In this document: piece by piece, positions 1-64,000 of the stretch | How positions within the stretch are numbered: the first letter of the stretch is position 1 | Layout: the number at the start of each line of letters is the position of its first letter | NCBI GenBank assembly: GCA_963665115.1 | Contig: OY762007.1 | Span: 768,001-832,000, forward strand | Reading direction: 5' to 3' | Length of the DNA stretch: 64,000 nt | DNA from: an uncultured Rivularia sp. | GTDB taxonomy: Bacteria; Cyanobacteriota; Cyanobacteriia; Cyanobacteriales; Nostocaceae | Position numbers and translations under genes: made by a program | The notes under the pieces: model-generated | Seen by the model: only the letters and a program-made list of their open reading frames with translations | Databases searched by the model: none | Told to the model about the DNA's origin: nothing

Positions 1-705
1 GAATTGGGCTATATGTTGGCTAATCCTCAAGGTACGCCTTGGTTGATAAAAGCTGTTGAAGATGGTTTACTAAAATCTTCTTTTGAATACGTAACATCGC
101 TAACTTGTACTTTGATTGCAGAAGTTGACAAAGTAGCTTTGCAGCTTACAGAAGAATTTCCAAGTTTAAAGGAAATACTGCAACAAAATATTAGAGATAC
201 TGTAAAAATTACTTGGCTAGGTATTGCAAAACTAGCTTGCTTAGTCAATTTAAAGCCAGAAATAGCAGAAGCGGAATTAGAAAAACTTACCTATAGTCGT
301 GCTGAGATTCAAAGCGTAACTACAGCCTTGAGAACATTTCCCAGATTCGATGCACAATTATCCTTGAGAGAACAATATTTCTTATTTCGAGAAGCGGGTA
401 GCGTATTCCCGACTACAGCCATTTTAGCAACAGCTTATGACAATGTAGTCAGGGATATGTCCGAAGACAAGCCGCTAACAACATACGCATCTTTACTTTC
501 CCGCTACTTAAACCCTGATGATCCGGTTGCACATCCCACTCAATTGTTAAGTGGGAAACACATTATATCATCATTAAACATACCTTCGTCACCACTTATA
601 GGTAAATTACTGACAGAAATAGCAGTGGCACAAGTCGAAGGCAAGATTTCGACATCTTATGAAGCGATTGAATTTGCACGGAAGATGCTTGAAGAAAATG
701 GGTAA
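1..705 (+). CDS. C-terminal part of CCA tRNA nucleotidyltransferase / poly(A) polymerase family protein (5' truncated by window edge)
   Basis: C-terminal 'LLSGKHIISSLNIPSSPLIGKLLTEIAVAQVEGKIST..EAIEF' is typical of the CCA-adding/PAP tail. Confidence 0.75.
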   Translation, partial: ELGYMLANPQGTPWLIKAVEDGLLKSSFEYVTSLTCTLIAEVDKVALQLTEEFPSLKEILQQNIRDTVKITWLGIAKLACLVNLKPEIAEAELEKLTYSRAEIQSVTTALRTFPRFDAQLSLREQYFLFREAGSVFPTTAILATAYDNVVRDMSEDKPLTTYASLLSRYLNPDDPVAHPTQLLSGKHIISSLNIPSSPLIGKLLTEIAVAQVEGKISTSYEAIEFARKMLEENG

Positions 706-851
706 TGGGGAATTGGGGATTGGGGATTGGGGATTAGGCATCGGGCGTTGAGGAGATGGGGAAGAGTCGGGAGAAATTTGAAATTTCTTAAATTATTAAT
801 TACTTACTACTCTCTACTCCTCACTCCTCACCCTGTTGCCTCTTAAAACCT

Positions 852-1070
852 TTAATTATTAGCTTTTTCGACTAATTTCTTAAAATACAAATATGCTTCT
901 TCTGGTGTTAGTGCTTCTGATTTATCATCATGGGCAATAAAGTATTCTCTGCTGTCGGCAAAGAAACGTACTGTAAAGCTTGGTATTAAACCTAGTTTTA
1001 AAGCCTGTTTTCCTAACTCATCGGTTGTATCAGCTAAAGAATATCCGTCGTGAAATTTGGAAGCAGACAT
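852..1070 (-). CDS. small hypothetical protein (72 aa)
   Basis: ATG preceded by AGGAG RBS (minus strand); protein-like composition. Confidence 0.65.
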   Translation of the reverse strand: MSASKFHDGYSLADTTDELGKQALKLGLIPSFTVRFFADSREYFIAHDDKSEALTPEEAYLYFKKLVEKANN

Positions 1071-1163
1071 TTTTTCTCCTTTTTATTTATTAATTATTTA
1101 TCTATCTATTTACTAATAGTTTTTGATGCCATTTTTTTATAAAAGCACCAAAAACTATAAAAA

Positions 1164-1469
1164 TTACATTTCTTGCTGATATTTCTCTAAAATATCTACC
1201 AAACTGACTTGGCACTGTGAAGGTACCAAATCTAATAAAGATATTTCACTTTTACCGCCACCAACCTTGATGGGGATAGACTGTAAAACATGAATGACAT
1301 CTTCTTCATCCACGGATTTACCGGAACTTATTAAAGGATAAACTTGTTCGGCGACAACGGTATGCAGTTTTGCATCAGACAAATAAAGGTGCCACTTAGC
1401 GATATCTATATAGACATTTTCGCCAATTTCAGCGGCTAGGGCTTCCATGAATTCTGCGTTGTTAGACAT
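1164..1469 (-). CDS. conserved cyanobacterial protein (DUF3181-like)
   Basis: 'LAAEIGENVYIDIAKWHLYL' motif recognised from cyanobacterial/plastid conserved proteins. Confidence 0.7.
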   Translation of the reverse strand: MSNNAEFMEALAAEIGENVYIDIAKWHLYLSDAKLHTVVAEQVYPLISSGKSVDEEDVIHVLQSIPIKVGGGKSEISLLDLVPSQCQVSLVDILEKYQQEM

Positions 1470-1594
1470 AGCCTTAAAATAGTTCTATAGAGTTAACGCC
1501 ATAATATTGATAAGTTTTGTGAGAATTATGCTGAAATTCTCAAGTTAACTCTACCACCACAAGTTGCGATCGCCTTCACACTGATAGTCCATCT

Positions 1595-1852
1595 TTAGGT
1601 AGATTTTGGATTATCTGAATAATCAGCAATGACTGAAATATAAATCAGATGGGAGACTAATATTCCTAACCAACTTAATGTCAGAATGGGCAGCCATTCC
1701 CAGTTAGTTGAAAGAAAATTGTGAAAAAACCACAAGCTGGAATTAAATAAACCAAATGTCGCTACGTGAACGGCGAAATTTATCCTATCCTCTAGCTTAC
1801 GGTAAGCTGGGTCGTTTTTGCGGTCTGGTTCGCGGGGCCAACGTGGAGGCAT
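1595..1852 (-). CDS. 2TM domain-containing small membrane protein
   Basis: 'MPPRWPREPDR..DPAYRKLEDRINFAVHV' followed by two hydrophobic helices. Confidence 0.7.
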   Translation of the reverse strand: MPPRWPREPDRKNDPAYRKLEDRINFAVHVATFGLFNSSLWFFHNFLSTNWEWLPILTLSWLGILVSHLIYISVIADYSDNPKST

Positions 1853-2171
1853 AAATATTAATTAAAAAATAAACGGTACGGTGTAGAGACGGAGGTAGTG
1901 TCACGAGTGAAATGAGTAAGCAAGATGCTGGCACTACAGAAAATTCAGTATTTACCAGTGAAAGCTAGCGAGCAAGATGCTCGCACTACAGAAATTCGTC
2001 TCTACATCATTTCTATAATTTTAATGTTATCCGCGCCACAAATCTAATTTACTTAAGATAGTTGCTCTAAGCCTAAAAGCTGGAGCTACAATTACGAAGC
2101 CCACCTGCGTAGGCTAAATTAAGCGCATCTTTATAAAGATAAGAATCCAAAATCTAAAATCCAAAATAGAT

Positions 2172-2232
2172 ATGACTATCTTTGAGCAAATAGATGAAGA
2201 TATGTATTTTCCCAACGGTGACGGCAAACCAA
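2172..2232 (+). pseudogene. N-terminal fragment of a Uma2-family endonuclease
   Basis: Reads MTIFEQIDEDMYFPNGDGKP (cf. the YPDSDGKPMA start of cyanobacterial Uma2 proteins), then similarity ends. Confidence 0.4.
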
Positions 2233-2611
2233 TCTTCTTATCTCGAATAAATTTTCGTATCTGCCGTGCTGTAATTATTGAATTCTATATGAATGAAACT
2301 GACAGCATATTTCCCTTCTTCCACTTCCCATAAATTCACTTCATAGAGACTTTCGGCATTTACTTGATAATGAAGCCTCGTGCGTTGAATTAAATTCATA
2401 ATTTTTGTTTTACACCCTGAGAATAATATAAAGTCCGTTTAATTCTGGTTTACGCTATAGTTTCTCCTTGCCACAAGAAAGAAACAGTTTAAATATATAC
2501 ATTCAGGTACGATTCAAAATCCATTTTCGCTTACTTTTTCGGAATTCTCCAATGGCAAACTTGTAGTTATCAATTAAACTGAGCTTTTATCAGGAAATCA
2601 TTAATATTACT

Positions 2612-3883
2612 ATGTCGCGCAAAAAGAAAGAGCCGAGCGGGTGCGGATGTTTAAATATTCCAATATCAGTAATTGTACTGCTTTTAGGAGGTGGTATCTG
2701 GTTATTTACTCAGAGAGATAACTTAGGTATTAGCAAAATTATTCCTAATACAGATCGGTTAAATATTCCTTTTATTTCTACAAAACCGACTCCAACTGTT
2801 ACTTCAGTTCCGACTTCAGTTACTTCTTCACCTCCCAAAGAATCACCTCCAAAACTTCCTTTAAATCCGACTCCAATCGCTTCTTCAACTCCTATACCAA
2901 CACTAAAAGTAACACCAACACCTACTTCATCTCCAGAAATAAAAGCTCAGAAAAAACCAGTTGCAGTTAAACCAACACCTGTACCTAAGACACCTTGGGA
3001 GAAAAAAGAAATTAGAGGCATTTATTTAAGTCGTTATAACATCACTAATAATACCAGCGAGAAAGTAATTCGCCAAAGAGTTCGTTACTACAAGAGTAAA
3101 GGATTTAATACTATTATTCATGGTGTTTGGGGAAATGCTTGTACCATGTATAAAAGCGAAGTTATGCAGCAAACTTTGGGCTATAAAAGTTGTCCAAATC
3201 TATTTAAAGATAAATGGTTGGATTGGTTAATTGATGAAGCACATAAACAGGGAATGGAAATTCATGCTTATTTTGAAAAAGGGATAAAAATCGATAAAAA
3301 TAGTCCGATATTCGATTTAGCAGTTGAGAAAAGATGGATTGTTCCCGGTGTAGATAAAACCTATGCAGGCATCGATCATTATGTGCTTGATGTTGAGATT
3401 CCTGAAGTTGCGAATTTCTTTAGAGATATTTTAGCCGAATTTGTAACAAAGTATCCCAAAATCGATGCAGTGCAATGGGATGATTATTTAGGATATCATG
3501 CGGAATTACCGGGAAAAGTTAATCGCACCGATAAATTAACTAAGTTTACACAGCAGATGATAGCAGCGATGAAACAAGCTAACCCTTCAGTTAGTTTTGA
3601 TCTTTGTCATCACAATCCTTATTGGGCTAAACGATATTTTGCAGCAGATTATCAAAAATGGAAAGTTGATAGAATATTTATTCAGGCTTATAACGAAGAT
3701 GGTTTCAACGAAGAAGTGAATTACGCTAAAAAAGTTGATGGCATTGCTATTAGCGATAAACAGTTTCATCGCGTAGAAGAATTAGTAAAAAATAAAGATA
3801 TTAAGAGCATTTTAGTATTTCCGATTGCTGGGAAACCCAAAGAAACTGCTTATAAATTAAATGAATTAATAGAAAAAAAGTAG
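2612..3883 (+). CDS. membrane-anchored glycoside hydrolase, GHL10/DUF187 family, with Pro/Thr-rich linker
   Basis: N-terminal TM helix, PT-rich linker, 'EIRGIYL', 'LIDEAHKQGMEIHAYFE', 'IDAVQWDDY'. Confidence 0.8.
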   Translation: MSRKKKEPSGCGCLNIPISVIVLLLGGGIWLFTQRDNLGISKIIPNTDRLNIPFISTKPTPTVTSVPTSVTSSPPKESPPKLPLNPTPIASSTPIPTLKVTPTPTSSPEIKAQKKPVAVKPTPVPKTPWEKKEIRGIYLSRYNITNNTSEKVIRQRVRYYKSKGFNTIIHGVWGNACTMYKSEVMQQTLGYKSCPNLFKDKWLDWLIDEAHKQGMEIHAYFEKGIKIDKNSPIFDLAVEKRWIVPGVDKTYAGIDHYVLDVEIPEVANFFRDILAEFVTKYPKIDAVQWDDYLGYHAELPGKVNRTDKLTKFTQQMIAAMKQANPSVSFDLCHHNPYWAKRYFAADYQKWKVDRIFIQAYNEDGFNEEVNYAKKVDGIAISDKQFHRVEELVKNKDIKSILVFPIAGKPKETAYKLNELIEKK

Positions 3884-3950
3884 ATGTAGGTTCGTAGTAG
3901 CGCTTTAGCGCATCCGGGAAGAGGTGCTGAAGCGCTACTACGAACCTATT

Positions 3951-4244
3951 TTAATTCAATTCCCACACGATTATTTTAGATTCTTTATCCTTAACTCGAT
4001 TAATAAAATGTAATTTTTCCAAAGTCCGTAAATAGATTTTACAGGTATTACTATTTAATCCCGTTTCCGTAACTATTTCTTCCGTACTTAGTTTACTATC
4101 CGAACTTTTTTGAATCTCTAACAGTATATGATTCGCAGTATTTATATAAGAAACAAAACACAAGTTAGTTATTTCTGAAGCTTTGATTAAATCCTGCTTC
4201 TTTGCTTCTTTCAAAATCGAAAATACTTTTTGTTCGTCTGCCAT
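3951..4244 (-). CDS. winged helix-turn-helix protein
   Basis: 'LSTEEIVTETGLNSNTCKIYLRTLEKLHFI' wHTH pattern. Confidence 0.6.
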   Translation of the reverse strand: MADEQKVFSILKEAKKQDLIKASEITNLCFVSYINTANHILLEIQKSSDSKLSTEEIVTETGLNSNTCKIYLRTLEKLHFINRVKDKESKIIVWELN

Positions 4245-4331
4245 TTTTCAATGCAATCCTTTCTAGGGATTTTATCATGCTTTGAAATATCTAATCTCGT
4301 TCGATTCCGCTATCATTTTAATGAGTTTTAA

Positions 4332-4439
4332 GAAACGCTAAGGGCACAACAAGAAGCTCAATGCGCCGATGTTGCAGAACAAAAAGCCCAACAAATGGCG
4401 GAAAAGTTGCGCGAGTTAGGGATAGATCCAGATAGTTTG
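4332..4439 (+). pseudogene. C-terminal fragment of a Uma2-family endonuclease
   Basis: Reads ETLRAQQEAQCADVAEQKAQQMAEKLRELGIDPDSL, the characteristic coiled-coil/LGIDP tail; no upstream body. Confidence 0.55.
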
Positions 4440-4843
4440 AGTTATTGCAATAAACTCAAGCTCATAATTCATTGAACATTTAAGCCTAGTCTCTTATATA
4501 CTTCCTGAGCAGGAATACCTTTTTTACCATTTTTATGTGCTTCGCGTGAGGCAATTAATATGCAGTTTAACTTCTTCTCTAATTTCTTTACCAGCATCAG
4601 CATCGGCAAAAAAATTTAAACCAGTTTTTTTCATTTCACATTTTGCAGCACTATCAGAAACCCGGTTTCTTGCTCGTCTCACACTGAGTTAATTGTGTTT
4701 CACCAAAAAAAACCGGGTTTCTAAAGGCTCGTTAAATTGCATATTAATTCCTTCTGTTATTTCTATACAAAGATAAATATAATTAAACCCACCTTAACGA
4801 TGGGCTTTGTTTCTGTAGACTCTACAAAAATGATAAATCCGTT

Positions 4844-5614
4844 TTAAAAGTTGTAACTAAAAACCTGAATTGCGCTATTCTCTGGTAAACTACCAGGACT
4901 CACGCTAATCGTATCGCTTTCACTACGGCGTACATTCATTCCGCCCATTATCGCTAGAAAATCATCTACAGGCGCAATATCACAATTTTCGTTGTCGGCA
5001 GCTTGGGTACGATAATGAGTAGGAACAACTAGCTTCGGATTTAGAACTTGAATTGCCTTTCTAGCTTCCTCAGCATTGTAAGCCTTATCGCTACCACCTA
5101 CAGGTACTAATAGCACGTCAGGACGACCCATCAAAATCTTCTGTTCTAAGGAAATAGGTGCAGCAGCCCCTCCCAAATGTAAGATGTTGACTCCTGCTTG
5201 CTTCCACTGCCAAGCCGTATTTATACCAAAACGTTTTCCACCAACGCGATCGTGATCTATGGCTATTCCTTGAAACTTGATTCCTTTAAACTGGTAAACC
5301 CCAGGCTGATAAATTAATTTAGGTCCTCCCGGCAAACCTTCTACCGCACCTTCATCCAACAATTGGCTGCTAATTAACACCAACTCGGCAGCAACATTGG
5401 GTGGACGATAGCCAGCAGTACAGCCTATAGTACGGAAAGGATTAACTAAGATTTTTGTACCGCCACCCGTAAACAAAAAGCTAGTATGGCCTAACCACTT
5501 AATTGATAGCGAATCACCAGATTGGGCATTTACTCGCAACCCAGAACCTAAGTTAGCAAACAACGCACCTGCTAACCCCGCTCCAGCGTAGCCAATCAAT
5601 TGTCGTCGTTTCAT
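4844..5614 (-). CDS. MBL-fold metallo-hydrolase with Tat signal peptide
   Basis: MKRRQLI twin-Arg signal; 'WLGHTSF', 'VVPTHY'; several canonical His/Asp metal ligands appear replaced. Confidence 0.8.
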   Translation of the reverse strand: MKRRQLIGYAGAGLAGALFANLGSGLRVNAQSGDSLSIKWLGHTSFLFTGGGTKILVNPFRTIGCTAGYRPPNVAAELVLISSQLLDEGAVEGLPGGPKLIYQPGVYQFKGIKFQGIAIDHDRVGGKRFGINTAWQWKQAGVNILHLGGAAAPISLEQKILMGRPDVLLVPVGGSDKAYNAEEARKAIQVLNPKLVVPTHYRTQAADNENCDIAPVDDFLAIMGGMNVRRSESDTISVSPGSLPENSAIQVFSYNF

Positions 5615-6214
5615 TTACTTATCTGCATATAATTTTTCTAGAAAGTTTTGCAATAATTGCTTTCCCGAATTTGTCAGGATACTCTCTGGATGAAATTGGA
5701 CTCCTTCTATGTGAGAAAAGTTCCTGTGTCGCACTCCCATAATCGTCCCATCTTCAACCCAGGCAGTGATTTCTAACGCATCCGGAATTGTATCTCGCTC
5801 TATTACTAAACTATGATACCTGGTTGCGGTCATCGGATTATCCAATCCGCGAAAAACTCCTACTCCAGTATGAAAAACTTCAGAAGTTTTACCATGCATC
5901 AAACAGGCAGCAGAAACTATTTTACCGCCAAATACTTGACCTATACTTTGATGCCCCAAACATACGCCTAGAATGGGGTACTTCTCCCCCAATTCTTCAA
6001 TTAATTGTAAAGAAATTCCTGCATCTTCTGGTCTTCCGGGGCCAGGAGAAATCACTATCCCATCTGGCTCCAATGCCCGAATTTCATCCAAAGATATTTT
6101 ATTGTTACGAAATACCTCAATTCTAGCTGCCACGGGAAAATTTACAGCCAGTTCACCCAAATACTGTACCAAATTATAGGTAAAGCTGTCGTAATTATCT
6201 ATAACTATCAGCAC
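5615..6214 (-). CDS. trpG: anthranilate/aminodeoxychorismate synthase component II (glutamine amidotransferase)
   Basis: [32 protein letters not shown] start chosen at 6214. Confidence 0.93.
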
Positions 6215-6260
6215 AGCGATTAAACTCCCAAGTTTTATCTCTGATGCCAAGTTTATCCGA

Positions 6261-6299
6261 TTGTCTTAACTGTTTGTCCTAACTGTTTGTCTTAACTGT
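6261..6299. repeat. 13-bp tandem repeat x3 (TTGTCYTAACTGT)
   Basis: ttgtcttaactgt ttgtcctaactgt ttgtcttaactgt read directly. Confidence 0.85.
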
Positions 6300-6311
6300 A
6301 AATTTTAAAAG

Positions 6312-6767
6312 TCACAAAGACGATAAAATCAACTCGAACAAAGGAGGCAATATAAGCATAGCAGCTACCAGTAACGCCACCAAAGCCGAAACCAACACCG
6401 CAGCAGCAGCACAGTCTTTAGCAATTTTCGCTAATTCGTGATACTTTTGCTCAACTGTCAAATCAACAACAGATTCAACGGCTGTATTAAGCAGTTCCAA
6501 AGCCATAACTAAACCACTAGTAACTGCGATTACCGCAATTTCGACCGCTTGCAAATGTAAAAAAACGCTCAAGCCAATAGCCAAAGCGCAAACAGATATG
6601 TGGATGCGGAAATTACGCTGAGTTTGAAAAGCGTAAGTAATTCCAGCCCAGGCATATTTAAAACTAACAAACAAGTTGGAGGCAACTGCCCAAGATAATT
6701 CTCTTTGTTTAGACACTACGGTTTCTAAACGGTTTACTTTAGGTGAAGATGAAATTTGCTGGGACAT
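6312..6767 (-). CDS. dgkA: diacylglycerol/undecaprenol kinase (DAGK_prokar)
   Basis: 'SFKYAWAGI..QRNFRIH', 'ELLNTAVESVVD', 'AKIAKDCAAAAV'; next to ybeY. Confidence 0.9.
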   Translation of the reverse strand: MSQQISSSPKVNRLETVVSKQRELSWAVASNLFVSFKYAWAGITYAFQTQRNFRIHISVCALAIGLSVFLHLQAVEIAVIAVTSGLVMALELLNTAVESVVDLTVEQKYHELAKIAKDCAAAAVLVSALVALLVAAMLILPPLFELILSSL

Positions 6768-6920
6768 AGGCTAATAAGTATGATTGCTACAAGCGTGAGA
6801 TGAATTTTTCCCGAGTTTTAAAGACTAATTAAAAACTAAATCAACGTTTTCCCAATTTTATACAGGAACATTTTTAAAGAGATAATTGAAATATGACATT
6901 AAAAAAATTCATAAGCGAAT

Positions 6921-7463
6921 CTATTCTAGGTCTATATCAATACTCAATGTCTTCAGTAGCATTACCTGCTTTTCCAGCATTCTTCGTAAACTTTCTTCAT
7001 CAGGATGATCCCACCCGATAAGATGTAGCAAACCATGAGATGCTAGCCAAGCTAATTCTGTTTTTAAGGGATGTCCTTGTTGTATCGCTTGCTTACGAGC
7101 AGTATCAACGGAAACAACAATATCACCTAAATATAAAGGTTCATTCTCGGTATCAATTTCTGTAACGTGTGGCGAATCTACTTCCAAAGCCGCAAAAGCC
7201 AAAACATCTGTAGGCTTATCTTGATAACGGTATTGAGAATTTAGGGTTTGAATCTCCGAGTCATCTGTCAAACGCAACCCAATTTCAATAGCAGAAACTG
7301 GGGAGATATCGGATTTCATCATATCCACCCATTCACAAAACCATTTGTCCCAAGTTTCTGCACAAATGCGGACATCTTGATGCTCATTCTCCACAGCCTC
7401 GTTTGGAGAAGATTCATAATAATTATCCTGCACGTAAACTTCAACGGAAAGCCGTTTATCCAC
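6921..7463 (-). CDS. ybeY: rRNA maturation RNase YbeY
   Basis: 'LN..YR..DKPTDVLAF', 'LGDIVVS', 'HGLLHLIGWDH'. Confidence 0.95.
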   Translation of the reverse strand: MDKRLSVEVYVQDNYYESSPNEAVENEHQDVRICAETWDKWFCEWVDMMKSDISPVSAIEIGLRLTDDSEIQTLNSQYRYQDKPTDVLAFAALEVDSPHVTEIDTENEPLYLGDIVVSVDTARKQAIQQGHPLKTELAWLASHGLLHLIGWDHPDEESLRRMLEKQVMLLKTLSIDIDLE

Positions 7464-7477
7464 TCAAGCTCCCCTCG

Positions 7478-7633
7478 TCAATGAGTTAGATAAGCAAGAC
7501 CAATTAAAACAGCCAACAGTCCAAAAGTAGTAAGTGCAAAATGCTTGAGCGAGGTGCCACCCTTTTGCACCATATTCCGCATTGCCAGTTTCGTATAGCT
7601 GGGTTTATCTTCCTTGGTAGAAGAGTCGTTCAT
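7478..7633 (-). CDS. small membrane protein (DUF3285-like)
   Basis: 'PSYTKLAMRNMVQKGGTSLKHFALT' plus C-terminal TM helix; lies between prfB and ybeY. Confidence 0.75.
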   Translation of the reverse strand: MNDSSTKEDKPSYTKLAMRNMVQKGGTSLKHFALTTFGLLAVLIGLAYLTH

Positions 7634-7853
7634 AAAAATTCCATAACAAACTCTTCTACCAATGTAACAACTTGTTGAGAAATGGAGCGCCAATTTGGCA
7701 TTTTTTAGAATTTGGGCATAGGGGATGGGGGATGGGACATTGTTAAATATTTAGGAGTTAGGAGTAGCAAGTAGAGAGTAGTGAATTAGTTTTATTTTCT
7801 GCCCATCTCCCCCTCTCTCCAATGCCCAATCCCCATTACCCATTTCCAATTCC

Positions 7854-8973
7854 CTATTCCCCATTCTCCGTTACTTGGTTTTCCTGTCGCAGATAGGCTT
7901 GAATGAAGGAATCTAGTTCTCCATCCATCACGTCTGTTATGGCTGTTGTTTCGATGTTGGTACGCAAGTCTTTTACCATCTGGTAAGGATGGAATACATA
8001 GTTACGTATTTGATTTCCCCAACTTGCTTCCACCATATCACCGCGAATTTCAGCGACTTCTTGGGCGTGTTGTTCTTGAGCCACAACCAACAGCTTTGCT
8101 TTGAGACGAGCAAGGGCTTTTTCTTTGTTTTGCAGTTGCGATCGCTCTTCGGTACATCGCACTGCAATACTTGTGGGCAAGTGAACAATTCGGACTGCCG
8201 TTTCTACTTTGTTGACGTTTTGTCCGCCTTTACCGCCTGCCCTGGATGTAGTAATTTCTAAATCCTTATCGGGAATATCCAATTCTACATTGCCGTCTAT
8301 CTCAGGCATGACTTCTACGCCAGCAAAACTGGTTTGTCGCTTACCGTTAGCGTTGAAAGGAGAAATTCTAACTAACCGATGGGTACCCATTTCCGAACGC
8401 AAATACCCGTAGGCATAGCGCCCGGTAATTTCTAGAGTTACCGATTTTATACCAGCTTCATCTCCATCCGATTTATCGCTTATTGCAACCTTATAACCGT
8501 GACTTTCTCCCCAGCGCGTATACATTCGCAGCATCATTTCCGCCCAATCTTGAGCGTCAGTACCGCCAGCACCGGCTGTTATTGTTAGAGAAGCGCCTTT
8601 GCTATCGTAAGGGCCAGAAAGTAACTGCTGTAACTCCCACTGGTCGAGTTCGCGGCTGAGACTTGTAACGTTAGATACAGCTTCATTCAGTAGCGACTCG
8701 TCGGTATCGGACTCTAAAAGTTCGACAACTGCGCGGGTATCTTCTAAGCTAGAATGCCAGTTATGATACTGTTGCAGATAAGATTTAAGTTCGTTAAGCT
8801 CTTGCAGGGTATCTTGAGCTTGATTTTGATCTTCCCAAAATTCCGGCTGTGCTGCAATTTGTTCTAAATCTTGAATTTTAGCTTTGAGTGCGGGTAAGTC
8901 AAAGATAGTCCTGAGTTTTACCCAGGCGATTAGATAACGTTTCGATTTCCCGTTTGATCTCTAGAACTTCCAT
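7854..8973 (-). CDS. prfB: peptide chain release factor 2, programmed +1 frameshift (join 8902..8973 and 7854..8900; ~372 aa)
   Basis: [24 protein letters not shown] then CTT-TGA-C, continuing +1 as DLPALKA; GAGG, RISPF and GGQ motifs intact. Confidence 0.97.
8898..8912 (-). promoter_or_regulatory. prfB +1 frameshift cassette (AGGAC TAT CTT TGA C)
   Basis: Canonical CUU-UGA-C slippery site with an AGG SD-like element upstream. Confidence 0.93.
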
Positions 8974-9117
8974 ATTTGTTTGTGATTTTTATTAGCTTTG
9001 ATGCTTCTAGAATCTCAGTGTATTTTATATCCCTTTATGATTCTAGCGAAGGAATTGGGGATTGGCATGGGGGATTGGGGATTGGGGATTGGGGATTGGA
9101 TGTTAAGAATAAAAGAT

Positions 9118-9187
9118 GGTGCGTGACGGCAATTTCAATTTATCGGGCTATGCTTTGATAATTTATCGTAGCCGTCACGCACCCTAC
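9118..9187 (-). repeat. GTAG-type REP hairpin (GTAG-GGTGCGTGACGGC...GCCGTCACGCACC); further copies at 10363-10431 and 11592-11654
   Basis: 13-bp perfect inverted repeat, ~40-nt AT-rich loop, 5' GTAG on the minus strand; three copies bracket the RF2 paralogs. Confidence 0.8.
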
Positions 9188-10264
9188 AATTTGAGATAAG
9201 CTTTGGTGAACAAATCAAGGTTTCCTTTCATCACTTCTTCAATGTCAGTTGTTTCTACGTTGGTACGTAAATCTTTAACTTTTTGGTAAGGATGAAAGAT
9301 GTATTCGCGGATTGGGTTATTATCTACATTTTTGGATGATGGTTTTTTGACATCTGTAAGTGCAACACCTTGAGCTTGCATTAATGAAAATAGCTTACTT
9401 TTAACAACAGCTAAGGCTTTTTCCTTATTAAGCAATTGAGAACGTTTATCTCTAGAAGTGAAGGAAATACCAGTAGGAATATGAGTTACTTTCACTAATA
9501 CGCTTCTGCGGTTACTGTTAGGGTTGCTAGGCTGTACATAAAATTCCAAATCCTGTATCGGAATTTCAAATACCGATTCATCTATAATCGGCGTAACTTC
9601 CACCTTTGCAAAACTAGTTTTAATAGCAGCCTTTTTACAAAAAGGTGAAATTCGTTTCAGTTGATGAATTCCTTGCTCGGATTTGAGATATCCATAAGCA
9701 TACTTACCGAAAATTTCTAAAGTCACATAGTTAAAGCCAACCAATTCTCCTATCGACTCGTCCAAAAACCGGAGTTTGCAGTCATGGCGATCGCACCAAT
9801 CATCGTACATTTGTAGCAACATATGTACCCAATCTTGGGAATCTAGATCGTTATTACCAGCAGTAATAGTAATAAAAGCTCCTTTATCATCAAAAGGCTG
9901 ATTCAGCAGGCTGATGATTTCAACGTGTTTGAGTTGGCTGCTTAAGAAATCATAGTTAGTTTGCAATTCTTGCTGTAACTGCTCGTCAGCTTCAGATTCC
10001 AAAAGTTCTAAAGCTGCTTTGGCATTATTCAAACAAGTTCGCAATTCTTGATATTTTTCTTGTTCGTAGAATATCAAATAGGTTAATTCTTGAAGGGAGT
10101 TATGAGCAATTACGGTATCTTGCCAAAATTCAGGTTTTATAAGTAGCTTTTCTAGATCCCTTACTCTTGCACTTATTTTATGGATGTCAAAGACAGTGTT
10201 GAGGTTGGCTGAGGAACTTAGATAATGTTTCGATTTCGCGTTTTACTTTTGATAGTGCCAGCAT
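9184..10264 (-). CDS. RF2 paralog lacking GGQ, +1 frameshift at CTT-TGA-C (join 10190..10264 and 9184..10188; ~359 aa)
   Basis: [25 protein letters not shown], then +1 frame DIHKISARVRDLEK..PEFWQD runs open into the 9184..10077 ORF; RISPF present; GGQ loop replaced by VQPSNPNSNRRS. Confidence 0.85.
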
Positions 10265-10433
10265 ATTTTTCTCTTGTTGAGACACGTTAAATGAATTGTA
10301 GTACAAAAATGGGGATTGGTGATAGGGAATTGGGCATTGGGGATTGGGGATTAATAACAGGTGGTGCGTGACGGCAATTTCAATTTATTTCGTTATGTTT
10401 GATAATTTATTAGAGCCGTCACACACCCTACAA

Positions 10434-11514
10434 TTAGAAAGCTTGTTTGAGATACGCTTTGGTAAACAAATCTAAGTTTCCTTTCATCACTTCTTCAATG
10501 TCAGTTGTTTCTACGTCGGTACGTAAATCTTTAACTTTTTGGTAAGGATGAAAGATATATTCGCGGATTGGGTTATTATCTACATTTTTGGATGATGGTT
10601 TTTTGACATCTGTAAGTGCAACACCTTGAGCTTGCATTAATGAAAATAGCTTGCTTTTAACAACAGCTAAGGCTTTTTCCTTATTTTGCAATTGGGAACG
10701 TTTTTCTTTAGAAGTAAAGGAAATACCAGTAGGTATATGTGACATGGTTGCCCAAAAGTATCTTCCGTATGGACACACTTCACTGATTACTTCTAAATCT
10801 TTCATTGGAATCTCAAAATCCATCGACTCATCCACAATCGGGATAACTTCTACATCTGCAAAGCTGGTTTGAATTCTAGAATCTTCACTAAATGGTGAAA
10901 TTTGTCTTAATTGATGAATTCCTTGCTCGGATTTGAGATATCCATAAGCATACTTACCGAAAATTTCTAAAGTCACATAGTTAAAGCCACCCATTTCTCC
11001 TATCGACTCATCCACAAGCCGCGATTTGCAGTCATGGCTTTCACTCCAATGACAATACATCCGTAGCAGCATTTGCACCCAGCATTGAGAATCTGCATCA
11101 TTATTAACAGCAGTAATAGTAATGAAAGCTCCTTTATCATCAAAAGGCTGATTCAGAAGATTAAGAATCTCAACGTGTTTGAGTTCGTTGCTTAAGAAAT
11201 TGAAGTTGACTAGTAATTCTTGTTCTAACTGCTCGTCTGCTTCTGACTCCAGAAGTTCTAAAGCTGCTTGGATATTACCTAAACGAGTTTGCCATTCTTG
11301 ATATTGTTCTTGCTCGCAGAATATCAAATAGATTAATTCTTGAAGGGAGTTATGAGCAATTACGGTATTTTGCCAAAATTCAGGTTTAATAAGTAGCTTT
11401 TCTATATCCCGAATTTTTGTATTTAGTTGATGGATGCTAAAGACAGTCTTGAGGTTGGTTAAGGAACTTAGATAATGTTTCGATTTCGCGTTTTATTCCC
11501 AATATTTCTAACAT
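10434..11514 (-). CDS. second RF2 paralog lacking GGQ, +1 frameshift at CTT-TAG-C (join 11440..11514 and 10434..11438; ~359 aa)
   Basis: [25 protein letters not shown](TAG), then +1 frame SIHQLNTKIRDIEK..PEFWQN runs open into the 10434..11327 ORF; QISPF present; GGQ loop replaced by SEVCPYGRYFW. Confidence 0.83.
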
Positions 11515-11808
11515 GATTTTTCCTCGTTAGGTCACATTACATAAATAGTAGTACAAAAATGGGGATTGGGGATGGGGAATTAATAAAAGATGATGCGTGA
11601 CGGCAATTTCAATTTATTTCGTTATGTTTGATAATTAATCGTAGCCGTCACACAACGGCAATAACGCGGGAGGAATATCCACACCGCGTTTTGCCTCCCC
11701 TACAAATAAATTACTTTTTCAGTGACAGGAAAAGGGGATAGGGGGATGAGGAGAAATATTTAAAATTCTTAACTCATAACTCCTCACTCCTAACTCCTAA
11801 CTAATTTC

Positions 11809-12543
11809 TTAGTCTCTTCCGCCGCCGCTAATGGCAATCAATAGACGTAAGATGAAGATGAATAAGTTGATGTAGGTAAGGTACATCGATAAAGCTGCGG
11901 GTAAATATTCGTCATCTTTATAGGTACGGGGTAGTACGTAGAAGTCAACTACCGCAGCACCAACAAACAACAATACACCTAAGCCAGAAATACCGATTTC
12001 CAACCATCCAGGGGTATATACGCCAAATAAGGAAAGTCCTAATTGAATAACTAAAACTGCAACTAAGGCTATTACACCCAAACGAACAGTTTTTGCTAAA
12101 GCCATACCGTCAGTATCAGAAAGGTTAGAACCAATCTGACGAGCGGCGATAAAGGTTATTCCACAACCAAGGGCGGCGATACCAATACCCTCAATGCCTA
12201 CTCCTTGGGTTCTCAACGCTACAAATACTAATCCGCTAAGGGTGTAGCCAGATAAGAGACTGTAGGCTGCTAACAGTGGTAATGCAACTTGCTTATTACC
12301 TTTAGAAGCTACATTTTGAGCAACAAAAAACAAAATTAGTTCTACGATTATCGCGCCAATCAAGGTAGGGAAAAATAGTTCGGGATGATTGCGGATTACT
12401 CCTAACCCACCATAAGTTCCCAAAGCAGTAAGTACTAATCCACCACCTACGTAAGGAAGTGCATTAGCAATTACGTTTGGCCCTACCAGTGCTTGATTTT
12501 TAGCGTCGCGAATGGCGTTTCGGAAATTGCTCGTATTACTCAT
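11809..12543 (-). CDS. Bax inhibitor-1 (BI-1/YccA) family membrane protein
   Basis: ~7 TM helices; C-terminal 'AALSMYLTYINLFIFILRLL'. Confidence 0.88.
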   Translation of the reverse strand: MSNTSNFRNAIRDAKNQALVGPNVIANALPYVGGGLVLTALGTYGGLGVIRNHPELFFPTLIGAIIVELILFFVAQNVASKGNKQVALPLLAAYSLLSGYTLSGLVFVALRTQGVGIEGIGIAALGCGITFIAARQIGSNLSDTDGMALAKTVRLGVIALVAVLVIQLGLSLFGVYTPGWLEIGISGLGVLLFVGAAVVDFYVLPRTYKDDEYLPAALSMYLTYINLFIFILRLLIAISGGGRD

Positions 12544-12900
12544 ATTTACAATAAGTTCTTAATTGAGATATTGTTCTTTCTCCTATTTTTACGCAATTTA
12601 TTTAATTCTTACTCAGTCATTGGTTCAGTTATTGGTTCTAGAGAGAACAATTTAATAATCTTAAAAGTTACTCTAGCTAAAGTTTTGAGCGAATATTAAT
12701 CGGTTATCTTGACATATAAACAAATTAGTGAACATAGCTTTAATGCGTACAAATACGTACATGAGGGGTCTTGCACCTTGTAATTTCAGTGAAACAACGA
12801 ATGGTGTGAAAAAGGATTCACAAGGAAAATAATTACAGCTTTGATAGAACTTTACTCGGCTCGGTTTTTAACAGGAAAAAGAGTCCCTAAAGGAAATTAT

Positions 12901-13689
12901 ATGGCAGTAATTCAGTCTTCTCTCCGTTCTGATGGTATGGAATTATTATGTATATATCATCAGAATCCTTCGATTAAACTTCGTAACAGACTCGTAAAAT
13001 TGCATAGTGGTTTAGTGCGGAAGATGGCTCATAAATTTAGCCATCAATGTAACGAACCTTATGAAGATTTGGAACAAATTGGTTACTTCGGTTTAATCAG
13101 AGCAATTGAACGTTTCGATCCCACTCAAGGATACGCATTTAGTTCCTTTGCCGTCCCCTATATTAGGGGTGAAATGCTGCACTTCTTGCGCGATCGCAGT
13201 ACTTTATTGAAAATTCCCCGTCGTTGGCAAGAACTATACAACGAAGGACAGAAAATACGTAAAGATTTAGCGCATATCTTAGGAAGACAACCATTAGATT
13301 TGGAAATTGCCCGCGAGCTTAAAGTCTCGGTGCAAGAATGGCAAGAAACCAAGCTAGCGGTTCAAAATCGGATGCCTTTAAGTTTGGATGCAACCGTAGT
13401 TAACTATATCGATTGTCAAATCACCTTGGGTGAAGCATTACCTTGTCCTCAGACAGCGGCTCAGCAACATTTAGAAGAAGAGCGCCAGCAACTTCACGGG
13501 GCTATGGGTATGTTAGAAGAAAAGCCTCGGATGGCAGTGGAATTAGTATTTTTGAAAGAATTTTCTCGTAAAGATGCAGCGAAGAAAATTGGTACTAGCC
13601 CAATGACAGTAACGCGGTACCTGCAAAAAGGAGTAGATGATTTAATGAATTTAATGCAACAACCACAGGCAGTAGCTACTGGAACATGA
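12901..13689 (+). CDS. group 3 alternative sigma factor (SigF/SigJ type)
   Basis: 'YEDLEQIGYFGLIRAIERFDP', 'FAVPYIRGEMLHFLRD', region-4 HTH; ATG at 12901 after AAGGA. Confidence 0.9.
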   Translation: MAVIQSSLRSDGMELLCIYHQNPSIKLRNRLVKLHSGLVRKMAHKFSHQCNEPYEDLEQIGYFGLIRAIERFDPTQGYAFSSFAVPYIRGEMLHFLRDRSTLLKIPRRWQELYNEGQKIRKDLAHILGRQPLDLEIARELKVSVQEWQETKLAVQNRMPLSLDATVVNYIDCQITLGEALPCPQTAAQQHLEEERQQLHGAMGMLEEKPRMAVELVFLKEFSRKDAAKKIGTSPMTVTRYLQKGVDDLMNLMQQPQAVATGT

Positions 13690-13984
13690 TATGAGGAAAA
13701 TGTTGCAAAATTTATTAGTTTAAACATGGCTGTTAACATAGCCATGAAAATTCTATTTCACCGTACATTTTTTTTATCTATTAAAGCTATACATAAAGAA
13801 AGCAACACTTATCGCGTGCAAATTGTACAAAGACTTTACATCTTCCCCAACATCGACAACAGCTTTTTAACTAAATTGAATATTTTAGGAAAAGGTTAAA
13901 GGTAAGGAGTTGAGAGTAAGGAATTAGGAATTATAAATTCTACCCCCTCTACCCACTCTCCCCCCTCTCCCAATCACCTAAGAA

Positions 13985-15648
<1,664 letters not shown>

Positions 15649-15868
15649 TTAAAGTACCAGCGAACAGGTCAAAGGTTAAAGATCAAAGGTCAAAGGTGAA
15701 TAATAAGAGTTAGGAGTTAAGCGAACAGGTTAAAGGTTAAAGGTGAATAATAAGTGTTAAGAGTTAAGAGTTAGGAGTTAGCAGTGACCATTGGGAAAAA
15801 AGAAGGGAGCAAGATGCTCCCACTACGAATAGCTTTATCTCCTTGTCCCCTTGTCTCCCCATCTCCCC

Positions 15869-16879
15869 TCAACCCGGTACTTTCCCCAAGGCTTCCCGCA
15901 CGACTTCCGAACCCACTCCGAAGCGACATGAGTTTTCGGTAATATGCTGCTTCCATGCTCTACTTCCTGGTTTTCCGGCGAAGAGTTGCAGCATATGTCT
16001 GGTAATTTTATTAAGCTTCAATCCTTTGGCAGCCCATTTATCTATGTAATTATACATATTCTCTACGACTTCGTGTCTATTAAAAAACGGGGCTGATTCA
16101 GTGTAAAAATCTTTATCTACGGTAGCAAAAAGGTAGGGATTATCGTAAGCCGCACGTCCAATCATGACGGCATCAACTGACTTTAAGTGCTGCTCTACCT
16201 GAGTTAAAGTTTTAAATCCACCGTTGATTTCAATAAATAAATCAGGAAAATCTTGTTTCAAACGATGCACGTCTTCGTATCTCAAAGGTGGAACATCGCG
16301 GTTTTCTTTGGGACTCAACCCCTGCAACCAAGCTTTGCGAGCATGAACGGTAAAACGCTGACAGCCAGCTTGAGATACAACTTTGACAAAATTTACCATA
16401 TCCTCGTAACTATCTAAGTCGTCAACGCCGATTCGATGTTTAACGGTAACGGGAATTTTAGTAGCGTCAATCATCGCCGCTACACAATCAGCTACCTGTT
16501 GTGGTTGAGCCATTAAACAAGCACCAAAATTACCGCTCTGTACCCGACTGCTGGGACAACCTACATTCAAATTAATTTCGTCATAACCCATACCTTCAGC
16601 AATACGAGCGCATTCTGCCAAATCTGCCGGGCGATCGCCACCGACTTGCAGCGACAACGGCTTTTCTTCCTCAGAGAAACCCAATAAATGCTCTTTATCC
16701 CCATGCATAATTGCCGCACTCGTCACCATCTCCGTATAAAGTAAGGTGCGTTGGGTAATTTGTCGCATAAAATATCGATAATGACGGTCTGTTCTATCCA
16801 TCATTGGGGCGATGCTTAAGGGGTTGGGCATTGGGAATTGGGAATTGGGCATTGGAAATTGGGAATTGGGACAATCCAA
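15869..16879 (-). CDS. dusA: tRNA dihydrouridine(20/20a) synthase
   Basis: APMMD, NLNVGCPS, VTVKHRIG, HARKAWLQGLSPKENR; true start may be the later MPNPLS. Confidence 0.93.
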   Translation of the reverse strand: MDCPNSQFPMPNSQFPMPNPLSIAPMMDRTDRHYRYFMRQITQRTLLYTEMVTSAAIMHGDKEHLLGFSEEEKPLSLQVGGDRPADLAECARIAEGMGYDEINLNVGCPSSRVQSGNFGACLMAQPQQVADCVAAMIDATKIPVTVKHRIGVDDLDSYEDMVNFVKVVSQAGCQRFTVHARKAWLQGLSPKENRDVPPLRYEDVHRLKQDFPDLFIEINGGFKTLTQVEQHLKSVDAVMIGRAAYDNPYLFATVDKDFYTESAPFFNRHEVVENMYNYIDKWAAKGLKLNKITRHMLQLFAGKPGSRAWKQHITENSCRFGVGSEVVREALGKVPG

Positions 16880-17155
16880 AATTTATTGAGCTTTAAGCTT
16901 AAATTAGATGTTGTGACGATTTTAAAATTGTCTACCGCAAGCAATGATGACCTATGGTAATTATTTTATTTCTAAAAAGGTTCTAATGATGATTGAAAGT
17001 ATTACTGGATATAGAAAATAGTCATTCTCACTTTCTGTTTTTTAATAATTACTTACCGTTTGCTTTGAGACAGTAAAGCAAACTGTCTACCATAAAGGTG
17101 GTTTAGTATCGCTTGAGGATAAAGCTATTAGAGGCACTCATACAGAAATCCTCGA

Positions 17156-17770
17156 ATGAATACAGTTGACAATCAACTACCATTTGTGTTTAGGGCATCT
17201 AATATTAACAAAATTCAGAAGCGCAACGCTAGGGTAGATAGAGAATTTACGGATAATAATCTAAATAGCGTTGATTTAAGCGGTACGGATTTGAGTTATA
17301 TCCGTTTAAATGAAGCTCAATTGATAAATGATTGTTTTGCAGAAAGCGATTTAAATTGGAATTTACTAAGCAATAATAATTTGGAAGACTTTGATTTTAG
17401 TAATGCAAACCTCAGTCTTGCTATACTTCGAGGTGCAAGTTTGAAAGGTGCTAATTTCTGTCTTGCTATTTTGCGCGGTACCGATTTGCAAGAGGCAGAC
17501 TTACAAGGAGCTATCTTAAGCGGTAGTATTCTCCAAGGTGCCAATTTGCGAGCAGCGAATCTCAGCAATGCTTATTTATTAGGGACAAATCTCAGTCATG
17601 CTGTTTTGAGTAATGCTGACTTAACTAATGCTCATTTACTTGGTGCAAATCTCTCCGATACCGATTTCGATGGCGCTACGGTTAATAATGCTCGATTTGG
17701 ATGGAATACAGGCATTTCTGAGAAGATGAAATTTGAATTGCAGCAGCAAGGGGCGATTTTTGAGGATTAG
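17156..17770 (+). CDS. pentapeptide repeat protein
   Basis: A(N/D)LxG repeats; C-terminal 'NARFGWNTGISE..ELQQQGAIFED'. Confidence 0.88.
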   Translation: MNTVDNQLPFVFRASNINKIQKRNARVDREFTDNNLNSVDLSGTDLSYIRLNEAQLINDCFAESDLNWNLLSNNNLEDFDFSNANLSLAILRGASLKGANFCLAILRGTDLQEADLQGAILSGSILQGANLRAANLSNAYLLGTNLSHAVLSNADLTNAHLLGANLSDTDFDGATVNNARFGWNTGISEKMKFELQQQGAIFED

Positions 17771-17825
17771 GATATCAGGTCAAAGGTTAGAGGTTAAAGG
17801 TTAGAGGTTAAAGGGAAGTGTAATC

Positions 17826-18337
17826 GTAGGTTGGGTTAGACGCACGACAAGATTTAATAATTAACCAATTAATTAATATTGCGTCGTAACCCAACAAAGC
17901 GCGTTTTTATGGTTATTACGAAGTAGATTCAGACGGGCAGGGATGCCCATCCCACAAGAGTGGTAGGTTGGGTTAGACGCACGACAAGATTTAATAATTA
18001 ACCAATTAATTTATATTGCGTCGTAACCCAACAAAGCGCGTTTTTATGGTTATTACGAAGTAGATTCAGACGGGCAGGGATGCCCATCCCACAAGAGTGG
18101 TAGGTTGGGTTAGACGCACGAGAGGATTCAATAATTAACCAATTAATGAATTTTGCGTCGTAACCCAACATCAGTATTTTGATTTCAGATAAAAAAATTA
18201 GATAAAATTGCACAAATCGCTTTGTTGGGTTAGACACACGATAAGATTTAACAATTAACGAATTAATTCAAATTGCGTCGTAACCCAACAAATAAAAACT
18301 CTGATATTGTTGGGCTTCGTTCCTTAACCCAACCTAC
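17826..18337. repeat. REP/REPIN array upstream of RAYT; 137-bp tandem unit starting 17826, 17963, 18100
   Basis: GTAGGTTGGGTTAGACGCACG...GCGTCGTAACCCAACA hairpins alternating with GACGGGCAGGGATGCCCATCCCAC; closes with inverted CCCAACCTAC at 18337. Confidence 0.88.
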
Positions 18338-18399
18338 GAATTAAAACCAAAAAATAAAAATACGAAATATAATCGTGTTTTATTTATCTAACAAAATAA

Positions 18400-18942
18400 A
18401 TGGAATACCGTAGAGCAAAAATAGAGGGAGGTACTTTCTTTTTCACGGTTGTAACTCAAAATCGCCGCAAATTTTTGTGTCACGAAGAAAATATTGTATT
18501 GCTAAGAAAGATATTCAAACGGGTAATGCAGCAGCACCGCTTTACAATCGACGCAATAGTAATTTTACCCGAACATTTGCATTGTATTTGGACTTTACCA
18601 CCAAACGATGATGATTTTTCAACTCGTTGGAGCTTGATTAAAGGTGGTTTTAGTCGTCTTTGTCATCCCAAGTATAAAGGAAAAATATCTGCATCGCGCC
18701 AGCGTAAAAAAGAACAAGGAATTTGGCAACGTCGTTTTTGGGAACATCAAATCCAGGATGAAGCAGATTTTATTTACCATGTGGATTATATTCATTACAA
18801 CCCGGTGCGACATGGATATGTAAAAGCACCCAAGGATTGGAAATATTCAAGTTTTCATCGCGATGTTAAACGAGGTATTTATGATATTGATTGGGGTGCA
18901 GGAGTAGAATTAGAATTTCCCGATTGGGTGGGAAATGAATAA
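18400..18942 (+). mobile_element. REP-associated tyrosine transposase (RAYT/TnpA-REP, HUH Y1 family)
   Basis: GGTFFFTVVT, HUH motif PEHLH, WQRRFWEH, DYIHYNPV; flanked on both sides by GTAG REPs. Confidence 0.93.
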
Positions 18943-18944
18943 TT

Positions 18945-19188
18945 GTAGGTTGGGTTAGACACACGACAAGATTGAGTTATTAACCGACAATTGAAATTGC
19001 GTCGTAACCCAACACCAATATTTTGATTTAATAATGAATTATCAGATATAGATTTTTTTATGAATTATCCAACATACATTTATGAATGAAGCGAGTTGTT
19101 TTGTTGGGTGTTTAATATTTATTTTGGTTTGAATTATTTCGTTGAGTTTTCCAGATTATGTTGGGTTTGGTTCCTCAACCCAACCTAC
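18945..19188. repeat. REPIN (inverted GTAGGTTGGGTT ... AACCCAACCTAC pair)
   Basis: Directly downstream of the RAYT stop; AT-rich core homologous to copies at 19260 and 20088. Confidence 0.85.
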
Positions 19189-19259
19189 GAACTTTCAACC
19201 TTGGCAAGAATTGTTCGTCATCCATAATTCAATACCTCAAATAACTAACAAATAACATA

Positions 19260-19477
19260 GTAGGTTGGGTTAGACGCACGAAAAGATTTAACGATCAACC
19301 AATTAATTTATATTGCGTCGTAACCCAACATCAATATTTTGATTTCATCTGAAATTACCCAACATACATTTTTTGATGAAGCGCATTGTTTCATTGGATA
19401 TTTAATATTATTTTTAGTTGAATTATTTGGTTTAGTTTTCCAGATTATGTTGGGTTTCGTTCCTCAACCCAACCTAC
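19260..19477. repeat. REPIN copy
   Basis: Same terminal REPs and homologous core. Confidence 0.85.
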
Positions 19478-19500
19478 GAACTATTGATGAAGAATTATCC

Positions 19501-20046
19501 TCATCTCGCATCACGTCCAGTTCCCCACTGCGGACCGTGTATGATAGTTCCATCCGGCATAGTAGTATGCCAAATCAAATTCATGCCTCGGCAGATCAAG
19601 CCGTTACTGGTGTGGGCACCTTCAAAGTTAGCTTCAGCGAGAACAGCATATTCCAAGGTATCAAGATAGGCTCCGCGAAAACTAGTACCTATGCCGTTGA
19701 TACAATCAAGGTCGCTTCCCCGCAAATCGGTATCGATGAAGCCACTATGAGAAACGTTGGCACCATACAAATTGACATCCCGAAGGATTCCTTTGCTCAA
19801 ACAACAGCCACCCAGAAAAATCCCCCCCAAATCGGCTCCAGTCAAATCGGCTCCAATCAAGGCGACTTCATTGAAGTAAGCCCCTCGCAAGTTAATATCT
19901 CGCAAAACCACACCATCAAGATCGCTCCCTTCTCCACCATATTTGGAAGGGCGAAAACCATTCTCAAGCAATCTAATTCCAGCAAAGTTTCGTTCCCCAT
20001 CAGCATACCGTTCCAACAACTCGTCAGCAGTAATTTCCCAGACCAT
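19501..20046 (-). CDS. pentapeptide repeat protein ('ELLERY..GERNF' N-terminal type)
   Basis: ITADELLERYADGERNF, degenerate pentapeptides, C-terminal TMPDG. Confidence 0.85.
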   Translation of the reverse strand: MVWEITADELLERYADGERNFAGIRLLENGFRPSKYGGEGSDLDGVVLRDINLRGAYFNEVALIGADLTGADLGGIFLGGCCLSKGILRDVNLYGANVSHSGFIDTDLRGSDLDCINGIGTSFRGAYLDTLEYAVLAEANFEGAHTSNGLICRGMNLIWHTTMPDGTIIHGPQWGTGRDAR

Positions 20047-20087
20047 TATTTATTTTTCGCAATAACCAATACATACAACTCTAAACG

Positions 20088-20307
20088 GTAGGTTGGGTTA
20101 GACGCATGAGAAGATTTAATTATTAGCCGATTAATAAAATTGCGTCGTAACCCAACATCAATATTTTGGTTTCATATAAAATTGCCCAACATAAATTTTT
20201 TAATGAAGCGAGCTGTTTTGTTGGGTGTTTAGTATTTATTTTGATTTGAATTATTTCGTTAAGTTTTCCAGATTATGTTGGGTTTCACTCCGTTCAACCC
20301 AACCTAC
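20088..20307. repeat. REPIN copy
   Basis: Same terminal REPs and homologous core. Confidence 0.85.
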
Positions 20308-20359
20308 AAACTTATCATTGCAAGCTCCTTTATTAGTTGAGCCTCAAGCAACAGTTGAT

Positions 20360-20869
20360 TTACCAATCGTAGTCGGTAGTGTCGATAACAGTCCCGTCTT
20401 CCAAAGTCAACTGCATAGGTATACCAGTAAAATCGACGGTCTTGACATTTTTAGCTCCCGTGAGATCGGGACTAAATGGATCGATAACTCTAATTTCGGC
20501 ATAGAGCAAGTTAGCCCCTCTCATATTAGTACAATCCAACTCAGTCCATTCAAGAAAGGCTTCGGTCAAATTGGCTCCACTCAAATTGGCATTGGTAAGG
20601 TTGCTCTTGCTCAAGTCAACACGGGTCAAGTTGGCATTACTCAAATTAGCTCCAGCCAAATTAACCCCCCTCAAGTAAGCCTCAGTCAAATCGGCACTAC
20701 TGAGATTAATTCCACTCAAATCAGAAGTGATTCCCTGACGGTAGGGTTCGGTATAAGAATCAACGTCAAAGCGGCGGTGAACTCCACTAAGGTTAGCTCC
20801 TCTAAGGTCAACCTCACTAAAATCTCTCTCCCCAGCAGCATACCTTTCCAACAACTCCTCAGCAGTCAT
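20360..20869 (-). CDS. pentapeptide repeat protein ('ELLERY..GERDF' N-terminal type)
   Basis: MTAEELLERYAAGERDF, ANL repeats, C-terminal TLEDG; GAGG RBS. Confidence 0.87.
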   Translation of the reverse strand: MTAEELLERYAAGERDFSEVDLRGANLSGVHRRFDVDSYTEPYRQGITSDLSGINLSSADLTEAYLRGVNLAGANLSNANLTRVDLSKSNLTNANLSGANLTEAFLEWTELDCTNMRGANLLYAEIRVIDPFSPDLTGAKNVKTVDFTGIPMQLTLEDGTVIDTTDYDW

Positions 20870-20890
20870 AATTTACCTCTTGAAACAAGA

Positions 20891-20959
20891 TGTTGGGTTA
20901 CGGCGCAATCACATTTCGGGTTGAAAATTATAACTATTCGTGCGCCTAACCCAACCTAC
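20891..20959 (-). repeat. single GTAG REP hairpin of the RAYT-associated family
   Basis: TGTTGGGTTACGGCGC...TGCGCCTAACCCAACCTAC. Confidence 0.8.
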
Positions 20960-20985
20960 AAATTACAAATAATCAATCCCTAATA

Positions 20986-23016
20986 TTACATTCTCAAATC
21001 TGCGATCGCACCTTTTGTCATGGCTGCAATGGCTTTATCTGTAGCTTTGGGCAAATGATAATATTTACCTCCGGCATTCTTAGCCAACTCTTTGGCAAAT
21101 CCTGTAGACACAAATTTACTTTCGGTGTCGATTACTAACAGTTGTATTCCTAAAGCGCGAATTTTGGCGGCTACTTCTAATAATTCTCCTTTGATATCTG
21201 GCTTTTCTCCGGGTTCTTGGGGTTCTCCTAGTGACCTAGATAACGGAATGTTACCGCGTCCGTCGGTAATTGCAACTATGACTACTTGTCCAATGTCTCC
21301 GCTTCTTTGGGCGTTTAAGCCGACGTGAGCGGCTTGGGTTAATCCGTGGGCTAATGGTGAACCGCCGCCGCAAGGCATTTTTTCTAAGCGGGTGCGGGCT
21401 AAGGTTATGGAACGAGTTGGTGGTAACATTACTTCTGCTTGTTCTCCTCGGAAGGGAATTAATGCTACTTGGTCGCGGTTTTGATATGCTTCTGTTAATA
21501 ATTGCATTACCGCTCCTTTGGCTGACTGCATTCGATTGAGTGCCATTGAACCGGAAGCGTCTACTACGAATATTACTAATGCTCCGGCTTTCCTTGCCAA
21601 TCTTTTTGCACGAATATCCCCTTGCTCTACAATGACGTTTCTACCGGGATTTCTTTGCCTACGTGCTTTTTGATATGGTGCTGCGGCTCGCAATGTAGCA
21701 TCTACGGCGATGCGACGGACTTTTCCTTTGGGTAGCATTGGTTTGATGTAGCGTCCTCTGTCGTCGGAAAAGATTAAACCGCGACTTCCGGAGTTACCTT
21801 GACGCTGTGCGGTTTGAGCAAAGTAAAGTACGCTTTCATCTAAGATTACGCCTTCTGGATCGAAGACGAATTCTTCGGGAATGCCTGGTGGCTCCTGCTC
21901 TTCTTGATTGGAATCTTCTTCTTGTTCCTGTTCTTCCTGTTCGTCTTGCTCTTGTTCGGATTCGTCTTCTGGCTCGTCTTGGCTTTGTTGTGGTGGGGGT
22001 GGTGGTGGCTGCTGCTCTTCTTCGGGTGGTGTTTGGATTACGGTTGCGCGGGGTACTATAACTAATTCCACCGCACGCCGCAAATCGTCGGGGTTAACTT
22101 TATTTCTGCCGTCGAGGGCTGCGGATGCTTTGGCTACTCGCACTGCAAATAATTCGGCACGGTGTCCCTGCACTACACCACGAATTGCTTCTTCGACAAG
22201 ATAAGTAATTTGTTCTTGGCTGATGGTAACTTCTTTCAACCATTCCCGCGCTAAGACAATTTGAGTTTTGATCGAGTCGATATCTTCTTCGTACTGCTGG
22301 AGAAATTCTTGAGGAGAGCGGGAATAAGAAATCGCTTGCTCTACTGCTTGTACTCTGTCATCTAAACCTAAAACGCCGTCTGCGGAAAGGGAAATGGCGA
22401 TTCTATCGAGTAAATGTTCTCGTAAAGTTCCTTCTTCTGGATTGTAGGTAGCAATAAATAACGATTTGCAAGGATGTTGAAAACTGATTCCTTCGCGTTC
22501 GATTTGGTTGCGCCCTTCGGATAGTACGGTTAAAAGTTGATTGCTAATTTGCTCATCTAAAAGGTTGATTTCATCTACATACAGTACGCCGCGATGTGCT
22601 GCTGCGAGTAAACCCGGTTGAAATACCGTATCTCCCTGCTTTACCGATTTTTCGACATCCACCGAACCCAAAAGTCGATCTTCAGTGACTCCCAAAGGTA
22701 TTTGTAAAAATGGTGCAGGAATAATTTCGGTTTCGACATCTGTGGAAACGTTAGATGATAGATCGTCATCCCATTCTTCTGGTTTGTCGGGGTTGCAATT
22801 ACTAATGGAATCTTTTACAACTTCAATCGGCGGTAGTAAAGCATGAATAGCCCTTGCCATCACTGACTTTGCGGTTCCTCTACGTCCGGCGATCGCCACT
22901 CCTCCAAGTTCTGGATCGACTGCTGCTAATAGTAAAGCTATTTTTATCGCTTCTTGACCAACTACAGCGGTTAAGGGAAAGGTAGTAAAAGTAGAATTAA
23001 CGGTGGATGCAGGCAT
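20986..23016 (-). CDS. chlD: magnesium chelatase subunit D
   Basis: AAA+ domain (GRRGTAKS), poly-Pro/acidic linker, vWA domain (VDASGSM). Confidence 0.96.
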
Positions 23017-23388
23017 TTTTTATATAATAGTTAGTCTAATTTTATAGCTTACCAAATGTTACTGAAGTTATTCAAAATATAAAGTTTTCTGAGGAATTTA
23101 AGCTAAAACGATCGCGACATTATATGTAACTTTAAATACTGAGGTTTAATTGACAAGAGAGCAGAATATTTATGGTGAAGGCTATGACTTTTAAAGGCTA
23201 TATCTGCATCTGAAGTAGAAATTGCAGAAAAATCTAAGCTCTTATTATCGTATTTCACAGTTAATATGATTTATTAAAATGGTCTTGTTCCTCTGTTCTC
23301 TGTTCTCATTTTTTGCAACTATTAAATTAGCATGAACTTGTACGGCTATAGCCAAGTTTTATTTTTATTGTCCCTTAAATCAACAGAA

Positions 23389-24111
23389 ATGGTTCGCAAA
23401 CAAGAAAAATTAGTAGAAATTATCCAAAAAGCTCAATTTAATGATAATTCGCTTTTACGAAGTGCATTGACTCACCGTTCTTACGTTCACGAAAATCCTC
23501 AAGAAGGCGAACATAACGAACGTTTAGAATTTTTAGGTGATGCTTTATTAACTTATTTGAGTGGAGATTATCTTTACAATCGTCATCCAAAACTCGGAGA
23601 AGATGAATTAACGCGCAGACGTTCGGCATTAGTAGATGAAAAGCAATTATCAAGGTTTGCTTTGGAAGTTGGTTTAAATCAAAAGATGCGGTTGGGTAAA
23701 GGTGCTATCCGTGAAGGAGGATACCAAAATCCAAATTTACTTAGCAGTACTTTTGAAGCGGTGATTGCAGCTTATTATCTCGATAATAATTCAGATATTG
23801 AAGCATTGCGTAATGTTATTGAACCGCTATTTGATTCGGTTCCCGAAGACATAGTTGAATTTCGTTCTAATCTCGATCCAATAAATCAGTTACAAGCATG
23901 GGTTCAGCGCCATATTCCCCAAAATCCGCCCAATCTTCCTAAATATATTATTACTACAATAGGTGGTGTGGCTCACGCTCCAGAGTTCCTTTCCGAAGTA
24001 TTTGTAGATAATAAAAAATACGGAAAGGGTGTAGGTAAAAATACAAAAGAAGCTAAAAAAGCATCAGCAATTGATGCTTTGAATAACTTAAATAAAGAGG
24101 GTTTTATTTAG
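23389..24111 (+). CDS. rnc: ribonuclease III
   Basis: ALTHRSY, NERLEFLGDA, C-terminal dsRBD. Confidence 0.93.
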   Translation: MVRKQEKLVEIIQKAQFNDNSLLRSALTHRSYVHENPQEGEHNERLEFLGDALLTYLSGDYLYNRHPKLGEDELTRRRSALVDEKQLSRFALEVGLNQKMRLGKGAIREGGYQNPNLLSSTFEAVIAAYYLDNNSDIEALRNVIEPLFDSVPEDIVEFRSNLDPINQLQAWVQRHIPQNPPNLPKYIITTIGGVAHAPEFLSEVFVDNKKYGKGVGKNTKEAKKASAIDALNNLNKEGFI

Positions 24112-24120
24112 ATTGGGTCA

Positions 24121-24333
24121 TTGGGGAATAGGGCATGGGGCATGGGGCATGGGGCATGGGGCATTGATTTTAAGGTGGTTGTGAAGGCTTAATAAGAATG
24201 GTGTAAGATATCAGATATAACTAACTTGACAATAAAATTCATATTTTAACTTTAGAATAATTTATGATTTAAAATAATCTTCTCCCAATGCCCAATGCCC
24301 AATGCCCTATTCCCTATTCCCAATCCCCTATTC
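24121..24333. repeat. convergent heptamer (STRR-type) arrays: (TGGGGCA)n then (TGCCCAA/TTCCCTA)n
   Basis: Read directly between convergent rnc and kinase genes; similar arrays at ~706, 7713-7860, 9054, 16826, 30742, 63901. Confidence 0.85.
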
Positions 24334-25527
24334 TCAATTCGCTATTTCTATGGGTAAAATAACGGTAAAAGTAGAACCATGCCCTAATTGAGAATCTACT
24401 TTAATTTCGCCTTTAATTATTGTAATCAATTGTGAAACTATTGCTAAACCTAAACCGGTACCATCGATAGAGCAAGACTTCCTGTTAGGAGCAGCACGAT
24501 AATAAGGATTAAAAATATTTGGTAAATCTTCTTCGGAAATACCAATTCCTGTATCTGAAACTATAACTTTCCATTTACTCTCGTCTACAGTTTCGCAATT
24601 GATTTCGACTGTTCCCGATTCGGTATAGCGAATTGCATTACTAAGAAGATTGGTAATCACTTGTTGCAATTTGAGTGTATCTGTGACTACTGTTTTAGGA
24701 GCGTTTTGACAATTAGCTAAAATTTGAATATTCTTCTTTCCTAAAGAAGGTTTTAACATATGATGCACTTCATCAATTAATTCACTTGGATTAATTGGTT
24801 CTAACTTCAGTTTTGTCTCTCCTGCTTCCAAACGAGAAATTTCTAATGCGTTATTAATTAAGCGCAATAACTTTCTGCCACTATTTAATACGCGATCGAT
24901 ATGTTCTAAATTTCCATAGGTACTTTTAACTTCAGCTTTTTGTCTTTGTATCCGTAAAAATAAATCGGAATATCCAATAATTGATGTTAGCGGACTTTTT
25001 AGTTCATGAGCTAGATAAGAAAGATTTTCTTGAGAAGTACGAACAAACCGAGTTAATTCTTCATTATGCAAACTTAATTGATTCTGTAAATTTTCTAATT
25101 CTTCAATTCGCTGCTGTGTATAACTGTTAAAACACTGAGCAATTGCTTCATCAACTACGCTATCTATCCAACGCATAGCTCGTATAACTTCCGCTGCCGA
25201 TGCTTTTAATAAGGAATCCTCCAAAGTGGAAAATATGACTTGACGAAATAAATGGTATTCTCTAGCTATTTCAGATGCATCATAACCTTGCTCGGCGCGA
25301 AGAATTCCGTGATTTAAACTTGCTTCTACTATCGTCTGAAAGTTACCTTCCTTATTTTGGGAAAGGACTGTTGCCAAAGCTACAAGAACATGGTCAAGAT
25401 GATTTATGATAGCTGGGCGAGATAAAGCATCGGTGCTTTCAATTTGGCCGTCTTCACAAACTTTTTCCAGCCATATTTGCATGATTTTGTCTTTGTGATT
25501 TAAAAGCGATTGACTAAAATCTTTCAT
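24334..25527 (-). CDS. sensor histidine kinase with N-terminal RsbRD-N-like domain
   Basis: 'HGILRAEQGY..EIAREY', H-box AHELKSPL, NLLSNA, DTGIG, GTGLGL. Confidence 0.9.
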   Translation of the reverse strand: MKDFSQSLLNHKDKIMQIWLEKVCEDGQIESTDALSRPAIINHLDHVLVALATVLSQNKEGNFQTIVEASLNHGILRAEQGYDASEIAREYHLFRQVIFSTLEDSLLKASAAEVIRAMRWIDSVVDEAIAQCFNSYTQQRIEELENLQNQLSLHNEELTRFVRTSQENLSYLAHELKSPLTSIIGYSDLFLRIQRQKAEVKSTYGNLEHIDRVLNSGRKLLRLINNALEISRLEAGETKLKLEPINPSELIDEVHHMLKPSLGKKNIQILANCQNAPKTVVTDTLKLQQVITNLLSNAIRYTESGTVEINCETVDESKWKVIVSDTGIGISEEDLPNIFNPYYRAAPNRKSCSIDGTGLGLAIVSQLITIIKGEIKVDSQLGHGSTFTVILPIEIAN

Positions 25528-26184
25528 AAAACTACGCTAGTTTAAGCAAATTTTAACTTTATTTGCCTTTATTGTAGTTTAGTCACAACAGTATTTAACT
25601 ACTTAAAAAATATGGCTATAGTCGTATTATTCTGCGGCATTAAATTGTTAATTTTATTATAAAAATCTCTACAAGACCTACTGCATATGATTTATAAGAT
25701 TGAATAATCAGCATATCCTTCGTGTTTGGTCTTTTTTATTCGCTGTTTTCTATTCCCTCTTCTTTGATTATTTAAATAGCATATTAAATATTAAATACTG
25801 AATAATCGTTTTTATTTTTAGAGCTTAAGCTCTGGCAACGAGAAATTAAGCGTTCGGAGGAAACTAAATTTTTCCTAATTTATCGACACTATATGTCATA
25901 TTTTTTGCAATATTACAATAATTAATACAGAAAGAAACGGGACTCAAAAATACTGATTTTACTTAGAATAAGTAGTATTAACTACTTATAGTTAAAATAG
26001 ATATTTCCAATGTATAATCTAATGTCAACCTTAAGGAGGATGATTTTTAGGTGTAAATTTTAGGATGCTATCAAATTGAGTAGTTAAAATATACCATATT
26101 AGATAGTATAATAAAGTACACTTCTATGGTATAGACAAATAGGATTACGGGATGAAAAATTTTTATTAGGATGTAGCAGAAAGT

Positions 26185-26787
26185 ATGGAATCTTCGGAAG
26201 AGTACAAAAATAACAATTCGCTTGAAGTTGGGCAAATAGTATCAAGCAAAAATATCAGTAAGCCAATAGAGTATAATAATTCTGAGATTCATGAAAACAA
26301 TAGCTTAAGTAAGGTTCGAGATATTTTAGTTGGCTCTCAAATGCGGGAGTTAGATAAAAAGTTTTCTCGTTTGGAAGATCGTTTAGTTAAAGAATGCAAT
26401 CATTTAAGAGATGAGACAAGGAAGCGACTGGATACGTTAGAAAATTATATTAAAGAAGAAGCAGATTCTTTGAGTTCTAGGGCAAAGAATGAGCAAGTAA
26501 AGCGCGATGAAGCGGTGAAAGCGATTAACGAAGAACAAAGAAAACTTGCTGATTCTTTAGAGAAAAAGATGACTGAAATTGATGAAGAAGCAAGCAAAAT
26601 TCAACGTGAATTGCGCCAGCAGATTTTCAGTCAATCTCAAAGCTTACACGATGATATTCGACAAAAGTACGAGGAAATCGTAGCTTTACTAGAACGAGAA
26701 ACTTACGAACTCAGGAATGAAAAAACAGATCGTACTCAATTAGCGGCTTTATTTTCGGAATTAGCATTGCGTTTGAATTCTCAATAG
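26185..26787 (+). CDS. coiled-coil protein, first gene of small-GTPase operon
   Basis: 'KVRDILVGSQMRE', heptad-rich body, 'KTDRTQLAALFSELALRL'. Confidence 0.8.
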   Translation: MESSEEYKNNNSLEVGQIVSSKNISKPIEYNNSEIHENNSLSKVRDILVGSQMRELDKKFSRLEDRLVKECNHLRDETRKRLDTLENYIKEEADSLSSRAKNEQVKRDEAVKAINEEQRKLADSLEKKMTEIDEEASKIQRELRQQIFSQSQSLHDDIRQKYEEIVALLERETYELRNEKTDRTQLAALFSELALRLNSQ

Positions 26788-26876
26788 TAATTATTATAAG
26801 TCATTCATTATAATTAACGTAATGAATGACTTTTTTATTTAATGAAGATTGATACATAGATAAGAGAATTTTGCGA

Positions 26877-28670
26877 ATGAGTGAATCTAACGAGAATCGA
26901 TTAACAGAAGAATCTTTAAATAATAATCATAATCAAGATAATAATGATTTAAGCGAATTGGGTGAATTAAGTGAATTGCGGAGTCTGCTTTTAGGAATTG
27001 AGCCACCAAAACTTAATCGTTTTTACGAAAAACTTGATAATCCTCAAGTTGATGCTGAAGATATTAGTGACATACTTCCCGAAGCAATTGTTTTGCGGAC
27101 AATGCAAGATCGGCAGCTATCGGAGGCTATAGTTCCTACCGTTGAACAAGCAATTGATTCTTCCGTTAAGAAAGATATTGACATACTTTCCGACGCGATT
27201 TTCCCAATTATTGGTCCTGCTACCAGAAAGGCAGTTGCCAGTGCTTTGGATGAGATGTTGCAATCATTCAATTATGCTTTGGAACATAGCGTTTCACCAC
27301 AAAGTTTAAGATGGAGAATAGAAGCTAAACAAACGGGAAAATCTTTCGCGGAAGTTGTATTGTTACGGACGCTGGTTTATCGGGTGGAGCAGGTATTTCT
27401 GATTGACAAACACAGCGGATTGATGCTGCAACACCTTGTCGCGCCGAAGATAGAAGCTCAAGATCCGTCTTTAGTTTCAGCAATGTTGACAGCGATTCAA
27501 GATTTTGTCAAAGACTCCTTTGATGTAAACAAACATGAAGGATTGCATACTTTGGAATTTGGCGAACTTACTATTTGGATCGAACAAGGTCCTGTAGGGG
27601 TTTTAGCGGGTATCATTCGAGGAAATGCGCCGGAAGAATTAAGGTCTGTATTTCGGAATGCCATAGAAAAAATACATTTAAAGTTAGGTAGAGAAATCAA
27701 AAATTTCTCTGGAGATACAGAGCTATTTGCAGCTAGTAAACCTTATTTAAAAACTTGTCTGGAATCTCATTATAAGAGTTCTAATAGAACAAGATATATT
27801 TATGCATGGGCTTCTATAGGTGTATTGGCGATAGTATTAGCTAGCTGGGGATTTTTTGCAGTTAGAGAAAATAAGGGCTGGAATAATTACGTACAAAATT
27901 TGCAAGAACAACCGGGAATTGTAGTCACCAAAACAGGGAAAAGAAATGGAAAATATTGGATTACAGGAATGCGCGATCCTTTAGCAATCAAACCAGACAA
28001 GTTAATTAAAAAAACGAATATTAATCCGAAAGCTGTTGTTCATCAATGGAAGCCTTTTCTATCTTTAGAGAGACAAATTGTTTTAAAAAGAGCTTCTAAG
28101 TTACTGCAAAAACCTAAAACAGTTACTTTTAAACTTGATGATAACGGTGTTTTGAACGTTACAGGTTCTGCACCTCGCGAGTGGATTTTGTCAGCAAGAA
28201 AACAAAAATATTTCCTATCTACTCTCGGTATTATAGAATATCGAGATAAAACATTAAGAGATTTAGATATTGACCAGCTTAATGCTTATAAAAAGGAAAT
28301 TGAACAAATTATAGTACTGTTTGAACGAGGTACAACTCAGTTTTCACCTGGTGAAGTAGAAAAACTTTCAAAATTATCATCAAAATTACAAAAAATTATT
28401 AATTTAGGGAAATCCTTAGAAAAAAATATATTAATTGAAATTGTAGGGCATACAGATACCGAAGGAGATAAAGCAGCTAATACCAAGCTCTCTCAATACC
28501 GTGCGGAGACAATTTCGAGCTATCTTACATCTCAAGGTTTTGACAAAAATAAATTTAGTACAAAAGCATTAGCTTCTGAACAGATTTTACGTCCCGAATC
28601 AACTTCAGAAGATAAAAAGTTTAATCGTAGAGTGTCATTCAAAGTTATTATAGACGACGTTGCTAATTAA
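26877..28670 (+). CDS. membrane-anchored OmpA-family (peptidoglycan-binding) protein with large cytoplasmic N-terminus
   Basis: Single TM helix (~aa 310-330); C-terminal 'VGHTD..N.KLSQYRA..NRRV'. Confidence 0.85.
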   Translation: MSESNENRLTEESLNNNHNQDNNDLSELGELSELRSLLLGIEPPKLNRFYEKLDNPQVDAEDISDILPEAIVLRTMQDRQLSEAIVPTVEQAIDSSVKKDIDILSDAIFPIIGPATRKAVASALDEMLQSFNYALEHSVSPQSLRWRIEAKQTGKSFAEVVLLRTLVYRVEQVFLIDKHSGLMLQHLVAPKIEAQDPSLVSAMLTAIQDFVKDSFDVNKHEGLHTLEFGELTIWIEQGPVGVLAGIIRGNAPEELRSVFRNAIEKIHLKLGREIKNFSGDTELFAASKPYLKTCLESHYKSSNRTRYIYAWASIGVLAIVLASWGFFAVRENKGWNNYVQNLQEQPGIVVTKTGKRNGKYWITGMRDPLAIKPDKLIKKTNINPKAVVHQWKPFLSLERQIVLKRASKLLQKPKTVTFKLDDNGVLNVTGSAPREWILSARKQKYFLSTLGIIEYRDKTLRDLDIDQLNAYKKEIEQIIVLFERGTTQFSPGEVEKLSKLSSKLQKIINLGKSLEKNILIEIVGHTDTEGDKAANTKLSQYRAETISSYLTSQGFDKNKFSTKALASEQILRPESTSEDKKFNRRVSFKVIIDDVAN

Positions 28671-28687
28671 CAAGGGGTATAAGTTTA

Positions 28688-29185
28688 ATGCTCCAGAAAA
28701 AAATCTGTATGGTAGGTGCATTTGCCACTGGTAAAACAAGCTTAGTAGCTAAGTTCGTTTACAGCATATTTTCTGAAAAATATCAAACTACTGTGGGGGT
28801 AAAAATTGATAGGAAAACATTAATGGTGCAAGAAAAAGAATTAAATCTGATTTTGTGGGACTTATATGGAGAAGATGAATTTCAGAAATTGAGAACTTCT
28901 TATCTAAGAGGTTCATCTGGTTACTTATTAGTTGTGGATGGAACGCGAAAAAATACCTTGCAAACGGCTTTTGATTTACAAAAGCGAGCAGAAGATTCAA
29001 TGGGGAAAGTACCTTTTATTTTAGTTTTGAATAAGTGCGACTTAGAAGATGAATGGGAATTAGATTCTGAAAGTATCCAAACTCTTAAAGAAAAGGGGTG
29101 GACTACGATCAAAACGAGCGCAAAAACAGGATTGAATGTAGAAGAAATCTTTCATACACTAGCAACAAAAATACTGGAGGGGTGA
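28688..29185 (+). CDS. Ras/Rab-like small GTPase
   Basis: G1 GAFATGKTS, G2 YQTTVG, G3 WDLYG, G4 NKCD, G5 TSAK. Confidence 0.92.
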   Translation: MLQKKICMVGAFATGKTSLVAKFVYSIFSEKYQTTVGVKIDRKTLMVQEKELNLILWDLYGEDEFQKLRTSYLRGSSGYLLVVDGTRKNTLQTAFDLQKRAEDSMGKVPFILVLNKCDLEDEWELDSESIQTLKEKGWTTIKTSAKTGLNVEEIFHTLATKILEG

Positions 29186-29189
29186 ATGT

Positions 29190-29567
29190 ATGGATATCCC
29201 GTTACCTGTAAGTAGTTATCTAATCAATTTTATGAGAGAAAGTCGTTCTCTGGCATATCTTTTTGTCGATAAAGATGGATCTTTAGATAGTTGGGGTGGA
29301 AAGATAAATCAATATGGAATAGCCAATTTACATCAGGGAGAAGATGCCAGTCAGCAAATTTTCTTTCTGGAAGGACTTTTACCGCTCGATGGTTTTCCGT
29401 TGTTTTTACCTTGTCTTAAAACTGAACGTGGAATCTGTGCGGATGTGCATTTATTTCCAGAAAAGGAAGGAGATTGGGTATTACTATTAGATGCAACTTG
29501 GGATGAAATGCAAATATTTAAAATTCAACAGGAAGTAAACTCTGCTTGTTTATTGCAGCGCAAATAA
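29190..29567 (+). CDS. hypothetical protein, possible PAS-like fold
   Basis: Closely coupled to the GTPase (4-bp gap); 'YLFVDKDG', 'ADVHLFP..WVLLLDAT'. Confidence 0.7.
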   Translation: MDIPLPVSSYLINFMRESRSLAYLFVDKDGSLDSWGGKINQYGIANLHQGEDASQQIFFLEGLLPLDGFPLFLPCLKTERGICADVHLFPEKEGDWVLLLDATWDEMQIFKIQQEVNSACLLQRK

Positions 29568-29633
29568 GAGTAATATTATATCGGGAATAAATATTAAAAA
29601 AATAAAAAAAACGATTCTGCGACTGTCTTAATT

Positions 29634-30756
29634 ATGAGTGAATCTATCACAGCAGAAATTTTTGCCGCTTTAAATATTTTAGTTTTAGAACGGCTTGATA
29701 TTGGTAAATTTAAGTTTACCGGAGATAAACCAAAATGGATTAGACGATTTTGTCGCAAAAAATTAGAACCAGAAATGGAAATCTTTATTCCTGAAGAAGA
29801 TTTTCCTTTTGTGGAGAACTTCTTAATTGATGCGGAAGAATATTGGCAAAGTAGTGAAAAAAAACCTTTAAAATCGGGAATCTGGAGCGATTTAGATATT
29901 GTTGGCAATGAATTTCATTTTGAAGCTTCAGCTTTGATCGCGAATCATAAAAAAATATTACTGATTGAAATGATGAGCGATGCTTATCTAGAAAAGCAAA
30001 GCTTGATTCAGCAAGCTAGAGAAAATAAACTAAATTATCAACATATTATTAAAGAAAATCAAAAGAAAGAAGTATTAATTCACTGCATTATACATGATGT
30101 CGCCGGACAATTAAGCGGTATAAACTGTTGTTTAGCTCTATTAGAATTAGAAAATTTAACACAGAAAGGTAAACAGCGTTTAGAAATTGGTAGAAAGCAA
30201 ACCATTCAACAAGAAATATTGATTAGGCAAATTTTAAATGCATTTTCTACAGAAGTAAAATCGCTAGAGGGTTTTTCAAACGGCAGGGAAAAAGCACCAG
30301 ATATTTTAGTCTCTGCACGCGATGTGGTTGAATTGCTAACACCAACTTTTACATTAAATAAAATGCGCTTGCAGCTTTCTGAGGATATAGATACTTTACT
30401 CAATTGGCAAGTAGTTGGTGACAAATCACGTTTGGATAGAATATTAGCAAATTTAATCGAAAATGCTTTTCGTCATAGCCCCTCAAACTCTACCGTTACT
30501 GTAAATTTACAGCAAGAAGAAGAATATATTATTGCCAGTGTAGAAGATAGAGGAAGCGGCGTACCTTTAGAAATTGCCGATACTTTATTTCAAAAATTTA
30601 CTCAAGGACAAAAAAAATCGGGTAAATCTGGAATTGGACTTTATTTTTGTAAAATCACAGTCGAACGTTGGGGAGGAGAAATCGGCTTTACACCTCGTGA
30701 AGGTGGGGGTTTCCCGGTTTTGGCTTCGTTTGTTAAAGGTAGGGAATGGGGAATAG
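29634..30756 (+). CDS. sensor histidine kinase (apparent +1 indel near 30710; corrected end EGGGSRFWLRLLKVGNGE*)
   Basis: H-box IHDVAGQL, NLIENA, DRGSG, GKSGIGL. Confidence 0.87.
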
Positions 30757-30828
30757 GGGATTGGGAATTGGTAATTGGGAATTGGTAATTGGAGATGGGG
30801 AGACAAGGTGATAAGGGGAAATCAAGTC

Positions 30829-32085
30829 TTAGCTGTTAACTCCTAACTTTTCATCTTTTACTTGATTTAGCGAGTAAATATCGATACCGCGTCCGAAAGC
30901 AAAGCGTAGAGAACTTGATAAATTTTTACTTGATAAAGTGGTGAAGATTATTATTGCACTAAAGGTAATAGCAAAATTGAATCCGAATATATTGCGATAA
31001 CCTATTTCTTGAGCAATTATGCCAAAAATGGGGGCAGCAAGTGCTACACCAACGTCAAAACCAACCATGCACAAGCTGAAGGTTCGTCCTCTTTCGTGGG
31101 GATAACTTCTATCTGTTATCATCGCTGCAATCATGGGAATTATCGTACCACCACCAATTCCTTCAAACATTGCTGCTAATAAGAAATCCACCGAACTATT
31201 GGCAGTCCATAATAATACCATTGCTACACTGTAGCAAATTAGACTTGAAGTAATAAATAAACCACGACCAAATCTATCGCTAGCCCTTCCGCAAAAAAAC
31301 CTCGAACAAAAACTGGCGATCGCGACTGCCGTGTAAAATAATCCAGGGTTTAAATTAGCTTCGGTTGATTTGATAAATAATGGTACGAAAGTATGTAAGG
31401 TTCCGAGCGTTAAGCCGATAATTAGTAAGATAGTAGCGGGAATTCTCATTCTAGGACTAATTAATTTTTGCCAAAATGGAGAATCGCTATTTATAACTTT
31501 TTCCTGTGCTTGAACTATGGGATTGATAATTGGTATGGAAAATAATAATCCCAAACAAGCTAAAGTGGTAGACAATATGAATAATGGCGTATAACCATAT
31601 GCTTCCATTAAATAACCACCTAATGCTGGCCCAATCGCCATACCAACAGGATTAACCAAACTCATATAGCCAATTAATTCACCGCGATTTCCTACAGGTG
31701 CGATATCTGCAACTAAAGCTAAAAACGCAGTAGAAAAAGCTGCGATACTGATACCGTGAAAAGCTCGGATTACCATTAACAGCGGTACAGATTGAACAAA
31801 ATTGTAGCCAATTGGAGCAATTGCGGCTGATACAAGCCCTATTATTAATACAATTTTCCGACCTCGTTTATCTGCTAATTGACCTAATAATGGACGAAAT
31901 AATAATAATCCAATCGCAAAACTGCCCATTACCAAGCCAATTTGCTGCTTTGATGCTCCAATCTCTTCAATATAAAGCGGTAAAGTTGGTAATAACGAAG
32001 CTAAACTAGCCCAAAACAATAAACCTGCTGCAAATAAAAACAGCAGGTTTCGTCGTAATTTACTATCAAGTGAAAATAAAATCAC
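30829..32085 (-). CDS. MFS transporter
   Basis: ~12 TM helices; motif A 'GQLADKRGRK'. Confidence 0.92.
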   Translation of the reverse strand: MILFSLDSKLRRNLLFLFAAGLLFWASLASLLPTLPLYIEEIGASKQQIGLVMGSFAIGLLLFRPLLGQLADKRGRKIVLIIGLVSAAIAPIGYNFVQSVPLLMVIRAFHGISIAAFSTAFLALVADIAPVGNRGELIGYMSLVNPVGMAIGPALGGYLMEAYGYTPLFILSTTLACLGLLFSIPIINPIVQAQEKVINSDSPFWQKLISPRMRIPATILLIIGLTLGTLHTFVPLFIKSTEANLNPGLFYTAVAIASFCSRFFCGRASDRFGRGLFITSSLICYSVAMVLLWTANSSVDFLLAAMFEGIGGGTIIPMIAAMITDRSYPHERGRTFSLCMVGFDVGVALAAPIFGIIAQEIGYRNIFGFNFAITFSAIIIFTTLSSKNLSSSLRFAFGRGIDIYSLNQVKDEKLGVNS

Positions 32086-32469
32086 GGCAGATGCAAGTAT
32101 TGTGTGAGGTTGGCGATTTGTAGTTCTTTATTCGCGGTTGATAATAACGCCGGAATAGAAGACTACAAGGTCTATGTTACATTACTTTACATAATGCTAA
32201 CTGAAGAGATGAATTCTACGCCCATAGAGTTGCGATCGAAACGCTCAGAAGCTTTAAAATCTACCCTTGTGAGGTGGTAGCTGGTATAAATAGCGGAAAA
32301 TATATTGATCGTAACTGTTGATTCAGCTTTTGAAAAATATTCTGTAAATATAGTTCATTAGTTGACGTAATCGGAACCGAATAGGGACAATGTATCGAGT
32401 GACCTATTTGAGTGATTTATCCATAAAAAAGACGCAGCATTTAGAATCTACTACGTCTAATTATTTACA

Positions 32470-32576
32470 TACAGCATATTTCATCTTTGTGTGGTACATT
32501 CGGACGGGCAGGGATGCCCATCCCACAAGAGTTTTGTAATATGAGGCTGTACCTCACTTGTTTGCAAAGTGCTGTA
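32470..32576. mobile_element. MITE-like element with TACAGCA...TGCTGTA termini carrying a GTGG-type REP; inverted copy at 35463-35768
   Basis: Terminal inverted repeats plus homologous internal sequence in two places. Confidence 0.65.
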
Positions 32577-32609
32577 TTTAAATTATCATAATTTCCAATT
32601 CCCAATGCC

Positions 32610-33617
32610 CTATTCCCTATTCCCCACAACTTCTCTTACTCGGTAAATTGGTCTACCTTGGGACTCGTGGTAAGTACGCATCAATAACTCAGCCAGCAAT
32701 CCAAAGCAAAATAGCTGAACCCCAGTTACCAATAGCAATACGGCTAAGATTAACAAAGGGCGATCGCCAATTTCTTGACCTAATACTAATTTAGCCCAGG
32801 TTAAATAAGTACTCATTGCTCCACCCGAAACCATAAAAATTAAACCCCAAAGTCCGAAAACGTGCATCGGACGGCTGAGGAACTTTTTCATGAAAGCAAT
32901 GGTAAATAAATCCATCACGACTCGGAAAGTACGACCTAAACCGTATTTACTGCTACCAAATTTACGTGCGTGGTGGCGGACTGGTACTTCGGTAATTCTC
33001 GCACCTTCGATATAGGCTAAGGCTGGTAGAAAGCGGTGCAGTTCTCCGTATAAATTCATATCTGCTACCAATTCGGTACGATAGGCTTTAAGAGAACAAC
33101 CATAGTCATGAATGTTAACGCTGGTGATGCGGCGAATTAACCAGTTAGCAATCTTTGAAGGTAATAAGCGGGTTAGGGCTGCATCTTGGCGATTCTTGCG
33201 CCAGCCACTTACTAAGTCGTAGCCTTCCTCAAGCTTCGCTAACAGCATCGGAATATCAACAGGGTCGTTTTGCAAATCGGCATCTAAAGTTACAATGGCT
33301 TTCCCTCGTGCATGATAAAAACCTGCCGCCATTGCCGCAGTTTGACCGTAATTGCGTCGTAAAATTATGCTTTTCAAGTCGGTGCGCGTTTGTGCTTGGT
33401 CTTTAAGCAGTTGTACGGAACCATCATTAGAACCGTCATCAACGCAGATAATTTCGTAACTTAAATTACTTTCAATTAAAGTGGATGAAATTGCTTCGAG
33501 TAAATGGGGCAAACTTTCCACTTCGTTATGCACTGGCACCACCACCGAAACATCCGGGGCAGAAGACATTGCACCAACTTCCGCCAATCTTTCAGAAACA
33601 AACCCATTTCTCATCAT
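32610..33617 (-). CDS. GT2 glycosyltransferase (ArnC/DPM1-like, two C-terminal TM helices)
   Basis: VVVPVHNE, DDGS, RNYGQTAA, DADLQND. Confidence 0.92.
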   Translation of the reverse strand: MMRNGFVSERLAEVGAMSSAPDVSVVVPVHNEVESLPHLLEAISSTLIESNLSYEIICVDDGSNDGSVQLLKDQAQTRTDLKSIILRRNYGQTAAMAAGFYHARGKAIVTLDADLQNDPVDIPMLLAKLEEGYDLVSGWRKNRQDAALTRLLPSKIANWLIRRITSVNIHDYGCSLKAYRTELVADMNLYGELHRFLPALAYIEGARITEVPVRHHARKFGSSKYGLGRTFRVVMDLFTIAFMKKFLSRPMHVFGLWGLIFMVSGGAMSTYLTWAKLVLGQEIGDRPLLILAVLLLVTGVQLFCFGLLAELLMRTYHESQGRPIYRVREVVGNRE

Positions 33618-33628
33618 TAGTTTTTAGT

Positions 33629-34360
33629 TTATTGAATACGACCGCCTTTTTGCGGGATGTAACTGCTTACTATCCTTCCTGCACCACGTAGCTGTTTATA
33701 ATATGACCGACTAACTTCGTCTCCCTGTTCCGAAAGACAATCAATTCCAATCCCATTTCGTCCTTTATCTTTACCAGAACTATGGATATAGCAATTATCT
33801 CCCAAATAAAGCCCAACATGAGTTGCTTTTTGAGGAGTCCCAAAAAATATTAAATCGCCTGACTGTAAAGAGTTTGCATCAAAATTCTCTACAGTACAAA
33901 TTTGTTTTAGAAAAGCTTCTTGCTGATAAGCATCTCTGGGTAGGCGAATTCCTACAGAAGCAAACGCTTTTTGCATCAACCCCGAACAATCAAAATTTGG
34001 TCCTACAGTACCACCCCAAAGATAGTAATTTGGTTGTTGCATGGCTTTGCGAGTAAAAGCGATAACTTCGGGTATCAGTTGCTTTATTTCAGCTTCGGAA
34101 AATGATTTAATTTGCAATGGTTCAACAGCTGGTGACAACAAATTTAAATCATTTATCGCCAGCCAGCCGGGATAATTATCTTCGCATAGGCATATTTGTA
34201 CCGCAGTTTGATTTGCTGTTTGATTTAAATCTGGGATTACCCGTAAGTATCTTCCTTTCTCGGCTTGAGTTGACAAGTCCTTACATTCGGGAGAATCGTA
34301 GATATTCAAATCTGCTTCAGTTACGTATTCAACGTTTGCTTGCAATTCCTCTTGAGGCAT
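33629..34360 (-). CDS. NlpC/P60 (C40) peptidase with SH3-like N-terminus
   Basis: YLWGG..FDCSG, LPRDA, HVGLY, IHSS. Confidence 0.92.
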   Translation of the reverse strand: MPQEELQANVEYVTEADLNIYDSPECKDLSTQAEKGRYLRVIPDLNQTANQTAVQICLCEDNYPGWLAINDLNLLSPAVEPLQIKSFSEAEIKQLIPEVIAFTRKAMQQPNYYLWGGTVGPNFDCSGLMQKAFASVGIRLPRDAYQQEAFLKQICTVENFDANSLQSGDLIFFGTPQKATHVGLYLGDNCYIHSSGKDKGRNGIGIDCLSEQGDEVSRSYYKQLRGAGRIVSSYIPQKGGRIQ

Positions 34361-34412
34361 AACAATCTGTAAGTATTAACAACGAATTTTAATCCAAAAT
34401 CGGACGACGACT

Positions 34413-35352
34413 ATGTTTTTTAAACACGACGAACAACTCGAACAACTTGGTAATGGTATTTTAGAGGCTACTTGGGCTAAATTTTCTACGTTAGCTCGTA
34501 ACCAAATCGCCTTAACTTGGATTATCTACGACCCCCCAGTACCTGTAAACACTGGTGGAGCTTTGACTCCCAACGCTTTTTGGAATCATTCAGTACGTGG
34601 TTTTAATTATCGCGGTGAAGACAGAATTTATCCGGCTTCTGTAATCAAATTATTTTATTTGCTTGCAGTACACGAATGGCAGCACAAAGGCATGATAGAG
34701 GCTTCGGCAGAGTTAGAGCGAGCCATGCGCGACATGATAATTGATTCAAGTAACGATGCCACCAGTTTGATTGTAGACGTATTAACCGGCACCACTTCAG
34801 GTCCAGAATTACCACCAGGGTCCATTTGAAACTTGGAAGCAGCAGCGTAATATTGTTAACCGTTATTTAAAGTCTTTGGGATGGGAAGAATTAGACGCAG
34901 TAAATGTATGTCATAAAACTTGGGGTGATGGCCCTTATGGAAGAGAGCGGGCATTTTACGGAGAGTTATTAGAAAATCGCAATATGTTAACTACTAATGC
35001 GATCGCCCGATTATTGCACGCTATAGTCGGTGGAGTTGCAGTCAGCGCCACACGTTCCCAAGAAATGATGAATGTAATGAAGCGCAGTTTAAATCCAGAA
35101 GAGTTACCAACAGATGTAGAAGAAGATCAAGTAACGGGTTTCTCAGGAGGTAGTCTTCCTCAGACGGCGAAAATTTGGTCAAAAGCCGGTTGGACTTCTT
35201 CAGTTCGTCACGACGCAGCTTATATTGAAATACCGGATAAACGTCCTTATTTATTAATTGTATTTACAGAAGGAAAAGCCAACGCTCAAAGTCGAGATAT
35301 TTTACCTTTTGTTTCTCAGCAATTTATGGAAGTGGTTAGTAGTATGGATTAG
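34413..35352 (+). CDS. class A beta-lactamase-like serine hydrolase (split by apparent +1 indel at ~34818)
   Basis: PASVIK, SSN, KAG motifs; halves join as ELPPGPFETW. Confidence 0.85.
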
Positions 35353-35415
35353 GGGGAGGGGGAGATAAGAAAGTTATGAGTTAAGAGTTGGGAGTTATAA
35401 AAATATCTGTAGTTT

Positions 35416-35919
35416 GTAGGTTGGGTTAAGCGCACGAAGAAGAATAATGATGCTCAACAATATACAGCACTTTGCAGTTCATAGGCAGTAGGCAGTGGGC
35501 AGTAGGCAGTAGTGACTCACCCTTAAAAGAGTGAGATTGAAAAATTGACGTTTTATACCTCGCTGCAAGCAGCCTCTGTATAATTATTTATTTTTACTGA
35601 GCTTTAAACTCAGAACTAAAGTTTAAATTGATACTTCTTACCCACTGCCGACTGCCGATTGCCGACTGCCTTTTTTGTAAATGAAGTACAAGATTATGCA
35701 ATAAAACTCTTGTGGGATGGGCATCCCTGCCCGTCCGAATGTATTTTACCCAAATAAAATGTGCTGTAAATTATGTTAGCGCTGTAATCCAACATTTTCT
35801 TTCAGAGGTATTCTTAAATATCTCAACTTATCAGAAAAGAGTAATGTTGGGTTACGACACGATAATTATAAAGCAGGCGTTACAAACGAAATTTGATTTA
35901 CGTGTCTAACCTACCTAAC
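35416..35919. repeat. degenerate REPIN interrupted by a MITE, itself interrupted by a (GGCAGTA)n...(CTGCCGA)n element
   Basis: REP arms at 35416, 35779-35794 and 35845-35919; MITE termini at 35463 and 35768. Confidence 0.7.
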
Positions 35920-36104
35920 CTAAAAAGTAAAATTACCTATCTCTCTATATTTCTTTCCTCAGCGTCCTCAGCGTCTCTGCGGTTTTTTTATCCGTAATAT
36001 TCTGGTAGGGAAGGAGTAAGACTTGGGAGGTAAACATCAGTAGTGTTCGCCGAACAGCTCCCTTGTTGTTTCCCATGCTCAATTCTTCATTCCTAATTGA
36101 TAAT

Positions 36105-37010
36105 TTATTCTTCAAAGAAAAAGCTGTCGGGATGCAGTCTACCAGTAGGTTCGTCGATAAATACTCCATCACACCAGGTAACACAACACTTGAAAGTGGG
36201 TTCTTGCCCAAAACCATTAAAGTTAGCTCCTTGGAAGTTGGAACAAATATAATTACCACTACTACAATCGACTCCGACCCCATACATTCCACGTAAGTCG
36301 CAATAAATCAACCCAATACTGTCAAAGTTGCAAATATTGATATTGGCTTCCCGAAAATCACAAAAGATGAATTTAGCAGCCAAAAAATTAGAACCACGGA
36401 AATTGACATTGCTGAAGTTGACGTAGCTCAAGTACGCGCCGCTCAAATCGATGGATTGGAGGTCAACCCCTCTCAAGTCACCACCGTGTATAATAATGTC
36501 TCTAAAGTCTCGCTCCCCATTTTTATAACGCCTAAGCAATTCTGGAGCAGTAGTAATTTTGAGGTGGCTCGAATTGATTCTGCCATCAGGCATAATAGTA
36601 TTACAAAAAAGAGTTCTTTCGTTAACTTGAATGTTAGTCAAATTGGCACCAGTCAAGTTGGCATCAGTCAAATTGGCACCAGTCAAATTGGCACCAGTAA
36701 AATTGGCACTAGTCAAATTGGCACTAGTCAAATCAGCACGATCCAAATTAGCTCTTCGGAGATTGGCATCGCTCAAGTTGGTATTGATAAAGAGAGTTTT
36801 AGTGAAGTTGGCTCTTTCCAAATTAGCAGCAGTCAAGTTAGTACTCATCAACCCACCGTTTTTGATGTATACCCCACCCAAATTGGCATTGCTCAGATTA
36901 ACATCAATCAACCAAGGTGGTCTGACAAAAATAGCTTCCGAGTTAACTCCCCTAAAATTTCTTTCCCCTCTCTCATATCGCTGCAACAACTCCTCAACAC
37001 TTATCCTCAT
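36105..37010 (-). CDS. pentapeptide repeat protein with two tandem 'ELL.RY..GER.F' modules
   Basis: EELLQRYERGERNF...MPDG followed by PELLRRYKNGERDF. Confidence 0.87.
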   Translation of the reverse strand: MRISVEELLQRYERGERNFRGVNSEAIFVRPPWLIDVNLSNANLGGVYIKNGGLMSTNLTAANLERANFTKTLFINTNLSDANLRRANLDRADLTSANLTSANFTGANLTGANLTDANLTGANLTNIQVNERTLFCNTIMPDGRINSSHLKITTAPELLRRYKNGERDFRDIIIHGGDLRGVDLQSIDLSGAYLSYVNFSNVNFRGSNFLAAKFIFCDFREANINICNFDSIGLIYCDLRGMYGVGVDCSSGNYICSNFQGANFNGFGQEPTFKCCVTWCDGVFIDEPTGRLHPDSFFFEE

Positions 37011-37174
37011 CTATACACTTCAGCATTAAACAACTAACAAATCAAAAAAAAGACGCAAGATGTAAAATTCACCCACAATAAAAATTGTACAACTTTTTTA
37101 TTTTCGTACAGTTAAAAAGTTTATAAATCTCCTCACTCCTAATCCGCCATGCCCCAATTCCCCATTGACCATAT

Positions 37175-38512
37175 TTAAACTTTCTTCGGAAACACATAGC
37201 GTGTAGCCCAGATTGTAAAAAACGGCAAAAAAATCATATGAACTAAGAATACAGATAAAGCTATTCCAATAACTTTCCAATTTTCTCCTAATATTACTGT
37301 CAAGCTGTTTACAGTATCGGCACCGAACAAATTACTAACAATAACTTGAGCGTTAACTCCGATAAATAAGAATAGGGCAAATAAGCTGGTAAATATTACG
37401 TTCCAACGTAAATCTAAATGAGGCTTTCCAATAGCTACTAATAATTGAGATGCAGCATCTGCAAAAGGTCTGGGAATTGCTGACAAACAAATTAAAATTA
37501 AAATTGGGATGGCGGGTATCCACTGTTCGCCAAAAACAATAGGAACGTAGAAAGGAGCTAAACTAGATTGTAATAGGACAAAAGGAACGATTATTATAGT
37601 AATAGTTCTCAAACTGTGAAGATAGCGATGCTTGAATTCAATCCACTCTGTACGAGCTTCGCATAAATGAGGCAGCATCACCGAACTAATAGCATTAATG
37701 ATACTCAAACTAATTCCTAAACCAGCGTTGAAACCAAAAAAGTAGATTCCTAACTCTTCAATACCTACAAAACGCCCAACGATTAAATAATCTAAGTTGT
37801 TCCTTAAAGTTTTGAGTAATCCCACACCGAGAATATTTTTTCCAAAACTTAATATCTCGTCCCAATATTTTGTACTGAATCCTTCTTTAGGTCGCCAAGA
37901 ATGATATTTGTAATATATTATTATTTCTAAGGGAGCAACTAAAACTATTGGCAGAGCAAATGACCATACTCCCATACCCATGAAGGCGAATACTGCTGTC
38001 AATATACCTGTGAGAGAATATTGAACCACATCGGTAAACGCTATTACTTTAAAACGATTTTCTCTTTGAATTAAAGTTTTTTGAATCCCGTGAATAGGCC
38101 AAATTAAATAAGCTATTCCACTCACAATAATTGGAAAGATAATCTCTTTACTGTTATAAGATGCTGCAATAGGAAATGCTGCAAGAGCCTGAATCATGAA
38201 TAAACTGGCAAAAATTAGCCAGTTTAACCAAAAGGCAGAACTACATAGATGAGGTAGTTCTTTTTCGTCAGCTTGAATAATCTTTGCGCCGATACCTACA
38301 TCAGCAAAAGTAATTGCAAACTCGCGCACGGCAAGAATTATAGCTCCCAAACCGTAATCATAGGGAGTTAGATATCTCGCCGTGATGACTACTAATCCTA
38401 AGCGTAGGACTCTGTACAACACTTCAGCTATACCTAGCCAGCCAAGATTACGAATGAACTGGCTAGATACTTTTTTATTGATATACCTGGTAATTGCGTT
38501 TAAGGACTTCAC
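37175..38512 (-). CDS. wzx: polysaccharide flippase (Wzx/WzxC type)
   Basis: Multi-TM; 'ARYLTPYDYG', 'LDYLIVGRFVG..LGIY'. Confidence 0.88.
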   Translation of the reverse strand: MKSLNAITRYINKKVSSQFIRNLGWLGIAEVLYRVLRLGLVVITARYLTPYDYGLGAIILAVREFAITFADVGIGAKIIQADEKELPHLCSSAFWLNWLIFASLFMIQALAAFPIAASYNSKEIIFPIIVSGIAYLIWPIHGIQKTLIQRENRFKVIAFTDVVQYSLTGILTAVFAFMGMGVWSFALPIVLVAPLEIIIYYKYHSWRPKEGFSTKYWDEILSFGKNILGVGLLKTLRNNLDYLIVGRFVGIEELGIYFFGFNAGLGISLSIINAISSVMLPHLCEARTEWIEFKHRYLHSLRTITIIIVPFVLLQSSLAPFYVPIVFGEQWIPAIPILILICLSAIPRPFADAASQLLVAIGKPHLDLRWNVIFTSLFALFLFIGVNAQVIVSNLFGADTVNSLTVILGENWKVIGIALSVFLVHMIFLPFFTIWATRYVFPKKV

Positions 38513-38736
38513 AATTTGTGTTATAAGAATTTATTAAATTTTGATACTTGGATAATCAGCTTGAACCGATTACTCCTATCCCGCTCTAAGAATACCTATC
38601 TCTCTTGTCTTGAGTTGTAGTCTTTCTTCTTCGGAGACGCTACGCTAACAAGAAAGCTCCGCTTACATGGGACGTACTTTTCGCCTATTCTAGTAAGGTT
38701 TTTTTATCGGTAATTGTAGAGCCGGGAAGGGAGTAA

Positions 38737-41067
38737 TTAAGATTCCATACTATTGGAAACTAAACCCAATACGCGATTGCGTCCGGCTTCCAATTCATCC
38801 AATGCTGTTGAAAGTGAAGGACGAACAGTTTTACCCAGCCCGACAACCATCAAAATTCCATCGGCATGGGTAGCCAAAATACTGGTGTCTAAACGCCCCA
38901 AAATATGAGGAGTATCGTACACCACTAAATCAAAATCAGATTGCGATCGCATTACAAAATTTTGCATCCTTGGTGAGGAGAAAAGCTTTGCACAATTACG
39001 CGGAATGTCTCCTGCGGTAATCACAAATAAGTTTTCTTCTTCATGAGATTGTCCGAGTGCATCGTTCAAATCTAAACCTTGGGAAAGTATTTCGCTTAAT
39101 CCTTGGGTATTTATCAAGCCTAAACTGTGATGTACTTGAGGATTCTGTAAATTAGCATCTACTAACAGTACTCGTAAACCAGCTTCTGCTGCGGTTTTGG
39201 CAAAAGTTGTTGCAACAGTTGTTTTACCTTCTCCCGGATTAGCTGAGGTAATTACTAACGAAGAAATAGCAGTTTCTTCTTTTAAAGCTTGAATTCTAGT
39301 ATATAAAGAGTAAAAAGCTTGCGTATAGGAAGACGCTCCATAGTCTTTACTTCTCATATTCTTAGCTTCGGAAAGTAAGCGCTCGTCTTTTTCCAGCGCG
39401 TAAACTAATTCCCGATCGGCAGGAGGTAATAGCTTCAATTCTTTTAAATAGGGAATTGTTGCTAATAACGGTAGTTTTGCGGTTCGTTTAACTTCTCGCG
39501 GATCGTGGAAAACGTTCTGAGCATTTTCTAAAAGAAAAGCAGCTAAAACACCTAAGAGTAAACCTCCGGCTCCTCCCAAAATAATATTCAGCTTACCTTT
39601 AGAAGCATCAGCTACAAATTGACCAGTCTTATCTTTCGGCAGCCTTGGAGGCATAATCAATTCCCAAGGTACTTCCTGCTGTGCGGCATCTACTCGCAAC
39701 GCTTCTTGTTTGCCTAAAAGCTGCTTAAGAGTATCGCTAGCAACCTGCAACTCCCGTTCCAAATTGGCATGTCTACCAGCAACTTCTGGATAGTCGTTGA
39801 TTTGTTTGTTTAATTCAACTAGAGCACCATCAGTAGCTTTCAAGCTGGCTTCTAATAACTGAATCTGATTCGCAGTGTCAGCCATTTTTTGAATCAAGTC
39901 GCGGCGCACCGAGTTTTGATAAGTTCCAACCTGAGTATTAAGTAAATTTTTGGTGGGAACATTATTACCTAAAGCCAATTGTGCTTCCCGTTTTAATAAA
40001 GGTAATAACTTTTGGCGTTGCTCCCTTAAAGAAACCATTGCCGGGTTAGCATCACTCAGACGTACTGACTCTGTAGCGATTTGAGCTTCTACATCTCGAA
40101 CGCGCTTAAGTATTTCTTGATAGTTCGGTGATTCGCTCAACGCCGAAGCCGCGATCGCCGCATCTGGGGACATTCCCAACTGATTTTGTAGTGAAGCGTA
40201 AAGTGATTTTGATTCAGCAAGTCTTTTATTAGCTTCTGTTTTCGTAGATTGAAGCTCCGAAGCTCTTTCAAGCAGTTGTTTTCCCTGAAGTTCAGGATTG
40301 AATAGGTTGTAGTTTTGTTGAAACCGCTGCATATCTCCTTGCAATCTATTTACTCGCAACCGCAGTACTGGAATCTGTTGTTCTACAAATCTGATTCCCT
40401 GACGTAAATTCGTCTGCTGTTGTTCGAGACTGTACTTCCGATAAGCTTGAGATACTTTATCTAACACAAACAGAACTTTCTGAGGATTAGAATCTTTGTA
40501 GCGAATTTCTATAACTCTAGATTCAATCTCACCTTGAGAAAGACGGCTAATATGCAACTGCCCTTCTTTGACGGTGCTAGGTACTTTACCAGCTTTGCCA
40601 CCTCCAACTAACTTTCCATAGCTAACTCCTGGATATTTATCCTGAATCTCATCAACTACGGGTTCTATGATTTTCGGACTTTTTAAAACTTCTACCAAAG
40701 CCTGATAATCTAGGGGCGTATTGTTTTGCCTGGTGATTTTATTTACATCTTGCTGAAGAGTTTGAGATAGTAAAACCAGCAGTTCGCTTTCTGAATTTGT
40801 TAAAGGCTCAACTAGTAACTGAAACTTGCCTTCATACTTAGGAGTACGAGTAGAACCCCAGACAACAGCCCCTGTCGTCACAATTACGGCTACGCTAGCA
40901 ATCAAAGCTGCTCGACGACGCAACATGGAGAAAATTCGACCAAAACCAAAACTTTCTTCTTCAACATTTTGGGGTCTTCTTAATAACCAGTATGGTTCTC
41001 TAGATAAAGATTTGGTTTCGTTCAAAGGCTGCAAATCTTGTTCTCTTGCTGGCATTTGTGTTTCCAT
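38737..41067 (-). CDS. wzc: polysaccharide co-polymerase / BY-kinase (Wzc/GumC)
   Basis: Two TM helices, long coiled coil, Walker A PGEGKTT, LLVDAN, VYDTP. Confidence 0.9.
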   Translation of the reverse strand: METQMPAREQDLQPLNETKSLSREPYWLLRRPQNVEEESFGFGRIFSMLRRRAALIASVAVIVTTGAVVWGSTRTPKYEGKFQLLVEPLTNSESELLVLLSQTLQQDVNKITRQNNTPLDYQALVEVLKSPKIIEPVVDEIQDKYPGVSYGKLVGGGKAGKVPSTVKEGQLHISRLSQGEIESRVIEIRYKDSNPQKVLFVLDKVSQAYRKYSLEQQQTNLRQGIRFVEQQIPVLRLRVNRLQGDMQRFQQNYNLFNPELQGKQLLERASELQSTKTEANKRLAESKSLYASLQNQLGMSPDAAIAASALSESPNYQEILKRVRDVEAQIATESVRLSDANPAMVSLREQRQKLLPLLKREAQLALGNNVPTKNLLNTQVGTYQNSVRRDLIQKMADTANQIQLLEASLKATDGALVELNKQINDYPEVAGRHANLERELQVASDTLKQLLGKQEALRVDAAQQEVPWELIMPPRLPKDKTGQFVADASKGKLNIILGGAGGLLLGVLAAFLLENAQNVFHDPREVKRTAKLPLLATIPYLKELKLLPPADRELVYALEKDERLLSEAKNMRSKDYGASSYTQAFYSLYTRIQALKEETAISSLVITSANPGEGKTTVATTFAKTAAEAGLRVLLVDANLQNPQVHHSLGLINTQGLSEILSQGLDLNDALGQSHEEENLFVITAGDIPRNCAKLFSSPRMQNFVMRSQSDFDLVVYDTPHILGRLDTSILATHADGILMVVGLGKTVRPSLSTALDELEAGRNRVLGLVSNSMES

Positions 41068-41778
41068 TCAAAATCCCATTTAAAACAATTTAATATACAG
41101 TTTCGGTCAATAAACAAATTGTAAATAAGTTTTTTGCCAATAAAGGAGTGAAGATAGTTAGAGTATATTTAATTACAAGTATCATAAGTTACCAATAACT
41201 AATAATAGTATTTATATTGCTCCATCAATGCAAAGTTTAAAATATAATGCTTCGCTTTACAGTATTTGCATATTACTACATCTCAATAGTTTCTCCGATC
41301 TGCTGCGACATATCTTCTTTGAAAATTAATAAACTGAGCAATATCCTCAACATATCTCGCTTAATTAGTAATGTACTCCGATTAATAAAAACTTTACTGA
41401 AATAAAACTAGCCGATGAAGATTAAGTGAAATCTCAGCTAATTACTATGACTAAAGTGGTAAAAACACGCATAATTATTTAAATAAGATATTCAGTAAAT
41501 ACGAAATGTTCTATATGTACCTAAGCTTCAAATGCTTGAAATAAAAGGGTTGCAAAATTTTTATCTATTATTATCCATAAAAAGTATGAAGTTATTAAAC
41601 AAAAAGTAACGGTTTACCGAAGCAAAATTACTCTATTGACAAAACCAAATACTTGGTTCATTAATTGAAAAACTTCATCAGTTATTTCGCCTAAAAGAAT
41701 AATGAAGTTTAACAATACCTTTATATTTTAGGTATTTTATTTCATCAAGAATTAATATTTTCGGGAAATATATTCGGT

Positions 41779-43099
41779 ATGCCGAAATTGCCAAAGCTAG
41801 CCGAACAAATATTCGTTGTATTCACTCTTTTTCTTTCTACAAGTGCCTTGATACCCGTACTTATAGAAGGAGGTAGTGGAAGTATAGGTAGCGATTCCTA
41901 CAGTCCTAAATTCTTTATGGGAATCTATACTATTACTTTCTTGTTAATAGTGAAGCATCAGAAACATTTTGTACGTGCTGCACAGAAAGATATTTGGATC
42001 TGGTTATTCTTAGGAATTGTAATAGCATCAATTTTATGGACTTTTGCGCCCGATCTGACTCCACGACGTAGCGTACTGCTTTTAGGGACAAGCGTATTTG
42101 CTGTCTATATGGCAATGCGTTTCACTTTAAGAGAGCAACTACAATTATTAGCTTGTGCTTTAGGCATAGTAATTGTACTGAGTTTCATGTTTGCAATCGG
42201 ACTGCCAAAATATGGATTAATGACTGTTCAAGAAGGGGGAATTCACGCTGGATCTTGGCGGGGAATAATGACTCATAAAAACATTTTGGGGTCGATTAAT
42301 GAATCTCAGCAGCATGGTATTTTTGTTTGTTGCGATGAGCAATCCGATTCAAAATCCTAGATATCGATGGCTTCCCTGGGCTGGCTTTATTCTTTCTATT
42401 GCTTTGATCGTACTTTCAACTTCTACCTCCTCTTTAGTCGTTTGTCTATCTTTAATGACTATTCTGCCTCTCTATAGAAGTTGGCGACGCAATTACAACC
42501 AGCTAATACCTTTAATAATTGCATTGATACTTACAGTTGGGAGTATATCTACTTTGCTATTAGATAACTTGCCTGTTGTTGCGGATGCATTAGGGAAAGA
42601 TTTAACTCTAACTGGACGTACCGATATATGGAGTGCAATGTTCGATCTAATCTGGGAACGTCCTTGGTTAGGCTATGGATTTAACGCTGTCTGGAGAGAT
42701 TGGAACAGTGAAATAACTGCTTACCTCTGGCGGACTCTGGCGTGGGAATGTCCTTACGGACATAACGGCTTTATGGATTTACTAGCAGAGTTAGGTTTTG
42801 TAGGCTTGTCAGCATTTTTACTAAGTTTTATTAATACCTTTTTAAAGGGAGTAATGTGGTTGCGAATTACTGGATGTATAGAAGGAATTTGGCCTTTAAT
42901 GTATTTAACTTTTTTGGTTATGTACAACATCAGTGAAAGTACTTTAGTCGAGACTAATAGTATTTTCTGGATAGTATACGTTTCTACCGTTTTTTCTTTA
43001 GCTATAGAGTATCAACAAGCTAAAAATTATCAACATAATGGTTCTTCTTTGATAGACGAAGAATGGATGAATATAAAAGCATTTACCAAACAGCAATAA
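41779..43099 (+). CDS. O-antigen ligase/polymerase family (Wzy_C), split by apparent +1 indel at ~42288
   Basis: HKNILG/RLM join, TLTGRTDIW, PWLGYG, HNG. Confidence 0.85.
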
Positions 43100-43124
43100 T
43101 AGTATTAATAAAGACAAAGTAAGC

Positions 43125-44321
43125 ATGAAAATTACTTTAGTATGCCATGACATTCCTTATCCTGCTATTCATGGTGGAAGGATAGATATGTGGCGAAGAA
43201 TCAAAGCTTTTGCTCAGATTGGTGTTGAATTACAGCTTATATGCTGGTTTGATAAAATTCCGCAGCGTGAAGAAGTAGCTGAAATTAAAAAGTATGTTGA
43301 TTCTACATATTTTATTCCGTTTAAACACGATTTCTGTTCCAAGGGCTATAGACTGTTAAACTTGCTTCGCTACCCTCTAGAAGTTACTTCTAGACTTGTG
43401 GTTGGACAGCAATTAGATCGTTTAGTTTCTCATGTTCGTGCCTTTAAACCTCATCTTATCTGGCTAGATGGTATTCATGGTGGAGATGTTGCATCGAAAC
43501 TAAGTCATCAATTCGATATACCCATAGTGACTCGCTGCCATAACATTGAACATCTGTATTATCAACGATTATTTACTTCAGCAATAGGCACAAGTAAAGT
43601 TAAAAGATATTTATCAGTTTCTCATTTAGAAACATACGAGAAATCTTTATTGAAAGATAGTCTTTTGTTTTATGATATTTCGGCAGAAGATTTAAAATTC
43701 TGGAAATCGCGTGGATTTAAAAATGGACGCTATTTACCTCCTTTAATGGAAATTTATCAATCTCACCAACAAGATAAATTTAATCAAAAGATTGATGTAT
43801 CCGATCGATATGATGTTGTTTTTTTAGGCAACTTATATTCTAATAATAATGTAGCTGGTATTATTTGGTTTTTAACTCAAGTTTTGCCTGAAATCCGCAC
43901 TCAATTATCTAACATTAAAGTTTTAATTGCCGGGGCAAAACCGATAAATAGAATTAGACAGCTATGTGAAGATATTGATGGCGTAGATTTAAGCATCAAT
44001 CCGCCGTCTTCAACTGAAATTTATAATTCAGGGAGCGTTTTAATCAATCCTGTTTTAACGGGTAGTGGAGTCAGTATAAAATCATTGGAAATGCTGATGG
44101 CTGGTAAACCAATTGTCTCAACACCTCAAGGAATAGCAGGTTTACCTCTTTCAGTTAGACAGTATTTCAAAATTGCTTCAGACAAACAATCTTTTGCCGC
44201 AGCAATTGTTAATTTACTTTCAAACTCTCATAAAATTCACATCGAACCAAAACTACTCGAATCATTATTTGGTACTCAAGTGATACAGGAAGTTGTGTCC
44301 GATATCAGGTCATTAATCTAA
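43125..44321 (+). CDS. GT-B (GT4-like) glycosyltransferase
   Basis: PYP..GG, HNIE, 'GSGVSIKSLE...PIVST'. Confidence 0.88.
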   Translation: MKITLVCHDIPYPAIHGGRIDMWRRIKAFAQIGVELQLICWFDKIPQREEVAEIKKYVDSTYFIPFKHDFCSKGYRLLNLLRYPLEVTSRLVVGQQLDRLVSHVRAFKPHLIWLDGIHGGDVASKLSHQFDIPIVTRCHNIEHLYYQRLFTSAIGTSKVKRYLSVSHLETYEKSLLKDSLLFYDISAEDLKFWKSRGFKNGRYLPPLMEIYQSHQQDKFNQKIDVSDRYDVVFLGNLYSNNNVAGIIWFLTQVLPEIRTQLSNIKVLIAGAKPINRIRQLCEDIDGVDLSINPPSSTEIYNSGSVLINPVLTGSGVSIKSLEMLMAGKPIVSTPQGIAGLPLSVRQYFKIASDKQSFAAAIVNLLSNSHKIHIEPKLLESLFGTQVIQEVVSDIRSLI

Positions 44322-44339
44322 ATTAATCTTAACTTTTTG

Positions 44340-45567
44340 ATGAAAATTTTATATTTAACAACCGTTCTTCCAAGTGGAAGAAGAACTGGTGGTGAAATTG
44401 CATCTCAATGCTTCATTAACGCTTTAAAACAATGCGGGCATGAAGTATTGGTTGTCGGATATCAGCGTCCCGACGATACCAAACCTCAAAACGAGAATGA
44501 AGTTGTAGTTGAAAAACGATATATAGAAACAGAAAAATCAAAATATTATCCATTTTTATGGATGGTTTTGAGTTTGTTCAAAGGGCTTCCTTACTCGGCA
44601 GCTAAATATTATTCTAAAAAATACTTAACAAAAATAAAAAGTATTTTACATAGAAATGACTATGAAACTGTCATAATCGATCATGCTCAATTAGGTTGGT
44701 TATTGCCTTTAATAACTCAAAAGTCTAAAGTCATATTTATTGCTCATAATTTAGAACATCAACTGTATGAAGCACAGTTAAACAATGCCCAAAAGTATTT
44801 ATCAAAGTACATATACAAAAGAGAAGCTCGTTTGATAAAAAAGATGGAAGACGATTTAGCTGCTTCATCAAAACAAGTATGGACGCTAACATCTCACGAT
44901 TCCAACTACTTTTATAGTCAGAACCTTTGCAGCAAAGTGTTTCATCTACCTTCCATCCGAACAGTACCACCAAAAAATTCTGCAATTAAACACTGTGATA
45001 TTGGAATAATTGGTAGCTGGACATGGAAAGCTAATAAATATGGTTTGGAGTGGTTTTTCCAAGCAGTTTATCCCCACTTACCTAAAAATATATCGATTCA
45101 GGTTGCTGGCTCTGGTGCCGGGTGGTTAGCTCAACGATATTCAAATGTTAAATATTGCGGCTTTGTCCCCAGATGCACAAGCATTTATGGCATTAGCCAA
45201 AGTTATCGCGATTCCTTCGATAAGTGGTGGTGGAATTCAGATTAAGACTCTAGATGCGATTGCTTCAGGAAGTTTAATAGTAGCTACAACTATTGCCATG
45301 CGGGGAATATTAGACTATCCGTCTGCTATTGAAATAGCCGACGAACCAGAATATTTTGCTCGCTGTCTAATACAGTTATTAGCTTTAGGTAATGAGTATG
45401 ATGTACGCGAGGTTGAACGCACAAAACTTCTTGACAGCAGGCTTACATGGTCTGTACTTAGAAGAGAAAATTTCTATCGCAGTATAGGAAGTGCGATCGA
45501 CTCGATTGAATCAAATGATTTGACATACAACTTCGATCTACCTGTAAACCAAAGCAGACAAAAATAA
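44340..45567 (+). CDS. GT-B (GT4-like) glycosyltransferase, split by apparent +1 indel at ~45167
   Basis: HNLEH, GFVP/DAQ join, 'GGGIQIKTLDAIASG'. Confidence 0.82.
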
Positions 45568-45574
45568 AACAACT

Positions 45575-46861
45575 ATGCTGCTTCACCACATTATGCAACT
45601 CTTGTATCGATTAAAACGTAGTATCAAGCCTTTAATGCGGGGTATTTGGAGGCTGTTATGTAATATTCCTCAAATCGGTATAAAGTCGAGAAAACCGAAA
45701 ATAAAGGTTTATTACGGCTTAATATTTGGTTTAATGTGTATAAGTTTAAGTTTTTGTTCTTCCCAATTTATAACGAGTTTTCAAGGCAATAGTTCTTTAG
45801 CAGCTACTACTATTGTGCCTCCTTTATCCGCAAGAAAATCTCAAATTATTGATAGTACGGGTAAAGCAGTTTTACTACGCGGTATAAATTGGTTTGGCAT
45901 GGAAGTTAGCACCCATGCACCTCATGGTTTATGGGTAAGAGACTATAAGCAAATGCTCGCTCATATCAAAAGCTTGGGCTATAACTCGATTCGCTTACCT
46001 TATTCAGTGGAGGCGCTGAAATCTTCCCATATTCATGGTGTTGATTTTACGATTGGTGCAAATGCCGAACTTCATGGAAAAACTCCCTTAGAAGTGATGG
46101 ATTTAATTGTCCAAGAAGCACGCAAGCAGGGATTACTAATCTTATTAGATAGTCACTGTCTAAAAGATGGGATTATTTCAGAAGTATGGTATGGAGATGG
46201 TTTTACAGAAAAGGATTGGATCGATACCTGGATTCTTTTGGCAAAACATTATAAAAATCAACCCAATGTTATTGGTGCAGATTTGAAAAACGAACCCCAC
46301 GGGCGTGCAAGCTGGGGAACCGAAGATCCATTAACTGACTGGCGTTTAGCCGTTCAAAAGGCTGGAAACAAAATTCTCGAAGTCAATCCTGACTGGTTAA
46401 TTGTAGTAGAGGGAATAGAGAAAAATGTACCTAACCAAAAACAGCATGGTTACTTTTGGGGTGCGAATTTAGAGGGTGTTCGGGAATATCCCGTGCATCT
46501 GAAAAACCAGCGTAAGTTAGTGTATTCTCCCCATGAATACGGAGGATCTTCTGTATCTTGGTTTCAGGATTCAGCTTTTCCCAGTAACCTTTACAAACGT
46601 TGGGAAATAGGATTTAACTACATCAATACGCTTAGTATCGCTCCCATTTTCGTTGGTGAATTCGGAGGATATCACGTTGACAGTAAATCTAAAGAAGGTA
46701 TTTGGCAACGAAAGTTTGTAGATTACATTGCTAAAAATAAACTGAGCTTTGCTTATTGGTGTTGGAATCCTAATAGTAAAGGTACTGGAGGTGTATTACA
46801 AGATGATTGGCAAACGGTAAATGATTCAAAGCAAGCGCTTTTGAGCAAGATACTACCTTAA
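45575..46861 (+). CDS. GH5 endoglucanase/cellulase
   Basis: GINWFG, IRLPY, KNEPH, YSPHEY, VGEFGG, WCWNPNS. Confidence 0.92.
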   Translation: MLLHHIMQLLYRLKRSIKPLMRGIWRLLCNIPQIGIKSRKPKIKVYYGLIFGLMCISLSFCSSQFITSFQGNSSLAATTIVPPLSARKSQIIDSTGKAVLLRGINWFGMEVSTHAPHGLWVRDYKQMLAHIKSLGYNSIRLPYSVEALKSSHIHGVDFTIGANAELHGKTPLEVMDLIVQEARKQGLLILLDSHCLKDGIISEVWYGDGFTEKDWIDTWILLAKHYKNQPNVIGADLKNEPHGRASWGTEDPLTDWRLAVQKAGNKILEVNPDWLIVVEGIEKNVPNQKQHGYFWGANLEGVREYPVHLKNQRKLVYSPHEYGGSSVSWFQDSAFPSNLYKRWEIGFNYINTLSIAPIFVGEFGGYHVDSKSKEGIWQRKFVDYIAKNKLSFAYWCWNPNSKGTGGVLQDDWQTVNDSKQALLSKILP

Positions 46862-47021
46862 TCTAGGATTGATTGGCAGATTTTTGTTGCCGTAGCATTC
46901 ATCTATAATCACTATACCTATTTTATTTTTTCCTATTACCTATTACTTCAACTTACAAGTATCTTTTGGAATCAATACTGATTCCTAATATATCAAATTT
47001 TCAAACAATTATAGATAAAAA

Positions 47022-48224
47022 TTGATTGCAATCATGTTAGAAACTGCCGCTCACACATGGAATTTTCAACCGAAAGTTAACTCTAACATTCAAAAGCCTT
47101 ATATTAAATCTCATAAAGAACCCCGTATCCTAATAGTTTCAATGCGGGGTTTTCAGTCCGAAGCTTTCCGTTCGGCAGAATATGAATTTGAAGATGTAAT
47201 TAATACTTTTGATTACGCCGATTTACTTTCGCCAGCTTATGTACCTAGTTTTAAATCGGAAGTCAAAAAAAAGGTTGCTAACTATGCAGGTTTGGCTTTA
47301 AATCAAAGCAAATTGTTGCGTTCTGGCTGTGAAGAATTAGTTGTAGAGAAAGAATACGATTTAATATTCTTTATTTGTCAACACTTTTGGGATTTAACCT
47401 GTATTAATGTTATTAAGGGATGGCGCGATAAATGTAAAAAAGCAGTGCTATGGATAGATGAAATTTGGGCAAAAGAACTTGAAAATCATAAAACTGGACT
47501 TTGCTTAAAATTAGCCAAAGACTTCGACTATATATTTACGACTCAGAGTCAAAGCGTTAATGCTATAAGTCAACTGGTGAAACGTCCTTGTTATAGCTTG
47601 CCTTATGCCGTCGATGCTGTAAAGTTTTGTCCTTATCCACAAGTTCCTCAAAGACATATCGATGTTTATAGCGTTGGCCGCCGTTCGCCAATGATGCATA
47701 AGTCTTTACTAAAATTGACGGAATGCGACAACTTTCTTTACCTATACGATACCCTTAAAGGTTTAGAAATGAGGAATTATCGAGAACATCGAACTTTATA
47801 CAGTAATTTAATCAAAAGAAGTCGTTATTTTATTGCTAATAAAGCCAAATTTGATAGTGGCAATCAAATAGGAAGTCAACAAGAGTTAGGTTCGCGTTTC
47901 TTTGAAGGAGCCGCAGGAGGAGCAGTAATGATTGGAATACCGCCTGTTTGCGAGGCTTATACTAAATATTTTGACTGGGCTGATGCCGTAATCGAATTAC
48001 CAAATGTTACTACTGATATAGCGGATATTATTACTCAATTGGATGCACAACCAGAAAGGCTGCGAAAAATACGTAAAGATAATATGATTAACTCATTACT
48101 GAGACATGATTGGGTATATCGTTGGGAAGAAATATTAAGTAAAGTTGGGTTAGAGAATACTCCTGAAATGTTAATTAGAAAAACTTACTTAAAGAATTTA
48201 GCTAAGATGATTTCGATAAGCTAA
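47022..48224 (+). CDS. glycosyltransferase (CgeB-like GT-B)
   Basis: 'SRFFEGAAGGAVMIG', 'LRHDWVYRW'. Confidence 0.8.
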   Translation: MIAIMLETAAHTWNFQPKVNSNIQKPYIKSHKEPRILIVSMRGFQSEAFRSAEYEFEDVINTFDYADLLSPAYVPSFKSEVKKKVANYAGLALNQSKLLRSGCEELVVEKEYDLIFFICQHFWDLTCINVIKGWRDKCKKAVLWIDEIWAKELENHKTGLCLKLAKDFDYIFTTQSQSVNAISQLVKRPCYSLPYAVDAVKFCPYPQVPQRHIDVYSVGRRSPMMHKSLLKLTECDNFLYLYDTLKGLEMRNYREHRTLYSNLIKRSRYFIANKAKFDSGNQIGSQQELGSRFFEGAAGGAVMIGIPPVCEAYTKYFDWADAVIELPNVTTDIADIITQLDAQPERLRKIRKDNMINSLLRHDWVYRWEEILSKVGLENTPEMLIRKTYLKNLAKMISIS

Positions 48225-48535
48225 TGTGCAGCTAAGTTATATTAAAAAAAAATTGGAATTATTGTAGTGCGGGCCGAACAGCCCGCTAGTACTATACAAA
48301 TTAAGTGCGTAACGGCTTAGTATAGGAATTTGATTTGTTCTGAAGGAGAACTGTACGCTCGTTGATAAGAGCGCAAGTCCAGGTTGCTAAGTTTTAGGAA
48401 CGAAATATATTTGTAAACTCTTCTATTATTCCATAGGAGAGTTTATCGTATTGTCAATGCAATTTCTGAGGTTAGTAGTAGCGCCGATAAGAGGTGAAGA
48501 CGGTGCTACTACTAACCTATTTTTAAGAGCAATAT

Positions 48536-49321
48536 CTAATATTTATCAATTAAAATAGTTTGCTCGCTATCCTTAGAACTCTTATTAAAGCACAAGCTAA
48601 GCTTTTGCTTCAGGATTAATAAGAAGAAAGGAATATCATCGAGTAAATATCTTTTCCATAATCTTTTTGGTTCGCATAAGAGCCTAAATAACCACTCCAA
48701 ACCTATTTCACTCATCCATTTTGGCGATCTTTTGACATTCCCTGCTTCAAAATCAATCGTTGCTCCTAATGCCATAAATATTTTGATAAATTTGAAATCA
48801 TCTTTATACTTGTAAAGCCACTTTTCTTGTTTTGGGGCACCCAATCCGATAACCAAGACTGTAGCATCTGAATTATTAATCATATCTACTATATTTTGAC
48901 ATTCTGCTTCATCTTTTTCAAAGCCGAAAGGTGGAGAATAAGAGTTAACAACAATATTTCTTCCTATTTTATGATTAATTCTTTTTTGCGCTTTACTAGC
49001 TACACCTTGAGCCGCACCTAATAGGAAAATTTTAATCTCCTTATTGTTTCTATGGTAATTACAAAAAGCAGGTAATAAATCGGAACCAGATATTTTTTCT
49101 TTGATTGGCGTTCCTAAAAATTTAGATGCATACATAATTATTTGACTATCACAAATTTTATAGTCACCGATACTATAAGATTGAAGAAACTCGGAATCCC
49201 TTTGAAGTTTAATAATATGGTCTACATTTGGTGTAAATACTACTCCCGATTTTAAATTTTTGAGTAATTCTTGTTTAGACCAATTATCAATTTCTAAGTT
49301 TAAAATCTTAATCTTGTTCAT
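48536..49321 (-). CDS. WecB/TagA/CpsF family glycosyltransferase
   Basis: TPNVDH, SGSDL, GLGAPKQEKW, GLEWLFRL..EPKRL. Confidence 0.93.
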   Translation of the reverse strand: MNKIKILNLEIDNWSKQELLKNLKSGVVFTPNVDHIIKLQRDSEFLQSYSIGDYKICDSQIIMYASKFLGTPIKEKISGSDLLPAFCNYHRNNKEIKIFLLGAAQGVASKAQKRINHKIGRNIVVNSYSPPFGFEKDEAECQNIVDMINNSDATVLVIGLGAPKQEKWLYKYKDDFKFIKIFMALGATIDFEAGNVKRSPKWMSEIGLEWLFRLLCEPKRLWKRYLLDDIPFFLLILKQKLSLCFNKSSKDSEQTILIDKY

Positions 49322-50737
49322 GATGGCTTTTAGTAATGCTGATAACTATTTTTATATTTTTGACATGGAACGTATTTGTTGAAATAATAGTTTTGTTTAA
49401 CTCCAATTTTATTGAATAAGAAAGTAAATTACATCTTTATTAATCTAATTGAAAATGGCTATAAAGATAGTACGCCCGTAACATAAAACTAAAAATTTTG
49501 TTTTGATAAAAGCATAATTTTAGTTAGCTGAAAACTAACTGAATAAAGACTCTTCAGTTACAAAGTCTTTATATAAACAAAAACAGTGATTCTATCTGCA
49601 TTTATTTTGTGAATCTAAAAAACTTTAAGGATGAGCAATTTGAAGCGATTGTTTTGTCTGTATTTACAGTAATAAAATTTGCTAATATTATGTTTTTGCT
49701 AATTATTTTTATGACAATAAACAAAGTTATCATAAGAAAGCAAAGTAAAATTGCTGGGTTACTTATTTTTCATAAAAAAGAAATGTAAAAAAGTAATATT
49801 ACGGTTGCCCAAAAAAAATTAGCTTGTGTAAAAATTATAGCTTCCACTCTATACTTAAATATATGCTTTATATATATATATTATGAAGAGTTAATCAATA
49901 TTCTAGAGTTACGATTAAAAATTACGCCATGAAGATACGAGTTATTACTTACCTATATTAACTTCACTTTGATTCTGATGACAACATATAGTAAACCGCA
50001 TAACAGTAGTAACAAAATTGACATTCTAAAACCAGATTTATTGCAAAAATAGTTGCAAATACTATCAAATTATTATAAATATGAGTATACTAACAAATTA
50101 TGAATTAGTATAATCACTTATTCGATTTATATCTTATTTATTTAATAAAAGTGAAGAATTTTTAATTATTGAAGTACTAAAGCTGCCGATCATCTTCAAC
50201 GTGCAAAAAGCTTAGGATTATATAAAAGAAACCCCGCAATCATAATTGAAAGTAGCAAATTTTCCCTAAAACTAATACTACATAATTCAGGCGTTCATAG
50301 ATAATCTGGCGGAACTTAAGATGCTGCCATTGCTCTTGCTTAAGACTATAGCTACATTACATCAGATGTAAATTGTAATAATAATTACTGTCAAGGTAAA
50401 ACCATCAATCATACGTCATTCATAGACTCATGCAATATCATCTTCTTAAATGCTGAGATTCCATTCCTTACTTACAATTTGTTTGCGATAATCCGGGGTG
50501 TTATTTCGGCTATTACTTCAAGAATTATAATTACTACATATTTGTGGAATATGTATGCAATATTTTTGTCAACCGTTATATTACTATATTTACAAATTAA
50601 AAAAACGTATTAAATTTACAAAAGTTCTGCCTAATTAAGGATGTAGCTATAATTTTTTTGGTGTTAAATATTAAATACTGCCGTCATATAGACTAAAACT
50701 AAGCTAGTCAATATTTAAGTGGCTATATCAATTAGGA

Positions 50738-51572
50738 GTGAACGTGAATACCATTTTTCTTCGTAAAAGCGTTTTTTCGCTTACTTTGACAACTGTTGCA
50801 TTATTAAGTGGTGGGTTATCTGTTTCTGCTCAGACAGCAGAAGAAACGAGCAATAAGCAGTTCGTACAATCCAGGCAATCTTCCGAACAACAAAATACAG
50901 GTGTTGAGCATTTTACCCCTAGTTTCTCTAATGATTCTGAAGAATTAAATCTATCGGTTAATCCAGAATTACTAACATCTCAGGCAGTATCCCAGGTACC
51001 GGAATCAGCACCCGTTCCCGGAACATCAGCGACTTCATCTGCACCCCTTGCCGATCGCAATCCATCTTCTAATGCTCAATTTCCTTCTTCAAATCTGAAA
51101 CCATCTATTTCTTCAGATGTGGCTCAAGCGGATATTGATTTTGGTGGTGCAACCCGTGGTGGTTCTAGCTATATCGGAATTGCAGGGAATCTAGGTTTGG
51201 GTGGCGATTCCGCTTTAGGTGATGGTAACTTTATGGTTATCAGTAAAGTTGGAATAACAGATATTTTATCGATACGTCCCTCAGTGGTGCTTGGGGACGA
51301 TACAGTAATTTTAGCTCCCGTTACCTATGACTTTTCTTTCAAGCAGGTAACAGATCCATTCAGCGAAGCATTACCTTTTTCTCCTTACGTTGGAGCGGGT
51401 GTGGCTTTAGCAACTGGCGACGATTCAGAATTAAGTTTCTTGATTACTGGTGGTGTAGATGTACCGCTAAGTGACAAATTAACGGCTACAGCAGCTATAA
51501 ATGCAGCATTCTTCGATGAAACCGACCCTCGGGCTTTCTGTAGGAGTCGGTTATAACTTCGGAGGTTTCTAA
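50738..51572 (+). CDS. secreted/outer-membrane beta-barrel protein (apparent +1 indel at ~51526; corrected end DLGLSVGVGYNFGGF*)
   Basis: Signal peptide, S/P-rich linker, 'SYIGIAGNLGL', 'SPYVGAGV', 'TGGVDVPL'. Confidence 0.75.
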
Positions 51573-52103
51573 ACACCGATCGCGAATACGGCAAGTAGGG
51601 GAAAATCAAACCTTTACTTGCTTCCGTCTGAAAAAGTTTGCGTAACGATGAAAACAATAGTGCATTTGAACTTTGGTTTGAATGCACTATTGCCTTTATG
51701 AATACGAATCAATTGTTTTTTTTAATTAATCGTCTCGCTCCCTAATAGCAGCTAGCGATCTTTCCAACTCGCTGATTCTAATTCGCTACGCGAGACGTTT
51801 GCACTACGAATGTGTTACCCAGCAAAATTAATGTGGTGGTAGTAACTATATAAGGTATAGAGGTAGTGCGAGCATCTTGCTAGCTACTAACTACGAGCGA
51901 GCAAGATGTCGCACTACATTTTTATTACTTCGCATAACTTATGTGGTGGAATAGTAGTGCGTTTCATTAATTCTGAATGGTGGATTTGTCAGCAAAATAG
52001 CGTAGAGACGCAATACTATTGCCGTCTCTAAAACCATTTGAAATTAATGAAATAAGCTAATGATTTAACAAGATTCCGATGGAATCTTTTTAGTCATTAG
52101 TAA

Positions 52104-52192
52104 CGGAGAGGGAGGGATTCGAACCCTCGATGAGGTATTAACCCCATAACTCCTTAGCAGGGAGCCGCTTTCAACCGCTCAGCCACCTCTCC
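52104..52192 (-). tRNA. tRNA-Ser(GCT)
   Basis: GGAGAGG acceptor stem, anticodon loop CT-GCT-AA, long variable arm, GTTCGAATCC; CCA not encoded. Confidence 0.95.
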
Positions 52193-52320
52193 TTAAGCGG
52201 TAACAAATATGAATGGTAGCAGATAATAATGTGCAAGTCAATAGTGAGATTAAACTGCATTATGTACACATTCTTGTTACAGCTTCATATGCGCTTAGCG
52301 GCTAATTTGTTTATACCTGT

Positions 52321-54673
<2,353 letters not shown>

Positions 54674-54919
54674 TTACAATACGGTTATTTAATACTTTTG
54701 TGCATTTTGATAATTTTCATTATACTTTGCATTCCGTTACATTTTGCATTTGACTTCGCATCGTTTTTCCAAATTTTTGCCGTTCAATGGCATTTCTCGC
54801 TTATTTGCTTCGGAAGTTTCATAAATGCTTCGCAATGAACCAGTTGGAATAATCGCTCTTAGAGAACAGGAAACGAAGTTAATTCTAGTGCAAATTTCTT
54901 CAGTTCCCTCCCATTATTG

Positions 54920-55969
54920 TCAACGTACTATTCTCCAAGCACGCCAAGAAGTATAACTCAGTAAAGAAGTGCTACCACAAGCATAGACAGTACCGCTAGG
55001 TATACCAGCAATAGCTAACGCCAGACTTCCAACCCACAATGTTAAAGAATAAATAAACAAAACTGTCAATCGATGAGATAAACCAGCTTCTAGTAATCTA
55101 TGGTGCAGGTGAGTTTTATCAGCGAGAAAAGGCGATTTACCTTGTAGAATTCGCCCTAAAATGACACTTGACATATCTACAATCGGTACTGCCAAAATGA
55201 CGTATGGTAGCAAAACCGCAGTCACCGCAGGTATTTTGACCAAACCGATTACTCCTACCGAAGCTAAAGTGAATCCAATAAAATAAGAACCTCCGTCTCC
55301 CATAAAAATTTGCGCGGGATTGAAATTATAACGGAGAAATCCAAATGTAGCTCCAGAAAGGGCTGCGGCTATTAAAGCTGCCGCTGGCTGCTGCATAAAT
55401 AAAGCGGCAATCAACATCACCATCGCCGCAATTCCAGATACGCCAGCAGCCAAACCATCTAAACCATCAATCCAGTTAATTGCATTTACCATACCCACCA
55501 ACCAAATAACAGTGATGGGTAAACTCAACCAACCTAAATGAATTAATCCTCCCGTAGGAATGCTGAGAAAATCAATACTCACTCCTGCTTTCCAAGCACA
55601 ACCTGCTACTACAGTTTGAATCGTCAAGCGTACCAAAGGAGACAAATTGAATAAATCATCAGCTAAACCAATCAGGAAAAAAGCCAAACCACCAAGAGTT
55701 ACACCCCAAATTTGCCATTCCTTATCGGGTGGTAAAAATCCAAATCCACCCAACCACCAAACCATTAATAAAGAAATAACAGTACCTGCGAAGATTGATA
55801 CTCCTCCAAGACGCACCATTGGACTTTGATGAACTTTTCGCTCCGAAGGTTTATCCAAACGTCCGCTTTTTATACCAATATTTTTGACATCAGGCGTAGT
55901 CCAGAGAACCACTACGGCAGCCAATAAGAAAGCTATCAGATGATAAATCTGAGCAGGCAGCATCTGCAT
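54920..55969 (-). CDS. MraY/WecA-family undecaprenyl-phosphate GlcNAc-1-phosphate transferase
   Basis: GLADD, NAINWIDGLDGLA, IFMGDGG, HLHH. Confidence 0.9.
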   Translation of the reverse strand: MQMLPAQIYHLIAFLLAAVVVLWTTPDVKNIGIKSGRLDKPSERKVHQSPMVRLGGVSIFAGTVISLLMVWWLGGFGFLPPDKEWQIWGVTLGGLAFFLIGLADDLFNLSPLVRLTIQTVVAGCAWKAGVSIDFLSIPTGGLIHLGWLSLPITVIWLVGMVNAINWIDGLDGLAAGVSGIAAMVMLIAALFMQQPAAALIAAALSGATFGFLRYNFNPAQIFMGDGGSYFIGFTLASVGVIGLVKIPAVTAVLLPYVILAVPIVDMSSVILGRILQGKSPFLADKTHLHHRLLEAGLSHRLTVLFIYSLTLWVGSLALAIAGIPSGTVYACGSTSLLSYTSWRAWRIVR

Positions 55970-56327
55970 AAAAAAAATCGCTTGTTTACAGTATTAGACA
56001 AATAGACAAATTAGATTAAGTAGAAAATCGCATTGTTCTATTACTACTAAGATTTATATAGTTGTCAGCATAAGAACGATACATTTTTAAATACATTTAG
56101 AATTTTAGATAAAGAATTGGGAAATCGAGATGAGTAATTACCACATTTATATATCAGTAATTATGCTGAACATTGAGAATTGGGCATGGGGGATTGGGAA
56201 TAACTATAGTTTTGCGAGCATTAAAAAACCCCCCTTAAAAAAAGGAGGGAATTAATTAAACGTTGAAAATATAGCGGTTTTTATTTGTATACAGTAGAGT
56301 ATTTACCTACCGCCATATTTCTAAAAT

Positions 56328-57611
56328 TTATGCCAAAGCTGCTACGGGAACTCCAATATGCTCATATAGAGGAAAACTCTTACATAAAGCAGCTACACGT
56401 CGGCGACAATCTTCAGCAATTTTGTCTGAATCGGGATTTAACAAACGGTCGGCAATTATATTACCGATTTCAGTAAATTCTGCTACTCCCATGCCTCGCG
56501 TTGTCATGGCAGGAGAACCAAGTCTTAAACCACTGGTAACAAAAGGAGATTCGGGGTCAAAGGGAACTGTATTTTTATTCACAGTGATATTTACATCGCT
56601 GACTAACTGGTCTGCTTTCTTACCCGTCATGCTAATGCACCGTAAATCCACGAGCATAAGATGATTTTCTGTACCGTTGGAGACAATTTTTAAATCCCTG
56701 CTTTGCAATTGATTGGCTAAAGCACGAGCATTTTCAATTACAGCAGCAGAATAATCTTTAAATTCTGGCTTGAGAGCTTCCCCAAATGCTACTGCTTTAC
56801 CAGCAATAACGTGTTCTAATGGGCCACCTTGGGTACCGGGGAAAACTGATTTATCAAACTTTTTGCCCATGTCAGCATCGCGAGTCAAGATTAAACCACC
56901 CCTTGGCCCGCGTAAAGTTTTATGGGTAGTTGTAGTCACTACATCGCAATAAGGAACGGGATTTGGATGAAGTCCGGCTGCTACCAAACCAGCGATGTGA
57001 GCAATATCCGCCAACAGGTAAGCACCAACTTCATCGGCGATACTGCGGAATTTTTCAAAATCAATTACACGAGGATAAGCCGAATATCCACAAATTAAGA
57101 GCTTTGGACGCTCCCTTAGCGCCTGCTCGCGGATTTGTTCGTAGTCTAGCTGTTCTGTTTCTTGACTAACGCCGTAATGACAAACTTCAAACCACTTACC
57201 AGAAACATTTACTGGCGAACCGTGGGTAAGGTGTCCCCCATGAGATAAATCCATTCCCATGATTTTATCGCCGGGTTCCAATAAAGTTAGGAATACCGCA
57301 AAATTAGCTTGCGCTCCAGAATGAGGCTGGACGTTAGCGTGAGCAGCGCCAAATAGCTGTTTAGCACGATCGATGGCTATCTGCTCTATTTTGTCGATTA
57401 TTCCGCAACCGCCGTAGTAACGCTTACCCGGTAATCCCTCAGCGTATTTATTCGTCAGTACCGAACCTTGAGCAGCTAATACAGCCGCAGAAGTAAAGTT
57501 TTCTGAAGCAATCAACTCCAAGTGGTCTTGTTGACGCTTTAGTTCGTCATTGATTAACTCTGCCACTGTAGGGTCAGAAGTTGCAAGGAAATCTGAATTA
57601 GTTTTAGTCAC
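56328..57611 (-). CDS. glyA: serine hydroxymethyltransferase
   Basis: [27 protein letters not shown]. Confidence 0.97.
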
Positions 57612-58064
57612 TGTTAAGTTATCTTTGTGTCGTGATTTGTGCGTTCAGCTCCCTCGAAAAACGTTCGCCGATCGCACAGAAGAAAAGTCTATCTCTTTTC
57701 CCATTAATAATTTAACAAGGTATCAACAGTTAATAAACTTCCAACAAGCCCAAAAGTACAAAATACAAAATATCTGTCATCTACGAGTTCAAGAAGAAAA
57801 CTTATATCTATCTGCAAAGTGATAAATCTTGCTATGTATTACTTTTTACTAAAAGTCTGCAACATTTTCATCTTTAAACCATAAAATAGAAATAAATCTA
57901 CTTTTCGGTCAAAATTTAACAATCGCCATCGATATTTATCTTCTCCGAACGGGAAATAAAAAATAGAACTATTCTTTGTCAAAGCATTAAAATAAAATCA
58001 ATATAAATTTTAGTTGTCGGACAAATTATAGTAAAAATCAAAACTCATTTAAACGGGTATTATA

Positions 58065-58262
58065 ATGTTAGTAATTTTAATAAAAGAGCAGCTTATTGCC
58101 CCTCAAAACGTTTGCAAATCTTGCGTTCTTGCCGACAAAAGCGGTAAACCACGCTGGTATGATGGTAAATTGGGCTGCGGACGGGCTGCAAACAAAATTA
58201 CTGAAAAACAACCAAATTGGCATGAATGTATAATGGGCTTCCGCATTGCCAATATAGAATAG
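58065..58262 (+). CDS. small Cys-rich conserved hypothetical protein
   Basis: CxxC..LAD..G.PRW..G.L.C..EC.MGF pattern. Confidence 0.6.
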   Translation: MLVILIKEQLIAPQNVCKSCVLADKSGKPRWYDGKLGCGRAANKITEKQPNWHECIMGFRIANIE

Positions 58263-58343
58263 TGCAATAAAGACGAAGACCCGCGTTTCTGCGTTATCCT
58301 AGGTTCATGCAAACGGTGTAATTGAAACATAGGAGAACGCAGA

Positions 58344-58820
58344 ATGGCTTGGCGCGGTTCTACAACTGTTAAAGATAGGATTTTTGCTTGCTTACCTTAT
58401 TTACTTCCCTTGGTTGAAGGAGTATCTTTTGGTAGCTATTTATTATCGCAGTTTCCACCCTTGGGAGTAATTTTGATTCCACTTTTACCTGTCTTAGCAA
58501 TTTATAATGGCGTACCTTTTGCTGGGTTAATCATTTTCTTTGCTCTATTTATGTTGGTAGTACGGAATGAGAAAATCCCTCATCTTATTCGCTTCAATAC
58601 AATGCAGGCTATTCTTTTAAGTATTGTTTTGTCTCTATGCGGTCTTCTGATACGTGCTTTAAGCCCAGTACCGGGTGCTAATTTTGCTATAGAAACCTTG
58701 TTTAATACTATTTTTATCGGTTTACTCGTAGCCGTTGTATATTCTGTTGCTCAAACGATCATGGGTCGTTACGCAGAAATTCCCGCAATTTCTGATGCGG
58801 TTCATATGCAGGTTCGTTAA
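58344..58820 (+). CDS. Tic20/Ycf60 family membrane protein
   Basis: 'DRIFACLPYLLPL', 'IRFNTMQA', 'IPAISDAV'; AGGAG RBS. Confidence 0.9.
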   Translation: MAWRGSTTVKDRIFACLPYLLPLVEGVSFGSYLLSQFPPLGVILIPLLPVLAIYNGVPFAGLIIFFALFMLVVRNEKIPHLIRFNTMQAILLSIVLSLCGLLIRALSPVPGANFAIETLFNTIFIGLLVAVVYSVAQTIMGRYAEIPAISDAVHMQVR

Positions 58821-58873
58821 GACAGTACGTGAAGTCAATGTGCGCTGTTGGTATCGCGTTCGCTGTCTATTTT

Positions 58874-59651
58874 TTATTTACTAGCTACCACAGTATTTTC
58901 TAAGCGGCCGATACCTTCTATTTCAACACGAACGCGATCGCCACAATTTAATGGACCGACTCCCAAAGGTGTACCTGTTAGTATTACATCTCCCGGTAGT
59001 AGTGTCATTACTTGACTAATGTAAGACACTACAGTCTCCGGAGAAAACACCATTTGGTCGATGCAGGCAGATTGAACGGGAGTTGGATCATCATTCAAAA
59101 AAGTTTGCAATCTAGCACCAGGACTTACTTCTCTAACAATCCACGGCCCCTAAAGGACAAAAAGTATCGAAACCTTTAGCACGAGTCCATTGTCCATCGC
59201 GTTTCTGCAAATCTCTTGCTGTCACATCATTAGCAATGGTATAACCCCAGATTTTAGTTTCAGCAGACTTTGGAGTACATTTAGTTGCCGAATCGCCAAT
59301 AATCAGCGCTAATTCTCCTTCATAATCTACCCGCTGTGTAACTTGCGGATATTGAATTTCTGCCTCTGAAGGAATAACGCAAGTAGGCGGTTTGAGAAAA
59401 ATCAGAGGTTCTTCTGGTACTTTTGTACCCATTTCAGCAGCATGATCGGCATAATTTTTGCCCACTGCAATAATTTTAGAAGGAAAACAAGGAGCTAAAA
59501 TTAGGTAGCTATCTGGTTGTAATATTAAATCCGTGGGCTGACCTTGCAACCAAGGGGGAGCATCAAGAACTTGGACGTTAAGATCCAGATGCAGCAAACC
59601 GTAGTAGATTATCCCTTCAGAATTTTGAACTCGCACATACCGTTGCGCCAT
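58874..59651 (-). CDS. fumarylacetoacetate hydrolase family protein (split by apparent +1 indel at ~59147)
   Basis: GKNYADH, DYEGEL, NDVTARD, FCPLG/PWIV join, TGTP. Confidence 0.88.
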
Positions 59652-60111
59652 AATAGTAGATTACTTCCTTTTGATTGTTTACCCAAAAATTTAGTATTTA
59701 TAACACGAGCAAGGCTTAGATAGTTCAGCCAATCTCCCGCGTCTTTGTCTAAAATTTAATTCGATAAATCGATAGCATAAGTCAATCGTTCATTACAGAT
59801 ATTTTGAGATAAAGAAATTACATTACCAGACCGAGGGTACAAACTTCTCTTTTATAAATCGGGCATAGGAAAGTATTCCTATGAAGCGTGTCCGGAAACT
59901 CTTAGTTTGGATAAAAGAAGGCTTCTCAGAAAAGCAACTACGGTCACAAAGCAGATTTTTAAAGTTTCGTCAATAAAAATCAAAAACTGGTAAGATTATA
60001 ATTCCTTGCTGCTCAAAATGTTTGCTTACTTACCTGAGTATCGCAATCCGTTGCTTGCTCTGCGAGGTTTTTTACATTGGCAGCCAAACGTCCAAAAGGA
60101 GATTAAAACCT

Positions 60112-60459
60112 ATGGCTACAAATTACGAGACGATGTACATTTTGCGCCCTGACTTGATAGACGAGCAAGTTGAGCAAAATATTTCTAAGTACGAAAATTT
60201 AATTAAGGAAAACGGTGCTGAAAGCGTTGAAATTCAAAATCGCGGCAAGCGTCGTTTAGCTTATGAGATTAACAAACATCGGGATGGAGTTTATGTTCAG
60301 ATGAACTACACTGCTGTTGGTAGCACTATTGCTCCGATGGAACGTGCTATGCGCTTAAGCGAAGAAGTAATTCGTTATTTGACTATCAAGCAGGATTTAG
60401 CAGAACAAGAGACAGCAGATGAGGAAACATCGGCAGCATCAATAGCTCAAGAAAGATAA
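60112..60459 (+). CDS. rpsF: 30S ribosomal protein S6
   Basis: [36 protein letters not shown]. Confidence 0.96.
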
Positions 60460-60754
60460 TATTCTTCTTTCCATGAGGGAAGATTTATATTAAATGAAAG
60501 GTAAGTTATCTCTTCATGTGCGACAATCGATCGGGTTTTTTGCAATTAAGTAAAATTAGAAATTATATTTTATGTACAAAAACCCGGTTTCTTTAGGCTT
60601 CGGCCAGAATAATTGCGTTAATAAAATTTAATCTTTAAAAAAAGTAAAAAAAATATACGTCTTTGCCCCTTGCCATTACAGCTAGGAATGTTACATTAAC
60701 AGTTACTTACCTCTAAGCGTGGAAAAGATTCCGTCCAGTAAATTGTAAGACACT

Positions 60755-61315
60755 GTGAGCCAAACAGATAACTCCACCATTCAAGCTCTCTCTACTGAAG
60801 TCTCTAAGTTGCGTCAAGAATTGCAGCTTCGCGATCAATTAGTGCAGCAGTTATCTCAAGAACTGTTCAGACTGGTAAAGGGTAATACCGATTTTATGCC
60901 CCAGCCAGAAGTTTCCGAACGTCATTCTATTGAGTTAAATGCTTTACGAGAACAATTGCAAGCAGTAGAAGAACAGGTAGGTTTTTACCAAGAGCAAATT
61001 AGCACTCGCGATAGCGAAATTTATCAATTGCGTCAGTCGGTTCAGGAACTAACTGACCGCTCTAGAATGTTAGAGCAAGTAGTGCAAGAACTACCTCAAA
61101 TTTACCGTCAAAAGTTCGAGGAGCGCATGGAGCCGGTAAGAGAAAAGGTAGCATTACTACAACAAGAAAACCGTCAACTGCAAGCGGAATTGCAAAGCGT
61201 AAGTTATCGCTTAGCCCTAAAATCTCGCACGGCTTCCCATAGCGGTATCGACTTGCCTTCATTTCCTCGGCCTACTAATCCACCAGGCAACGTTTCGACG
61301 GTGCCAAATGCTTAG
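60755..61315 (+). CDS. conserved cyanobacterial coiled-coil protein
   Basis: 'RDQLVQQLSQELFRLVKGN' plus heptad repeats. Confidence 0.8.
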   Translation: MSQTDNSTIQALSTEVSKLRQELQLRDQLVQQLSQELFRLVKGNTDFMPQPEVSERHSIELNALREQLQAVEEQVGFYQEQISTRDSEIYQLRQSVQELTDRSRMLEQVVQELPQIYRQKFEERMEPVREKVALLQQENRQLQAELQSVSYRLALKSRTASHSGIDLPSFPRPTNPPGNVSTVPNA

Positions 61316-61820
61316 TTAAAATGCTTTGCTCCCATGCAATTTATAATACGAGGAAGGTTTAGATAGTTTGTTGTCTGACCGGGATGATTCCTGCATCATC
61401 TTTTCTTATAATCCAAAATCTAAAATATAGCCGTTCCTTGAAGCGGTTTGGTCAAAATAATTCATCATTAACTGTATTTAAGTAAAAAGCTTATGGTCGT
61501 ATCTAGTGTTAAAGATATAGATTGAAAGCTTGTTACCCTTATTACACCGAGATAATTAGATTTTTGATTGGATATTAAGGATTAATGCTGTTTCTTATCG
61601 CAGAACCGGCGTTCCCTATTTCCTGCTCCCTTTTTTTAAACAGTTTAGTAACTCTAACAAGTACAGCTATAGCCAAAAAAAGAATTAGATATTAAACCCT
61701 CTTAAAATAAAAGAACATTAAGAAAAGTGTAAGAAAGTGAAGAATTACTCAGGAAAAATGATACAAACTGAGAAGTCCCAGTTTTACTTCTCCAAGTAAA
61801 TTCTTCGATTACTTACATAT

Positions 61821-62083
61821 GCGACGTACCTTCACCGCTCTGACGAATCGGTGCAAGTCTCTCGGCGAATCCTCCATGAGAACATTTACCGTTAGCGTAG
61901 CGTCTCCGGAGGAGATGCTTTGAAGCCCTACGCCCCAGGGACTTTTACAAAAAAAAATTTTTGCAGGCTGCATTTAATTGAATTACACCTACATCCGCAG
62001 ATTTTACCATAAATTCGGTTAGCAATTCATCCCGACACCTCCCTTACGGGTAGGTGTGGGACTTCCTACGATTGAAAGTTAAA
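61821..62083. mobile_element. probable IS200/IS605-derived non-autonomous element remnant
   Basis: Hairpin CACCG..CGGTG at left; subterminal hairpin CCCGACACCT..AGGTGTGGG before GAAAGTTAAA at right; no ORF. Confidence 0.4.
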
Positions 62084-62300
62084 AATAGCTAAAGTAACTT
62101 AACGACGCTCGCAAGCCAACTGCTGAGCATATTTGGCTTAAAGATATCGTGAAGAAAATATGGCGGTTGATAGAGATTCGTAGAATATGCCAGCCCAAAC
62201 TTCTAACACAAAAGTTGAGTTTGGCTTCGTTATTAAATAACTTGCTGCAATCAAAGATGACTTTAACACCTTTAGATATCAAGTTAATCGAAATGAAAAT

Positions 62301-62654
62301 TTAGCCAGCTACCGCCAAATCTTTGTATTCTAAGACACTTAGAGCGTCTTCATAAGTATTGAAAATTTCAAAAACAGAATCTAGGTGAGTAAGTTCCAGA
62401 ACCAACCGAACTGAAGCCGTTACATTGCAAATTACTAAACGACAATTATATTGACGTGCTGTTTTAAGTCCTTTAACTAAGCTGACTAAACCAGAACTGT
62501 CCATGAAATCAACCAATCGTAAGTCTACAACCCACAGTTGTTCTGAAGCAGGTGCTACCGAAGCAATCTGTTCGCTCAAAGCATTCCCACCCTGCAAGTC
62601 CATGCGGCCTTCGGGGTTAAACAAAGTAACTTGACGTTCGAATGTGAAAGTCAT
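62301..62654 (-). CDS. STAS-domain anti-sigma factor antagonist
   Basis: GRMD, 'VDFMDSSGL', 'VRLVLELTHLD'. Confidence 0.9.
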   Translation of the reverse strand: MTFTFERQVTLFNPEGRMDLQGGNALSEQIASVAPASEQLWVVDLRLVDFMDSSGLVSLVKGLKTARQYNCRLVICNVTASVRLVLELTHLDSVFEIFNTYEDALSVLEYKDLAVAG

Positions 62655-63270
62655 AAATTTAACTACTGGATAGTTGAAATACTTAAGAAAAAACAAAAAC
62701 AGACACAAATACGACTTTCTCTCTCAACTAGAAACCTACCGCTTTTACCTGCATATTAGATCGGGTATTTGGGCAGTATAATTGAGACAAAATCAGTCGG
62801 TATTTATGCCGTATCATTTGTCCAAACAATTTTCAGTATAGGCATAAGCGATTTGCTTTTTCCGTAGCAACCGCTTCTTTTACCAAATTTTTATAATTCT
62901 CTCAGAGTTTTATGAATTTTTGATAAAATTTTTGTTATGGATGCTGGGAATTGTAAGGTTGTGGTAAATGAAGATCCAAAATATTAGTTTTATTTAATAC
63001 AGCGAAAAAATAATATTTGATACGTTTTCTTTAGTGAAACCATCTTATCAGCAGTGTTAAGGCTGAAATGCACTACGAAGATTCAATGTTATTATAACCG
63101 ACATAAAAAGTATTAATAGTTACTATGTATATGTTTTAAATGCTTTTTAGATAAAGTCCGGATTGGGATAGATACTGCATAAGGTGAATAACCGTTGATT
63201 TTATTGACACCTTAAGTAAAAAAGAGTCAATATGTAGAAATGTAAAATTATATAAATAGGTTTAAGCTGG

Positions 63271-63903
63271 ATGTCTCTCGATTTCATATCACTGGAGAAT
63301 ATTCAGGAAATTGCTCATCAATACGGCTATTGGGCAATTTTTGTAGGAATTTTATTAGAAAACTTAGGCATTCCGCTTCCAGGTGAAACTGTGACTTTGG
63401 TAGGCGGCTTTTTAGCTGGTAACAACGAACTCAATTACTGGTTGGTTGTAGCAGATGCGGCAGCAGGTGCTGCTATTGGCGGAACTTGCGGCTATTGGAT
63501 TGGTAGAATCGGTGGTTGGCCATTGCTAATGCGTCTGGCAAATTTATTGAGAATTTCTGAAGTAAAAGTTCTTGGCATAAAAGAAAAATTTAGCGAAAAC
63601 GCTGCTAAAGCCGTATTCTTTGGCAGATTTTTTGCTTTATTAAGAATTTTCGCGGCTCCATTAGCCGGTATAGCTGAAATGCCTTTTGCGAAATTCTTGT
63701 TATACAACCTTTTAGGTGCTGGTGCTTGGGCTGGCGCAATGGTTTCATTGGCTTTCTTTGCTGGCAAAGTAGTATCTTTGGAACAAATGGTGCAATGGGT
63801 AGGTCAGTTTGCGATTTTCGCATTGCTAATTCTTGTTGCCGTAATCGCTATACCTTTATGGTTGGAGTCGCGGCAGGTTAAGGAAATAACAACTGAGGAA
63901 TAG
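63271..63903 (+). CDS. DedA family membrane protein
   Basis: 'LENLGIPLPGET', 'FFGRFFALLR..AGI'. Confidence 0.92.
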   Translation: MSLDFISLENIQEIAHQYGYWAIFVGILLENLGIPLPGETVTLVGGFLAGNNELNYWLVVADAAAGAAIGGTCGYWIGRIGGWPLLMRLANLLRISEVKVLGIKEKFSENAAKAVFFGRFFALLRIFAAPLAGIAEMPFAKFLLYNLLGAGAWAGAMVSLAFFAGKVVSLEQMVQWVGQFAIFALLILVAVIAIPLWLESRQVKEITTEE

Positions 63904-64000
63904 GGGATTGGGGATTGGGAATTCTTAGCTCCTAACTCCTAACTCCTAACTCCCTACTCCTAACTCCCTACTCCCTACTCCCTAGTCCCTACTCCCTACT
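63901..64000. repeat. heptamer tandem repeats (GGGGATT)n then (AACTCCT/TACTCCC)n
   Basis: Read directly; begins at the DedA stop codon. Confidence 0.85.

Follow-up and report, generated by a model that had tools for sequence, protein, structure and literature searches.

GGQ-less RF2 paralogs behind a stop-codon gate in cyanobacteria: a likely stress-switched ribosome-binding factor family

Why would a cyanobacterium keep, upstream of an ordinary prfB gene, two further RF2 genes that lack the GGQ motif? The question arises from a window of 64,000 nucleotides, the whole stretch of DNA analyzed here, from an uncultured Rivularia sp. (contig OY762007.1), in which the initial annotation had described three co-oriented RF2 homologs. 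All three indeed lie on the minus strand. They comprise the canonical prfB (7854..8973; 372 aa after a +1 shift, GGQ at 8220-8228) and two GGQ-less copies, A (9184..10264; UGA-gated) and B (10434..11514; UAG-gated), whose starts are 1250 bp apart. Each copy encodes 359 aa after the +1 shift and contains no other break, in agreement with the earlier description of intact paralogs of about that length. A and B share 76% identity with each other and 45–47% with prfB, and their 3' ends have been homogenized (95% over 294 nt). Three REP-like inverted repeats bound the duplicated units, located 3' of copy A (9108..9195; z is -6.7, 21 blastn hits in the genome), 3' of copy B (10353..10438) and upstream of copy B (11582..11667). 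The genome holds no further RF2-like gene; its remaining matches are RF1 and a short one that may be ArfB. An Rfam search gave no match.

We rejected an assembly artefact as the source of the array. In three sequencing runs, contigs reproduce both loop regions exactly, at a depth similar to that of the flanks, and the two shift sites are also covered in a second strain (X4); this read support never spans the array in one piece, and the best runs possibly represent the source sample itself. The complete assemblies of two relatives (G003 and G026) show the identical three-gene order.

The two copies retain the RF2 scaffold. The PCRF and RF-1 domains are matched above the Pfam cut-offs, and the long frames of A and B score 284 and 272 bits with TIGR00020, below the cut-off of 370 that prfB exceeds with 480. 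An AlphaFold model of copy A (pLDDT 75.6) predicts the RF2 fold, with RF2 as the closest structures, in the comparison that the initial annotation had proposed. The model lies nearer to compact RF2 (TM is about 0.55 versus 0.36). AlphaFold of a free chain is expected to favor the compact conformation, and we thus did not use this fit as evidence for a locked, closed state. Across the family, the scaffold motifs IREY (99/105) and VKDLRT (95/105) are well conserved.

GGQ is found in 118 of 118 prfB genes and in 2 of 115 aligned paralogs, and is absent from A and B, where loops with the sequences quoted by the initial annotation take its place (approximately 9493..9540 in A and 10745..10789 in B, both on the minus strand); neither contains a glutamine. 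A few Nostoc members retain a GGQ loop. The two aligned copies and two further database proteins each have a complete GGQ loop of a type peculiar to them, and one copy (G818) carries DGQ. The replacement loops appear to be swapped between species: the loop DNA of copy B is exactly that of one relative (G022) and differs from that of another (G003), and the allele of copy A is common to a further genome (G014) and absent from the closest relatives of copy A. A window-by-window congruence test within this genus did not single out the loop. Positive selection on the loops was considered and dropped, as region-wise omega is unreliable here (values stuck at 1.0, 9–20 codons, doubtful alignment) and was not used.

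Retention of SPF, also claimed initially, is correct for A and B and does not extend to the family as a constant (58/105), which makes codon reading doubtful. Other parts that we take to be codon-reading elements have gone: the alpha5 tip is scrambled, and the RQ before TSF and the switch-loop Trp are missing. The proposal of a release-factor mimic fares well on its loss of GGQ, its intact frames and its invariant slip site, and poorly where it implies a stop-codon-specific competitor. The loss of SPF in many family members together with the scrambled alpha5 tip could even mean that the proteins do not bind the ribosome at all.

The slip site is invariant in the family. First frames of 24 codons in prfB and 25 each in A and B end in CTT plus a stop, as originally noted; that the stop in copy B is TAG, an RF1-specific codon not read by RF2, had been passed over. 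The predicted sites are TAT CTT TGA C in prfB (8898..8926, minus strand, including an upstream 7-bp hairpin at 8926-8910), TGT CTT TGA C in copy A (10186..10195, minus strand) and TGT CTT TAG C in copy B (11436..11445, minus strand), so that the stop is RF2-readable in A and not in B. TGT-CTT-stop occurs in 120 of 120 paralogs with a readable 5' end (102 TGA-C, 12 TAG, 5 TAA and 1 TGA-A), CTT-stop is also kept in three further out-of-family copies, and in no copy have the two frames been fused into one. Across the tree, just 4 of 356 codons stay unchanged (the ATG, TGT, CTT and a single TGG), against a median of 21.5 changes. In all three genomes with two intact copies (this one, G003 and G026), one is gated by TAG and the other by TGA, and in the genus tree these subtypes separate into two groups, a single copy excepted. 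A hairpin of -3 kcal/mol or lower is present in all 120 prfB genes compared; it is lost in A and B, as in 18 of 18 genus copies, and slipping may thus be rare. The suggested coupling of synthesis to termination efficiency agrees with the invariant site, but the gate is not specific to RF2, since TAG and TAA are tolerated.

This gate bears on how prfB-type frameshifts are understood. In textbooks, prfB is the standard example of a gene that regulates itself by frameshifting. A large survey of the motif took the absence of TAG (0 of 8,164 prfB frameshift motifs) as proof of that role (PMC12421855). Here several cyanobacterial orders have retained the site on a product that would be unable to terminate translation or to close an autoregulatory loop, and the site accepts TAG, from which we infer that it could act, for another protein, as a sensor of failing termination in general.

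A and B are members of an old cyanobacterial family of GGQ-less RF2 duplicates with a slip site. A second RF2-like gene is present in 124 of 389 genomes of the host's family, with additional ones in other families, and no second RF2 match was found in the remaining 265. Second matches in three genomes (G519, G523 and G721) were discarded, being canonical or partial genes or likely contaminants. In a quick tree, the copies sampled from several families and orders group as a single clade (SH-aLRT 99) at 37–50% identity, with open frames; Nostoc and its relatives often carry the gene, and databases label its members "PCRF domain-containing protein" or RF2. Orthologs occur at the same place in relatives, as the initial annotation had asked, although 21 of the 126 copies found are broken and the gene is missing from many relatives; the relatives counted are not independent samples. 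The neighbors are ordinary Bax1-I and prfB genes, and no partner gene accompanies the family. The dN/dS near 1 that had been raised as an argument against function is not observed: the 16 intact copies of the genus give an omega of 0.293 (2dL 424 against omega = 1), their first frame alone gives 0.35, and the TAG and TGA subtypes give 0.31 and 0.27, respectively. Omega = 1 was rejected in every set tested, which supports purifying selection on the paralog protein, at about five times the omega of prfB (0.29 versus 0.06). A literature search, with thin coverage of subscription journals, returned no published description of the family.

Expression of copy A may be controlled by a candidate TrcR-type operator (10285..10304) predicted on its TACAAT -10 box. 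The tandem consensus, a TGTAGTAT-like site across the -10 box, derives from data given in PMC10272220, independently of the RF2 paralogs. Sites with at most two mismatches are found in 25 of 117 paralog upstream regions from six genera, compared with 0/119 for prfB and 21/5944 for ORFs of the genome, and the best genome matches include the trcR-like gene itself. In the window the operator is weak: the copy A site has three mismatches, with one half-site perfect, the degenerate element on the candidate -10 box of copy B (11534..11554) has four, 145 of 5944 background regions match with three mismatches or fewer, and the -10 box itself contributes to the match. The tandem operator occurs in only 5 of 73 Nostoc copies and in 0 of 4 out-of-family copies, and a sigma-70 scan gave 5 sites where 11 were expected, with none on the proposed -10 boxes. 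Elsewhere, the genome has a tRNA array with the tandem box, and a 111-aa ORF whose upstream region reproduces the trcR promoter motif exactly. A similar 8-3/4-8 tandem site on the -10 box is known from the TrcR regulon of Anabaena PCC 7120 (trn array, rtcB, rsgA, rimK). The more-than-8-fold genes there include no release-factor gene; the one RF2 gene listed, all0273, is unchanged in the mutant. Since the adjacent locus tags all0274 and all0275 carry annotations for other proteins, PCC 7120 seems to lack the paralog.

Judged from sequence, A and B are likely to form a stress-switched ribosome-binding factor. Our preferred, still tentative reading is a non-catalytic factor of the ribosomal A site, produced only while translation is failing. 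TrcR, a translational-stress repressor, would hold transcription down until stress releases it. Full-length protein would then require the +1 slip, which would rise while a ribosome waits at the stop codon, so that copy B would report a shortage of RF1 and copy A a shortage of RF2. The protein, which keeps the RF2 scaffold, would occupy the vacant A site when a ribosome stalls and leave the peptide uncut. It would thereby protect the stalled ribosome against A-site nucleases, antibiotics or release-factor-trapping peptides for as long as termination is impaired. The loop that would face the peptidyl-transferase center would vary and be exchanged between strains because, we propose, the useful version depends on the threat. 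A more specific form of this reading, which we regard as somewhat unlikely, is a two-channel alarm for termination failure, in which CUU UAG reads RF1 and CUU UGA reads RF2 under a TrcR operator, and a dead RF2 with a swappable loop plugs the peptidyl-transferase center and protects or parks stalled ribosomes. If true, such an alarm would add two firsts: an RF1-sensing prfB-type frameshift, and a bacterial hibernation or protection factor that has the RF2 fold and allelic loop cassettes.

Several other explanations deserve consideration. Fast turnover, patchy presence and swapped loops, which are typical of conflict genes, would also fit a decoy that soaks up a release-factor inhibitor, such as a toxin, a peptide or a protein from a phage. 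When RF1 or RF2 is inhibited, slipping and hence decoy synthesis would rise, a feedback in the right direction, and the loss of GGQ would remove the harm of extra RF2, whose overexpression is described as toxic in Bacillus (PMC12421855). We consider a decoy unlikely, as the copies share only 45–47% identity with the resident RF2, the surfaces to be mimicked are those that have changed, and no such inhibitor has been identified. Among the plasmid and phage matches listed there is distant RF2 alone (best 36–37% identity), which offers the decoy no close relative and on which we also rejected a mobile origin. An off-ribosome RNA-binding regulator, with the slip site rationing an RF2 fold reused to bind particular RNAs and protect them, has a precedent in PrfB3, reported to have lost both SPF and GGQ and to stabilize petB mRNA (PMC5897788). 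The eroded codon-reading elements and the Nostoc loops, rich in Arg, His and aromatic residues, would suit such a role. It is distinctly unlikely in our view: a fixed RNA target leaves loop swapping and frequent loss unexplained, the proteins stay acidic (mean pI 5.3–6.6 by genus), and the pairing of TAG with TGA would have no obvious role.

Just as improbable is a weakly useful or decaying duplicate, whose slip site keeps a harmful dominant-negative product scarce and whose repeats recombine to give tandem copies. The fivefold omega, the broken copies, the bounding repeats, the homogenized 3' ends and the lost hairpin all agree with decay, yet a gene of no use should either disappear or evolve at an omega near 1, and we find one clade across orders with open frames and omega = 1 rejected throughout. 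We regard as very unlikely a rescue factor that is still active or cofactor-dependent, splitting or rescuing stalled ribosomes with a partner as Dom34 does or, in some alleles, hydrolyzing peptidyl-tRNA whatever the codon. The few copies with a GGQ or DGQ loop speak for it, as do inactive paralogs with rescue or shutdown roles in the archaeal/eukaryotic fold (PMC6514570); the lack of a loop Gln in A and B and of any partner gene beside Bax1-I and prfB speaks against it.

Among known systems, bacterial RF2 shares with the paralogs its fold, domain order, first-frame length and CTT-stop-C site, and the paralogs descend directly from it; they differ in being dispensable, in allowing TAG or TAA, and in lacking GGQ, a TIGR00020 score above cut-off, the upstream hairpin, the alpha5 tip and the switch-loop Trp. 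Plant plastid PrfB3 is likewise a GGQ-less RF2 duplicate under selection, but is nuclear-encoded in land plants and, unlike A and B, has lost SPF; the account in PMC5897788, where it deals with the gene, does not mention a recoding gate. Dom34/Pelota and the inactive baeRF-1 families are also catalytically inactive release factor paralogs, with an A-site role under stress proposed or shown and with loops of unconstrained length as here, although their aeRF1 fold is unrelated (PMC6514570). The bacterial paralogs covered in that survey's comparison are ArfB and PrfH alone, both with the catalytic Gln (PMC6514570). ArfB and the PrfH (RFH)-RtcB system also serve damaged or stalled ribosomes, but these proteins lack domain 1 and keep the Gln, whereas A and B have domain 1 and no Gln. 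A and B score 31–37 bits for PrfH against a cut-off of 167, and rtcB genes lie elsewhere, not beside the copies. The family is a candidate for ribosome protection in stress-tolerant cyanobacteria and offers natural UAG-, UAA- and UGA-gated switches.

Nostoc probably has a second gate, an internal TGA that 32 of its 73 copies carry. Selenocysteine insertion was rejected (tRNA-Sec and SelA cut-offs were passed in 0 of 5 genomes), as was restart, with no conserved start codon close behind. Downstream of this TGA omega is 0.36, and TGG occupies the codon on four separate tips.

The three RF2-like genes proposed in the initial annotation form a co-oriented array on the minus strand. prfB (RF2; 8973–7854) is preceded by copy A (10264–9184) and copy B (11514–10434), with first frames of 24, 25 and 25 codons ending in TAT CTT TGA C, TGT CTT TGA C and TGT CTT TAG C, respectively. 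After a +1 shift, copies A and B each yield an intact protein of 359 amino acids with no further breaks, as claimed. They share 76% sequence identity with each other and 45–47% with prfB, contain PCRF and RF-1 Pfam domains and score beneath the curated prfB cut-off. An AlphaFold model of the copy A long frame (pLDDT 75.6) matches RF2 structures. Both altered loops are found exactly in contigs from three sequencing runs (the best runs may correspond to the source sample), and the same three-gene order is present in the complete assemblies G003 and G026, which argues against an assembly artefact. Both shift sites are also covered in a second strain (X4), and no single piece spans the whole array. 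Three REP-like hairpins, with 21 blastn hits in the genome, flank the two paralog units and could offer an easy route for copy gain and loss; an IS200-like (Y1) transposase at 18400–18942 may be their RAYT-type partner. A phosphoglucomutase-like gene (13985–15642) lies in two overlapping frames, split near 14900–14960; the match shifts frame at the same query position in several relatives, and the break may be genome-specific or an error. Three pentapeptide-repeat-like genes, two of them tandem, lie near each other at 19501–20869 and 17156–17770, as judged by eye.

Comparison with other genomes revealed that the GGQ-less family is real, selected and widespread. Among 27 genomes of the genus, including that of the window (G000), 13 carry at least one intact copy, 3 have broken copies only, 10 have no copy detectable with this query and 1 has no prfB match; the nearest matches among named records are from Rivularia and Calothrix. 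Across the family, two or more RF2-like matches occur in 124 of 389 genomes, which by a manual count represent 9 of 68 genera. From 115 of these 124 genomes and 6 more with a partial or lone copy (121 genomes in total), we collected 126 copies; almost every one sits immediately upstream of prfB, the synteny that the initial annotation proposed to check. The carriers identified by name belong, among others, to Nostoc, Tolypothrix, Calothrix and Komarekiella, where the copies are often annotated as 'PCRF domain-containing protein'. In G016 (locus L042), the paralog lacks its start and 3′ third, and its promoter holds a broken transposase-related gene.

Occurrence outside the family is rare, with all counts being lower bounds: a second RF2 match was found in 4 of 383 genomes in a class-wide sample, one of them genuine (G435, from another order, with the same gene order), and in 6 of 368 in an order-wide sample, of which the two examined (G818 and G859) are GGQ-less. 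A profile search added 8 GGQ-less entries, some fragments, among 148 new representatives, including Oscillatoria and Coleofasciculus proteins. In a quick maximum likelihood tree, from which G818 and G859 were left out, a branch inside cyanobacterial RF2 separates the 20 sampled paralogs from the rest (SH-aLRT 99), and G435 is a long branch. The tandem G818 copy (L304, 1236–2334), with TAT CTT TAA C and DGQ replacing GGQ, may be an independent or an early duplicate.

The proposed retention of the +1 slip site extends to every readable copy. TGT CTT and a stop close the first frame in 120/120 copies with their 5′ end present; slip sites were located via CTTT near the expected place, making CTT partly a matter of construction, and TGT and the stop were unsought. 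The six copies lacking CTTT are all 5′-truncated fragments. The stop and next base are TGA-C in 102 copies, TAG-C in 12, TAA-C in 5 and TGA-A in 1, whereas prfB has TAT CTT TGA C in 120/120. Codons change a median of 21.5 times on the tree, and only 4 of 356 are invariant: the ATG, the TGT, the CTT and a single TGG. The gate stop changed six times, each time to another stop; the out-of-family gates use TGA (G435) or TAA (G818 and G859). TAG occurs in 0 of 8,164 prfB motifs examined by Prince and colleagues (PMC12421855), yet is present in paralogs, whose gate therefore serves something other than RF2 autoregulation. In each of the three genomes with an intact pair (G000, G003 and G026), a TGA copy comes after a TAG copy, and the genus tree separates a TAG group from a mostly-TGA group. 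According to PMC10798248, cyanobacteria normally lack the internal Shine-Dalgarno. A 7-bp hairpin precedes the prfB site, as also noted in PMC12873609, but is lost in 18/18 genus copies, and thus shifting may be inefficient. In the canonical prfB of G003 (L031, about 7540–7570), two bases inserted into a run of Gs immediately ahead of the slip site join both frames; this prfB would require no frameshift, or the insertion may be an assembly error.

In 32 of 73 Nostoc copies, an internal in-frame TGA, followed by C, is found at one position, around long-frame codon 167 (e.g. L159, L166 and L168). Omega downstream of it is 0.36, the codon reads TGG at four different tips, and the five genomes tested contain no selenocysteine machinery. 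The TGA is likely read through as Trp; copies A and B have Tyr there.

The RF2 scaffold is kept across the 105 intact copies (IREY in 99 and VKDLRT in 95, with the domain 1 FW motif and, in most, RxQxxN). SPF, the α5 tip and the switch-loop Trp have roles in decoding; the tip is scrambled and the Trp is lost. Of the features initially ascribed to copies A and B, which both keep SPF, absence of GGQ is general in the family (113 of 115 aligned copies), but SPF is retained in only 58 of the 105. The copy B loop shows 0% difference from G022, against 5–28% in other windows of the alignment, and 77% from G003, against 0–8% over the first 220 codons; the copy A loop differs by 6% from G014 and by 71% from G003. 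prfB has no comparable loop-region spike in the two pairs compared. Among the matches listed, strain X4 differs at 10 sites in a 1.3-kb piece covering prfB, and at 9440–9527 by at least 25 sites and at least 6 indels. These patterns indicate that the replacement loop moves between lineages and suggest selection for exchange. A general congruence scan did not single out the loop in the genus, though in Nostoc congruence falls from the loop onward.

Upstream of copies in five genera, TGTAATAC AATA TGTAGTAA or a close variant lies 35–45 nt before the ATG, and the window's genus carries TGTACTACAAT. The element matches the site of TrcR, a repressor of Anabaena translational-stress genes, as given in PMC10272220 and PMC8421152, the sources of our consensus. 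Allowing two mismatches or fewer, 25/117 paralog upstream regions, 0/119 for prfB and 21/5944 genome ORFs pass, counts in which kin are not independent and the candidate site overlaps the −10 box. Passing sites precede 5/73 Nostoc and 0/4 out-of-family copies; copies A and B, with 3 and 4 mismatches, do not pass.

Codon models fitted to intact copies, with broken ones excluded, gave an omega of 0.293 for 16 genus copies (0.06 for prfB) and 0.32–0.50 in other genera. Omega = 1 was rejected for the genus (2ΔL 424), and the 25-codon first frame alone, at 0.35, is thus also constrained at the protein level. A nearly neutral duplicate is therefore quite unlikely, even though 21 of 126 copies have lost their start or are interrupted by additional stops, shifts or deletions (prfB is irregular in 2/120) and copies are missing from part of the genus. 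Of the refuting outcomes named initially, an omega near 1 is not seen, and disrupted or absent orthologs occur in some relatives: the gene is selected but dispensable.

A literature search that covered few subscription journals found no published description of this family. Where Burroughs and Aravind (PMC6514570) treat release-factor paralogues of bacteria, they list just ArfB and PrfH, both catalytic, in contrast to copies A and B, which lack GGQ; inactive paralogues are known there in the aeRF1 fold. Plant PrfB3 is likewise described as inactive (PMC5897788), and a PrfB3-like RNA regulator is conceivable but improbable. An active rescue factor is the least probable reading; four members (L188 in G252 and L206 in G317, both Nostoc, and database proteins P0023 and P0039) have a full GGQ loop unlike that of prfB, and these alleles are possibly catalytically active. 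We tentatively favor a non-catalytic protein that would occupy the A site and protect or park ribosomes: the gene would apparently be switched by translational stress, be translated only while a ribosome waits at the stop, and supply an RF2 body without the catalytic loop. Such a body might instead act as a decoy for release-factor inhibitors, which we regard as unlikely.

In G000, a 111-aa ORF lies behind an exact trcR promoter motif, and strong TrcR-type tandem sites precede ORFs near G000:C1 4418453, 7426857, 3445038 and 673071 (RNA-ligase-like, acetyltransferase-like or unknown, judged by eye), which are candidate regulon members. A tandem TGTAGTAT box is found upstream of an 11-tRNA array (G000:C1:2710034-2711354) resembling a cryptic trn operon. 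Two tandem AT-rich tRNA-like genes (G000:C1:203125-203273) have anticodons CAT and CTA; the latter, called Pyl by ARAGORN, is probably a degenerate duplicate and could conceivably be a UAG-reading tRNA.

Follow-up and report, generated by a model that had tools for sequence, protein, structure and literature searches.

Old RF2 paralogs without GGQ beside cyanobacterial prfB: exchanged loops, a retained frameshift site and a tentative role as termination blockers

Two RF2-like genes without GGQ upstream of prfB

A stretch of 64,000 nucleotides from an uncultured Rivularia sp. (GCA_963665115.1 OY762007.1:768001-832000; hereafter the window, with positions counted from its first letter) carries next to prfB two further genes that resemble release factor 2 (RF2) and lack its GGQ motif, raising the question of what such genes could be kept for and how their variable loops have come about. 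On the minus strand the order of genes is a Bax1-I/YccA-family gene, paralog B, paralog A and prfB, after which come genes that we take to be ybeY, dgkA and a trpG-like gene. By tblastn, the RF2-like copies in the genome are prfB, A and B only, next to RF1 and one short weak match. The features discussed below are the following.

7854..8973, minus strand: canonical prfB (RF2), with SPF, GGQ and the switch-loop Trp present
8904-8898, minus strand: prfB shift site, CTT TGA C
9118..9183, minus strand: hairpin repeat with a 13-bp stem directly after the A stop, -31 to -21 kcal/mol
9184..10264, minus strand: paralog A, GGQ-less RF2-like gene; 25 codons, predicted +1 shift, 334 codons (359 aa)
9187..9483 in A and 10437-10739 in B, minus strand: homogenised C-terminal third including the switch loop
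9496..9537, minus strand: former GGQ loop of A, an exchangeable cassette
9619..9648 in A, with its B counterpart at 10869-10898, minus strand: SPF and post-SPF loop
9658..9738 in A and 10908-10988 in B, minus strand: 27-codon core common to both, converted from A type into B
9841..9861 in A (AGNNDLD), with its B counterpart at 11091-11111, minus strand: alpha5 tip
10186..10192, minus strand: A shift site, CTT TGA C, without an internal Shine-Dalgarno-like element
10434..11514, minus strand: paralog B, GGQ-less RF2-like gene; 25 + 334 codons (359 aa)
10752..10787, minus strand: former GGQ loop of B, distinct from the cassette in A and closest to the loop in L251
11436..11442, minus strand: B shift site, CTT TAG C, its stop being the RF1-specific UAG
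11809..12543, minus strand: gene for a Bax1-I/YccA-family membrane protein, usually the one next upstream of the paralog

The preliminary description had placed the pair at 9184..11327, which is too short, since the genes begin at ATG 10264 (A) and ATG 11514 (B) and require a +1 shift: the first 25 codons are homologous to the prfB leader, and after CTT and a stop codon the RF2-like frame of both resumes at +1. The called TTG start was rejected because the 62 codons upstream of it are under purifying selection. Copies of the hairpin repeat also lie after B (~10360-10427) and after the upstream Bax1-I gene (~11590-11655), and the genome holds 16 near-full-length matches to it. An assembly artefact is unsupported, as short-read contigs of runs X1-X3 contained both variable loops with no differences, though none spans the full array, and an X2 contig likewise matched the UAG site of B; since the runs could represent the source sample itself, the agreement counts as an assembly check only. 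Moreover, the order B(UAG)-A(UGA)-prfB is also found in the genomes G744 and G723.

Both paralogs contain the PCRF and RF-1 Pfam domains and are ~45% identical to the adjoining prfB. Against the prfB model TIGR00020 (cutoff 370 bits) A scored 266 and B 257 bits, as 297-aa called ORFs that are shorter than the full genes, and the 348-aa frame of prfB scored 479 bits; against TIGR03072 (cutoff 167) A reached 37 and B 31 bits, and there was no ArfB match. An AlphaFold2 model of post-shift A (mean pLDDT 94.6) adopted the RF2 fold with all four domains retained and superposed on free E. coli RF2 (1gqe) with a TM score of 0.81; its compact form is uninformative on dynamics, since the input alignment contained many true RF2 sequences. 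Proteins of this kind are labelled in databases as 'PCRF domain-containing protein' or 'peptide chain release factor 2'.

A profile made from 8 intact paralogs matched 115 of 389 genomes of the window's taxonomic family at E<=1e-138; one match (G073) was a plain RF2 at the threshold, leaving 114 genomes in 9 of 68 genera, a count that omits sub-threshold broken copies, and ~70% of the family's genomes are without the paralog at this threshold. Named records with it belong to Nostoc, Amazonocrinis and Microcoleus, and remoter proteins occur in Coleofasciculus and Oscillatoria princeps. In an order-wide search, from which 29 genomes with extra matches were followed, remote paralogs were not distinguishable from RF2 by score, and the distribution beyond the family is therefore a minimum. 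In most of the loci examined the paralog lies directly upstream of prfB, the exceptions having an intervening insertion or a separate contig; paralog fragments occur in several genomes. For the analyses below we used 117 full-length copies, or 116 after removal of the duplicate L168; 18 partial alignments, left out by the full-length filter, and G627, G632 and G643 do not enter the counts. The 117 copies form one clade against cyanobacterial RF2 (FastTree support 1.0). GGQ-less RF1 paralogs altered in the same three loops are present in another cyanobacterial family.

GGQ is missing in A, in B and in 114 of the 116 copies; xGQN is retained in 3 of these 114, and a full-length GGQ loop in 2 of the 116 alleles (L205 and L244). 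Judged from their sequences, the two window genes are old paralogs and, having no GGQ, would not be functional RF2. In the codon-reading head, SPF is intact in both A and B, and across the 116 paralogs its S is kept in 108, its P in 107, its F in 71 and the downstream T, which in RF2 reads the third base, in 105; the acidic residue of alpha5 is likewise retained in 105. Other contacts have changed. The position aligned to RF1 Gln181, a third-base determinant (PMC6821328, excerpts), is Val in all 163 RF2 but Q in 40, E in 25, K in 16, V in 13 and R in 8 paralogs, with K in A and R in B. Both glycines of the alpha5 tip, which shape the first-base pocket of the release factor (PMC3418547, excerpts), are invariant in 163/163 RF2 and variable in the paralogs, being N/D in A and B. 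Finally, the Trp of the switch loop, a loop that contacts the decoding centre and on whose Trp A1492 stacks in termination complexes (PMC5378476, excerpts), was found in none of the 116 paralogs as against 162 of 163 RF2.

Loop exchange and constraint

The preliminary description had depicted A and B as a near-identical scaffold whose divergence is concentrated in three ribosome-contacting loops. All the motifs that it quoted are present, and the near-identity it reported was confirmed for the C-terminal end, where from HIPTG onward A and B share 280/294 nt (95%) and 94/98 aa, and for the core GFNYV..HQL (79/81 nt, 27/27 aa). The post-SPF and former GGQ loops do differ sharply, with 1/7 aa and 12/21 nt identical in the post-SPF heptapeptide and 2/20 aligned positions and 17/51 nt in the former GGQ loop, but the alpha5 tip does not, since 5/7 aa and 17/21 nt are the same in A and B, as compared with 84% of nucleotides over the whole post-shift gene, and it is from prfB that the tip differs. 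Nor is the scaffold near-identical overall, with 73/100 aa matching in domain 1 and 21/34 in helix alpha5 plus the next strand. Divergence thus spreads beyond the loops, and the switch loop, itself a decoding-centre contact, is identical in A and B at 25/25 positions as against 3/25 to prfB.

Silent differences point to a mosaic history. The A-B silent distance is 0.36 before HIPTG and 0.13 after it, or 0.13-0.16 in the C-terminal third versus 0.29-0.37 in the N-terminal parts. Taken alone, the A-B pair gave marginal clustering of silent differences (run-length p=0.04, longest run p=0.22, Fisher p=0.066), and it is the relatives that supply firm evidence of a mosaic. Gene conversion, one of the options offered earlier, was supported and could be polarised for one segment, alignment columns 174-199, where B has a silent distance of 0.00 to A-type copies and of 0.25 to its own ortholog in G744. 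For the N-terminal part, the silent distance is 0.29 between A and B and 0.04-0.05 from each to its own G744 ortholog, which places the duplication before the divergence of these species; in the window's genus the N-terminal segments of the copies with UGA at the shift site form one clade (support 0.945).

The same orthologs reveal where the exchanged pieces lie. The 5' parts of A (its 5' two thirds) and B are 96-100% identical to G744 at the nucleotide level, and in the 100-nt bin with the former GGQ loop identity is 69% for A and 55% for B; long and short loop types occupy opposite copies in the window as compared with G744, G723 and L095. In sequencing run X4, prfB differs from that of the window by 7 letters in ~1,280, and over the 109 nt of the domain-3 cassette of A (9440-9548) there are 31 substitutions and 6 gaps. 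Genomes with one copy, L265 and L249 for instance, resemble B-A or A-B hybrids. By these comparisons the loops behave as old alleles swapped by recombination, even among near-identical strains.

Across the family, linkage at third positions decays with distance in 71 Nostoc-type paralogs (r2 from 0.142 to 0.028, p=0.0005) and not in prfB of 70 of the same genomes (p=0.53); in the window's genus the decay had p=0.0005 for 16 paralog copies versus 0.086 for 11 prfB. Distances between segments are correlated at 0.52-0.79 within a decoding block that runs from the alpha5 tip to DLEI, from which the GGQ loop is decoupled (0.13-0.25), going instead with domain 3 (0.47), and only the C-terminus follows prfB distances (0.57). 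The three decoding types were found combined with several former-GGQ types. Silent divergence is 0.30-0.48 in the decoding block versus 0.21 in the C-terminus, as a result of which we regard the loop alleles as older than their background. Together, these alignment patterns show that the decoding block and a separate former-GGQ block have been exchanged between copies and strains. This swapping of whole old loop alleles is the main mechanism, and the preliminary description lacked it. Type I restriction hsdS genes likewise have conserved flanks between which target-recognition domains are exchanged by recombination; the likeness lies in variable cassettes within conserved flanks, there is no sequence relation, and for the paralogs a specificity of the loops is putative.

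To what extent selection acts on the loops was estimated with GY94-type region fits on fixed branch lengths, with stops treated as missing. The overall dN/dS is 0.372 (IQ-TREE, 117 copies) as against 0.056 for prfB. In the scaffold dN is 0.26 and dS 0.98 (ratio 0.26), and in the three loops combined they are 0.63 and 1.44 (ratio 0.44, global tree); domain 1, helix alpha5 and the switch together also gave 0.44, and domain 1 alone 0.42. All 11 regions lie at 0.24-0.54, each significantly below 1, and in the window's genus alone the loops lie at 0.20-0.43. Local trees gave 0.32-0.68 for the loops, with a single case not significantly below 1, the alpha5 tip in the Nostoc-type clade of 71 members; the estimate for the former GGQ loop is weakened by poor alignment. 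No region had dN/dS above 1 in global trees, local trees or the site grid, in which 6 of 360 sites, one of them the shift codon, and 1 of 42 loop sites had a posterior >0.9 for dN>dS. By these estimates amino-acid change is 2-3 times faster in the loops than in the scaffold, the loops being mostly still constrained and having no excess over the silent rate. The diversifying selection that had been suggested for the loops, if read as dN/dS above 1, lacks support, no region being significantly above 1. The other suggestion, relaxed constraint, could be rejected for whole loops (LRT 19-108, full set) but not for the narrowest tips of Nostoc-type copies, which gave 0.96 and 1.04 in that clade and 0.51 and 0.69 over all copies.

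The shift site and its stop codons

The preliminary description also lacked the retained frameshift gate and its UAG variant. CTT is present in 116/116 copies, the sole invariant column among 45 conserved four-fold columns, for which the median share of the top codon is 0.64, and in all 116 the next codon is a stop, namely TGA in 97, TAG in 15 and TAA in 4. The 3' C of the site is found in 116 of 117 copies, and the remoter copies L268, L269 and L272 keep CTTT with TAA or TGA. RF2 genes have TGA at the shift site in 163/163 cases. The UAG gate was found in the window's genus, in Microcoleus and in two Nostoc-type copies, which on the tree amounts to at least three lineages. The gate stop is read by RF2 in A but not in B, where it is UAG, and reading on in frame 0 would cover 2 codons in A and 15 in B before another stop is met. 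In a survey of >12,000 genomes, Prince et al. (PMC12421855, excerpts) reported TAG in 0 of 8,164 prfB shift motifs and took the absence of UAG as support for RF2 autoregulation, and in E. coli substitution tests CUU before UAG was an efficient shift site (PMC5009743, excerpts). A UAG at the shift site once the product is no longer RF2 is a predicted natural RF1-sensing frameshift.

The anti-Shine-Dalgarno duplex is +1.6 kcal/mol in A, -0.5 in B and -4.0 in prfB. Elsewhere, most TGA copies retain an SD-like stimulator (mean -3.65 kcal/mol), which A and B have lost, and the shifting of these two is consequently predicted to be weak and their expression may be very low. The pre-shift codons have a dN/dS of 0.31 and the part upstream of the called TTG one of 0.38-0.41 in the window's genus, from which we conclude that selection acts on the full-length shifted product. 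Conversion from prfB as the keeper of the site was rejected on codon differences, given that CTT is preceded by TGT in 116 of 117 paralogs and by TAT in nearly all prfB, and that the UAG and UAA variants are absent from prfB. In the window's genus a non-KK post-SPF loop accompanies 7 of 9 UAG copies versus 1 of 7 UGA copies, a link that is not independent evidence, as both traits were inherited from two ancestral paralogs.

Internal stops beyond the shift site occur at one common position in 28 copies, 27 of them Nostoc-type, where a second in-frame TGA interrupts YAYG-LK, and other stops occur in 9 of the 116 full-length copies. The second TGA, absent from A and B, alternates with TGG, which stands at this position in 6 copies dispersed across the cassette tree, and the 51 linked codons after it have a dN/dS of 0.31 (LRT 52), both as expected for read-through by Trp; the counter-evidence is that other stops were present in 3 of 27 TGA carriers versus 1 of 44 sense copies.

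Proposed function and its alternatives

What the paralog shares with RF2 is the fold, the four domains, ~45% identity, SPF in the window copies and a CTT-T-stop-C at codons 25-26. It differs in lacking GGQ and the switch Trp, in its altered alpha5 tip, in a dN/dS of 0.37 against 0.056, in a gate stop that can be UAG (15/116), in the loss of the SD in the window's genus, and in being dispensable and recombining. The reading that we favour, tentatively and at a little under an even chance, is that of a rationed, non-catalytic A-site blocker of termination with swappable specificity. [quoted passage not shown] Full-length A and B would be made solely via +1 frameshifting, at a low output given the lost stimulatory SD in the window's genus, and the output would climb when termination is slow, at UGA upon RF2 shortage for A and at UAG upon RF1 shortage for B. 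If, as RF2 biology suggests, slow termination at the gate codon raises synthesis, A would report RF2 activity and B RF1 activity. The remaining steps are weaker: the retained S-P and T may permit docking on a codon that is a stop or close to one, the choice of codon or context may be tuned by the alpha5 tip, the third-base position and the post-SPF residues, all of them variable, and the substitute loop may meet the peptidyl-transferase centre without hydrolysis. Tight rationing is in line with the toxicity of RF2 variants whose reading of the third base is loosened (PMC7530605, excerpts).

The setting in which a blocker would serve is more speculative. Diverse alleles, two of them in tandem, might be kept because the target varies, for example phages, toxins or other disturbers of termination, and we regard such a setting of conflict as speculation. 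Against a defence role stand the fixed site beside prfB, the PADLOC profiles, of which no family was matched by A, B or the upstream Bax1-I gene, and the viral contigs, where 29 pattern matches yielded 0 confirmed relatives of the paralog. Blocking itself is opposed by the neutrality of the narrowest tips in the Nostoc-type clade, as expected of unused loops, and stable A-site binding may be lost with the change of the alpha5 glycines to N/D and the absence of the switch Trp, a stabiliser of the open form; these losses give genuine scope to an off-ribosome role, a decoy or a Pelota-like rescue factor. The wider picture of a modular translation-conflict system, which would combine a dead release factor, a stop sensor tunable to RF2 (UGA), RF1 (UAG) or both (UAA) and two independently exchanged specificity cassettes, the codon-reading head and the peptidyl-transferase loop, for arrest at chosen stops or contexts upon subversion of termination, with a parallel dead RF1 in another family, seems to us rather unlikely.

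Dead release factor paralogs are already known from plastids and from the aeRF1 family. The plant plastid PrfB3 (mtRF2b) is an RF2 duplicate without GGQ (PMC5897788, PMC3472500, excerpts of both); different from the paralog, it also lacks SPF, has been reported only from land plants, where it is a copy of plastid RF2, and binds and stabilises petB RNA (PMC5897788, excerpts). The paralog comes from bacteria, retains S-P and T, and is both polymorphic and gated by a frameshift; on these features we tentatively set it apart. By analogy with PrfB3, the RF2 fold might bind RNA or a partner off the ribosome, its loops being largely freed and tandem recombination reshuffling neutral variation. The tips with dN/dS of ~1 in one clade and the missing alpha5 glycines and switch Trp agree with such moonlighting, and near-identical tandem flanks would favour conversion without selection. 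We nevertheless consider it unlikely, as >90% of copies retain the S, P and T residues of the reading head, whole loops are under purifying selection, the gate always has a stop codon and deep alleles persist across species.

A protein whose gate is a natural sensor of release factor inhibition might alternatively serve as a decoy: inhibition of the factor by a toxin, phage protein or peptide would slow termination and raise shifting, and a harmless mimic would absorb the inhibitor, its loops altered either to stay off the ribosome or to match different inhibitors. A conserved scaffold (0.26) with altered ribosome-engaging residues, allele exchange and patchy presence are consistent with this. 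However, the inhibitor is hypothetical only, an RF1 gate of UAG fits an RF2-shaped decoy poorly, and the codon-reading S and T are retained, which renders a decoy distinctly unlikely in our view.

Very unlikely, in our estimate, is a bacterial analogue of Pelota/Dom34, which is without GGQ and works with Hbs1. Such a non-catalytic factor would mark, protect or help split stalled ribosomes, with the 2 GGQ-intact alleles as true alternative release factors; the predicted induction by failed termination, the kept domain 1 (0.42), the full GGQ loop in 2/116 alleles and xGQN in 3 are in its favour. Like the paralog, Pelota/Dom34 and inactive baeRF1 are non-catalytic release factor paralogs for which an A-site role has been proposed (PMC6514570, excerpts), albeit of the unrelated aeRF1 fold. 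Housekeeping rescue, however, predicts stable loops and wide retention, and the loops are swapped and the paralog is missing at threshold in ~70% of genomes. Finally, that these are slowly decaying prfB pseudogenes whose similarity is upheld by gene conversion is barely credible despite the internal stops, fragments and losses, for dN/dS is significantly below 1 in all 11 regions, CTT and the stop are invariant, and the TGT/TAT difference together with the lack of UAG and UAA in prfB excludes conversion from prfB as the keeper.

Among further class I release factor homologs of bacteria, PrfH and ArfB both retain the catalytic Gln (PMC6514570, excerpts) and are shorter than A and B: PrfH is a short factor with GGQ beside rtcB, and A and B are full-length, GGQ-less and neighboured by the Bax1-I gene and prfB. 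In the literature covered, outside which most subscription papers lie, we came across no bacterial family of full-length RF2 without GGQ, nor is one mentioned in the excerpts of two release factor surveys (PMC6514570, PMC3472500). A UAG-gated shift combined with exchangeable loops would surprise a specialist and is easy to test. Since the family amounts to a natural library, ranging from intact GGQ to none with altered decoding heads on one scaffold, it opens the rules by which stop codons are read to direct testing. If the favoured reading is true and the paralogs block termination on demand, this would be a new bacterial way to control translation. Judging from their genomes, many filamentous cyanobacteria keep beside prfB loop-swapping copies of a release factor that lack its catalytic motif and are predicted to be frameshift-gated, and these may act as rationed, variable blockers of termination.

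The repeat of the array and neighbouring genes

Each gene of the array is followed by a copy of a dispersed hairpin repeat with a 13-bp stem and a loop of about 40 nt, to which the genome contains 16 near-full-length matches. The repeat may have given rise to the array duplication, or it may protect the mRNA. The window also contains a small ORF and a split gene, which, judging from its motifs, we take to be phosphoglucomutase-like and whose division over two overlapping ORFs points to either a frameshift or a mistake in the assembly.

Repeat copies and other genes in the window
9118-9183, 10360-10427 and 11590-11655: hairpin repeat, three copies
about 7540-7710, minus strand: small ORF between prfB and ybeY (about 55 aa), hydrophobic at its C-terminus
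13985-15642, minus strand: phosphoglucomutase-like gene, as ORFs 14890-15642 and 13985-14995

Variants among the RF2 paralogs

In 28 RF2-paralog copies (such as L133, L134, L171 and L175) the YAYG-LK motif is interrupted by a second in-frame TGA, which alternates with TGG at this position. The base 3' of this TGA is C in 26 of the 27 carriers in the Nostoc-type clade, and the codons 3' of it have retained purifying selection. Two alleles of this paralog family, L205 and L244, both upstream of prfB, combine an HRV-type SPF loop with a full-length GGQ loop that differs from that of prfB, and the products may be active alternative release factors.

Compared with locus L188 of the relative G744, the 5' part of paralog B and the DNA upstream of it (window 11100-11700) were 96-100% identical, whereas the prfB genes were 90-97% identical, which suggests that this segment moved recently between species. 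The distant RF2 paralog L269 of genome G265 has TAA as its shift-site stop; its contig is not the one that carries prfB, and the 7.5 kb examined contain no prfB.

RF1 paralogs lacking GGQ

RF1 paralogs without GGQ were found full-length in 3 of the 39 genomes searched, in a cyanobacterial family other than that of the window.

GGQ-less RF1 paralogs
L286:3581-4666 (genome G460): full-length
L285 (G449): full-length
L287 (G270): full-length
G414: fragment

The alpha5 tip, PxT and GGQ loop are altered in the full-length paralogs, prfA lies directly upstream of two of the three full-length copies, and none of the three contains a frameshift. The C-terminus of L286 is nearly identical to that of its own prfA, suggesting conversion between them. 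The GGQ-less RF1 paralogs are a convergent case relative to the GGQ-less RF2 family.

Follow-up and report, generated by a model that had tools for sequence, protein, structure and literature searches.

Introduction

Autoregulation of prfB depends on RF2 reading UGA, and UAG is read by RF1 alone. The accessible text of a survey of NCBI-annotated prfB genes reports no TAG among 8,164 shift sites (PMC12421855), and it is chiefly on this absence of UAG that the comparative case for the frameshift serving RF2 feedback rests. According to the accessible parts of two further reports, an E. coli prfB window containing UAG does shift, and RF1 mutants show an approximately 10-fold drop in termination there (PMC2680264), an assay in which UAGA or UAGU was combined with an intact Shine-Dalgarno (SD) sequence, compared with UAG-C and no SD sequence at the site described here; of 32 P-site codons tried with UAG, CUU-U performed best (PMC5009743).

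Here we describe an RF2-like gene with UAG at a prfB-type shift site. It lies in a 64,000-nucleotide stretch of DNA (the window) from an uncultured Rivularia sp. A preliminary description of this DNA had proposed that the site, together with a UGA site in a second paralog, forms a paired sensor of RF1 and RF2 activity.

Results

Two RF2 paralogs precede prfB

The window belongs to the genome of a filamentous cyanobacterium (G000), with Rivularia and Calothrix as the sources of the nearest named proteins. The minus strand carries, in order, a Bax inhibitor-1-like gene (Bax1-I; 11809..12543, PF01027), paralog 3 (ATG 11514), paralog 2 (ATG 10264), prfB (ATG 8973) and ybeY. Synteny identifies the Bax1-I gene as a conserved upstream neighbour, and the TAG copy (paralog 3) is the distal of the two RF2 paralogs upstream of prfB. 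Canonical prfB (7854..8973, minus strand) has GGQ, SPF and a CTT TGA C site at 8904-8898, and paralog 2 (9184..10264, minus strand) is a GGQ-less RF2 copy with CTT TGA C at 10192-10186. In the TAG paralog, also on the minus strand, an SD-like GAGGA (11521..11525) precedes a 25-codon frame-0 ORF that runs from ATG to CTT and specifies RF2 helix 1 (11440..11514). A 334-codon +1 frame (10434..11438) follows, with PCRF and RF-1 domains and an SPF motif (10890..10898); a shortened hypervariable loop (10740..10790) takes the place of the GGQ loop.

A dispersed hairpin repeat of about 70 nt with 25 hits in the genome flanks every RF2 copy of the window. Its copies lie upstream of the TAG paralog (11557..11654), between the two paralogs (10328..10425, 89% identical to the upstream copy) and between paralog 2 and prfB (9118..9183, with 27-nt inverted arms). 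The repeat is a likely substrate for duplications and deletions. A promoter and terminator scan yielded no excess over shuffled sequences. G000 encodes a single prfA with an open frame as well as tRNA-Leu(GAG). Elsewhere in the window, a phosphoglucomutase-like gene (13985-15642) consists of two overlapping ORFs, reflecting either a frameshift or a sequencing error.

Paralog 3 contains a CUU UAG C shift site

All three RF2 copies begin with an ORF of 24-25 codons that ends in CTT plus a stop codon, and the remainder of each gene is in the +1 frame. The cassettes read CAG GAC TAT CTT TGA C in prfB (CTT at 8904-8902), CAA CAC TGT CTT TGA C in paralog 2 (CTT at 10192-10190) and CAA GAC TGT CTT TAG C in paralog 3. 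The latter (11436..11451, minus strand) comprises a decayed SD sequence, CTT (11442-11440) as part of the slippery CUU-U, TAG (11439-11437), which is codon 26 of the ORF starting at ATG 11514, and a 3' C (11436). The end given earlier, 11450, is one base short of the cassette. A +1 shift would produce a predicted RF2-like protein of 359 aa, and the predicted junction peptide spanning the shift is FLNQPQDCLSIHQLNTK. Readthrough in the TAG frame was rejected as a route past the site, the next frame-0 stop being reached after 17 codons, and the third reading frame closes after 4 codons. Transcriptional slippage was likewise rejected, as the run contains only three T residues.

The TGT CTT TAG C reading, with its slippery CUU-U and 3' C, was confirmed in the sequence and in contigs. 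Those of runs X1 (depth 72) and X2 (depth 206) cover 11339-11491 with 0 differences, this evidence consisting of assembled contigs rather than raw reads from runs that may be the window's own sample. A second contig beside them, with 16 differences, corresponds to the TGA version in paralog 2. A further 13 copies, found in other genomes or on metagenome contigs, also have TAG-C at the homologous site. The contigs and these copies contradict sequencing error as the source of TAG. The 7-mer CTTTAGC is itself frequent (2762 occurrences in the genome); what goes beyond chance is its homologous position and conservation, not the 7-mer. The two-base change from GA to AG that had been pointed out is real but requires no special event, given that TAA occupies the site in 6 relatives.

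Translation might instead begin downstream of the site, at TTG 11327, which opens a 297-aa ORF that is also the database gene call. This codon is TTG in 11, TTA in 8 and TCG in one of 20 copies, and predicted anti-SD pairing is -0.5 kcal/mol for TTG 11327 compared to -5.9 kcal/mol for ATG 11514. Moreover, 7 of the 11 TAG copies have no ATG, GTG or TTG within 50 codons past the site. A gene start at TTG 11327, the alternative raised in the preliminary description, is contradicted by these missing starts, the variability of the codon and the lack of an SD sequence. The upstream ATG is conserved in all 101 paralogs examined, 20 from the genus clade and 81 others.

The paralogs resemble RF2 and lack GGQ

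The +1 parts of the two paralogs are 77% identical to one another and about 45% identical to prfB. Both carry PCRF and RF-1 domains, above the Pfam cut-offs in the TAG paralog. Against TIGR00020 (cut-off 370 bits) the +1 parts of the paralogs score 283 and 271 bits, the lower value being that of the TAG copy, compared to 479 bits for that of prfB. A structural model of the TAG paralog folds like RF2 (mean pLDDT 75.8, pTM 0.59), and its best Foldseek hits are RF2. A feature absent from the preliminary description is that GGQ is missing from both paralogs of the window, which have a shorter, unrelated loop instead. As GGQ is established, according to the accessible text of PMC5897788, as a requirement for peptide release, neither paralog is predicted to be capable of acting as a release factor.

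SPF is kept in the window's paralogs and altered in 3 of the 11 TAG copies. The helix-5 tip (GGT), V202 and R213, which we take to be codon-reading residues, are changed in all genus-clade paralogs and invariant in canonical RF2, and A-site binding is therefore uncertain. Residue 213 is I in all genus-clade copies except for single V and F variants; by its title, work of Korkmaz and Sanyal from 2017 reportedly links R213I to broader codon reading. R213 is also named in PMC8131318. Motifs of domains 2 and 4 remain conserved in the paralogs. A search for PrfH was negative for both its model (TIGR03072, 30.8 bits versus a cut-off of 166.65) and an rtcB neighbour, the neighbours being Bax1-I, prfB and ybeY.

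The former GGQ loop (10740-10790 in the window, and its homologs) falls into at least five allele classes that are shuffled across TAG and TGA copies. Between G000 and G003, the TAG copies share 97-100% identity in the first 540 nt but 47% in the loop segment. Two paralogs, L101 (G308) and L122 (G243), have a GGQ-containing loop inside an otherwise GGQ-less clade. No protein change was found that sets TAG copies apart from TGA copies.

UAG occurs in paralogs and not in canonical prfB

We searched 27 genus, 389 family and 401 order genomes, 20 chosen genomes and a metagenome collection (4 loci). Of 127 paralogs with a 5' match, those of G314 and G249 were dropped because the 5' end was lost. 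Tabulation of the shift-site stop in orthologs, which the preliminary description had proposed, showed CTT-T-stop in each of the remaining 125, with 105 TGA, 14 TAG, 6 TAA and 0 sense codons, a tally rather than a census as loci were fetched chiefly from genomes with a second match. All 169 canonical prfB sites read CTT TGA C, such that TAG was found in 14 of 125 paralogs and 0 of 169 canonical genes, and any non-TGA stop in 20 of 125 and 0 of 169, respectively. Of the 125 paralogs, 124 keep the 3' C and 123 are without GGQ. The absence of sense codons indicates that a stop is needed at the site; two caveats are that G-to-A mutations are the more frequent and that residue 26, the first of the +1 frame, precedes a helix and may favour D, N or S, a confounder of the stop test.

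The paralogs form one cyanobacterial family, mostly from Nostocaceae and spread over several cyanobacterial families. In a FastTree phylogeny of 96 paralogs and 33 RF2 sequences they constitute one side of a branch with support of 99, and the stop changed at least 7 times. Twelve TAG copies, one of them broken, fall in the genus clade and two in a Nostoc-like clade. A single origin of all TAG copies was rejected (p-AU 3e-33), giving at least two origins of TAG. For the TAG copies of the genus clade, the test is compatible with monophyly and with its absence (p-AU 0.26), and hence with either direction of change within that clade.

Among the 27 genus genomes, 3 have TAG plus TGA copies, 6 have TAG only, 4 have TGA only, 3 have broken or remnant copies (G001, G010 and G016, with 3' remnants lacking the site in G001 and G010) and 11 have no match, one of these 11 being incomplete to the point of lacking prfB. 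Three of the TAG-only loci are fully bracketed by Bax1-I and prfB and three are at contig ends; three TGA-only loci are fully bracketed. In each of the three two-copy genomes a TAG and a TGA copy occur in the same order, with near-identical 3' ends in two of them, and all three pairs can derive from one old duplication. The TAG and TGA lineages have each been maintained among copies with only 65-80% identity. The flanking repeats and near-identical 3' ends point to recombination, which weakens the tree-based tests because it violates the single tree of the null models.

Several other observations were made in these loci. In the Nostoc-like clade (e.g. L094, L097, L100, L103-L105), 24-25 copies have an in-frame TGA, mostly TGA CT, at about codon 166 of the +1 frame. 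Past this shared TGA the frame is conserved, with a dN/dS of 0.24-0.31. In relatives the position is occupied by Tyr, Cys, Trp, Phe or Leu codons, and in both TAG copies of the clade by TGG; this pattern suggests readthrough as a second gate. In canonical prfB of G003 (L034), a short G-run insertion upstream of the site puts the first ORF out of frame; misassembly is the probable cause. Three separate contigs of G718 (L194, L196 and L201) each carry a canonical-type prfB with a UGA site.

The shift site is probably used

Judging from substitution patterns, the paralog family is under purifying selection. Pooled pairwise dN/dS of eight TAG-group copies, calculated from pairs that are not independent, was 0.31 in the first ORF, 0.45 from the site to the TTG and 0.16-0.27 beyond, compared to 0.03-0.2 for canonical RF2; in most segments the paralog values are 3-10 times those of prfB. 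The four silent or uncoded bases of the cassette are invariant in all 11 TAG copies, compared to 5.4 neutral changes expected from four-fold sites (P 0.005; 0.017 without the T of the stop). Across 101 paralogs about 49 cassette changes were expected and 0 synonymous or uncoded changes were seen; two sites are otherwise changed (TAT for TGT and A for C). Because the silent cassette bases are invariant, the shift site is probably used in the TAG copies. This invariance and the CTT-T-stop in all 125 paralogs bear out the earlier proposal that a prfB-type +1 shift site has been retained.

The earlier observation that the SD-like stimulator has decayed in both paralogs also held: the internal SD sequence 3 nt upstream is absent from the TAG copy, and pairing with the genome's anti-SD is -0.5 kcal/mol for the TAG copy and -0.3 kcal/mol for paralog 2 versus -4.0 kcal/mol for prfB. 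The accompanying caveat that shifting may be inefficient is real but softer than first put, as SD-less prfB sites are known to shift. The accessible text of PMC10798248 gives about 7% shifting for SD-less prfB sites of Flavobacterium and states that most cyanobacteria are without a strong SD sequence; that of bioRxiv 2026.01.08.698412 reports that in Pseudomonas SD mutation sharply lowered RF2 and SD loss strongly reduced shifting. The shift level of the TAG copy is expected to be low. In our collection 6 of 146 canonical prfB sites are without an SD sequence; CAGCAC, which provides none, precedes CTT TGA C in the essential prfB of L049, L116 and four other loci.

UAG predicts RF1 gating, whether or not it was selected

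UAG is an RF1 codon, as the preliminary description had it, and the accessible text of PMC2680264 describes an E. coli prfB window with UAG as a reporter of RF1 activity and calls UAGC weak. By analogy, RF1 gating of the TAG copy is a sound prediction, selected or not. TAG-C (114) and TGA-C (62) are the rarest four-base stops among 3470 long ORFs of the genome, 876 of which end in UAG.

Selection for UAG itself is another matter. TAA was not seen among the 12 genus-clade TAG copies. In a two-state model based on third positions of K, E and Q codons, 1.9 G-to-A changes were expected on the TAG tree and 0 were seen, a test of little power (P 0.16, rising to 0.39-0.57 when partial constraint on the +1-frame Ser-to-Asn change is allowed for). 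This tree-based null removed an apparent signal of selection on TAG from a crude count, in which 0 of 14 neutral G-containing columns were all G. Outside the genus clade about 10.6 neutral stop changes were expected and about 4-5 were seen; stop identity is therefore relaxed, not free. These data are in line with the site requiring a slow stop, be it TAG-C or TGA-C. With both types of copy in only 3 of the 27 genus genomes and the invariance of TAG not significant, the paired RF1/RF2 sensor is unsupported.

An amber suppressor was rejected as the reason for UAG. ARAGORN called a CUA anticodon in a tRNA-like gene, and orthologs of this gene have CUA in G000 and G003 only, with other anticodons in the TAG-copy genomes G005, G021 and G041. 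The gene is the first of a tandem tRNA-like pair (L170:8126-8274, which is G000 C1:203125-203273, minus strand), and over the genus its anticodon varies (CUA, CAT, CTT, GGA, TGA, GAG) and its arms are conserved. At C1:2710034-2711354, no fewer than 11 additional tRNA genes of G000 are clustered, an arrangement that presumably resembles the stress-induced trn operon of Nostocales.

Discussion

We lean slightly towards the reading that paralog 3 is a GGQ-less RF2 copy whose UAG slippery site permits a low-level shift that would rise when RF1 is slow, UAG being tolerated and not purpose-built. The 25-codon ORF ends in CUU UAG C and the remainder is in the +1 frame. A ribosome pausing at this stop would very probably allow tRNA-Leu to slip from CUU to UUU, generating the 359-aa product, and the yield would probably be only a few percent because the SD sequence is gone. 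It is quite likely, by analogy with the E. coli window, that RF1 rather than RF2 would compete with the slip. In prfB, UGA would be obligatory because the product reads UGA, and a GGQ-less product would close no loop, such that any slow stop could serve; loss of GGQ, by breaking the feedback loop, is the likely reason that the stop of the paralogs became free to change. We consider this account, with at least two passages from TGA (likely through TAA) to TAG, reasonably plausible. More speculatively, and with some doubt on our part, an RF2 mimic might occupy the A site, whether the ribosome is terminating or stalled, and release no peptide, with the cell rationing it; a mimic is favoured because the motifs of domains 2 and 4 are conserved and catalysis is lost. 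Alternatively, the product may bind RNA as PrfB3 does, or act as a decoy, as the shuffled loop would suggest.

The principal competing interpretation is that UAG was selected so that the gene senses RF1 status, TAG and TGA copies providing two channels, possibly to counter termination-slowing toxins, antibiotics or phages. The two independent origins of TAG are in keeping with this, as are TAG in all 12 genus-clade copies, the pairing of TAG with TGA in 3 of 3 intact two-copy genomes, the TGG of both Nostoc-clade TAG copies where relatives carry the internal TGA, the usage of UAG as a stop in this genome and the shuffled loop alleles, which resemble those of conflict proteins; selection on stop identity would also give persistent TAG and TGA lineages. 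However, the invariance of TAG was not significant, the three pairs can share one duplication, genomes with a single copy or no copy outnumber those with both types 24 to 3, no protein change splits TAG from TGA copies and PADLOC gave no match. We therefore regard selection for UAG as rather unlikely. A fuller proposal likewise seems unlikely to us: in filamentous cyanobacteria, dead RF2 copies would have become termination-stress sensors (UGA for RF2 failure and UAG for RF1), with two separate rounds of selection for UAG, and their product, which carries the shuffled loop, would bind the ribosome as an effector or decoy countering agents that attack termination. Were the sensor reading true, prfB-type programmed frameshifting would have its first natural RF1-gated example.

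It is improbable that the cassette is only a fixed throttle that keeps the dose of a dead, possibly harmful RF2 copy low and constant, with release factor levels varying too little to matter. The lost SD sequence, the tolerance of every stop and the second in-frame TGA of many Nostoc-clade copies would suit such a fixed dose, and the accessible text of PMC12421855 describes excess RF2 as toxic in B. subtilis; yet the termination-weakening 3' C, present in all sites except one, is expected if release-factor competition matters, and a shifty stop inherently competes with RF1. Decay of the paralogs into pseudogenes, leaving the site as a relic, is very improbable. Copies in G001, G010, G016, G314, G249 and other genomes are broken or truncated, dN/dS is elevated over that of prfB and 11 genus genomes have no match, but dN/dS is well under 1 in both frames, frames are intact at 66-91% identity, silent cassette bases are invariant and one family extends across several cyanobacterial families. 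Finally, it is scarcely credible that TAG is a sequencing error or that the TTG start makes the site irrelevant: the 297-aa database ORF is countered by contigs with 0 differences, the 13 other TAG copies, the variable TTG codon and its negligible SD pairing relative to the ATG.

Returning to the reading that UAG is tolerated, the GGQ-less family is a natural control in which catalysis is gone, the slippery site and 3' C remain, and the stop wanders. This pattern supports the RF2-feedback reading of prfB and sets it apart from plain dose control. The TAG copy is a natural candidate for an RF1-gated frameshift, and G000 carries three near-matched cassettes that are directly comparable: UGA with an SD sequence, UGA without one and UAG without one. 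A selected GGQ-less RF2 copy has no described role. Literature searches, mainly of open-access papers, returned no description of a GGQ-less RF2 paralog or of a natural CUU UAG site, and by these searches a conserved UAG at a site of the prfB type, in an RF2 copy that is non-catalytic yet under selection, is new as a variant. Many paralogs are labelled 'PCRF domain-containing protein' in the database and were thus likely outside the survey of 8,164 sites.

As far as the accessible texts describe them, several known systems share part of this arrangement. Phage T4 gene 60 bypassing (PMC5009743) is also natural recoding with UAG in the A site, but involves a 50-nt hop, and its stop is said not to compete for termination at normal factor levels. 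A readthrough proposal for hemA-prfA (PMC2680264) likewise has a weak UAG-C couple expression to RF1 activity; unlike the present site, it is a hypothesis of readthrough and reinitiation that control RF1 itself, with no frameshift. Plant chloroplast PrfB3 (PMC5897788) resembles the paralogs in being derived from RF2, having lost GGQ and being retained with another role, whereas it has also lost SPF and stabilises petB mRNA, and the paralogs mostly keep SPF and the shift site. The engineered prfB UAG window used as an RF1 assay (the system of Poole et al., PMC2680264) has the same CUU UAG and the same opposition of shifting to RF1 termination, in a laboratory construct with the E. coli SD sequence and UAGA or UAGU; the TAG copy is natural, SD-less, UAG-C and conserved. 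The autoregulatory +1 frameshift of prfB, as in E. coli RF2 (PMC12421855, PMC10798248), is alike in its first ORF of about 25 codons, T-CTT-T, stop at codon 26, 3' C and RF2-derived +1 product, reflecting common ancestry. The TAG copy differs from it in having UAG, no SD sequence and no GGQ, hence an open feedback loop, and in being an accessory gene in tandem with an intact prfB.
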